Source of the DNA: a virus | Lineage: Duplodnaviria; Heunggongvirae; Uroviricota; Caudoviricetes | DNA: 5,846 nt | Strand: one strand, 5' to 3' | IMG/VR virus record: IMGVR_UViG_2534681661_000011 | Coordinates: 1 to 5,846 of that record | Shown: positions 1 through 5,846 of the stretch, piece by piece | How the letters are laid out: each line of letters starts with the position of its first letter | Position numbering within the stretch: position 1 is the first letter of the stretch | Position numbers and translations under genes: made by a program | The notes under the pieces: model-generated | The model's input: the letters and a program-made list of their open reading frames with translations, nothing else | What the model was told of the DNA's origin: nothing | The model's database searches: none

Positions 1-1
1 G

Positions 2-223
2 CTGGCGATTACCGGCTTTACTCCGAATGCCCTGCAACAGCGTGCTTCTCATTGCCTGTATACCATTGCCGAAGAACAAGCGACAAACAGTGCTTCAATC
101 TCTGCTTGTCACGCTCAGGGAATGTTAACGGATTTGCTGTTCATTGCGCTGATTCAGCAGGATCTGGAACTGGCACCAGAACGTATTCGTCATAGTGAAG
201 CGCTGGTGAAAAAACTGGTCTGA
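2..223 (+). CDS. yfhH: 3' end of a host transcriptional regulator gene (RpiR-like, SIS-domain C-terminus); partial, start lies upstream of the window
   Basis: Frame 2 is open from position 2 to a TGA at 221-223 and encodes ...LAITGFTPNALQQRASHCLYTIAEEQATNSASISACHAQGMLTDLLFIALIQQDLELAPERIRHSEALVKKLV*. Not in the ORF track because it has no in-window Met. Family and gene name are from memory: the tail resembles the C-terminus of SIS-domain regulators, and yfhH lies immediately upstream of yfhL in E. coli K-12. Not verified by search. Confidence 0.5.
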   Translation: MAITGFTPNALQQRASHCLYTIAEEQATNSASISACHAQGMLTDLLFIALIQQDLELAPERIRHSEALVKKLV

Positions 224-235
224 GTAAAGAATGCG

Positions 236-241
236 CGTATA
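236..241 (+). promoter_or_regulatory. Candidate -10 hexamer (TATAAT) of the native promoter of the downstream ferredoxin gene
   Basis: Perfect TATAAT at 236-241, about 38 nt upstream of the ATG at 279; a GAGAG Shine-Dalgarno-like motif sits 266-270. No convincing -35 element seen, so this is weak. Confidence 0.3.
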
Positions 242-278
242 ATGCCCGCCCGGTTTGTGTTGTTTTGAGAGTTTCCTT

Positions 279-335
279 ATGGCGTTGTTAATCACTAAAA
301 AATGCATCAATTGTGATATGTGTGAAATCAAATAA
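279..335 (+). pseudogene. yfhL: 5' fragment of a 4Fe-4S ferredoxin gene, truncated at the prophage junction (16 native codons, then 2 foreign codons and a stop)
   Basis: ATG at 279 encodes [16 protein letters not shown], which matches the N-terminus of E. coli YfhL as I recall it ([23 protein letters not shown]...). After codon 16 (gaa, 324-326) the sequence reads atc aaa taa instead of the expected Pro-Glu-Cys-Pro, so the gene is broken at about 326/327. Confidence 0.55.
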
Positions 336-523
336 AAACACATTTATTTTCATAGTGATACAGCAATGTGTTATTGAATGTGTTGTTGGATTTATGGTGC
401 AAAAAAATTTTGCATAAGTTCAGCAACACAAAGATCCCCCCCTTTTCTATAACGGTTCATTTGAGACTCCCCCTTGACTCCCTCTTCGAAATTGAAGACC
501 ATCACCTGTACATAATTACAGTC

Positions 524-802
524 ATGGATAATATTATGCGCAGAAAAGAGTCAAACGTTAGCAGTTTGCCGGAACTCACCAATTTTGAGGTAAGCTATTC
601 TCTGGTTACCAATGAAGTTTACTTGTCTGCATCCTTCACTGATAACATGGCCTGTATACCAAACTGGCCCTTACAAGAATTTCCGGATCAACTAATATGC
701 ATTTCTCGAGCAAAAGCTGTTGCCCTAATCGAAGAGCTCCAGAAGACCATCAACTATATGGATGCAGGAATAGTTCGAAGTTCAGGTAGCCTTCTCCAGT
801 AG
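524..802 (+). CDS. Hypothetical small protein (92 aa from the ATG at 524; alternative ATG at 536); may not be coding
   Basis: Sub-region of track ORF 368..802. The first 52 codons of that ORF run across a palindrome and poly-C tracts and look non-coding, so I start at the internal Met (MDNIMRRKESNV...). No good Shine-Dalgarno, several rare codons (aga, ata, cta, cga), no recognisable motif. Confidence 0.3.
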   Translation: MDNIMRRKESNVSSLPELTNFEVSYSLVTNEVYLSASFTDNMACIPNWPLQEFPDQLICISRAKAVALIEELQKTINYMDAGIVRSSGSLLQ

Positions 803-860
803 CTGACGAGTTTTATAATAATTTGATATATATATCGTTCAATATTAGCGAGTACTTATA

Positions 861-1508
861 ATGAGTGAATTTAGTAATCTTTTAAATAGCATACCTGGAT
901 GGTTATCCTCCTCCCTCACAGCTCTAGTTGGTACTCTTATTGGCGGATGGTTTACCCTAAAAGGAGTCACCCAACAAGCTAAGCTGTCTAAAGTAGAGAC
1001 AGAAAGAGAATCCCTTGAATTACAACTTTCAGTATTAAAAGGAGTTAAGGGAGAAGTTTTCACCCTAATCAATTTATATAATAAAAGGATGAAAACACAC
1101 ATTGATAATATAAAACCGGGACAAATGTTGATTCTCACATTCCCTGTAGGGGATGATAATTTCACATTCTATGAGCAAAATGCGAATGTCATTGCAAAAC
1201 TAAATGATTCTGCTAGAGACTCAATAATTAACATATACACATATTCACGCTCATTAATACAATCATTTAAAGGAAACAACAAACTCATTGAGGATTATGA
1301 AAAAATCCTTATTGGCATGGCAGACAATAACAAAGATAAAACCATGTATAAAAGATTACATGATGCAAAAATAAATGTAATGGTAGATTATGCTCAAGGG
1401 ATAAAAAATATTGATGCAGAGCTAAGAGATGCTGTCAATAAGGGATTCGACATTATCGACCAAGAAGTAAAGTCACTACAAATGAAATTAAACAAATTAG
1501 CTTCATAG
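861..1508 (+). CDS. Hypothetical membrane-anchored coiled-coil protein (215 aa); prophage cargo and candidate phage-exclusion or defence protein
   Basis: Clean ORF in a markedly AT-rich stretch compared with the flanking pin and tail genes (by inspection, not computed). One hydrophobic segment near the N-terminus (GWLSSSLTALVGTLIGGWFTL), then a charged Lys/Glu/Asn-rich region with heptad-like character. No catalytic motif recognised. Sits where e14 of E. coli K-12 carries mcrA. Confidence 0.7.
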   Translation: MSEFSNLLNSIPGWLSSSLTALVGTLIGGWFTLKGVTQQAKLSKVETERESLELQLSVLKGVKGEVFTLINLYNKRMKTHIDNIKPGQMLILTFPVGDDNFTFYEQNANVIAKLNDSARDSIINIYTYSRSLIQSFKGNNKLIEDYEKILIGMADNNKDKTMYKRLHDAKINVMVDYAQGIKNIDAELRDAVNKGFDIIDQEVKSLQMKLNKLAS

Positions 1509-1553
1509 AATGCTCCACTCCCTGTTCAATATTTTTACAAGCTTATCAGCCAG

Positions 1554-1586
1554 CCGTGGCACGTTCTTGCATACGACGTGCTACGG
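1554..1586. terminator. Stem-loop between the convergent cargo gene and pin; possible bidirectional terminator
   Basis: ccgtggcacg (1554-1563) pairs with cgtgctacgg (1577-1586), a 10-bp stem with one G-U wobble and a 13-nt loop, followed on the plus strand by tttcattta. Loop is long and the U-tract weak. Confidence 0.25.
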
Positions 1587-1588
1587 TT

Positions 1589-2143
1589 TCATTTATCTCC
1601 GACCGGAAACTTCTTATACAAAGTCGATACGCCAACATCATAAATGATCGCCACCTTCTGGCGAGGAACTCCTGATGCAATTAGTCGCCCGGCCTGCGCC
1701 CATTGTTCTGGTGTAAGTTTGGGACGACGTCCACCAATTCGTCCCTGTGCGCGAGCAGCTTCCAGTCCAGCTTTTGTTCGTTCAACAATCAGTTCTCGTT
1801 CCATTTCAGCCAGGGCACCCATCACATGAAAGAAAAAACGCCCCATCGGTGTGCTGGTATCAATTGAATCCGTCAGACTACGAAAGTTAATGCCTCGTTC
1901 GCGCAACCCCTCCACCAGCACGACAAGATGCCGCATACTGCGCCCCAGTCGGTCCAGCTTCCAGACAACCAGAGTGTCACCTGCCGATAATGTCCTAAGC
2001 AGTTTTTTCAGTCCCGGCCTTTCGGACTTTGTGCCGCTTATCTTGTCTTCAAAAATCAGCTCGCATCCTGCACAGTTCAGCGCATTACGTTGTAGATCTG
2101 TGTTCTGGTCATTTGTTGATACGCGTACATAGCCAATAAGCAT
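1589..2143 (-). CDS. pin: Serine-recombinase DNA invertase of the Pin/Gin/Cin/Hin family (184 aa)
   Basis: Encodes MLIGYVRVSTNDQNTDLQRNAL...GDTLVVWKLDRLGRS...MGRFFFHVMGALAEMERELIVERT...VSTLYKKFPVGDK, with the catalytic Ser in the VRVSTNDQ motif and a C-terminal HTH. I use the ATG at 2141-2143, which has an AGGGGGA Shine-Dalgarno 5-7 nt upstream, rather than the track's ATG at 2179, which adds 12 non-conserved residues. Confidence 0.95.
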   Translation of the reverse strand: MLIGYVRVSTNDQNTDLQRNALNCAGCELIFEDKISGTKSERPGLKKLLRTLSAGDTLVVWKLDRLGRSMRHLVVLVEGLRERGINFRSLTDSIDTSTPMGRFFFHVMGALAEMERELIVERTKAGLEAARAQGRIGGRRPKLTPEQWAQAGRLIASGVPRQKVAIIYDVGVSTLYKKFPVGDK

Positions 2144-2197
2144 GGTAGATCCCCCTGACAAAAGCAGGAATGATGCCATTTGCTCGTTATTTCTGCA

Positions 2198-2223
2198 TTT
2201 TCATAAACGTTGGTTTGGGAGAA
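2198..2223. other. Invertase crossover site, pin-proximal (26 bp)
   Basis: Plus strand ttttcataaacgttggtttgggagaa; its reverse complement ttctcccaaaccaacgtttatgaaaa shares the first 14 nt and the central AA with the site at 4123-4148 in inverted orientation. Matches the gix/cix/pix-type site architecture as I recall it. Confidence 0.8.
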
Positions 2224-2562
2224 GCGGCTAAAAGGAATGTAGGGACAGGGGCGAATCAGATACCTGATATGGGTAGCTTCACGCTTTCTGTTTCAGGTAC
2301 TGGATATCAAAAATTACCATCAGGTTTTATTCTTCAGTGGGGCTCAATCGGCGCACCAGGCATTGCACAGGATGTAGTAACCCATTTCCCGATTGCATTT
2401 CCAAACAGATGTCTGCGTGTTTTGGTCTCACAAGACTACACACCAGATAGCGGGGCTGTTGGTTATATTGCCTGTGCAGGTTTTAGTCCCGACCCGGTTA
2501 AATTTATATCCAGAGCCAGTACTCCTGGCCTCGGCGCTTCATTTTTAGCGTTAGGCTGTTAA
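2200..2562 (+). CDS. Silent alternative tail-fibre C-terminal segment (no start or promoter of its own); would be fused in-frame to the tail-fibre constant region after inversion
   Basis: Frame of track ORF 2170..2562. The coding part begins inside the crossover site: aac gtt ggt ttg gga gaa = NVGLGE, parallel to ENLGLGE in the expressed gene. Continues ...[29 protein letters not shown]..., which looks like a fibre tip domain. The leading MMPFARYF... of the track ORF is read-through of non-coding sequence. Confidence 0.65.
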
Positions 2563-2583
2563 TTTAGCTATATGGAGTGAAAA

Positions 2584-3024
2584 ATGAATTACATATATTC
2601 CGCGACTACAAACTCTTTCTATCCGCTGGAGATGAAAGAGGATTACACTCAAGCTGACTCATGGCCAGATGATGCTGTTGAAGTTGATGAGCAAGTGTAT
2701 ATTGAGTTTTCCGGATTACCGCCGAAAGGAAAAATCCGTATCGCTGGAGAAAATGGTTTTCCTGCATGGTCTGAAATTCCACCACCAACACATGAGGAAC
2801 AGATTGCTGCAGCCGAACTGGAAAAGCAGCAACTGATTAATCAGGCCAACGATTATATGAACAGTAAACAATGGCCTGGTAAAGCGGCTATTGGCCGGCT
2901 GAAAGGGGAGGAACTGGCGCAATATAATTTGTGGCTGGATTATCTGGACGCACTGGAACTGGTCGATACTTCCGGTGCGCCAGATATTGAATGGCCTACG
3001 CCTCCGGCAGTTCAGGCCAGATGA
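2584..3024 (+). CDS. Tail-fibre assembly protein (Tfa/U family, 146 aa), partner of the silent fibre variant
   Basis: GGAG 7 nt upstream of the ATG. C-terminus ...[27 protein letters not shown] is the conserved Tfa C-terminal motif. Lies directly downstream of the silent fibre segment inside the invertible region. Confidence 0.85.
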   Translation: MNYIYSATTNSFYPLEMKEDYTQADSWPDDAVEVDEQVYIEFSGLPPKGKIRIAGENGFPAWSEIPPPTHEEQIAAAELEKQQLINQANDYMNSKQWPGKAAIGRLKGEELAQYNLWLDYLDALELVDTSGAPDIEWPTPPAVQAR

Positions 3025-3601
3025 CATCCGGCGCGGTGCTGGTATCTGTTGCCGTCACCGCGTCAATGTAATCCAGCGCAGCGTTAAGTCGGGCGGTTTC
3101 TGCCTGCGTCAGATTCCGTCCGGCCTGCAATTTCAGCTGAATCAGACTAATGGAAGCCATTGCAGTATCAATCAGTGACTGACGCTGTGCTTCTGCCGCG
3201 CCTACTGCGGCGCTATGCTGTGCCACAGTATCTGTTACCCATTTCTCACCATCCCATTCATCGTATGGCGTTAACGGGGCGATAGTGGTTGTATTTTCAG
3301 GATAATCACCCGGAGCTGTGATTTCTTTCGATTCTCCTGTTTCGGTGCTATAGATGATTTCACCGCGATGGTCTGACACATATTCCCATGAGTTTAAATC
3401 TGCCGAACGGCAGATTGCATAACCAGCCTTATGTGTGCCAGGAGCATCTAAACAGGAATATGCAGGGATACCGACACCCACAGCAAGATATTCAGTTGAT
3501 GCAGAAATATACTCCCGTGTCTCACTGTCATAGTTATAAACGGTAATCTCTCCTGCCTTTGTGGCAATAAATTTACTATTCAAGATGGCGTTATACATCA
3601 T
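2996..3601 (-). CDS. Tail-fibre assembly protein (Tfa/U family, ~200 aa), partner of the currently expressed fibre
   Basis: Start ATG overlaps the stop of the upstream tail-fibre gene (ATGA, 3598-3601), consistent with translational coupling. C-terminus ...[30 protein letters not shown] is the conserved Tfa motif. Size and N-terminus ([11 protein letters not shown]...) resemble TfaE-type proteins from memory. Confidence 0.85.
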
Positions 3602-4473
3602 GCAGCCCTCACAATGTAATTAAATGAAATATTACGTGGGCGTGTCTCTGCTGCACCGACAATACTGGTACTCAACCCCGTCGCTGTTCGTTTGTTATTT
3701 TTATTTCCTTCAATCAGACAGTTGTAATCATCATTACCAATTAACGAATTAGTGGCATCAATACCGTCCGGGGACAAGGCATTAGTTGTAGAACTTAAAG
3801 TCAGCATCTCGTCTGAACTTGGAAGATTTTTTAATGGTATTTCATTGCGAGAAATACCCGCGTAAAAAAAGGACTCATGCCTGTGCGCTTCAAAAGAGTC
3901 ATCCTGAAGACTTAGCAAGGCACGTCCCGCATCCACACCACGCCCGTCATCCCAGCCACGAATAAACTCACCACGTAAATCAGGCAATTTATTTGTCGGA
4001 TAAGCCTTTGCCAGTTCCGGGTATTCTTCAGCAGAAAAAGCGGCACCGTTGCATTTCAGCCAGCCTGTTGGCGGAGTGGCGGAAGGCCACGGAACAGGCA
4101 CGCCAACGGGTAATGCCGAACCTTCTCCCAAACCAAGGTTTTCGAGAGCCGTTTTCACCGTGCCATCCGATTTGATATCACCAAACGGATTCTTGCGGCT
4201 CAGGTATTCAACAGCAAACCCCGATCCCAGCAATTCAACAAAACCGGGCAGATCACCATTATCAAGCACATCCCGTTGCGTTTTGTCACTTACAAACTGG
4301 GCCAGAGCTGCAGCAATAAAGCTGGCCTGCCGAATAACCTTATTGACTTGCGCACTGGATGCTTTCCCTGCTGTAAATCCGGATAAAAGCGCAGGCAACG
4401 CTTCCCATTCCTCCTGCGACATAACATTGGCATTCCGATCAGTTGCAAACGCTTTAAAGTCATTTTTCGCCAT
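3598..4473 (-). CDS. Tail-fibre protein: constant N-terminal region (outside the invertible segment) fused to variable region A
   Basis: Encodes [27 protein letters not shown]... and ends ...[15 protein letters not shown], with a tail-collar-like region ([24 protein letters not shown]). I prefer the ATG at 4471-4473 (GGAG ~10 nt upstream; TGATG overlap with the upstream gene's stop) over the track start at 4491, which has its Shine-Dalgarno too close and overlaps the upstream gene by 19 nt. The crossover site at 4123-4148 lies in-frame inside the gene (..[10 protein letters not shown]..). Confidence 0.85.
4123..4148. other. Invertase crossover site, pin-distal (26 bp), inside the tail-fibre gene at the constant/variable boundary
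   Basis: ttctcccaaaccaaggttttcgagag; inverted partner of 2198-2223 (14 of 14 identical in the inner half, same central AA). Confidence 0.8.
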
Positions 4474-5153
4474 CAGAGTAATACTCCCCATGCCCCTACA
4501 TCAAAACCACTGATGAATTCGTTATCCATATCAAAACCAAAAAATTTTGAACCTTCCGATGGAGTTTCCACCGAAGGTGTTTCAATGCCACCCGCCCAAA
4601 CCCCGGCGGCTTTTACTGTGAGATATCCCTGTTTAATTGCAGCAATTAACTCACGCGATACATCTGAAATATCAGTATCAGGAAAGAGCCAGACCGATAT
4701 CGTCATGTCCTGGTTATCGACTATCTGCATTCGCAGTCCGGATCCTGCTGTCGCCGCGTCAAGAATTGCTGGAAGCGAATCATTCCGTCCGTCCCAGTTA
4801 TTAATCGCAATCTTCGCTTTAAGGATGACACGATAAGTTTCATCGCTGAGGTACATGTATCCGGAATCAGGATCGTATGGCCCCTGCCATACACCCTGAT
4901 CATATCCAAGCCCGTCGGTATCCCAGCTGAAATAGACACCTGAGATAGGCTGGCTGACAACACGGCTACGTCCGATCCACAATCCAAGAATGTCAAGTTG
5001 CACACCAACCGCAGAGTCAATATCAAATGCAGTAATCAGCCCTCTGGTGGCAGCCGCAACATCAATAAGCGGCCGGGTCATCAGATCAACATGTGCAAGA
5101 AATTTAGGTTTGGTGGCGTGGTAGTTCGTGATCAGTTCGGTGTATTTGCTCAT
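4473..5153 (-). CDS. Phage tail/baseplate protein immediately upstream of the tail fibre (YmfQ / Mu gp48 / P2 gpI-like by position), 226 aa
   Basis: Complete ORF whose start overlaps the upstream gene's stop (ATGA at 5150-5153) and whose stop overlaps the tail-fibre start (TGATG at 4471-4475). Assignment is by gene order in Mu/e14-type tail modules; the family was not confirmed by sequence motif. Confidence 0.6.
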
Positions 5154-5452
5154 GACTCCACCGTTATAACGATATTTTCCGGTGTACAGGACGCAGATTC
5201 GTTGTATCTGATATCAATGTTTGATGACGACAAAGCCCCCGGGGATTTCCCAATCGTCAGTTCCTGAATATCGTAATAGCGTGCATTCCCGCCACTCACC
5301 ACGCCAAGATTCGCCGGTGAGTAAATGCGACTTAAAAGGACCGAATCACCAATCATCAGACTATTGATATAGTCGGAAATAGCCTGCTGGATCTGCTGCC
5401 CTATCTGTGAGGTATAACCCGTAAAAACTTTTAATTTAATCCGGGCATAAAC
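5150..5452 (-). pseudogene. 3' portion of the next upstream tail/baseplate gene (baseplate J-like by position), apparently cut off by the IS element
   Basis: Minus-strand frame ...VYARIKLKVFTGYTSQIGQQIQQAISDYINSLMIGDSVLLSRIYSPANLGVV...NIVITVES* is protein-like and coupled to the downstream gene. Only ~100 codons remain before the putative IS end at 5453; the frame stays open into the IS by chance until a stop at 5585-5587. Confidence 0.4.
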
Positions 5453-5846
5453 GTAAGCGTACAGCCTGAACCGTCTGGTCAGAATCTGACGAATTAGACA
5501 AAGTGGTGTCCACCAAATAAGTAGTGGGAACCAAAGTGTCAGATATGCAGAAAAATGTGACTCCCGGCAGGCGAAAAGGCAGCCCTAATTATCCTCCCGA
5601 ATTTAAACAGCAGCTCGTTGCTGCCTCCTGTGAACCCGGGATATCCATCTCAAAACTTGCTCTTGAAAATGGCATTAACGCCAATCTGTTGTTCAAATGG
5701 CGACAACAATGGCGCGAGGGAAAGCTGCTATTACCTTCTTCAGAGAGCCCCCAGCTACTTCCTGTGACTCTCGATGCAGCTGCCGAACAGCCAGAATCGC
5801 TCGCAGAGGACCCGAAAACCCTCAGTATCAGCTGTGAGGTAACGTT
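5453..5846 (+). mobile_element. Left end of an insertion sequence, probably IS66 family; continues beyond the window
   Basis: GTAAGCG at 5453-5459 matches the characteristic IS66-family terminus as I recall it, about 90 bp upstream of an HTH accessory gene. The exact boundary is uncertain without the other end. Confidence 0.5.
5545..5846 (+). CDS. IS-encoded HTH accessory/transposase protein (TnpA/OrfA-like), N-terminal part; open to the end of the window
   Basis: Encodes MQKNVTPGRRKGSPNYPPEFKQQLVAASCEPGISISKLALENGINANLLFKWRQQWREGKL..., the typical RR..S.EFK...V....G.S.........LL.KWR helix-turn-helix signature of IS3/IS66-type first ORFs. No stop within 100 codons. Confidence 0.6.
   Translation, partial: MQKNVTPGRRKGSPNYPPEFKQQLVAASCEPGISISKLALENGINANLLFKWRQQWREGKLLLPSSESPQLLPVTLDAAAEQPESLAEDPKTLSISCEVT

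Follow-up and report, generated by a model that had tools for sequence, protein, structure and literature searches.

The window, by which we mean the whole 5,846-nt stretch of viral DNA analyzed here (positions 1 to 5,846 of the IMG/VR record IMGVR_UViG_2534681661_000011), begins in bacterial DNA at the end of yfhH, passes through an intergenic region into the start of the ferredoxin gene yfhL, and then enters phage DNA, in which an attachment-site arm, two cargo genes (ORF88 and ORF215), and an oppositely oriented gene for a Pin-type invertase follow one another (Table 1). Tail-fibre and baseplate genes lie downstream of pin, and Rfam and tRNA searches of the window returned nothing. The ferredoxin reading frame opens with an ATG at 279 and runs for 18 codons, ending in Ile-Lys-stop. 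It retains just three of the four cysteines in the first CxxCxxCxxxCP cluster motif and therefore cannot encode a ferredoxin; its stop codon, TAA at 333-335, was kept in all five aligned loci of this junction. Positions 1-5452 of the window were 99.9% identical to Escherichia coli ETEC-2264, and the far end of the prophage was read in this genome, whose locus is near-identical to the window. The prophage copy in the window has an IS66 insertion in its baseplate gene: past the equivalent of position 5452, ETEC-2264 continues with a baseplate J/gp47 gene, and an IS66-like tnpA is annotated under the matching stretch in FDAARGOS_1059.

Table 1. Coordinates of the features in the window, with the basis of each assignment (a point in the strand column: no strand given).
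Feature	Position	Strand	Basis
yfhH 3' end (MurR/RpiR regulator)	1..223	+	RefSeq annotation in the identical ETEC-2264 locus and in K-12-like genomes
Host yfhH-yfhL intergenic region, 55 nt, candidate yfhL promoter	224..278	+	100% identical to empty-site genomes
attL remnant ORF: host yfhL codons 1-16, two phage codons (IK) and TAA	279..335	+	Direct reading, alignments
38-nt direct repeat common to attL and attR in this prophage lineage	289..326	.	Identical at L002 3455-3492, preceding yfhL codon 17
Common core O, AATTGTGATATGTGTGAA, 18 nt	309..326	.	Sole stretch identical in attP and E. coli attB (four-way alignment attP/attB/attL/attR)
P' arm	327..452	.	Conserved across 154 E. coli genomes, whether the prophage is myoviral or lambdoid
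Candidate arm-type integrase sites (xTGTGTTx) in the P' arm	337-344(-), 363-372(+), 377-385(+), 421-431(-)	both	Motif
C-rich, G-poor untranslated stretch, possible Rho-loading (rut) region	409..512	+	C/G 2.9-3.1 in 78-nt windows, against 2.78 at the 99th percentile of the window
ORF88, phrog_17793, 88 aa (open frame from 524, 92 codons)	536..802	+	PHROG match, E=1e-43, residues 5-92
ORF215, predicted N-terminal membrane helix and long helical bundle	861..1508	+	215 codons, AF2 model
Pin-type serine DNA invertase (pinE-like)	1589..2143	-	Pfam Resolvase and HTH_7; 94% (nt) and 95% (aa) identical to pinE of K-12 e14; RefSeq in ETEC-2264
Beginning of an IS66-family element that interrupts baseplate J of the prophage, outside the junction	5453..5846	+	ETEC-2264 identity ends at 5452

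A megablast search with window positions 1-900 matched all 5,426 complete E. coli genomes searched, the great majority over positions 1-326 only, a segment annotated as yfhH and yfhL and up to 100% identical to the window. This identity ended abruptly at 326, and the site was uninterrupted in 5,266 of the 5,426 genomes; in a three-way alignment, divergence from the K-12-like empty site began exactly at 327, after yfhL codon 16 (GAA). The initial annotation had read the short ORF as the first 16 codons of yfhL, placed a prophage junction at about 326/327, and proposed as checks an alignment to an uninterrupted yfhH-yfhL locus, a search for a short direct repeat, and recovery of the other prophage end. 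The alignment confirmed the 16 codons and fixed 326/327 as the exact right-hand limit of host identity, a 38-nt repeat was found at 289-326 that recurs at the other end of the prophage, and that end, carrying the rest of yfhL, was present in the near-identical ETEC-2264 locus. A prophage junction inside yfhL is borne out by the empty-site alignment together with the phage DNA from 327 onwards, which in ETEC-2264 runs on into a prophage of 41.7 kb. At the sequence level, chance resemblance to yfhL is excluded by the 38-nt repeat at the far end and by the 5,266 empty sites. The point of insertion falls inside the first cluster motif of YfhL (CxxCxxC/xxxCP, the slash marking the junction).

The phage DNA of ETEC-2264 occupies record positions 2,872,771 to 2,914,491, a total of 41,721 bp, and its far end consists of an HTH_17 gene, a gene for a 465-aa integrase on the opposite strand, a 214-bp P arm, and an intact, annotated yfhL of 86 codons. 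The 465-aa protein, encoded 214 bp from attR, carries PF00589 (30 bits vs a cut-off of 27.1). The adjoining 66-aa HTH_17 protein scored 25.8 bits, under the Pfam cut-off of 27, and the corresponding position in Serratia phage OS31 is annotated as an excisionase. The ETEC-2264 attR reads ATG TCT TTA CTA ATC ACT ... TGT GAA CCC GAA TGC, giving a yfhL that begins with MSLL where the host gene begins with MALL (Ala2Ser) and that is joined in frame to host codons 17-86. Its product passed the equivalog threshold of NCBIfam NF033683 with 135 bits against a cut-off of 86. Integration after codon 16 of 86, an in-frame start borne by the element, and retention of the original 5' end at the distal boundary (224-326) were thus found together, as in a 5'-end replacement. 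Judged from these alignments, yfhL is not lost, a full-length ORF being rebuilt at attR from a phage-borne start. The mention of a truncated yfhL in the initial annotation is accurate for the attL copy, which stops after 16 codons, but does not extend to the lysogen as a whole, in which full-length YfhL is rebuilt at attR.

The unintegrated form of the attachment site was retrieved with a 20-nt P'-arm pattern from two IMG/VR viral contigs, L037 and L039, which hold int, the P arm, the core, and the P' arm contiguously. The order in L037 is helicase, xis, int, P arm, surrogate yfhL codons 1-16 with Ile-Lys-stop, P' arm, ORF88, ORF215, and pin; its helicase-xis-int-P arm segment was 97.4% identical to the attR-side DNA of ETEC-2264, and its segment from the core through the P' arm, ORF88, and ORF215 to pin was 98.5% identical to window positions 289-2225. 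This attP reads ATG TCT TTA CTA ATT ACT AAA CGC TGT ATT AAT TGT GAT ATG TGT GAA / ATC AAA TAA. Because the core listed in Table 1 is alone identical between attP and attB, strand exchange must fall within it. An inverted repeat, ATCAC...GTGAT (291-317), was considered as a pair of core-type binding sites and rejected, since attP differs from attB there and the true core is 309-326. Three vB_EcoM-6xx phage records were likewise set aside as evidence of attP, being prophage predictions with host flanks (tadA, yfhB, yfhH).

To the left of the core, the two attR sequences compared were not alike. A Shigella attR (L021) corresponded exactly to P+O+B'; in that of ETEC-2264, the four variable positions between 293 and 308 carry the bases of the host, and it is owing to these bases that the repeat measures 38 nt in the ETEC-2264 lineage. 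A simple single exchange with an attP of the IMG/VR type does not predict them, which counts against our best explanation; they may derive from an attP variant or from conversion between the two prophage ends. The exact 57-nt pattern taken from the ETEC-2264 attR had no match in IMG/VR, as four of its bases are not those of the native attP.

Both arms of the site contain repeated motifs. The P arm has xTGTGTTx twice in tandem, nearly invariant across genera (TGTGTTGCnGTTTTGTGTTAC), and the P' arm has further copies on both strands together with a long imperfect inverted repeat at 378-431; WTGTGTTG occurred 4 times in the window vs 0.58 expected. By analogy with lambda-type attP, these repeated motifs may be arm-type integrase sites. 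Past approximately position 452, the sequence diverges according to cargo class. The same int/att module was found in SEN34-like myoviral prophages and in a lambdoid prophage with gpJ and Hok, and the P' arm shared by the two shows that the module moves between phage types.

Window positions 224-523 are best explained as the attL (B-O-P') of a tyrosine-integrase temperate phage inserted at the 5' end of yfhL. On the sequence comparisons we consider this very probable; the structure (the attL itself, the surrogate start, and the rebuilding of yfhL at attR) is seen in the sequence, and two functional steps, read-through into the cargo and a role of the arm motifs as integrase sites, are inferred from it. 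The attP sits between the divergent int and the cargo and carries its own yfhL upstream DNA, start codon, codons 1-16, and Ile-Lys-stop. Through recombination inside the 18-nt core, host codons 17-86 acquire this 5' end from the phage at attR, and the full-length ferredoxin (Ala2Ser) is retained, now under upstream DNA supplied by the phage. The host promoter, the ribosome-binding region, and codons 1-16 stay behind at attL as an 18-codon dead-end ORF, which faces the P' arm and then ORF88 (phrog_17793) and ORF215; transcripts from the host promoter may pass through the P' arm into both genes. The exact place taken by the host promoter in the lysogen is, in the free phage, that of the mini-ORF and the surrogate upstream region of yfhL, and by this geometry integration swaps the two upstream regions reciprocally.

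The database searches gave no function for either cargo gene. The real start of ORF88 is probably the ATG at 536, as position 524 is CTG in related sequences. Its product is 81% identical in amino acid sequence to SEN34_31, whose gene also adjoins attP and int in phage SEN34; it had no match in Pfam, NCBIfam, PADLOC, or PDB, and the PHROG to which it belongs is itself of unknown function. ORF215 belongs to no family in Pfam, PHROGs, PADLOC, or NCBIfam and had no match in a PDB sequence search, and Foldseek found no PDB fold matching its AF2 model (pLDDT 84), a helical bundle preceded by a hydrophobic helix at the N-terminus that was poorly modelled. There were 216 homologues across Enterobacterales, all unnamed. 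Members of the family occur in Providencia prophages as a single gene after a cI-like repressor gene and an HSDR_N gene, and in Enterobacter beside higBA. A membrane protein expressed in the lysogen, such as an exclusion factor, would be a reasonable guess and nothing more.

The initial annotation had emphasized that an intact host promoter region and start codon point in the same direction as both cargo ORFs, and had named a strong terminator between 336 and 523 as the finding that would contradict read-through. Identity with the empty site bears out the former, and an intrinsic terminator was found neither there nor elsewhere on the + strand between 244 and 560 (terminator scan, custom hairpin-plus-U scan, and whole-region fold), the hairpin at 378-431 having no U tract. 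The candidate yfhL promoter combines a perfect TATAAT -10 element at 238-243 with a weak -35 element, TGGTCT, at 216-221. The consensus scan did not call it, and its score of 8.6 on a rough PWM was below the shuffle median for the best site. Weak candidates also precede the cargo, namely TTGACT-17-GACCAT (474-502) before ORF88 and TTCTCC-16-TATAAT (792-819) before ORF215, which scored like the host promoter; none exceeded shuffled sequence. For the cargo leaders and for both yfhL promoters, host and surrogate, neither the consensus scan nor the rough PWM rose above the level of shuffled sequence, and all promoter assignments stay candidates. Promoter activity of the yfhL 5' region has been reported in qualitative terms only (PMC2984482).

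We give roughly even chances to the view that the cargo uses its own weak or phage-controlled promoters and that the untranslated P' arm and leader block read-through, with Rho as one possible agent, leaving the orphaned promoter without consequence. About 190 nt lie untranslated between the remnant stop and ORF88, with a C/G ratio near 3 over 409-512; promoter candidates precede both cargo genes, and SEN34 has the same ORF88 gene beside a different att site. Against this view, the candidates are no better than shuffled sequence, the leader has no terminator hairpin, and Rho dependence is not reliably predictable from composition.

That cargo expression in the lysogen is instead driven mainly by the orphaned host yfhL promoter appears possible but rather unlikely. 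Its region and start codon are intact and co-directional with a cargo that no intrinsic terminator precedes, and the scans found no strong cargo-proximal promoter. Terminators do occur in the one class of occupant with antisense neighbours, the lambdoid prophage, which has two strong + strand terminator hairpins directly past the P' arm (4 terminator-like sites vs 0.8 expected); in another cargo class, the first + strand terminator comes directly past the cargo pair. In each of the three myoviral cargo classes that occupy yfhL, the cargo points the same way as this gene, yet SEN34, with another integrase and another site, keeps the orientation of ORF88 relative to attP, which makes co-directionality a property of the backbone rather than an adaptation to yfhL. 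The long untranslated gap with its C-rich, G-poor stretch and the weak promoter candidates of the cargo itself also weigh against the host promoter, as do the consensus promoter matches directly upstream of the first gene in cargo class L006 at the same site and the occurrence of the ORF215 family in unrelated contexts, where other promoters must serve. Even a material contribution of host-promoter read-through to cargo expression, although geometrically possible from the layout of the sequence, seems to us equally doubtful.

A more elaborate proposal, that reciprocal promoter exchange reports the integration state, appears improbable. Here, the host yfhL promoter would constitutively feed the cargo, perhaps of an exclusion or defence type, only in the lysogen, and yfhL would come under phage DNA that has a LexA-box-like element by the int promoter. 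If this were true, integration alone would place the cargo under a housekeeping promoter of the host, and the ferredoxin could become SOS-sensitive in lysogens.

The distribution of the module bears on a further alternative, in which the prophage splits and inactivates yfhL and the lysogen lacks this ferredoxin. The attL copy, cut off after 16 codons, would fit such a loss, and an earlier survey places yfhL among the genes disrupted by prophage integration in E. coli and Salmonella (Bobay et al. 2013, PMC3603311). The occupied genomes nevertheless make this very improbable. The site was occupied in 160 of the 5,426 complete E. coli genomes, and exactly 160 had the P arm; a yfhL CDS was annotated under the P arm in 40 of 40 sampled rows, YfhL being annotated in every occupied genome sampled, and the 86-codon ORF with its phage-borne start exceeds the equivalog threshold. 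Integrase relatives with 58-94% identity were present in Kluyvera, Citrobacter, Shimwellia, Sodalis, Pantoea, Symbiopectobacterium, Serratia, Providencia, Erwinia, and others. Full-length yfhL lay upstream of and divergent from the integrase gene in 15 of 17 Enterobacterales loci, with its start at 213-216 bp in 14 of them and at 273 bp in one; of the two remaining loci, one had only frameshifted yfhL fragments and the other no yfhL match. The N-terminal yfhL codons were in frame, with an ATG or GTG start, in all 17 family members compared. A Raoultella locus (L019), which did not align and had no adjacent yfhL, was left out. Variable sites at codon positions 1, 2, and 3 numbered 5, 2, and 7 in codons 2-8 and 0, 0, and 7 in codons 9-16. 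This concentration of variation mainly at third positions is consistent with selection to keep the ferredoxin.

The initial annotation had contrasted the yfhL site with icd, the site used by e14. The site is indeed yfhL, but the element is not e14 in a new position, and its integrase is unrelated to IntE. Relocation of an e14-family prophage from icd to yfhL, for which the pin gene (94% nucleotide identity to e14 pinE, with pinE as its RefSeq name) and the tfaE/stfE segment (88-90% nucleotide identity) might be cited, is even harder to credit than the loss of yfhL. The likeness to e14 is confined to these two segments, and comparison of the integrase with IntE gave nothing significant (best E=0.047, spanning 52 aa). 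In the 12 kb of Salmonella phage SEN34 compared, by contrast, the DUF2612 baseplate protein (81%), the N-terminus of the tail fibre (69%), and ORF88 (81%) found amino acid matches, whereas the integrase showed no significant similarity to that of SEN34 either. The ETEC-2264 prophage is of the myovirus type, and its replication module (DNA polymerase, helicase, DUF2800, DUF2815, and VapE) and its size of 42 kb are unlike e14. Going by these gene comparisons, the element is a 41.7-kb SEN34-like myovirus prophage, not e14. Finally, the idea that ORF 279-335 is an intact, divergent small gene rather than a yfhL fragment, which the initial annotation had listed as grounds for withdrawing its reading, has only a start and a stop codon in its favour and is refuted by the alignments: the first 48 nt of the ORF are identical to yfhL in empty-site genomes, and its last 9 nt are where the phage P' arm begins, the arm that in attP comes after the copy carried by the phage.

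The feature is an ordinary prophage attachment junction at an already documented site: in addition to the survey cited above, Stx2b prophages have been reported to insert in yfhL (PMC10675304, PMC12029490). What the present comparison of sequences adds is the exact core and arms, the attP form read directly, and a yfhL that is rebuilt rather than disrupted, all of which are refinements of a known case. For annotation, an attL of this kind should not count as loss of yfhL, since the gene is rebuilt at the other end, and the rebuilt gene qualifies the place of yfhL among disrupted genes in the earlier survey. With the exact core (309-326) and arms, such prophages become easy to delimit, the reported Stx2b ones among them. 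Should the orphaned promoter feed the variable cargo slot next to att, the locus would offer a simple case of a phage borrowing a host promoter for genes expressed in the lysogen.

Several known systems share parts of this arrangement. In its architecture, the site resembles a lambda-type attP, with a short core between two conserved arms, P and P', of about 125-215 bp that contain a repeated motif in both orientations, beside int and an HTH_17 excisionase-like gene, integrase binding being putative here. The parallel with e14 and phage 21 lies in integration into a protein-coding gene for which the phage carries a substitute end, the ORF staying intact, as stated for icd in PMC3603311. Like the prophage described here, e14 also has a pin-invertible tail-fibre cassette beside att-proximal cargo, its mcrA standing at the position of ORF88 and ORF215. 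It is the 3' end of icd that e14 supplies anew, however, against the 5' end with its promoter at yfhL, and the two phages have unrelated integrases and different backbones. SEN34 (Brunovirus) has the same order of tail fibre, cargo, ORF88, attP, and int, but differs in its integrase and replication module and, over the region compared, lacks a pin cassette.

The closest precedent in the mode of integration is provided by the dusA-specific integrases, which swap the 5' end of a gene for an element-borne copy (Farrugia et al. 2015, PMC4482086). In both cases, integration takes place in the 5' end of a conserved protein gene, a new 5' end is supplied, and the ORF stays full length; the original 5' end forms the outer boundary of the element, and the integrase gene is adjacent to and divergent from the rebuilt gene. 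This likeness concerns the mode of integration and implies no membership in the DAI integrase family. Unlike the dusA elements, those at yfhL are complete tailed prophages with an 18-nt core, and their target is a ferredoxin gene, entered inside its first CxxCxxC cluster motif. In target, the nearest relative is Serratia phage vB_SspS_OS31 (MT843276; Bujak et al. 2020), whose authors describe its insertion in the homologous ferredoxin gene (2[4Fe-4S]), with an att repeat of 23 bp, and remark that many viruses occupy homologous genes (PMC7556043). The OS31 integrase is 76% identical to the one found here, the repeat covers the same codons, equivalent to window positions 303-325, and the phage record starts inside a surrogate ATG-GCT-TTA-CTA start. 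OS31 differs in being a lambdoid siphovirus of Serratia whose att-proximal cargo is a LexA-controlled dinI-like gene, and the passages of PMC7556043 consulted describe the insertion without reconstitution of the gene.

The P arm, the integrase-side flank of the attachment core, lies beyond the window and was read in the attR locus of ETEC-2264 (L002), where it holds a LexA-box-like CTG-N10-CAG element, CACTGGATCAACATACAGTA (L002 3351-3370; alignment A2), the Citrobacter version of which is CTGTATCAACATACAG. Our best promoter candidate directed toward int is TTGATC-18-TAAACT with a TGn extension, and its -35 is overlapped by this element. The surrounding block is kept across genera, with CAC replacing CAG in Serratia and Erwinia. 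The arrangement suggests that int could be under SOS control.

The attR of ETEC-2264 carries the host-type base at four sites that differ between native attP and attB (L002 3455-3474 compared with the unintegrated attP of viral contigs L037 and L039 and the Shigella attR L021; alignment A5; window 293-308), and its repeat therefore spans 38 nt rather than the expected 18 nt. These host-type bases may have come from an attP variant or from attL-to-attR conversion. In the host DNA just 5' of the yfhL start, TTGTGTTG occurs at window 255-262 (context CGGTTTGTGTTG); this motif matches that of the putative arm-type sites and is similar to CGGTTTTGTGTTG in the phage P arm. Its presence may be coincidental, or it may be a trace of homology that the host upstream region shares with the surrogate one. 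Of the local RNA or DNA hairpins in the region, the one formed by the inverted repeat listed in the table is the most stable; it lacks a U tract.

Features located in the window
Feature	Position	Content
Long imperfect inverted repeat	378-431	Two opposed TGTGTTG motifs flanking an AT hairpin, TGCAAAAAAATTTTGCA
Pin-invertible tail-fibre segment	2170-3601	Tail-fibre assembly genes in convergent orientation; fragmentary C-terminus of a gp53-like tail fibre
IS66-family element	5453-5846	tnpA start at ~5545; within the prophage baseplate J/gp47 gene

In a lambdoid prophage with the same att module (L007), the P' arm is followed by two strong terminator hairpins on the + strand (6312-6333 and 6566-6590), and the phage genes near them are antisense relative to the host yfhL promoter. 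In the window, L006 and L008, where the cargo is co-directional, hairpins of this kind are absent ahead of it. Many genome matches to the Pin-invertible segment are broken into two to three aligned pieces, a pattern consistent with inversion variants. The ETEC-2264 prophage, otherwise 99.9% identical to the window, is without the IS66-family element that interrupts the baseplate gene, and the window's copy of the prophage is therefore probably defective.

Between attL and pin lies a slot whose cargo varies. Comparison of window 327-1588 with the corresponding stretches of two other myoviral classes (L006 6001-7400 and L008 6001-7670) revealed three gene sets: ORF88 with ORF215; a 108-aa protein with DUF2335 and a small ORF; and ORF88 with a 281-aa protein. 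The ORF215 family (window 861-1508; loci L026-L033), for which known-family and fold searches gave no match, is a stand-alone gene widespread in Enterobacterales; it adjoins higBA in Enterobacter and, in Providencia prophages, follows a cI-like repressor and an HSDR_N-domain gene, a rex-like position. In SEN34, the position equivalent to the attL-pin slot is occupied by an O-acetyltransferase.

Follow-up and report, generated by a model that had tools for sequence, protein, structure and literature searches.

A short open reading frame standing directly before a longer gene raises two questions, namely whether it is a gene in its own right and whether it works together with its neighbour. Such a frame occurs in a 5,846-nucleotide stretch of viral DNA (IMGVR_UViG_2534681661_000011), which was analysed at its full length and is referred to below as the window. 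The first-pass annotation placed a 92-aa ORF at 524-802, 58 bp before a 215-aa gene on the same strand, and considered both a two-gene module and a leader region that is no gene. The placement was correct: an ATG-initiated frame of 92 codons plus stop occupies 524-802 on the plus strand, nested in a longer GTG-initiated ORF of 144 aa (368-802), and the 215-aa ORF starts at 861.

Window positions 340-1560 are 100 % identical to the chromosome of E. coli strain ETEC-2264, and the window leads from host DNA into a prophage through the following features.

Up to 223: 3' end of the host gene yfhH
279-326, plus strand: first 16 codons of the host gene yfhL (MALLITKKCINCDMCE), read from the sequence
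327 to ~448, no strand: prophage attachment-site arm, delimited by megablast and by comparison with strain 85.0412
536-802, plus strand: small gene, the first prophage gene inward from the junction
861-1508, plus strand: 215-aa ORF, next after the small gene
1589-2143, minus strand: PinE serine invertase, on the opposite strand
1589-3601: invertible tail-fibre segment with PinE, holding oppositely oriented tail-fibre C-terminal fragments and tail-fibre-assembly genes
Inward of the invertible segment: tail-fibre assembly genes, then a DUF2612 gene, then a baseplate-J gene
5460-5846 region: IS66-family element with TnpA starting at 5545, cutting the baseplate-J gene

The segment 279-326 is assigned to yfhL by the N-terminus of YfhL, and yfhH, yfhb and tadA are annotated as neighbours in the identical E. 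coli loci. The prophage junction lies at ~327, directly after yfhL codon 16. The attachment-site arm that follows is common to yfhL-integrated prophages with or without the small gene; megablast matches confined to the arm covered query positions 1-94 to 1-115 only, corresponding to window 340 to 433-454. The segment 1589-3601 belongs with the invertible host-range segments known from e14, Mu and P1; H10407 has a frameshifted pin gene and Nord1 a truncated one. The layout resembles the e14 end in E. coli K-12, where mcrA comes after pinE. The prophage copy in the window appears defective, its baseplate-J gene being cut by the IS66-family element. PGAP annotates an intact 1200-nt baseplate-J gene in ETEC-2264, whose full identity to the window was established for 340-1560. 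On the minus strand, the stretch 1555-1611 resembles the Shigella sRNA CssrB below the Rfam threshold (31.7 bits, gathering score 76, E=3.5e-4); it falls between the 215-aa gene and the 3' end of pin.

Homology and substitution patterns answered the first question. The 92-aa reading matched PHROG 17793 with E=1.3e-43, its residues 5-92 aligning with positions 1-88 of the 91 in the profile. A search of 5.8 billion proteins returned 58 homologues of 61-99 % identity, nearly all 87-88 aa long, from Escherichia, Salmonella and Citrobacter, and homologues of this length also occur in Yersinia prophages. The family is narrow, since only ~20 further relatives emerged when 1.8 billion cluster representatives were searched with a profile; a scan of genome contigs yielded one true relative only. 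The frame was intact in 36 of 39 viral-contig loci, the three exceptions being Salmonella bongori-type remnants. Loci in which the frame is broken beside an intact 215-aa gene, which had been named as the observation that would speak against a gene, were looked for, and the frame was intact in every locus also carrying the 215-aa gene.

Among 26 distinct nucleotide sequences, the variable columns were distributed 34/18/74 over first, second and third codon positions (84 third positions in all), and pooled pN/pS was 0.17 in the ORF frame versus 1.46 and 1.76 in the two shifted frames, which is the pattern of a protein gene. Between genera, synonymous differences were saturated and dN was 0.1-0.2. 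The small gene is under strong purifying selection, and the ORF is almost certainly a real protein gene. PGAP annotates a 267-nt CDS equal to window 536-802 in O55:H7 CB9615 and Nord1, and nothing at this position in ETEC-2264, H10407 and most complete E. coli genomes; neither Pfam nor NCBIfam matched the 88-aa protein encoded by this CDS. A known RNA element at the locus was also considered and ruled out, as Rfam had no match over window 300-860. The leader alternative of the first-pass annotation was rejected on the in-frame pN/pS, the intact frame and the PHROG match, and a non-coding leader or attachment-site sequence left open by chance can be practically dismissed: the lack of PGAP annotation in most E. 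coli genomes, the weak Shine-Dalgarno sequence, the absence of a Pfam or NCBIfam family and the AT-rich region agree with it, but third positions are saturated while amino-acid sequence and length are kept across genera, a PHROG family is matched, PGAP annotates the gene in CB9615, Nord1 and others, and the Rfam search of 300-860 was empty.

The following elements surround the start of the gene.

474-479, plus strand: -35 hexamer TTGACT, invariant in 12 diverged promoter regions whose flanks vary
497-502, plus strand: probable -10 hexamer GACCAT, inferred from its position with a 17-nt spacer
504-523, no strand: candidate LexA operator (SOS box) ACCTGTACATAATTACAGTC, core CTGT-N8-ACAG at 506-521
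526-529, plus strand: ribosome-binding site GGAT, with GGA 7 nt before ATG 536
536-802, plus strand: small-gene CDS for an 88-aa acidic protein of PHROG 17793, called from profile match, homologues and substitution pattern

Sequence comparison places the true start at ATG 536, giving 88 aa, and not at ATG 524. Residue 5 of the 92-aa reading is where the homologues and the PHROG profile all begin. In place of ATG 524, E. coli Nord1 has CTG, and Salmonella lacks the codon; ATG 524 also overlaps the ribosome-binding site only 3 nt past the core of the LexA box. G526 is invariant, and relatives show GGAG or GAGG at this position. The earlier statement that no good Shine-Dalgarno sequence is present therefore holds for ATG 524 and fails for ATG 536, which has GGA 7 nt upstream. 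The earlier suspicion that the longer ORF reads through non-coding DNA was well founded, the sequence upstream of 536 being the attachment-site arm and the promoter.

The LexA operator, which had been overlooked in the first-pass annotation, is the most informative element of this region. The core CTGTACATAATTACAG (506-521) is a perfect CTGT-N8-ACAG box, 30 nt before ATG 536, and it overlies the expected transcription start directly 3' of the -10 hexamer. Of the 25 intact loci with upstream sequence, 23 have a CTG-N10-CAG box at -29/-30 relative to the ATG, and these come from E. coli, Salmonella, Citrobacter and the phages SEN34 and BUCT708; the two exceptions are YeP1 (-37) and Fostie (-66), whose protein starts later. 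It follows the invariant TTGACT by 26-27 nt. Alignment of the 12 promoter regions (64 % mean column identity) left as invariant islands TTGACT, both half-sites of the box, the Shine-Dalgarno guanine and the ATG. The -10 hexamer GACCAT of E. coli is weak (3/6), relatives having AATAAT or CATAAT, and a simple consensus promoter scan did not flag the small-gene promoter or its -10.

The window site scored 16.4 bits with a position matrix built from an uncurated set of E. coli LexA sites, on which known sites range over 12.9-27.0 bits; the controls 186 p95, Gifsy-2 dinI and K-12 dinI (left out of training) reached 27.5, 24.3 and 21.5. No other site of at least 12 bits was found in the 5.8 kb of the window. 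The equivalent site is the sole one in the whole genomes of Fostie (38 kb) and vB_EcoM-611R5 (42.7 kb) and the best one in YeP1, and sites of at least 16.4 bits occurred at 0.08 per kb across all DNA scanned, true sites included. From position, conservation and score, the small gene is very probably under LexA control, repressed by LexA and induced by DNA damage.

Comparison of the flanks indicated that promoter and small gene make up an autonomous accessory unit, or 'moron', at ~455-817. Its left boundary falls at ~448-455. On the right, homology with loci bearing other cargo ends at 817, 15 nt past the stop codon. E. coli 85.0412 has the same insertion site and attachment-site arm, followed by different genes (DUF2335) and no LexA box. 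Where the genome is circular or has been joined (SEN34, BUCT708-type contigs, Fostie and YeP1), the small gene is the first one across attP from int, at ~360-380 bp, and this is so for two integrase types of opposite orientation; in the prophage, the small gene consequently comes to lie at the far end, pointing inward. The unit is present in 129 of 5,426 complete E. coli genomes. About a fifth of the E. coli genomes with the same attachment-site arm are without the unit, and one strain has an IS3 inserted inside it; the unit is dispensable.

The second question concerns the 215-aa gene, which belongs to a separate, exchangeable piece of DNA.

818-1508, plus strand: exchangeable cargo cassette, consisting of an AT-rich leader and the 215-aa gene at 861-1508, separate from the small-gene unit

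Downstream of the small gene, the 215-aa gene is one content among several; at least eight other arrangements, including none, were found.

215-aa gene
207/281-aa gene
89- and 194-aa genes
90- and 359-aa genes
363-aa O-acetyltransferase gene (SEN34)
240-aa gene in reverse orientation
627-aa gene
dinI (Fostie, YeP1)
None, a converging invertase gene following with a 4-nt overlap (Citrobacter type)

The two-gene module suggested from the shared strand and the 58-bp gap could be a functional operon, such as a regulator or an antidote paired with an effector, and the terminator-free junction suits it as well. The pairing recurs in Salmonella contigs, and in E. coli the 215-aa gene was present in 80 complete genomes, in every one of them at this site and directly downstream of the small gene. 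This complete co-location is read as the mark of a cargo hotspot. The small-gene unit occurs in 129 complete E. coli genomes versus 80 for the 215-aa gene, and 10 viral contigs carry relatives of the 215-aa protein (64-72 % identical) that have neither the small gene nor a LexA-like box in the 2 kb upstream. Copies from E. coli and Salmonella are 94-96 % identical in the 215-aa gene and 90-95 % in its 58-bp leader, whereas they are 78-86 % identical in the small gene and ~55 % in its promoter region. This discordant divergence across position 817 means that small gene and cargo have separate histories and that the cassette moved independently. PADLOC matched neither protein. Because the genes assort independently, as both the alternative arrangements and the 10 loci lacking the small gene show, the proposed module was not supported and is very improbable as a functional operon; the small gene can be regarded with high confidence as independent of the 215-aa gene.

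Transcription is a separate matter. No terminator-like site was found in window 300-1650, and hence none between the two genes, so SOS-driven read-through into the 215-aa gene is likely here. Judged from the sequence, co-transcription of the two genes in the window is possible as read-through and not as a conserved operon.

The 215-aa protein itself had no Pfam, NCBIfam or PADLOC match. It is basic (pI 8.6) and, apart from a single hydrophobic segment at the N-terminus, rich in helix, and its 64-72 % identical relatives occur in other phage contexts; because it sits at a hotspot for prophage cargo, a role in defence or exclusion is worth considering. A short (TA)n run at 824-834 in its leader differs by 2 bp between E. 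coli and Salmonella copies and falls in a possible promoter region of the cargo gene. A link of the small gene to the Pin invertase was also considered, as the genes abut in Citrobacter and BUCT708 loci, and was rejected, since no invertase stands at this place in SEN34, Fostie or YeP1.

The 88-aa protein has a pI of 4.7, a mass of 9.9 kDa and no hydrophobic segment. AF2 modelling from a 24-sequence alignment gave one confident model of five, with a mean pLDDT of 79, the other four being poorer. Its layout is a disordered N-terminus followed by strands at 13-22, 27-35 and 52-57 and a helix at 58-82, and an inter-strand loop bears the conserved motif DNMAxIPxWPxxEFPDQ. The structural match is the eukaryotic COMM domain with a modest Z, so that a COMM-like beta3-alpha fold is predicted. 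Foldseek searches against PDB and BFVD gave nothing below E=0.02, and a sequence-profile search of the PDB with the 88-aa family gave chance-level matches only. With the COMM domains of the COMMD proteins of the Commander complex and of bacterial COMMD-like proteins, the 88-aa protein shares 6-16 % identity, which indicates no sequence relationship; the likeness is a structural analogy drawn from the predicted model, and dimerisation is predicted by analogy.

The location and the predicted fold both bear on a role in recombination, in which the protein would be an accessory factor for integration or excision, an SOS-timed modulator of Int/Xis recombination or of the attachment-site arm. Its constant place as the first gene across attP, and in the window ~150 bp from the attachment-site arm, would suit such a factor. 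However, the integrases it accompanies are of two unrelated types and point in opposite directions, an Xis/AlpA is already annotated in each phage, the predicted fold is neither winged-helix nor another DNA-binding excisionase fold, and prophages with the same attachment-site arm and insertion site manage without the gene. Moreover, lambdoid phages usually carry their accessory genes between the tail fibres and attP, so that this position is a customary one. The recombination role is quite improbable.

An antirepressor role is the chief rival of the reading preferred below; in it, the LexA-controlled product, like Tum of 186 or GfoA/GftA of Gifsy, would bind the repressor of its own or a co-resident prophage and lead to induction. 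A small acidic protein behind a LexA box outside the immunity region is what Tum, GfoA/GftA and AntC have in common (PMC3121763). In Fostie and YeP1, dinI follows the small gene directly, which is the antirepressor-then-DinI order of the split tum of PSP3 and Fels-2 (PMC3121763), and the box before the Fostie gene is the only one in that genome. SEN34 and BUCT708 have short, GtgR-like repressors without an S24 domain, SEN34 possessing two paralogous ones (127 and 133 aa, 45 % identical), and antirepressors are able to act in trans on non-cognate repressors (PMC3121763).

The antirepressor idea was compared against the repressor types of five phages and was downgraded. The repressors of 611R5, which represents the prophage type of the window, and of YeP1 are HTH+Peptidase_S24 proteins, self-cleaving and needing no antirepressor. 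SEN34 and BUCT708 already carry a second LexA-boxed small-gene locus: in the nin region of SEN34, a second strong LexA box is followed by dinI and a 77-aa gene (8176-8812 of the analysed sequence), and in that of BUCT708 by a 63-aa gene (14450-14683 of the analysed sequence). This layout is that of the Gifsy arrangement, and the two loci are probably Gifsy-type antirepressor systems. The small gene occurs in phages with two integrase types and with myovirus or siphovirus tails, and proteins 81-95 % identical to one another sit beside unrelated repressors, integrases, replication modules and tails, a poor fit to specific repressor recognition. The 88-aa protein could not be aligned by BLASTP with Tum, GftA or SEN34_55, and its hhalign probability for the GftA family was 0.4 %. 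Known antirepressor families are mutually unrelated, so missing homology is compatible with the function; with no sequence or profile similarity to Tum, GftA and SEN34_55, antirepressor activity is a candidate function only and an unlikely one.

BUCT708 (OM816834) was deposited as a Stenotrophomonas phage. Its small gene is 58 % identical and stands behind an enterobacterial-type LexA box, and its integrase is 64 % identical to those of viral contigs bearing the small gene. Its host assignment may be worth a check.

The preferred reading is an SOS-controlled moron with a promoter opened by loss of LexA, a small acidic protein with a proposed host target, and incidental read-through into the cargo; taken as a whole, it is reasonably likely. 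In the undamaged lysogen, host LexA would keep the putative sigma-70 promoter (TTGACT, 17 nt, GACCAT) shut. Upon DNA damage, RecA-stimulated cleavage of LexA would open the promoter, and the cell would then make a small, acidic, soluble 88-aa protein with a predicted COMM-like three-strand-plus-helix fold, which may form dimers and bind proteins. Its target would be a conserved host component of the DNA-damage response, following the timing logic of phage DinI copies. In the window, the SOS-triggered transcript would continue into the 215-aa cargo gene, the coupling being incidental.

A host target is taken as the most likely because near-identical proteins sit in phages with unrelated repressors, integrases and tails. 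We infer it by exclusion, and a host-directed role in the SOS response is a plausible proposal with slightly less than an even chance. It is put forward by analogy with the phage DinI homologues, SOS modulators that bind the RecA filament and are likewise small, acidic, LexA-regulated and found in the same genomic neighbourhood. The 88-aa protein has no sequence similarity to DinI and no match to the Pfam DinI family, and the secondary-structure order of DinI differs from its own.

A further comparison concerns BssS (YceP, PF13991), a small enterobacterial 'biofilm regulator' of similar size (84 vs 88 aa). In both, the predicted order is strand-strand-strand-helix and strands one and two fall on the same residues; the BssS model is of low confidence (pLDDT 61). 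Five of eight divergent family members matched PF13991 in one register and below the Pfam gathering threshold of 27 bits, P0075 being the best (21.4 bits, E=2.8e-4) and the other four reaching 12-14 bits; the window protein itself had no PF13991 or other Pfam match. Alignment of the family with BssS by hhalign gave P=0.0037 and a probability of only 8.9 % over 28 columns, and the HMM scores between family and BssS lay near the top of shuffled controls, barely above them. Both were found nearly exclusively in Enterobacterales, the one outlier being the phage deposited as a Stenotrophomonas phage, and both neighbour LexA-controlled dinI in some genomes. In E. coli K-12, LexA-controlled dinI is followed on the same strand, after 286 bp, by bssS (2202-3027 of the analysed K-12 sequence), an order that mirrors the pairing of small gene and dinI in Fostie and YeP1; unlike the small gene, bssS has no LexA box of its own.

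The relationship of the 88-aa family to BssS is no more than suggestive. A fuller proposal, in which a novel LexA-controlled family with a COMM-like dimer fold and distant kinship to BssS acts with DinI on a host DNA-damage component, is doubtful, somewhat more so than the antirepressor. If it held, the chromosomal dinI-bssS pair of enterobacteria would stem from a phage SOS module by domestication, and BssS would acquire a connection to the SOS response that can be tested.

The locus is of a known kind, that of LexA-regulated prophage accessory genes, and the protein family itself is unstudied; a literature search found no paper describing it. A gene under clear purifying selection is thus missing from the annotation of most complete E. 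coli genomes. The LexA operator would place the small gene, and probably also the cargo downstream, under DNA-damage control, which bears on the timing of prophage accessory genes such as those for the 215-aa membrane-type protein and the SEN34 O-acetyltransferase, and on the behaviour of lysogens under SOS-triggering antibiotics. To our knowledge, the LexA-controlled small phage proteins described so far (Tum, GfoA/GftA, AntC and DinI copies) are all induction switches or modulators. A further, unrelated LexA-controlled family that is genetically tractable would make a reasonable target for study; the possible link to BssS would add to its significance, though the support for that link is weak.

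Among known systems, the closest in design are the LexA-controlled SOS operons of phages, namely p95-tum-orf97 of 186, tum/dinI of PSP3 and Fels-2, and dinI-gfoA/gftA-irsA of Gifsy. The small-gene unit differs from them in its position, lying beside attP where the known operons lie in the nin region or at the cos end, and, unlike the Tum and Gifsy systems, it also occurs in phages that have self-cleaving repressors or already possess a Gifsy-type operon. In both, a LexA operator covers a promoter outside the immunity region and the first product is small and acidic. An adjacent dinI accompanies some members of the small-gene family (Fostie, YeP1), and an unrelated accessory gene can follow downstream, orf97 in 186 and the 215-aa gene here.

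Follow-up and report, generated by a model that had tools for sequence, protein, structure and literature searches.

A membrane-anchored protein with a predicted helical bundle beside the Pin invertase of an Escherichia coli prophage: candidate phage-exclusion cargo from an undescribed family

Our findings point to a candidate phage-exclusion gene in the variable cargo slot between the Pin invertase and the host junction of an E. coli prophage. The open reading frame at 861..1508 (+ strand, ATG start) of the window, as we call the whole 5,846-nucleotide stretch of DNA analyzed here, encodes a single-pass membrane protein of 215 aa, from an undescribed family, with a helical-bundle domain predicted on the cytoplasmic side. 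We consider it a good candidate because its relatives recur in the anti-phage hotspots of other mobile elements. Our best reading, drawn by association and held tentatively, is that it is a moron (a self-contained accessory gene of prophages and other mobile elements) for phage exclusion or abortive infection that would act at the inner membrane. We put the chances of an anti-phage role of any kind at about even, and regard an abortive membrane mechanism specifically as doubtful.

A variable slot in a prophage at yfhL

The window opens in host sequence, with the 3' end of yfhH, which encodes a MurR/RpiR regulator (1..223, + strand), as annotated in the ETEC-2264 region that is 99.9% identical to the window and was the source of the RefSeq annotation used. 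This is followed by an 18-codon 5' stub of yfhL (280..335, + strand), within which host homology stops, and the att core ends, at position 326. The host/prophage junction lies at 326/327, inside yfhL; in the junction mapping, where all 5,426 E. coli genomes match the window, prophage-free genomes align to positions 1-326 only (yfhH and yfhL), and at the opposite end of the prophage, next to the integrase, yfhL is whole again. The element is about 41.5 kb long, looks intact and carries integrase (at its far end), repressor, replication, lysis, head and tail genes. The sequence-only reading had called it an e14-type prophage, a description that suits the pin/tail-fiber module and fails for the element as a whole. 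The serine invertase gene pinE (1589..2143, - strand; Resolvase and HTH_7 domains, Pfam E 6.5e-51, RefSeq annotation) is 94% identical in nucleotide sequence to e14 pinE, and the e14-like Pin-invertible tail-fiber segment (2205..4141, without assigned strand) is bounded by 20-nt inverted repeats (2205-2224 and 4122-4141, 95% complementary) and contains alternative fiber C-termini and two tail-fiber assembly genes (Pfam Gp53-like_C, Caudo_TAP twice, and Collar). The element, however, is not e14: it lies in yfhL rather than icd. For its part, e14 is integrated in icd and is a defective remnant of about 15 kb.

The 215-aa gene sits between pinE and the host junction, a position proposed earlier to be a variable cargo slot, and the alternatives found there bear this out. 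Across 145 genomes with at least 80% coverage of window positions 1-560 (host flank, junction and prophage end), the slot holds this gene in 80 and an unrelated 281-aa gene in 44; in phage SEN34 it holds an O-antigen acyltransferase, and in K-12, where e14 has the order icd' - mcrA - pinE - tail fiber, mcrA is confirmed in the equivalent position. The accompanying claim that the slot holds a single ORF proved incorrect, as a second ORF of 88 aa lies at 536..802 (+ strand; phrog_17793, E 4.7e-43). This ORF lacks annotation in ETEC-2264 and appears as WP_001253101/WP_001253100 in other genomes; it has 94.6% amino acid identity in vB_EcoM-611R5/683R1/606R2 and 81% in Salmonella phage SEN34, and is conserved phage backbone, not cargo. 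It was also considered as an obligate partner of the 215-aa gene, in a two-gene system or a toxin-antitoxin pair, and was rejected as such: it accompanies other cargo and is missing beside homologues in other genera.

In the 58-bp spacer between the two frames, a TATAAT hexamer (814..819, + strand) is a possible -10 element of the 215-aa gene with a weak -35; a consensus promoter scan called no full promoter at this lone hexamer. Beyond the gene, a hairpin with a 14-bp stem followed by UUUCAUUUAU (1552..1588, + strand; RNA fold dG -22.5 kcal/mol, z -2.5) appears to form a terminator-like end of the + strand unit, between the 215-aa frame and the convergent pin. Rfam and tRNA scans of the whole window gave no matches.

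The gene, its family and its predicted fold

The frame at 861..1508 is a real gene under purifying selection. The 215-aa ORF reported earlier is confirmed by the ORF call and by its RefSeq entry as the hypothetical protein WP_001288820.1 (E. coli ETEC-2264), full-length copies occur in 80 of 5,426 complete E. coli genomes, and dN/dS is 0.04-0.06 within E. coli and 0.12-0.28 between genera. Variants of 139-142 aa in E. coli were considered as decayed copies and rejected; they reflect old start-codon calls, with all 80 of the 80 genomic copies being full length. The base composition is unlike that of the adjacent phage genes, as had been observed, with 33.2% GC (GC3 28.7%) in the ORF versus 50.1% in pin and 47.3% in the tail module.

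Homologues with 62-75% identity number 216 and are spread across Enterobacterales, and a profile search extended the family to at least 663 cluster representatives (50% identity clusters) with the same architecture of about 200 aa, ranging from Enterobacterales to Methylophaga, Deltaproteobacteria and Candidatus Dadabacteria; a second homologue search (A2) mostly recovered close relatives again. The protein matches no Pfam family at E<=0.1 and nothing meaningful in NCBIfam. PADLOC was run on the protein and on 78 divergent members: against the 5,027 models of PADLOC-DB v2.0.0 the protein matches 0 families at E<=1, and the members match no consistent family, with scattered, chance-like hits in one or two members each. 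SieB, Imm_superinfect and similar Pfam families likewise have no match in the protein and none that is consistent across the 78 members. The Pfam LapA_dom matches in 6 of the 78 probably reflect the transmembrane segment only, and phrog_33426 is matched by 4. Nothing was found under E 0.019 in a profile search against PDB sequences, under E 0.039 in a Foldseek search of the model against BFVD, or by tblastn for the gene in 50,697 deposited phage genomes, and these searches together returned no match to a structural, lysis or housekeeping family. A literature search for the accession WP_001288820.1 found no paper, and the hotspot papers (including PMC9122126, PMC9519451 and PMC13586616) describe no similar protein.

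Hydropathy upheld the single N-terminal transmembrane segment that had been proposed, at about residues 10-33 (888..959, + strand), and detected no second hydrophobic segment across the family. The helix presents a small-xxx-small face (S17, A21, G24, A25, G28, G29), of which A21, G24, G28 and G29 are invariant in the alignment and A25 is conserved in 90% or more of the sequences; the protein encoded in the window carries T25 at this position. Its Kyte-Doolittle hydropathy is about 1.2-1.35 in the E. coli protein, and the family-wide mean is 1.84. By the positive-inside rule the orientation is N-out/C-in in 98.7% of 384 family members, which predicts a cytoplasmic helical domain and a short N-terminus outside. 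The helical region had been described as an extended coiled coil; AlphaFold instead gives a compact antiparallel bundle (H13-82, H116-154 and H160-214; pLDDT 96, pTM 0.82) with residues 83-101 as its loop, and the region contains the invariant non-heptad motifs FPxGDDNFxFYEQNA and RDSIINIYTY.RSLIQSFKGNN. A folded bundle is thus confidently predicted. The invariant loop motif FPVGDDNFTFYEQNA (codons 94-108, 1140..1184, + strand; alignments A1 and A2) would be placed at the membrane-distal end of the bundle. The bundle also carries a layer of invariant Tyr/Asn/Glu residues.

The N-terminal transmembrane segment with long helices is superficially reminiscent of an i-spanin, and the gene adjoins tail genes in the window, so we considered a lysis or virion component (i-spanin- or holin-like, or a tail accessory). 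The predicted topology is opposite to that of an i-spanin, a separate holin and lysozyme cassette is present in the prophage about 24 kb from the gene, the PHROGs matches to unannotated or structural families are weak (E 0.09-0.33), prophages that are otherwise similar can carry different genes in the slot, and homologues in integrative and conjugative elements (ICEs), islets and satellites lie away from lysis or tail genes. A spanin, holin or structural role was rejected on topology and context, is effectively refuted by the latter, and retains a negligible probability.

Contexts of the relatives and the case for an anti-phage role

Gene GC stays at 32-36% in hosts of 39-59% GC, and because of this constancy, together with the presence of relatives in unrelated mobile elements, the separate horizontal acquisition suggested from the sequence alone is supported. 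Homologues in ICE, islet, lambdoid and P2-like contexts have in common about 200 bp of 5' sequence that travels with the ORF and holds a TATAAT/TATAGT element and the palindrome AAGTTAACTT. Close relatives move as a promoter-plus-gene cassette into the accessory slots of many elements. The E. coli copy is without the ancestral 5' promoter region of about 200 bp.

Relatives recurrently reside in known defense hotspots or beside known defense genes, a census of about 16 hand-inspected loci and not a statistical enrichment. In a P2-like prophage, a close relative (71% identity) lies between gpA and portal/terminase, next to a PifA-like KAP NTPase gene (PADLOC E 1.7e-65); this is the old/tin hotspot as defined for P2-like prophages (PMC9122126, PMC9519451). 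At another P2-like position a relative lies between gpR/gpS and the gpV spike. Two further accessory positions adjoin toxin-antitoxin genes: a Dickeya relative is ICE cargo next to CcdAB, and an Enterobacter relative is in a chromosomal islet next to HigBA. A Morganella relative is found at a prophage end after gpJ, with a SIR2 gene of PDC-S25 4 kb off, and capsid-encoding Klebsiella satellite-like elements carry a relative in an integrase-adjacent slot, one of them with PD-T7-4 beyond the integrase. In a Providencia lambdoid prophage, a relative comes immediately after a cI-like repressor and an HSDR_N gene; one such locus also has AbiTii within a few kb. All of these are close relatives (62-75% identity). 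Two distant members also have defense neighbors, one with a Drt6/Drt4 reverse transcriptase at a distance of 2 kb and the other immediately before an Argonaute-associated nuclease (Aga_Nuclease). The earlier guess of superinfection exclusion or abortive infection thereby receives circumstantial support from the contexts of relatives. As a prior we used the finding that, of 8 unknown genes picked at random from P4 defense loci, 6 gave phage protection (PMC13586616).

In the mechanism we propose, the single-pass inner-membrane protein, with its short outside N-terminus and sensor-like cytoplasmic helical bundle, would work at the cytoplasmic face of the inner membrane to protect the lysogen, and hence the prophage, from other phages. 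The bundle would detect an infection cue, the transmembrane helices would bring the proteins together through their glycine/alanine face, and the membrane would be compromised before the invading phage finishes its cycle. The activity, its trigger, oligomerization and membrane permeabilization are steps that we infer. In a broader and slightly more tentative form of this proposal, the 215-aa protein would represent in E. coli a large family that has so far gone unrecognized and that possibly constitutes a new stand-alone, single-gene, membrane-anchored immune system. A four-helix-bundle sensor in the cytoplasm would be coupled directly to a glycine-zipper transmembrane helix as the effector, and the promoter-gene cassette would be shuttled among prophages, satellites, ICEs and phage-plasmids.

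Beyond the contexts of relatives, we counted in favor of the anti-phage reading the cassette behavior, with its host-independent GC content, and the slot itself, which is equivalent to that of mcrA in e14 and whose cargo is swapped between strains. Counted against it were the lack of a PADLOC family match and of a copy in the 50,697 phage genomes; the tight conservation (dN/dS 0.04-0.28), without the diversifying selection seen in some immune sensors; the lack of a recognizable effector domain, a single moderately hydrophobic transmembrane helix being a weak basis for a pore; the loss of the ancestral 5' promoter region in the E. coli copy; a member between clpB and pyrF; and the existence of non-defense morons in accessory slots, such as the SEN34 acyltransferase.

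The same context evidence would serve a non-lethal form of superinfection exclusion, in which an early step of the incoming phage, such as genome translocation across the inner membrane or the use of an inner-membrane entry factor, is blocked and the cell survives. P22 SieA, T4 Imm, HK97 gp15 and lactococcal Sie2009 are described as blocking an early step of incoming phage in this way, without cell killing. The Providencia copy, in the lysogeny/immunity region straight after the repressor operon, occupies the classical location of Sie genes, and a small, tightly conserved single-pass membrane protein with no enzymatic domain is in keeping with such a role. Nevertheless, 98.7% of members are predicted to have the conserved domain in the cytoplasm, whereas injection blockers usually act within the membrane or periplasm, the Pfam search linked the protein to neither SieB nor Imm-type families, and the gene is also found in ICEs, islets and prophage-free chromosomes, where excluding the kin of a resident phage makes less sense. 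We consider this alternative improbable.

Some neighbors bear on readings outside phage defense. Besides toxin-antitoxin pairs, CcdAB and HigBA among them, DNA-damage genes of the umuDC-like and SRAP types lie near relatives; one distant member lies between clpB and pyrF with no mobile or defense neighbor. That immune genes are not the only neighbors, and that one member has a housekeeping context, is compatible with a non-immune accessory function, namely a membrane-anchored regulator or fitness factor in envelope or stress physiology, in the control of prophage induction, or in element maintenance or addiction, with the slots being merely places where mobile elements tolerate cargo. This reading would also accommodate the strong purifying selection, the lack of a defense family match, the O-antigen acyltransferase in the same slot of SEN34, and a helical bundle of the type found in chemoreceptors and sensor kinases. 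Against it, the bundle has neither a linked output domain nor a conserved partner gene (the upstream 88-aa ORF and a 140-aa gene downstream of the Klebsiella relatives are each lineage-specific), and co-location with PifA-like, PDC-S25, PD-T7-4, Drt and Argonaute-nuclease genes is repeated. We regard a non-immune function as somewhat unlikely.

Family members are borne by ICEs and satellites and also by phage-plasmid-like replicons, and prophage and satellite hotspots are in general known to house counter-defense genes as well, which would suit a protein that inhibits a system of the host or of a rival element (e.g., a membrane-associated defense complex) rather than phages. Such a role in counter-defense or inter-element competition is very improbable, as nothing specific speaks in its favor and the gene also occurs in chromosomal islets that have no element to protect.

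Should the protein prove phage-excluding, as our preferred reading holds, a widespread and very compact single-gene system would be added to the immune repertoire of Enterobacterales prophages, with carriers that include ETEC, EPEC and STEC lineages (H10407, O55:H7 CB9615 and O103:H2 12009) and common Klebsiella satellites. A defense hotspot on a par with those of P2 and P4 would then lie at the Pin-proximal end of e14-like tail modules, a point relevant to the prediction of host range in phage therapy, and one transmembrane helix with a small-residue face joined to a cytoplasmic sensor-type bundle would offer a tractable model for the path from infection to membrane failure. If no phage phenotype were to emerge, this would still be a large, conserved and unannotated family deserving domain definition.

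Comparison with known systems

An i-spanin of the Rz type is an N-in/C-out periplasmic coiled coil encoded in the lysis cassette, whereas the 215-aa protein is predicted to be N-out/C-in, with the lysis genes about 24 kb from its own. Its modeled bundle fold resembles those of 4HB_MCP domains (Tsr/Tar/PcaY/McpS), the TorS sensor and DUF3829 at 4-11% identity and with no sequence-profile match, a likeness that does not imply homology because up-down helical bundles are very common. Domains of the 4HB_MCP type are periplasmic and are followed by a second transmembrane segment and a signaling output; the bundle described here is predicted to lie in the cytoplasm, and no further domain follows it.

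P22 SieA/SieB, lambda RexB, lactococcal Sie2009 and HK97 gp15 are likewise small inner-membrane moron proteins encoded by prophages, and the apparent likeness to such Sie/Abi proteins extends, in the Providencia lineage, to a gene placed right after the repressor. The 215-aa protein has no Pfam or PADLOC match to them and differs in pairing a single transmembrane segment with a large folded cytoplasmic domain. Its gene and mcrA of K-12 e14 have the same position with respect to pinE, which is 94% identical, and to an e14-like invertible tail-fiber module, and both genes are AT-rich relative to their neighbors (38% GC in mcrA and 33% in the 215-aa gene). They differ in that mcrA encodes a cytoplasmic HNH nuclease rather than a membrane-anchored helical bundle, with no relation in sequence or fold, lies in the opposite orientation, and belongs to an element in icd instead of a complete-looking prophage in yfhL. 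Finally, validated systems have reportedly been found in P2-type hotspots (Rousset 2022 and Vassallo 2022). Although neither these systems nor the P2-hotspot exclusion genes old and tin have homology to the 215-aa protein (PADLOC negative), its 71%-identity relative occupies that very hotspot, with a PifA-like gene as its neighbor.

The gene, its slot and its prophage

The 215-aa ORF (861..1508, +) is a real gene. The coordinates and length proposed by the sequence-only reading agree with RefSeq WP_001288820.1, a "hypothetical protein", and the gene is present at full length, in one chromosomal copy and at 95-100% identity in 80 of 5,426 complete E. coli genomes. Comparisons of E. coli alleles give a dN/dS of 0.04-0.06, and comparisons between genera give 0.12-0.28. 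Versions of 139 aa in the databases were considered as truncations and rejected, as they are old start-codon calls. The sharp contrast in composition that had been pointed out was also confirmed: pin has 50.1% GC and the tail genes have 47.3%, but the ORF has only 33.2% (GC3 28.7%).

The carrier proved to be something other than the e14-type prophage first proposed. Window positions 1-5452 are 99.9% identical to the chromosome of E. coli ETEC-2264, beginning with the 3' end of host yfhH (1-223) and a 5' stub of yfhL of roughly 16-18 codons (280-335), within which the host/prophage junction is placed at 326 because alignments of prophage-free genomes to the window stop there. In the ETEC-2264 record the prophage extends for about 41.5 kb in all and encodes head, terminase, holin/lysozyme, Q antiterminator, VapE primase, LexA-like repressor and DNA polymerase module genes together with a tyrosine integrase, past which, about 41.5 kb away, an intact 86-aa yfhL (a 4Fe-4S ferredoxin) is re-formed (29445-29705 of the ETEC-2264 locus, L054). 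Because of this gene set and the intact yfhL after the integrase, the element is a complete-looking prophage inserted in the 5' end of yfhL, and its likeness to e14 is limited to pin and the tail-fibre end, with pinE at about 94% nucleotide identity to K-12. Window 1-560 matches two places in the ETEC-2264 record, which fits a duplicated att core. The last ~390 bases (5453-5846, within the baseplate J gene) were left unaligned by megablast in all 15 genomes listed, with alignments ending at 5452, which suggests a mosaic joint or a window derived from another strain.

The slot between the junction and pinE (1589..2143, -) holds two genes rather than the single ORF originally described, the second being an 88-aa ORF (536..802, +) that matches phrog_17793 (E 4.7e-43) and is unannotated in ETEC-2264. 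A strong hairpin (1552-1588) and then a U-rich tract follow the 215-aa gene, and its transcript would be expected to stop there. Beyond pinE lie the 1.9-kb Pin-invertible tail-fibre segment, whose ends are marked by inverted repeats of 20 nt (2205-2224 and 4122-4141; 95% complementary), and then DUF2612 and baseplate genes. Within the invertible segment two tail-fibre assembly genes converge, and there is an alternative C-terminus for the fibre (gp53-like C); the fibre form assembled in the window is a 297-aa fibre gene (3598..4491, -).

The comparison with mcrA was sound, given the K-12 order icd' - mcrA - pinE - tail fibre, and so was the view of a variable cargo site, since related prophages carry differing genes after the 88-aa ORF. 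That ORF is kept in Salmonella phage SEN34 and Escherichia phage vB_EcoM-611R5/683R1/606R2, is annotated in other genomes, and always sits just within the att end, upstream of the varying cargo; we treat it as phage backbone because it is fixed in place while the next gene changes. A census of the slot gave 145 genomes that cover 80% or more of window 1-560 (host flank, junction and prophage end). Among complete E. coli genomes the cargo is this 215-aa gene in 80 and an unrelated 281-aa gene in 44. In SEN34 the 88-aa ORF is followed by a small ORF and an acyltransferase, and the Pin-proximal slot of e14 holds mcrA. The 281-aa hypothetical protein (WP_001039127; 37% GC; E. coli Nord1, L020 2273-3118), also present in deposited phage vB_EcoM-611R5 (L018 3133-3978), matched no Pfam or PADLOC model and represents another uncharacterised candidate from the same slot. 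In several IMG/VR proviruses (L030-L036) the 88-aa ORF and 215-aa gene are followed by a 28-45-residue C-terminal pin remnant and then a different tail-fibre module, and it seems that this pair has been inherited along with the 3' end of pin while the rest of pin was lost. Both small genes are likewise intact in the heavily decayed prophage of E. coli XH993 (L052), where pin is a pseudogene, the tail-fibre/baseplate genes are gone and the DNA circularization gene is truncated.

Protein family and predicted architecture

The 215-aa protein matched no Pfam, NCBIfam or PADLOC model, and its matches to PHROGs were weak (E 0.09-0.33). A word-indexed search returned 216 homologues (215-223 aa, 62-75% identical), all annotated as hypothetical, from hosts including Dickeya, Salmonella, Enterobacter, Yersinia, Citrobacter, Klebsiella, Serratia, Providencia, Morganella, Proteus and Pantoea. 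Profile searching of 1.84 billion cluster representatives extended this to 663 proteins at E<=1e-3, of which 254 reached E<=1e-10. Almost all have lengths of 185-230 aa and match end to end, and the distant branch is made up mostly of metagenome proteins, with named examples from Methylophaga, a deltaproteobacterium and Candidatus Dadabacteria. The close family shares the invariant motifs FPxGDDNFxFYEQNA and RDSIINIYTY.RSLIQSFKGNN, and G29, E65, Y73, F101, N107, I122, Y126, N139, N140 and Y177 are near-invariant across 78 divergent members. The main rival to an immune function, a non-immune accessory role, draws on this lack of a family match, on the lack of an effector domain and on the strong purifying selection acting on the gene.

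A single N-terminal transmembrane segment, as first read, is upheld by the family, in which a second hydrophobic segment occurs in none of 384 full-length members. The extended coiled coil is replaced by a folded helical bundle, predicted by AlphaFold2 with a deep alignment (pLDDT 96, pTM 0.82). A very long predicted helix (13-82) runs from the membrane segment into the first helix of the bundle, and is followed by a conserved loop (83-115) with two short helices within it and by long helices 116-154 and 160-214, which pack back against helix 13-82. Across the 384 members the mean count of K/R is 0.16 in the 15 residues before the hydrophobic segment versus 3.5 in the 15 after it, and 98.7% have more K/R on the C-terminal side; from this charge distribution the family is predicted to be N-out/C-in, which would place the conserved bundle in the cytoplasm. 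A few longer members have a signal-peptide-like start, with 40-90 additional residues ahead of the transmembrane segment. The helix presents a small-residue face (S17, A21, G24, A25, G28 and G29), of which A21, G24, G28 and G29 do not vary in the close family and A25 is kept in at least 90% of it. Such a pattern is typical where helices associate within membranes, as they may do here. Predicted topology and genomic context together effectively rule out a role in lysis or in the virion.

Genomic contexts and the mobile cassette

About 16 independent contexts of relatives were inspected by hand. The Dickeya homologue is ICE cargo flanked by CcdAB and IS110/T4SS genes, and that of Enterobacter lies in a small islet adjoining HigBA, between panE and the bud operon. 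In Providencia it is found in a lambdoid prophage directly 3' of genes for a cI-like repressor and an HSDR_N protein, and one of these loci also has AbiTii close by; the 385-aa HSDR_N protein (L009 6715-7872), lying between repressor and homologue, matched no PADLOC model and is possibly another exclusion gene in a rexAB-like position. In Morganella it lies at a lambdoid prophage end after gpJ, adjoining umuDC and 4 kb from a SIR2 gene matching PDC-S25 (E 1e-133). Klebsiella homologues are integrase-adjacent in two lineages of capsid-encoding satellite-like elements, one of which has PD-T7-4 (E 3e-96) just past the integrase. The Klebsiella satellite homologue (L022-L026) is 56% identical and is listed in 623 index blocks of the contig collection; a 140-142-aa gene 36 bp 3' of it (8702-9130), with no Pfam match, may be a lineage-specific partner.

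One P2-like provirus from IMG/VR carries the homologue between gpR/gpS and gpV, and a second has the order gpA - 93-aa ORF - homologue - PifA-like KAP NTPase (E 1.7e-65) - portal - terminase. The gpA-portal position is the old/tin defence hotspot, which was defined experimentally (Rousset et al. 2022, PMC9122126; Vassallo et al. 2022, PMC9519451). In other proviruses the homologue adjoins SRAP and umuC-like genes, or gpV. Distant members of about 31% identity occur on pN16S089-2 (Salmonella, L053) and 28 other plasmids, non-mobilizable and of 107-122 kb; nearly all come from Enterobacter, Citrobacter or Salmonella, the exceptions being single records from Escherichia and Pseudomonas. The single plasmid inspected, pN16S089-2 (IncFIB), looks like a phage-plasmid because it carries phage-type genes (a Rha regulator and a phage N6-adenine methyltransferase). 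Among distant members, that of Methylophaga is immediately 5' of an Argonaute-associated nuclease, another is 2 kb after a Drt6/Drt4 reverse transcriptase, and one is flanked by clpB and pyrF, away from anything mobile, a housekeeping context that speaks for a non-immune role. The GC content of the gene is 30-41% (32-36% among close relatives), while that of its hosts is 37-59%.

The gene moves as a cassette, with ~200 bp of 5' flank and ~35 bp of 3' flank outside the ORF common to the copies in both P2-like proviruses, the ICE of Dickeya, the islet of Enterobacter and the prophage of Morganella. The shared 5' flank includes a TATAAT/TATAGT element and, just 5' of it and ~75 nt (about 70-80) upstream of the start codon, a perfect 10-bp palindrome, AAGTTAACTT, that could be an operator. 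In 12 loci, among them the more divergent Klebsiella copies, it occurs exactly once and at that position, and it is retained even where the remaining flank has diverged; the palindrome or one- to three-base variants were found in inspected loci L003, L005, L012, L015-L017, L022-L026, L037, L038, L043 and L046. The Providencia copy has lost ~110 bp of the shared 5' region and abuts the repressor operon. The palindrome is absent from the E. coli window, where neither shared flank was found; there the first codons differ, the gene begins 58 bp 3' of the 88-aa ORF, and the sole promoter-like element before it is a lone TATAAT (814-819).

Candidate function and known systems

An AT-rich self-contained cassette, residence in exclusion-gene slots, defence and toxin-antitoxin neighbours and a membrane anchor are the features expected of a phage-exclusion moron. 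In published tests, unknown genes at P4 loci gave hits in 6 of 8 cases (PMC13586616), and 3 of 8 additional systems did so at the P2 hotspot (PMC9122126). From these features and the high hit rates at such hotspots we therefore favor an anti-phage role, which association and predicted structure bring to about an even chance. Non-immune cargo is also found in accessory slots, and a non-immune accessory role is accordingly the strongest competitor, possible though clearly less probable than the anti-phage role. Within the anti-phage role we tentatively prefer an abortive mechanism, itself a doubtful proposition drawn from the same association and predicted structure, because the conserved domain is predicted to be cytoplasmic and sensor-like and the transmembrane helix is the only plausible effector. 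In such a mechanism, the cytoplasmic bundle would sense infection, sensing would lead to oligomerization mediated by the transmembrane helix, and oligomerization would result in loss of membrane integrity. A non-lethal block of an early infection step ranks next and is rather improbable. In summary, the 215-aa gene is a well-supported and cheaply testable candidate, one among many and with no distinctive biochemical lead; its protein family is large and undescribed in all libraries searched, and the gene itself belongs to a well-known kind, the accessory genes that prophages carry in hotspots.

Follow-up and report, generated by a model that had tools for sequence, protein, structure and literature searches.

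Can the tail-fibre region of this viral record still be inverted by site-specific recombination, and which known system, if any, would do it? We addressed this question in a stretch of 5846 nucleotides, referred to here as the window. Judged from its sequence, the locus is very probably (roughly 90%) a complete, inversion-competent switch of the Din family (Hin/Gin/Cin/Pin), namely an e14-type P-pin cassette carried by a prophage other than e14. Such a switch is already known, its sites and recombinase being essentially those of the e14 system. The P segment and pinE of e14, with the sites pixL and pixR, were reportedly described by Plasterk and van de Putte in 1985.

Two inverted pix sites flank alternative fibre ends

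What does the window contain? A first-pass annotation had proposed a switch of the Gin/Cin/Pin type, and the corresponding parts (an invertase, two inverted sites, and two convergent modules of fibre tip plus chaperone) are all present and intact:

1589-2143, minus strand: pin, Din-family serine DNA invertase, 184 aa (Pfam Resolvase, 6.5e-51, and HTH_7)
2198-2223, minus strand: site 1, pin-proximal, equal to e14 pixR at 26/26 positions; minus strand TTCTCCCAAACC AA CGTTTATGAAAA
2210-4136: invertible segment, 1927 bp from central dinucleotide to central dinucleotide
2224-2562, plus strand: SvB, silent variable fibre end, 113 aa, gp53-like C-terminal domain (Pfam PF21882 Gp53-like_C, 4.3e-15)
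2584-3024, plus strand: tfaB, chaperone cognate to SvB, 146 aa (Pfam Caudo_TAP, 8.4e-38; PHROG 188), silent in the window orientation
2996-3601, minus strand: tfaA, chaperone cognate to SvA, 200-201 aa (Pfam Caudo_TAP, 4.3e-31)
3598-4122, minus strand: SvA, variable fibre end, 175 aa (Pfam Collar, 3e-15; weak S_tail_recep_bd, 9e-4)
4123-4148, plus strand: site 2, within the fibre gene, equal to e14 pixL at 26/26 positions; TTCTCCCAAACC AA GGTTTTCGAGAG
4149-4473, minus strand: Sc, constant N-terminal fibre part, about 108 codons (PHROG 11303 tail fibre, residues 1-122)

The two 26-bp sites had been described as sharing a 14-nt inner half and a central AA. Both were recovered, and the perfect inverted repeat is in fact 15 nt long, within arms of 20 nt at 95% identity. 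Read on the plus strand, site 1 (2198-2223) is TTTTCATAAACGTTGGTTTGGGAGAA and site 2 (4123-4148) is TTCTCCCAAACCAAGGTTTTCGAGAG; both are centred on AA/TT, and each strand of the window carries the inner 14 nt, TTGGTTTGGGAGAA, exactly once. A comparison with pix, cix, and gix had been suggested. Against the reference pixL and pixR sequences (Table 3 of PMC3241671) the identity is complete and covers even the noncoding outer half of site 1, and the central AA is that of cix and hix. The Din-family consensus TTCNNNNAAACNNANGTTTNNNNGAA matches sites 1 and 2 only, with one mismatch each on the best strand (0.29 matches are expected by chance, and none of the shuffles got to 4), and the window holds no further crossover site even at 3 mismatches to this consensus. 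The centre of site 1 precedes the pin start codon by 67 nt, which is also the most frequent spacing among 76 homologous loci.

Could the repeat instead be a chance match, or a conserved LGLGE coding motif, without any role in recombination? A motif encoding LGLGE is frequent at the same position of many fibre genes, and a perfect inverted repeat of at least 15 nt arose in 3 of 200 dinucleotide shuffles (about 1.5%). However, all 26 nt of both sites are those of the published pix sites (PMC3241671), and natural inversion breakpoints, described below, fall exactly inside them. We rejected this explanation on those two grounds and consider it extremely improbable.

Natural genomes carry the segment in both orientations

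Translation confirmed the proposed reading frames at the sites, ENLGLGE in the minus-strand fibre gene and NVGLGE in the plus-strand ORF. The alternative segment had been placed just downstream of the pin-proximal site; its frame is as proposed, but site 1 does not merely precede the segment, as it supplies the first codons. Flipping 2210-4136 in silico produced the sequence of Escherichia coli NZ_LR882978, save for a single mismatch over 5452 nt. This genome encodes the same Pin protein as the window, and its fusion carries the annotation of a fibre protein of 229 aa. In three loci (L002, L004, and L006) SvB is joined in frame to the constant part and annotated as a 229-aa protein. The translated fibre has 291 aa in the window orientation and 229 aa after the flip; together with the natural genomes carrying the flipped form, this bears out the proposal that inversion swaps the C terminus of the fibre in frame.

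Has the exchange taken place at these very sites? In two near-clonal pairs (BH100N and BH100; RIVM_C029670 and RIVM_C036204), the sole difference in 5967 nt is the exact inversion, and the exchange point lies within TTGGTTTGGGAGA, that is, within a core of 13-15 nt. Both orientations also occur among identical or 96%-identical loci of other strains, where the exchange again falls at the centres of the sites, and across complete E. coli genomes the Sc/SvA junction was counted 62 times and the Sc/SvB junction 17 times. Otherwise identical assemblies that differ in orientation here reflect biology rather than assembly error.

In the window, the constant part is joined to a StfE/TfaE-like cassette, with SvA as the attached end; its weak S_tail_recep_bd match is to the receptor-binding domain of short tail fibres. 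The flip, read from the sequence, would replace the C-terminal 175 aa (a collar-type tip) by the gp53-like tip of 113 aa, joined in frame at ...LGLGE, and would also put the cognate tfa gene downstream of the fibre gene. TfaB is 60% identical to K-12 TfaP across its C-terminal 100 aa, and tfaB overlaps the 3' end of tfaA by 29 bp.

The recombinase and a predicted Fis enhancer

Is the recombinase intact? Pin is full length, 97% identical to K-12 PinE, 82% to P1 Cin, and 78% to Mu Gin, and it matches the Gin crystal structures 3uj3 and 4m6f with an E value of 3e-93. Every residue invariant across Pin, Gin, and Cin is kept, and the catalytic Ser9 is unmutated, as first stated. H106 and M114, positions of Fis-independent mutations, are wild type. 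In Hin, H107Y is reported as a Fis-independent substitution (PMC4817059). The start of pin, previously set at 2179, is better placed at the ATG at 2143 (MLIGYVRVS...), in agreement with RefSeq, which annotates the gene as pinE in identical loci. A simple consensus scan around pin found no sigma-70-like promoter upstream of the gene beyond chance expectation, a result that speaks neither for nor against expression.

A Fis-dependent enhancer had been expected in the 5' part of pin, and homology to P1 cin together with constraint on synonymous sites now gives it a predicted position:

2054-2125: predicted recombinational enhancer (Fis-dependent), placed at pin nt 19-90 by homology to the P1 cin enhancer

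In the P1 record the annotated enhancer spans nt 19-90 of cin, where pin is 79% identical without gaps. Two putative 15-bp Fis cores (G-N13-C) fall in this stretch, one at 2108-2122 that reads GTATCAACAAATGAC on the pin strand and one at 2059-2073 that reads GTGCAGGATGCGAGC, with a centre-to-centre distance of 49 nt; Fis sites in such enhancers are spaced 48 bp apart. From the centre of the proximal core to that of site 1 is about 95 bp, and the hin enhancer likewise lies in the 5' part of its recombinase gene, about 100 bp from the closest site (PMC3798978). Among 77 homologues, synonymous positions are nearly frozen in codons 8-11 and 27 (the Ser9 codon is TCA in 77/77 and Thr10 is ACA in 76/77), and the cores have a normalised synonymous entropy of 0.35, compared with 0.84 elsewhere (P = 0.0006). 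When the codons of pin were compared pairwise with those of gin and cin only, the enhancer showed no added conservation; the signal needs the 77 sequences. We infer Fis binding at these cores within 2054-2125.

How might inversion proceed? From the steps established for the Din family, we infer the following for the window copy. Pin dimers would bind both 26-bp sites while Fis dimers occupy two sites within the first 90 nt of pin, and on supercoiled DNA the Pin-bound sites and the Fis-bound enhancer would assemble into an invertasome. Ser9 of each Pin subunit would then make cuts staggered by 2 nt at the central AA/TT; after a 180-degree turn of one subunit pair, religation of the DNA would leave 2210-4136 flipped.

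The carrier prophage and its interrupted tail operon

Which phage carries the switch? The carrier is a myovirus-type prophage of about 42 kb in the 5' end of yfhL, and a homologous full prophage spans yfhH to int-yfhL; strain ETEC-2264, for example, carries the prophage intact. We considered e14 itself and rejected it: the flank is yfhH/yfhL rather than icd, the baseplate gene is DUF2612 rather than ymfQ, and mcrA is absent. Phage vB_EcoM-611R5 was likewise set aside as evidence of an inducible phage, because its record contains the host genes tadA and yfhH and so represents a prophage region, not a packaged genome. The neighbouring ORF of 215 aa had no match in Pfam, PHROGs, PADLOC, NCBIfam, or PDB, and an Rfam scan of the window returned no RNA families. 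Upstream of the fibre gene the window continues as follows:

4473-5153, minus strand: baseplate-wedge gene DUF2612 (Pfam DUF2612, 9e-47)
5150-5452, minus strand: baseplate J/gp47 gene, last 101 codons, cut by the insertion; named from the annotation of the intact homologous prophage
5453-5846, plus strand: IS66-family element, left end, with terminal GTAAGCG and tnpA from 5545 (NCBIfam IS66 TnpA)

Homology to the intact prophage ends at 5452, placing the insertion junction at 5452/5453. The baseplate-J/IS66 junction was absent from 5426 complete E. coli genomes and from the GTDB representative genomes. The insertion has probably made the prophage defective in its tail, and it may exert a polar effect on the fibre genes. 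Variable region A and its Tfa of about 200 aa had been described as expressed. SvA and TfaA are indeed joined to the constant part in the window orientation, but their expression is doubtful because the IS66-family element interrupts baseplate J just upstream in the same operon. With baseplate J disrupted, the switch may also lack a virion phenotype in the source strain.

Might the switch, then, be a frozen relic of a decaying prophage, intact in appearance but with pin silent, so that it no longer flips or flips without consequence? The element severs the tail operon at a point 1 kb 5' of the fibre gene, the scan gave no promoter-like site 5' of pin, and the absence of the IS junction from every other complete E. 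coli genome leaves no sister genome for a comparison of orientation. However, no disabling change is present in pin, the sites, or the enhancer region, which are identical to loci found in both orientations; the equally defective e14 of K-12 still inverts (PMC4272514; PMC12529663); and other Pin-type invertases of the same cell could work in trans. We regard a frozen relic as unlikely and favor an inversion-competent switch.

A different possibility concerns what the host might gain. The pin-proximal ORF starts at 2170, has its own ATG (2170/2173), as K-12 stfE does, and ends at 2562. The alternative segment had been called promoterless; the consensus scan, a weak test, found no promoter for this silent ORF beyond chance, but the ORF is not without a start of its own. 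Could this product, a leader plus the gp53-like tip, block phage adsorption as a phase-variable function retained by the host, by analogy with StfE2? In K-12, inversion of e14 makes StfE2, the StfE leader joined to the StfP tip, and overproduced StfE2 prevents T2 adsorption (PMC12529663). The window has the same leader with its ATG, in an arrangement equivalent to "inverted" relative to MG1655, and RefSeq lists the ORF as a coding sequence in BH100N. Were this so, inversion would switch a host phenotype instead of virion host range. However, the SvB tip resembles the StfP tip at just 27% identity, an in-frame start codon ahead of the pin-proximal site is missing from about half of the homologous loci (so the leader ORF is not a conserved feature), the consensus scan detected no promoter, PADLOC gave no hits, and the K-12 result depends on plasmid overproduction (PMC12529663). 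An anti-phage role of the ORF therefore seems to us improbable. By the same analogy, a host carrying the IS-disrupted prophage might keep the switch, the flip phase-varying the small tip protein (2170-2562) and altering phage susceptibility, with the cassette possibly flipped in trans by the cell's other Pin-type invertases; this is a long shot.

Relation to known inversion systems

How does the inversion-competent switch that we favor compare with its relatives? The closest is e14 P-pin, with the same order of parts (constant part, site, Sv, tfa, tfa', Sv', site, pin), identical 26-bp sites, and a Pin 97% identical to that of the window. TfaA is 88% identical to K-12 TfaE and SvA 55% identical to StfE, and Sc has its last ~30 codons in common with K-12 StfP (blastp, and blastn vs. 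e14), while its N-terminal 90 aa are unrelated. The two differ in location (icd for e14; yfhL for the window prophage, whose tail genes are of the DUF2612 and baseplate-J type), in the gp53-like SvB tip noted above, in segment length (1797 bp in e14 vs. 1927 bp), and in the gene at the mcrA position, taken in the window prophage by the 215-aa ORF. In experiments, PinE inverts the e14 P segment at the same repeats, TTGGTTTGGGAGAAGG (PMC12529663; PMC4272514). As a textbook switch, the locus has little discovery value, and its use lies in annotation: a gp53-like fragment beside pinE and a fibre gene should be named together with them as one invertible locus. The P-pin cassette also moves as a module among unrelated prophage backbones.

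Mu G/gin and P1 C/cin share the recombinase family (78% and 82% identity) and the in-frame swap of fibre C termini with cognate chaperones. In Mu, as in the window, the segment is bordered by the 5' end of the recombinase gene, and in P1 the enhancer is annotated in the 5' coding part of cin, as predicted for pin, although cin is directed toward the segment, unlike the window pin. The central dinucleotide of the window, AA, is GA in gix (PMC3241671). The Mu and P1 segments are longer (3 and 4.2 kb vs. 1.9 kb), and their variable tips are unrelated to those of the window; only TfaB is similar, at 32% identity to Mu U'. In Salmonella H/hin, as in the window, the sites are 26 bp long around a central AA, and a TAATG tract separates the Fis cores, which in the window are putative. 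In Salmonella, however, hin lies inside the segment, which moves a promoter, whereas the window pin lies outside a segment that exchanges coding ends. The p15B Min system and the shufflons have a related site family, and the mix sites share TTCCCCnAAACC AA (PMC3241671). Unlike these multi-site clusters, the window has just two sites and hence two states, not many.

Inversion of the tail-fibre segment in public genomes

Does the fibre segment at this locus invert in real populations? The first-pass annotation described a complete tail-fibre inversion switch, and we find that it is real, complete and correctly interpreted; the inversion system itself is already known. The stretch is laid out as follows.

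Features of the window
Left 345 nt: chromosomal E. coli DNA with the yfhH end and yfhL codons 1-16; everything beyond forms a prophage's right end
524-802, + strand: 92-aa ORF matching PHROG 17793 (function unknown; E 1e-43)
861-1508, + strand: low-GC 215-aa ORF
1589-2143, - strand: pin
2198-2223: site 1, the pin-proximal crossover site
2224-2562, + strand: SvB, a variable fibre end
2584-3024: tfaB, chaperone gene and partner of SvB
2996-3601, - strand: tfaA, chaperone gene
3598-4473, - strand: fibre gene, containing site 2 (4123-4148)
4473-5153: DUF2612 baseplate gene
5150-5452: baseplate J gene, last 101 codons
From 5453 (to 5846): end of an IS66-family element (terminal GTAAGCG; tnpA from 5545)

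Flipping was judged from public genomes with the window's sequence; because these are consensus assemblies, differences in orientation reflect which orientation is in the majority in real populations. E. coli ETEC-2264 has nt 1-5452 of the window at 99.9% identity and in the same orientation; L3_CS7_E2980 (NZ_LR882978) has them with the middle flipped. Once 2210-4136 is inverted in silico, the window and NZ_LR882978 differ by 1 mismatch in 5452 nt; extending the flip over the outer half-sites adds 10 mismatches, which places the exchange within 2210-2224 and 4122-4136. In a version of the locus with 96% identity, an exact inversion is the sole difference across 5967 nt within each of two near-clonal pairs (BH100N and BH100; RIVM_C029670 and RIVM_C036204). 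The inner half-sites of these loci differ from each other by 1 base, thus narrowing the exchange to 13 nt, TTGGTTTGGGAGA, starting at the central dinucleotide. Across 5426 complete E. coli genomes, the junction of the constant part with SvA, the other variable end, is present in 62 and that with SvB in 17.

Fewer than 300 nt of contig precede the invertase gene in 25 of 76 Pin-homologue loci. In 13 of these (L018-L020, L028, L031, L033, L038, L042, L045, L047, L063, L069 and L072) the contig stops 67-79 nt upstream, exactly at the crossover site; these ends look like assembly breaks from mixed orientations in the sequenced cultures. Inside the segment the ETEC-2264 copy (L001) is shorter by 3 nt, and its annotation gives SvB and the fibre gene as split or shortened (L001 14173-14561 and 15739-16470), probably through single-base indel errors in the assembly, since the frames are intact in the window and in NZ_LR882978.

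Crossover sites and outcome of the flip

Both 26-bp sites lie where they had been placed, and the inner 14 nt common to them, TTGGTTTGGGAGAA, have exactly two copies in the window, on opposite strands. The perfect inverted repeat that they form is 15 nt long, a length reached by 3 of 200 dinucleotide shuffles of the window. The consensus for Din-family (Hin/Gin/Cin/Pin) invertases fits both sites and, with 3 mismatches permitted, matches nowhere else in the window (0.29 expected by chance). Letter for letter, site 2 is the pixL of e14, the defective E. coli K-12 prophage, and the reverse complement of site 1 is its pixR (Table 3 of PMC3241671). The core TTGGTTTGGGAGAAGG has been reported for the K-12 P segment (PMC12529663) and is also found in the K-12 sequence record.

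The reading frames run through both sites as described, and the proposed in-frame swap is borne out: inversion of 2210-4136 in silico yields an uninterrupted fibre of 229 aa instead of 291 aa. A constant part of about 116 aa, ending ...ENLGLGE, is joined either to SvA (175 aa; a tail-collar domain plus a weak hit to a receptor-binding domain of short tail fibres) or to SvB (113 aa; a gp53-like C-terminal domain). Behind each tip lies its own Caudo_TAP chaperone gene, the two being convergent with 3' ends that overlap by 29 bp (2996-3024). In the window the StfE/TfaE-like cassette, resembling the fibre and chaperone products of e14, occupies the expression position, whereas the MG1655 reference has the opposite arrangement. 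The homologous C-termini of the chaperones (one reading …LDYLDALELVDTS…) account for a local inverted repeat (2934-2951 with 3060-3077).

Pin and its predicted enhancer

Pin starts at the ATG at 2143 and is 184 aa long; its domains are Resolvase and HTH_7. It shares 97% identity with K-12 PinE, 82% with Cin and 78% with Gin, and matches Gin crystal structures at E 3e-93. Its catalytic serine, Ser9, is unmutated, as had been noted, and all residues invariant among the four proteins are present. RefSeq already names the gene at this locus pinE. A longer ORF starting at 2179 does not have the annotated start.

Where is the enhancer that was expected in the 5' part of pin? Homology to cin, together with synonymous constraint, points to a candidate. 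In the GenBank entry for P1 the enhancer is annotated at cin nt 19-90, and the homologous stretch of pin is window 2125-2054, where pin aligns without gaps to cin and gin and is identical to K-12 pinE. Two G-N13-C 15-mers (pin nt 22-36, 2108-2122; nt 71-85, 2059-2073) are kept in the four genes, except that the first ends in A, not C, in cin. We scored synonymous codon variation at conserved residues in 80 Pin-homologue loci fetched from representative genomes. Codon use in the putative cores is nearly fixed (Ser9 TCA 77/77, Thr10 ACA 76/77, Asn11 AAT 73/77, Cys27 TGT 71/77); at conserved residues outside them nearly all available codons are in use. The two cores have a normalised synonymous entropy of 0.35, compared with 0.90 for the spacer and 0.84 downstream (one-sided Mann-Whitney p = 0.0006), the pattern expected from an embedded pair of protein-binding sites, to which Fis would bind. 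TAATG, present in the spacer, is among the AT-rich tracts described for the interval between the hin enhancer's Fis sites (PMC3798978). The centre of the proximal putative core lies about 95 bp from that of site 1; the corresponding distance in hin is about 100 bp (PMC3798978). Among the homologous loci (L012-L091), the recombinase-proximal site, counted from its centre, lies 67 nt upstream of the start codon in 20 cases, the window included, and 76-78 nt upstream in 12. The two spacings differ by one helical turn, and crossover site and predicted enhancer may therefore have to keep a fixed phase.

Relation to e14 and expression of the fibre

The likeness to e14 is confined to the module: pin with pixR (94% DNA identity), a tfaE-like region (88%), the start of the StfE-like tip (90%) and the last 80 nt of the constant part (96%). 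The fibre's first 90 aa, the DUF2612 gene and the entire backbone are unrelated, and the intact ETEC-2264 element, about 42 kb, has sheath-type tail genes. By sequence comparison, this shared module on a different backbone marks the locus as a P-pin cassette carried by a phage other than e14. Mosaicism of tail-fibre regions has long been known (Sandmeier 1994, cited in PMC3241671).

Region A and its Tfa had been called expressed. They do occupy the expression position, but actual expression is uncertain because baseplate J, which is transcribed in the same direction, is interrupted about 1 kb upstream by an IS66-family element. This insertion may be polar, and the prophage is probably tail-defective in the window's strain. 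The exact baseplate J/IS66 junction was found in none of the 5426 complete E. coli genomes and in none of the GTDB representative genomes, so neither collection includes the source strain. That the alternative segment is promoterless, a weakly tested point, is plausible. An ATG of its own (2170/2173) is present in the pin-proximal ORF, which shares the leader MMPFA...FINVGLGE with K-12 stfE; StfE2, the corresponding K-12 chimera, is reported to block T2 adsorption when overproduced (2025; PMC12529663). By analogy the switch would serve host benefit, a reading of low probability. The leader is not general: in about half of the homologous loci, no in-frame start precedes the site.

Prophage end and flanking genes

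The first 16 codons of yfhL, a ferredoxin gene, occupy 279-345 (MALLITKKCINCDMCE) and are followed by phage DNA. The intact ~42-kb prophage of ETEC-2264 ends in a tyrosine integrase beside a complete yfhL; this puts the att site within the 5' end of the gene, and what the window carries is the leftover duplicate. The 92-aa ORF (524-802) separates the att end from the 215-aa ORF. The 215-aa ORF (861-1508; WP_001288820.1), conserved in many E. coli, has a GC content of about 30-37% against about 48% in its surroundings, and its product has a hydrophobic N-terminal helix with a coiled-coil-like remainder. Searches of Pfam, PHROGs, PADLOC, NCBIfam and PDB gave no match. In e14 the restriction gene mcrA takes this place between pin and the end of the prophage, which makes the ORF a candidate moron or defence gene.

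Follow-up and report, generated by a model that had tools for sequence, protein, structure and literature searches.

Inversion of the G segment of phage Mu and of the C segment of phage P1 gives these phages alternative host ranges. Systems of the Din type carry a Fis-bound recombinational enhancer within the 5′ portion of their invertase genes. Compared by description, the Mu system (Gin, S/U versus S′/U′) and the P1 system (Cin) resemble the locus studied here in that both use serine invertases of the Din family and 26-bp dix-type sites located inside the fibre ORF (site table in PMC3241671), and in that one constant N-terminus is joined to either of several C-termini, for each of which there is a separate Tfa. 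They differ, again by description, in the constant parts and the tips of their fibres; moreover, the core dinucleotide of the Mu gix sites is GA, whereas it is AA in our case (PMC3241671). Closer still is the P invertible segment of e14, a cryptic prophage of E. coli K-12, which comprises pinE, stfP/tfaP and tfaE/stfE (Plasterk and van de Putte 1985, cited by PMC4272514). Mixed orientations of the e14 segment inside single cultures have been published (PMC4272514, PMC12529663).

The DNA analysed here, hereafter the window, is a stretch of 5,846 nucleotides (positions 1 to 5,846 of IMG/VR record IMGVR_UViG_2534681661_000011). It corresponds to the right end of a myovirus-type prophage integrated beside yfhH in E. 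coli. The region of interest, variable region B, is in all likelihood the second C-terminal tip for receptor binding, held in store by an invertible tail-fibre segment of the e14 P type that Pin switches between two states. The kind of device is already known: it is a classical fibre switch of the Din family (Hin/Gin/Cin/Pin), found here in a fuller prophage and at another chromosomal site.

The leftmost feature of the window is the 3′ end of yfhH. A gene for a 215-aa hypothetical protein (861-1508, + strand) lies beyond pin, which encodes the serine DNA invertase (1589-2143, − strand; Pfam Resolvase 6.5e-51 and HTH_7 4e-14). On the other side of pin, the ORF list gives a pin-proximal ORF of 130 aa (2170-2562, + strand) that contains the flagged region. 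It is followed by the gene of the tail-fibre assembly chaperone TfaB (2584-3024, + strand; Caudo_TAP 8.4e-38, phrog_188 1.8e-66) and, facing it, by that of TfaA (2996-3601, − strand; Caudo_TAP 4.3e-31). The fibre gene (3598 to 4473 or 4491, − strand; Pfam Collar) consists of a constant part and of tip A. The constant N-terminal part, the baseplate-attachment end (4149-4491, − strand), was defined from the ORF list and from N-terminal matches to phrog_11303 and phrog_1396. Its start is likely to be at 4473, with an ATG that overlaps the stop of the gene upstream and whose equivalent is used by RefSeq in L007 (NZ_LR882978.1), the ATG at 4491 being the alternative. Upstream of the fibre gene, a baseplate wedge protein (4473-5153, − strand) is identified by Pfam DUF2612 (9e-47) and by its RefSeq annotation; this gene belongs to the same late operon and provides the context that drives fibre expression. 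Between the DUF2612 gene and position 5453, a baseplate J gene is represented by its C-terminal end alone; at 5453 it is truncated by an ISEc22-like element of the IS66 family, the left end of which starts with GTAAGCG. A search for structured RNAs and tRNAs across the window returned none.

The closest complete genome is that of ETEC-2264, with 99.9% identity to window positions 1-5452. There the element extends by over 17 kb more, with genes for the baseplate, tube, sheath and head, and the yfhH site is occupied by related prophages in many genomes. The earlier note had supposed that host-range switching could still matter if the tail module served the cell as a tailocin or acted in a helper-phage context. 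Such a context is not needed, the relatives of this element being full prophages with head genes.

The Pin protein of the window is 97% identical to PinE of e14 (96.7% over 184 aa), and the two genes share 94% of their nucleotides. On the strength of this nucleotide identity, a Fis-dependent enhancer is presumably present inside pin, being expected there by homology only. RefSeq places the start of pin at the ATG at 2143, with a GGGGGA Shine-Dalgarno sequence 7 nt before it; an in-frame ATG further upstream, at 2179, is probably not used. An inverted repeat of 20 nt with 95% complementarity pairs positions 2205-2224 with 4122-4141 and extends to two 26-bp crossover sites. The invertase-proximal site (2198-2223, − strand) reads, on that strand, TTCTCCCAAACC AA CGTTTATGAAAA and equals the published e14 pixR. 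The distal site (4123-4148, + strand) reads TTCTCCCAAACC AA GGTTTTCGAGAG and equals the published e14 pixL. Both are therefore letter-identical to the e14 sites, including the AA core (PMC3241671, Table 3). The number of site matches expected by chance was 0 in 200 shuffles. The distal site is located inside the fibre ORF, where it codes for NLGLGE, and the proximal site codes for INVGLGE within ORF 2170-2562. A Min-type multi-inversion system was also considered and rejected, as the window has just two site matches when up to 3 mismatches are allowed.

The resemblance to e14 extends beyond the invertase and its sites. The gene order is the same, and the convergent TfaA and TfaB genes overlap by 29 nt as do the tfa genes of e14. 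The pair of domains is also of the same composition, with a collar-type tip that resembles StfE and a gp53-like tip that resembles StfP. Sequence identities are uneven along the segment: 55% between A and StfE, 88% between TfaA and TfaE, 60% between TfaB and TfaP and 27% between B and the StfP C-terminus. However, the two elements differ in several respects. The e14 prophage is located at icd and the window element at yfhH. The former is a truncated remnant, whereas relatives of the latter keep a full set of tail and head genes. The baseplate gene upstream of the fibre is DUF2313 in e14 and DUF2612 in the window. With regard to StfP, the N-terminal ~97 aa of the window fibre are unrelated, and the match, at 90%, is confined to ~30 aa about the crossover site. 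Beyond pin, e14 carries mcrA and the window the 215-aa hypothetical gene. Finally, the resting orientation in the window is opposite to that of the K-12 reference.

The segment between the two sites spans 1.9 kb and holds both tips, each followed by its own tail-fibre assembly gene. Inversion was simulated by exchanging strands at the central AA dinucleotides. This yielded an in-frame fusion of the constant part to B, giving a fibre of 235 aa (229 aa from the RefSeq start). The simulated inverted window was then compared with NZ_LR882978.1 (E. coli isolate L3_CS7_E2980) and aligned to it in a single piece at 99.98% over 5452 nt. With the uninverted window, the alignment to the same genome broke into three pieces, of which the middle one (1937 nt) was reversed. 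The constant-B fusion is annotated as such in this genome (L007) and in L008 and L009. Moreover, both orientations are found among sibling isolates. BH100 and BH100N substr. MG2017 have flanks that are 100% identical and carry the segment opposite ways round, and the same holds for RIVM_C036204 and RIVM_C029670. Among 5426 complete genomes, at a required coverage of at least 80%, 17 had the B-on junction and 62 had the A-on junction. The proposal that B is a stored alternative fibre tip is thus borne out both by the in-frame fusion and by the inverted arrangement found in other genomes and sibling isolates.

From this arrangement, the working of the switch can be proposed as follows. The late operon would be read on the − strand, first through the DUF2612 gene and then through the constant 5′ portion of the fibre gene (4473 or 4491 to 4149). 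In the present orientation the constant part continues into tip A, with TfaA after it. Whichever tip and chaperone lie downstream of the site at 4123-4148 would be expressed, and the other pair, which faces the opposite way beside pin, would lack a constant 5′ part. Pin would exchange strands at the AA cores of this site and of its inverted partner at 2198-2223, thereby flipping positions 2224-4122. After the flip, the constant part would run on in frame into tip B, with TfaB next, and tip A would be parked beside pin. We infer that Pin is active in this particular strain and that the switch would change host range. However, since the baseplate J gene is cut by the IS66-family element, the switch may have no virion to act on here. 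Tail assembly is probably not to be expected in this strain, and the segment may flip in it without phenotypic effect on a virion.

Within ORF 2170-2562, an 11-aa leader precedes the site-coded INVGLGE and variable region B. The earlier note had placed B at 2200-2562. The peptide it quoted does lie in this ORF on the + strand, but position 2200 falls inside the crossover site, and the variable part proper starts at 2224 and ends at 2562 (+ strand), with 112 aa encoded by 2224-2559 and the stop codon at 2560-2562. Most of B is a Gp53-like_C domain (PF21882; 2311-2559, + strand), a predicted lectin-type head, matched at 9.5e-15 over profile positions 1-84 of 84, with 55.3 bits against a cut-off of 24.9. 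Among proteins of known structure, the sequence of B matches the short tail fibre gp92 (9zd7, 6.5e-7), gp53 of the Acinetobacter phage AP22 (4mtm, 8.8e-4) and the R1/R2 pyocin fibres 6cxb, 6ct8, 6cl6 and 6cl5 (1.5e-3 to 6e-3). An AF2 model of the B monomer is all-β, with a mean pLDDT of only 58.6. The first four Foldseek matches of this model are 4mtm, 6ct8, 6cl6 and 6cxb; their probabilities are 0.91-1.0, but their E values are 4e-3 to 9e-3 and their TM scores 0.38-0.53. AP22 gp53 (4MTM) and the R1/R2 pyocin feet (6CXB, 6CT8, 6CL6, 6CL5) share with B the Pfam family, are themselves lectin-type heads, and differ from it in sequence (20-24% identity to B), in host and in being located outside any invertible system. 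The gp53 head is described as having an eight-stranded lectin fold that is unlike T4 gp12 (bioRxiv 10.1101/518761). In the R-pyocins, according to PMC6363177, the foot is a lectin-fold domain and adsorption occurs via core LPS.

Variable region A, the currently expressed C-terminus of the fibre (3598-4122, − strand), is of a different type. It matches the Pfam Collar family (PF07484) at 3e-15, with 56.4 bits against a cut-off of 24, in agreement with the tail-collar-like domain originally attributed to it. The collar domain is located at 3961-4104 (− strand), and the fibre also matches, below the Pfam threshold, the receptor-binding domain of T4 gp12. The closest sequences of known structure are the T4 gp37 tip (2xgf, 7e-19), the short tail fibre 9cuy (8e-19) and T4 gp12 (~2e-6). 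An HRH (HxH) motif at 3877-3885 (− strand) is followed by a distal tip insert and then by a C-terminal NFNYIVRAA strand. In the alignment with gp37, AHRHES of A faces AHSHSA, the HxH metal site, and the C-terminal strand faces NIAFNYIVRLA. The collar, the HxH motif and the C-terminal strand are thus common to tip A and to the T4 gp37 tip (2XGF) and gp12 (1OCY); however, HxH occurs just once in tip A, where the distal insert (~100 aa) is also much shorter. The best 120 matches obtained in the homologue search with A were all at least 98% identical, diversity being drawn from a representative library instead. In the AF2 monomer model of A (mean pLDDT 57.6), the collar reaches 85-93 and the distal ~100 aa stay below 50. 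Such a weak distal tip is expected when an intertwined trimer is modelled as a monomer. The first Foldseek matches of the model are 2xgf, 1pdi, 5iv5 and 1ocy.

The earlier note had seen no obvious similarity between B and A, and this view holds. BLASTP of variable A against variable B found none (best E = 1.2), and hhalign of the two family alignments aligned only the site-coded NxGLGE, with a probability of 1.3%; hidden homology between A and B was rejected on these results. The sets of solved homologues found by sequence and of structures found by Foldseek are disjoint for A and B. This absence of overlap between the match lists indicates that the tips come from different structural families: on sequence and model evidence, A and B are members of different fold families. 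Both AF2 monomers are mediocre, so this assignment is carried mainly by the sequence matches to solved structures. The comparison with characterised tips that the earlier note had proposed thus leads from B to gp53 and the R-pyocin foot, and from A to T4 gp37/gp12. Since A is a gp37/gp12-type collar with an HxH motif and B a probable lectin head of the gp53/R-pyocin-foot type, the two virion forms should bind different surface structures. From the different folds and the precedent of Mu and P1, A and B would bind different receptors.

Alternatively, A and B could be diverged versions of one fold with the same specificity, in which case the switch would be neutral. Both are presumably trimeric tips, the C-terminal halves of their Caudo_TAP chaperones are related, and a 'lasso' motif is common to the gp53 stalk and T4 gp12 (bioRxiv 10.1101/518761). 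Nevertheless, the null BLASTP result, the hhalign match limited to the site-coded motif, the different Pfam families, the disjoint solved homologues and Foldseek sets and the published statement that the gp53 head fold is unlike gp12 all argue against a common fold and make this reading very improbable. As to the chaperones, TfaA and TfaB are 41% identical in the C-terminal 73 aa only and their N-terminal halves are unrelated, a pattern consistent with a common module joined to a tip-specific part. Less credible still is the idea that B has been decaying and has lost the capacity to form a functional tip. It draws on the ETEC-2264 genome, where B is annotated as two frameshifted pieces. However, the frameshift is caused by a 1-nt deletion in a CCC run, and two more 1-nt homopolymer deletions are present within tip A of that assembly. 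Because three such deletions occur in one assembly, we read them as assembly errors. Among the copies of B examined, that of ETEC-2264 is the only frameshifted one, the others all being intact, as is that of the window. A search with B gave approximately 390 protein clusters at E≤0.001, the majority of which were full-length. The alleles of K-12 CPS-53 yfdL and of the BH100/RIVM prophages diverge from B in 23% of nucleotides, and the comparison with them shows neither stops nor gaps, with dN 0.14, dS 0.94 and dN/dS 0.15; the ratio is similar for pin (0.09) and TfaB (0.12). By this measure region B is under purifying selection. Degeneracy, which the earlier note had named as a finding that would overturn its view, is contradicted by the intact copies, by the dN/dS ratio and by the 17 complete genomes in which B is switched on; furthermore, the same tip is expressed in the fibres of two P2-like prophages.

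A third reading would add to the switch rather than replace it. In the A-on state, ORF 2170-2562 would be made on its own, as a small gp53-like protein with a short hydrophobic leader that masks receptors and blocks the adsorption of other phages, amounting to a defence under the control of inversion. Calling the stored copy silent, as in the earlier note, corresponds to the classical view, and Kirigo et al. (NAR 2025, PMC12529663) claim otherwise for StfE2 of e14. They report that inversion of the P segment creates StfE2, composed of a short pin-proximal leader and a gp53-like domain, and that StfE2 expressed from a plasmid cuts T2 adsorption; they propose receptor masking from docking, and in the sections consulted the support for this mechanism consists of plasmid expression and docking. 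ORF 2170-2562 has the same position, the same architecture and the corresponding orientation, and its leader is 71% identical to the StfE N-terminus of e14. Conservation of the ATGATG start extends to e14 and to P2-like systems, the invertases of which are only ~80% identical. Over the 11 residues of the leader, the Kyte-Doolittle mean is 1.5-1.8, a moderate hydrophobicity. However, the conservation of the leader can be accounted for by its region doubling as the pin promoter/5′UTR and crossover site. Since the B domain shares just 27% identity with the StfP/StfE2 domain of e14, its target, if any, would be another one. Upstream, promoter signals did not exceed chance: a scan for promoters and terminators that could serve independent expression of B gave counts equal to the shuffled expectation, and transcription would have to start antisense inside pin. 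The AGGA located 0-3 nt from the ATGs is poorly spaced, and the related system L006 has no ORF start. PADLOC defence annotation of the B ORF and of the neighbouring 215-aa gene gave no matches. Taken together, we consider independent production of this protein unlikely. Its more specific form, in which the ORF in the A-on state would yield a free 130-aa gp53-like lectin acting, as claimed for StfE2 of e14, as an inversion-gated superinfection-exclusion factor that coats or masks a surface receptor, is slightly less likely again. If it were true, the many B alleles would form a diversified receptor-masking repertoire as well as a set of fibre tips.

The reading of B as the stored tip of a Pin-driven fibre switch also agrees with its distribution in other prophages. 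The P2-like prophages of strains CREC-2 and SCU-105 and the phage pro483 show the same layout of invertase, A-type tip, TfaA, TfaB and B-type tip. In CREC-2 and SCU-105, a B tip that is 98-99% identical in nucleotides forms the C-terminus of a complete fibre with a P2 H-type shaft. Escherichia phage pro483 expresses a B-type tip (~50% aa identity) and stores, beside its invertase, an A-type tip that is 60% identical to A. These P2-like systems differ from the window in their P2-type constant part of 390-490 aa, in an invertase that is ~80% identical and in their B-on orientation. The A and B cassettes, each with its own chaperone, are portable tip modules common to e14-like, P2-like and other prophages, and are of use in engineering the specificity of fibres or tailocins. 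For annotation, an ORF labelled 'gp53-like domain-containing protein' in this position should be read as the stored half of a fibre gene. Beyond annotation, the wider interest lies in a possible function of the parked copy itself, as the 2025 paper claims for e14. Finally, orientation differences among sibling isolates give rise to assembly and annotation discrepancies.

The prophages of BH100 and of the RIVM strains (L002, L008, L009 and L010) are the same as the prophage of the window and occupy the same site at yfhH. They are 97% identical to it both in the flanking constant part of the fibre gene and in TfaB, the assembly chaperone of the stored B tip. In the comparison with window 2224–4122, their B allele differs from that of the window (77% nucleotide identity), and no alignment over 80% of length was obtained between their A tip and that of the window. 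From these sequence comparisons, otherwise similar prophages evidently swap tip cassettes. Related cassette genes are found in K-12, in the prophage remnant of the CPS-53/KpLE1 region (L004 4701–6065). Its B-type tip, 78% identical to that of the window at the nucleotide level, is joined to another N-terminus, and its yfdK gene is 97% identical to TfaB. The TfaA-like gene is truncated and the invertase is absent from this region. CPS-53 seems to hold what is left of the same cassette pair as in the window, in a frozen state.

The genome closest to the window, that of strain ETEC-2264 (L001, NZ_CP023349.1), shows three 1-nt deletions relative to it, at positions 14380, 15626 and 15768 (window 2381, 3627 and 3770), all located in homopolymer runs (CCC, AAA and GGGG). 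As a result, both the B and A reading frames are broken in this genome and their annotations are split or given as pseudogene. The three deletions are probably long-read assembly errors. At the right edge of the window, the baseplate J/gp47 gene is truncated by the left end of an IS66-family, ISEc22-like element (5453–5846), which starts with GTAAGCG at 5453 and continues into tnpA; the C-terminal ~100 codons remain (5150–5452, minus strand). Among the complete E. coli genomes of the collection, none has this junction.

The convergent tfa genes share 29 nt (window 2996–3024), an overlap which exactly matches that of tfaP and tfaE in e14. Inverted repeat I3 (2934–2951/3060–3077) stems from the similar C-terminal LDY(L/I)DA coding in both chaperones and not from a regulatory hairpin. 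ATGATG and the 11-codon leader, which lie between pin and the crossover site (window 2170–2204), are kept in e14 and P2-like systems (L003, L005 and L011; invertases ~80% identical in the P2-like ones) and are not present in the SCU-105 prophage (L006). Because the same DNA constitutes the upstream region of pin, the reason for this conservation is ambiguous.

Just past pin, at the prophage end, where e14 carries mcrA, lies a gene (861–1508, plus strand) for a 215-aa hypothetical protein with a hydrophobic N-terminal segment (WP_001288820.1). Pfam, PHROG and PADLOC all gave no match for this protein, which may be the product of a cargo or exclusion gene. Between yfhH and this gene, in a stretch devoid of RefSeq annotation, an ORF (368–802, plus strand) matches phrog_17793, a family of unknown function, over residues 57–143 (4.7e-43).

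Follow-up and report, generated by a model that had tools for sequence, protein, structure and literature searches.

Does a prophage in which an IS has broken a baseplate gene, and in which the invertase, tail fibre and cargo genes are intact, reveal selection for functions that serve the host? The question is raised by a stretch of 5,846 nucleotides (hereafter the window), which is contig AQDP01000042.1 of assembly GCA_000355055.1 in reversed orientation (locus L011). A preliminary description, made from the letters alone, had placed an IS66-family-like element in a tail gene and had interpreted the locus as a defective prophage kept for host-beneficial functions. The best explanation as a whole, which we consider highly probable, is that an ISEc22-like element recently inserted into a myovirus-type prophage of approximately 42 kb and split its baseplate J/gp47 gene. 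The prophage, which is otherwise intact as far as seen, occupies yfhL in a CS7 lineage of enterotoxigenic E. coli (ETEC). The IS, this kind of event and this kind of prophage module are all already known, and we regard the case as one of ordinary biology.

The IS66-family element at the end of the window

The layout of the window is given in Table 1. The prophage is integrated in the 5' end of yfhL via the 38-bp core listed there, and the identical 38-mer adjoins the integrase-proximal, restored yfhL in ETEC-2264. The replacement 5' end of yfhL on the integrase side is supplied by the prophage (MSLL... versus MALL...; L023, 29445-29705).

Table 1. Features of the window (coordinates refer to the 5,846-nt stretch)
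Feature	Position	Strand	Remarks
yfhH, 3' end	1-223	+	
yfhL (ferredoxin gene), displaced 5' stub, 16 codons	279-326	+	ends in attachment core
Attachment-site core, 38 bp, TAATCACTAAAAAATGCATCAATTGTGATATGTGTGAA	289-326		within displaced yfhL 5' end
Start of prophage DNA	327		
Cargo ORFs, 88 aa (536-802) and 215 aa (861-1508)	536-1508	+	
pinE-type serine invertase, 184 aa, intact	1589-2143	-	Pfam Resolvase and HTH_7
Invertible fibre segment, 20-bp inverted repeats at both ends	2205-4141		inverted-repeat pair
Tail fibre in current orientation, constant N-terminus plus Collar-type C-terminus, 291 aa	3598-4473	-	Pfam Collar
DUF2612/Phage_Wedge1 gene, 226 aa, intact	4473-5153	-	Pfam PF11041, E 9e-47
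Baseplate J/gp47 3' fragment, 303 nt, codons 300-399 plus stop	5150-5452	-	
Left target-site duplication copy, GCATAAAC	5445-5452		
IS66-family element, left 394 nt of 2441 bp	5453-5846	+	contig ends inside
Left terminal inverted repeat, GTAAGCGTACAGCCTGAACCGTCT	5453-5476	+	
tnpA, IS66 accessory protein with helix-turn-helix, codons 1-100 of 126	5545-5846	+	

In complete E. coli genomes, all uninterrupted prophage copies match the window up to position 5452 and none of them beyond, and the 394 nt that follow are identical to a 2441-bp IS. The IS terminus proposed at 5453 is thus real, and it is settled by this homology comparison rather than by the GTAAGCG motif. The latter occurs once in the window (5453-5459) and is by itself weak evidence of an IS end, with 0.41 matches to the 7-mer expected by chance and at least one match in 72 of 200 shuffled sequences. 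Positions 5453-5846 are 100% identical both to the IS as rebuilt from two sibling contigs (L010 and L014) and to a plasmid copy (L013, 1501-3941). Sibling contigs reach further into the IS from the left side; the 2426 nt present in L010 are 100% identical to copies that ETEC-2264 and E2980 have on their CS7 virulence plasmids, labelled by PGAP as 'IS66-like element ISEc22 family'.

The complete element measures 2441 bp and has the gene order tnpA-tnpB-tnpC. Its inverted repeats, GTAAGCGTACAGCCTGAACCGTCT on the left and GTAAGCGTGCAGCAAGAACCGTAT on the right (reverse complement), agree at 20 of 24 positions and both open with GTAAGCG, in line with the terminal inverted repeats of 20-30 bp opening with this motif that are described for the IS66 family (PMC11946415). 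Members of the family have three ORFs, encoding TnpA (with a helix-turn-helix), TnpB and the DDE transposase TnpC (PMC12888890). In the plasmid copy identical to our element, all three products were recognized: TnpA with 98.2 bits (NF047595, cut-off 74), TnpB with 119.9 bits (NF033819, cut-off 50) and the 512-aa DDE transposase with 467.5 bits (NF033517, cut-off 180). The same three genes are called in the siblings, where the complete 126-aa tnpA product is seen. The window itself holds only the first 100 codons of tnpA, which had been noted as an HTH accessory gene; this truncated ORF still matches Pfam HTH_Tnp_1 (E 7.6e-13) and NCBIfam NF047595 (80.9 bits versus a cut-off of 74). The 8-bp target duplication of the IS66 family is likewise present, with GCATAAAC on both sides of the element. 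The presence of an IS66-family element in the baseplate gene, at 5452/5453, is thereby borne out.

Compared with the ISEc22/ISEc8 group, which is found on E. coli plasmids and chromosomes, the element shows 100% nucleotide identity over 2441 bp and shares the GTAAGCG repeats, the order of the three genes and the 8-bp duplication; the insertion site is the sole difference. Copies labelled ISEc8 also come close, with 98-99% identity to the 394 IS nucleotides of the window. The finer designation, ISEc22-like, hence depends on the sibling contigs and on the PGAP annotation of the 100%-identical copies.

Several megablast matches opened 7-16 nt before position 5453, as if the IS were longer, and were dismissed, the flanks concerned being chance or loose similarity of targets. 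The target octamer of the window, GCATAAAC, resembles the target octamers or flanks of other IS copies (L002, L024, L025, L026), namely ACATCAAC, GGATCAAG, ...CATAAAA and ..GTATAAAA, with ACATCAAC and GGATCAAG present as duplications around other copies. BLAST matches open a few bases before the true IS end because these target octamers and flanks look alike. The sites, too few for statistics, hint at a loose nnATnAAn target preference of ISEc22/ISEc8.

Both junctions of the insertion

The intact prophage of ETEC-2264 reads ...GCATAAAC directly followed by AGGTACAT, versus ...GCATAAAC followed by GTAAGCGTACAGCC in the window, and the octamer GCATAAAC is present as a single copy in this empty site. 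The far side of the IS lies outside the window. It was found in six contigs (L014-L017, L019, L020), which include Logan assemblies of the raw runs ERR217374 and SRR446711. These contigs read ...CGCTTAC, then GCATAAAC, then AGGTACAT, the same octamer thus reappearing after the right IS end (L014, L015, L016, L019, ERR217374 and SRR446711). The parts of the IS reached from the two sides overlap over 1744 nt with 0 mismatches, and removal of the IS together with one octamer rebuilds the ETEC-2264 sequence exactly. The other IS end, the 8-bp duplication and the remainder of the gene, for which an extension of the sequence had been proposed as a check, are accordingly all located beyond the IS in the siblings. 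The event is a simple transposition with the 8-bp target duplication GCATAAAC, because both sibling junctions are at hand and the empty site is rebuilt exactly from them. For the window's own assembly, AQDP01, we infer a simple insertion from the identical left junction, the far junction being known from the sibling assemblies.

The window is a short contig (5846 bp) ending in a multicopy IS, and a short-read artefact that joined a repeat to phage DNA could in principle produce such an end. However, the identical junction is present in seven independent assemblies and the reciprocal one in six others, the two Logan assemblies among them, and an 8-bp duplication is the expected mark of a real transposition. 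The probability of an assembly chimera is, in our view, negligible. The left junction is common to seven contigs base for base, and its carriers amount to at least seven draft assemblies on the left side and six on the right side. In none of 5426 complete RefSeq E. coli genomes was the junction found.

IS activity often leads to the deletion of adjacent DNA. As the window ends inside the IS and nothing is visible beyond, a deletion or rearrangement bounded by the IS might have cost the baseplate gene its 5' part and the prophage its upstream DNA, so that about 100 codons were all that was left. Against this stand the siblings with the identical left junction, in which the right IS end is followed by the second copy of GCATAAAC, by codons 1-302 and by the tail genes upstream, with both junction contigs occurring together within two assemblies (AQDC01 and AQDI01). 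We consider such a loss very improbable, and simple insertion remains the preferred reading.

Simple insertion also makes a specific prediction for the 5' part of the gene, which should read ...GTT TAT GC/G TAA (the slash marking the junction) and thus encode residues 1-302 followed by a stop codon made by the junction itself. An exact-sequence look-up retrieved this 302-aa product (...DVPVYA, then TAA) verbatim from GenBank as EMV38019.1, EMV45546.1, EMV57245.1 and EMV70310.1, entries that belong to the E. coli strains 2872800 and 2875000, in which the 68-aa ORF derived from the 3' fragment occurs as well (see below). Contig-end IS fragments in draft assemblies can be resolved in this manner, with a look-up of the predicted truncated product, and the locus may serve as a worked example. 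Three further truncated forms (P0001, P0005 and P0021), which were 90%-identity cluster representatives from a search with the baseplate N-terminus, were set aside as contig-end or unrelated truncations.

In mechanistic terms, the 2441-bp ISEc22-like element transposed into the baseplate J/gp47 gene at codon 302/303. It most probably came from a copy on the CS7 virulence plasmid of the strain itself, as suggested by the 100% identity, although other identical genomic copies may exist.

The interrupted baseplate gene

The uninterrupted baseplate J/gp47 gene comprises 1200 nt and encodes 399 aa in ETEC-2264 (L001, 13147-14346), in E2980 and in phage vB_EcoM-606R2. The possibility that the gene is complete as a short protein in related phages was thereby tested, and the gene proved to be of full length in the intact prophages as well as in the phage. 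The product encoded by 5150-5452 corresponds to residues 300-399 and matches the C-terminus of WP_001197068.1 without a difference, in agreement with the earlier estimate of about 100 C-terminal codons. The 399-aa protein contains the Pfam domain PF04865, Baseplate_J (residues 85-342; 55.7 bits versus a cut-off of 21.1), and belongs to PHROG 6, baseplate wedge subunit (E 1.9e-75). The 100-aa fragment, searched alone against Pfam, gave no match. The cut at residue 302/303 falls inside the Baseplate_J domain.

The IS splits the gene into a 5' piece, encoding residues 1-302 and closed by the junction TAA, and a 3' piece of 100 codons that does not begin with a start codon. The only start available to the latter is an internal ATG, giving the 68-aa ORF (5150-5356). 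The same 68-aa ORF is called in unrelated assemblies too, where it was rejected as a trace of the IS event. In L003 (9009-10207) and L004 (790-1990), the gene is broken into parts of 329-330 aa and 68 aa by single-base indels in homopolymers, and L009 (5957-6186) is a metagenome scaffold that covers no more than the final 230 nt of the gene; sequencing artefacts or independent lesions are the likely causes. L018 was likewise rejected as an IS event, its contig ending in the intact gene.

The baseplate J homologues P2 gpJ, T4 gp6 and Mu gp47 are essential wedge components. By analogy with their roles, we infer that neither a functional wedge protein nor a functional baseplate is made with the split gene and that the prophage should fail to build infectious tailed particles. 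The start of the DUF2612 gene overlaps the stop of the baseplate J gene, and polarity of the insertion on the DUF2612 gene is therefore probable. The genes downstream, which are translationally coupled (DUF2612, fibre, assembly), would probably be expressed at a lower level. The IS genes run antiparallel to the late operon of the phage, and a search on both strands of 5100-5846 for an outward promoter at the IS end, from which the phage genes downstream might be transcribed, detected no sigma-70-like site. The prophage may still be able to excise, to replicate and to lyse the cell.

The gene downstream of the break had been described as ymfQ-like. It is a DUF2612 gene that resembles K-12 YmfQ in position only, a BLASTP comparison of the two proteins giving an E value of 4.7 as against the Pfam match listed in Table 1. 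Its place between the baseplate J and fibre genes suggests a baseplate role. In PHROGs, it is assigned to phrog_587, 'head and packaging, structural protein'.

Age of the lesion, cargo genes and fibre switch

Strains 2872800 and 2875000 are CS7-expressing ETEC (PMC6301781). The closest complete genomes are those of the CS7 ETEC strains ETEC-2264 and L3_CS7_E2980 (the ETEC lineage-3 reference), and the baseplate gene is intact in both. The window is 99.93% identical to ETEC-2264, with four differences that comprise one substitution and three single-base gaps. The gaps lie in homopolymers of ETEC-2264 (window positions 2381, 3627 and 3770), where the fibre annotation is fragmented, and are probably long-read assembly errors rather than biology. 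Beyond the IS, 8008 bp of L014 overlap the ETEC-2264 locus with 99.96% identity and three differing positions. In the approximately 10 kb inspected upstream of the break in the siblings, all called genes have the same lengths as in ETEC-2264, including those for spike, sheath initiator, plug, tape measure, tube and sheath; head, lysis and replication genes were seen in ETEC-2264 only. An IS identical to plasmid copies, a perfect duplication, 99.96% identity upstream and near relatives with an intact gene indicate that the insertion is recent and polymorphic within one lineage. The other prophage genes examined are intact simply for lack of time to decay, and the prophage is not a decayed remnant. 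In its baseplate-fibre region it shares gene order and 97.7-99.9% nucleotide identity with vB_EcoM-606R2 and its relatives and with the yfhL prophages of ETEC-2264 and E2980, which, unlike the window, have the uninterrupted 399-aa baseplate J gene.

The preliminary description had rightly called the invertase, both fibre variants and the cargo gene intact: these are open, as are the fibre assembly genes and both cargo ORFs. The two cargo ORFs matched nothing in Pfam, PADLOC and NCBIfam. The 88-aa ORF matches phrog_17793; the 215-aa protein is without a match in PHROGs. Homologues of the latter with 62-75% identity occur across Enterobacterales. Its AlphaFold model (pLDDT 80.8) shows a helix at the N-terminus and then a long helical bundle, for which a comparison with the PDB gave no fold match with E <= 0.001. 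Among the homologue loci inspected (L028-L033), those in Providencia prophages immediately follow a CI-type repressor gene and an HSDR_N gene, and that in a Dickeya island lies beside ccdAB. Such typical accessory or defence positions would fit a lysogen-expressed accessory gene.

The locus bears a likeness to e14 of K-12, which also has a Pin-controlled invertible fibre module beside a cargo gene at the prophage end and an inactivated baseplate J gene. There, the jayE pseudogene is combined with stfP/tfaP/tfaE/stfE, pinE and the cargo gene mcrA, and nucleotide identity with our module amounts to 94% for pin and 88% for tfaE. Together with the persistence of the insertion, which is common to several isolates from more than one sequencing project, and with the lysogen-expressed or defence-type positions of the cargo homologues in other elements, this resemblance could be taken to mean that the prophage is an old, decaying e14-like element in which selection kept the invertase, fibres and cargo, the tail genes being lost. 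We regard such domestication as improbable. e14 is a much older, multiply damaged remnant of 15 kb at icd with several pseudogenes, whereas the prophage described here spans about 42 kb at yfhL and is, as far as seen, otherwise intact; the wedge gene of e14 is ymfQ (DUF2313) instead of DUF2612, its cargo gene is a different one, and the lesion here is a single recent IS. This IS is the only lesion found. Ten or more tail and baseplate genes upstream of it are open, within a region that matches intact prophages over the 8008 bp mentioned above, and neither the IS nor its duplication has accumulated changes relative to the plasmid copies and the empty site. The closest complete genomes, moreover, have the intact gene.

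As long as decay has not been differential, nothing signals selective retention. The pattern that had been read as retention of host-beneficial functions does not hold up, as the tail and baseplate genes in the approximately 10 kb upstream are just as intact as cargo and switch. The latter two say nothing on selection, since the genes have had too little time to decay to different extents: an intact cargo gene beside a broken structural gene can be read as selective retention only where decay has affected the remainder of the element. The fibre variants, furthermore, serve the phage and not the host, and disruption of a tail gene gives the host no protection from death on induction, which remains lethal.

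What the recent-insertion reading leaves us with is a known IS that, at a new site, presumably inactivates one prophage in one ETEC sublineage. The junction provides a clean marker for this lineage, useful because of its absence from the complete genomes searched. There is a slim chance that the IS-disabled prophage is kept in the circulating CS7 ETEC sublineage for a reason, the block in virion assembly locking in a useful lysogen function. Candidates for the latter could be the membrane-anchored 215-aa cargo protein, in view of the defence-type positions of its homologues, or Pin acting in trans. If this were true, the locus would represent an early, datable step of prophage domestication, and the flipping fibre switch would be a hitch-hiker.

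The switch itself has the features of a Pin-type system, namely an invertase with Resolvase and HTH_7 domains, flanking 20-bp repeats and the occurrence of both orientations. The repeats (2205-2224 and 4122-4141) are 95% complementary. The segment contains the gp53-like alternative fibre C-terminus (2170-2562, +) and two tail-fibre assembly genes (2584-3024, +, and 2996-3601, -). Both C-termini are open, the Collar-type giving a fused product of 291 aa and the gp53-like one of 229 aa, and so are both assembly genes; the fibre gene at 3598-4473 is backed by gene calls in the sibling loci L006, L008 and L011. Orientation is as in the window in L006 and L008. Four of the seven siblings with the insertion (L005, L007, L010 and L012) have the segment inverted, with breakpoints inside the 20-bp repeats, and in E2980 it is inverted as well, again with breakpoints in the repeats. 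At least one inversion took place after the insertion, because both orientations occur among contigs with the same insertion. Thus, the switch still flips, with Pin as the candidate invertase. In L012, the constant fibre region is present on both sides of the segment, which suggests an artefact of the kind expected from a culture of mixed orientation.
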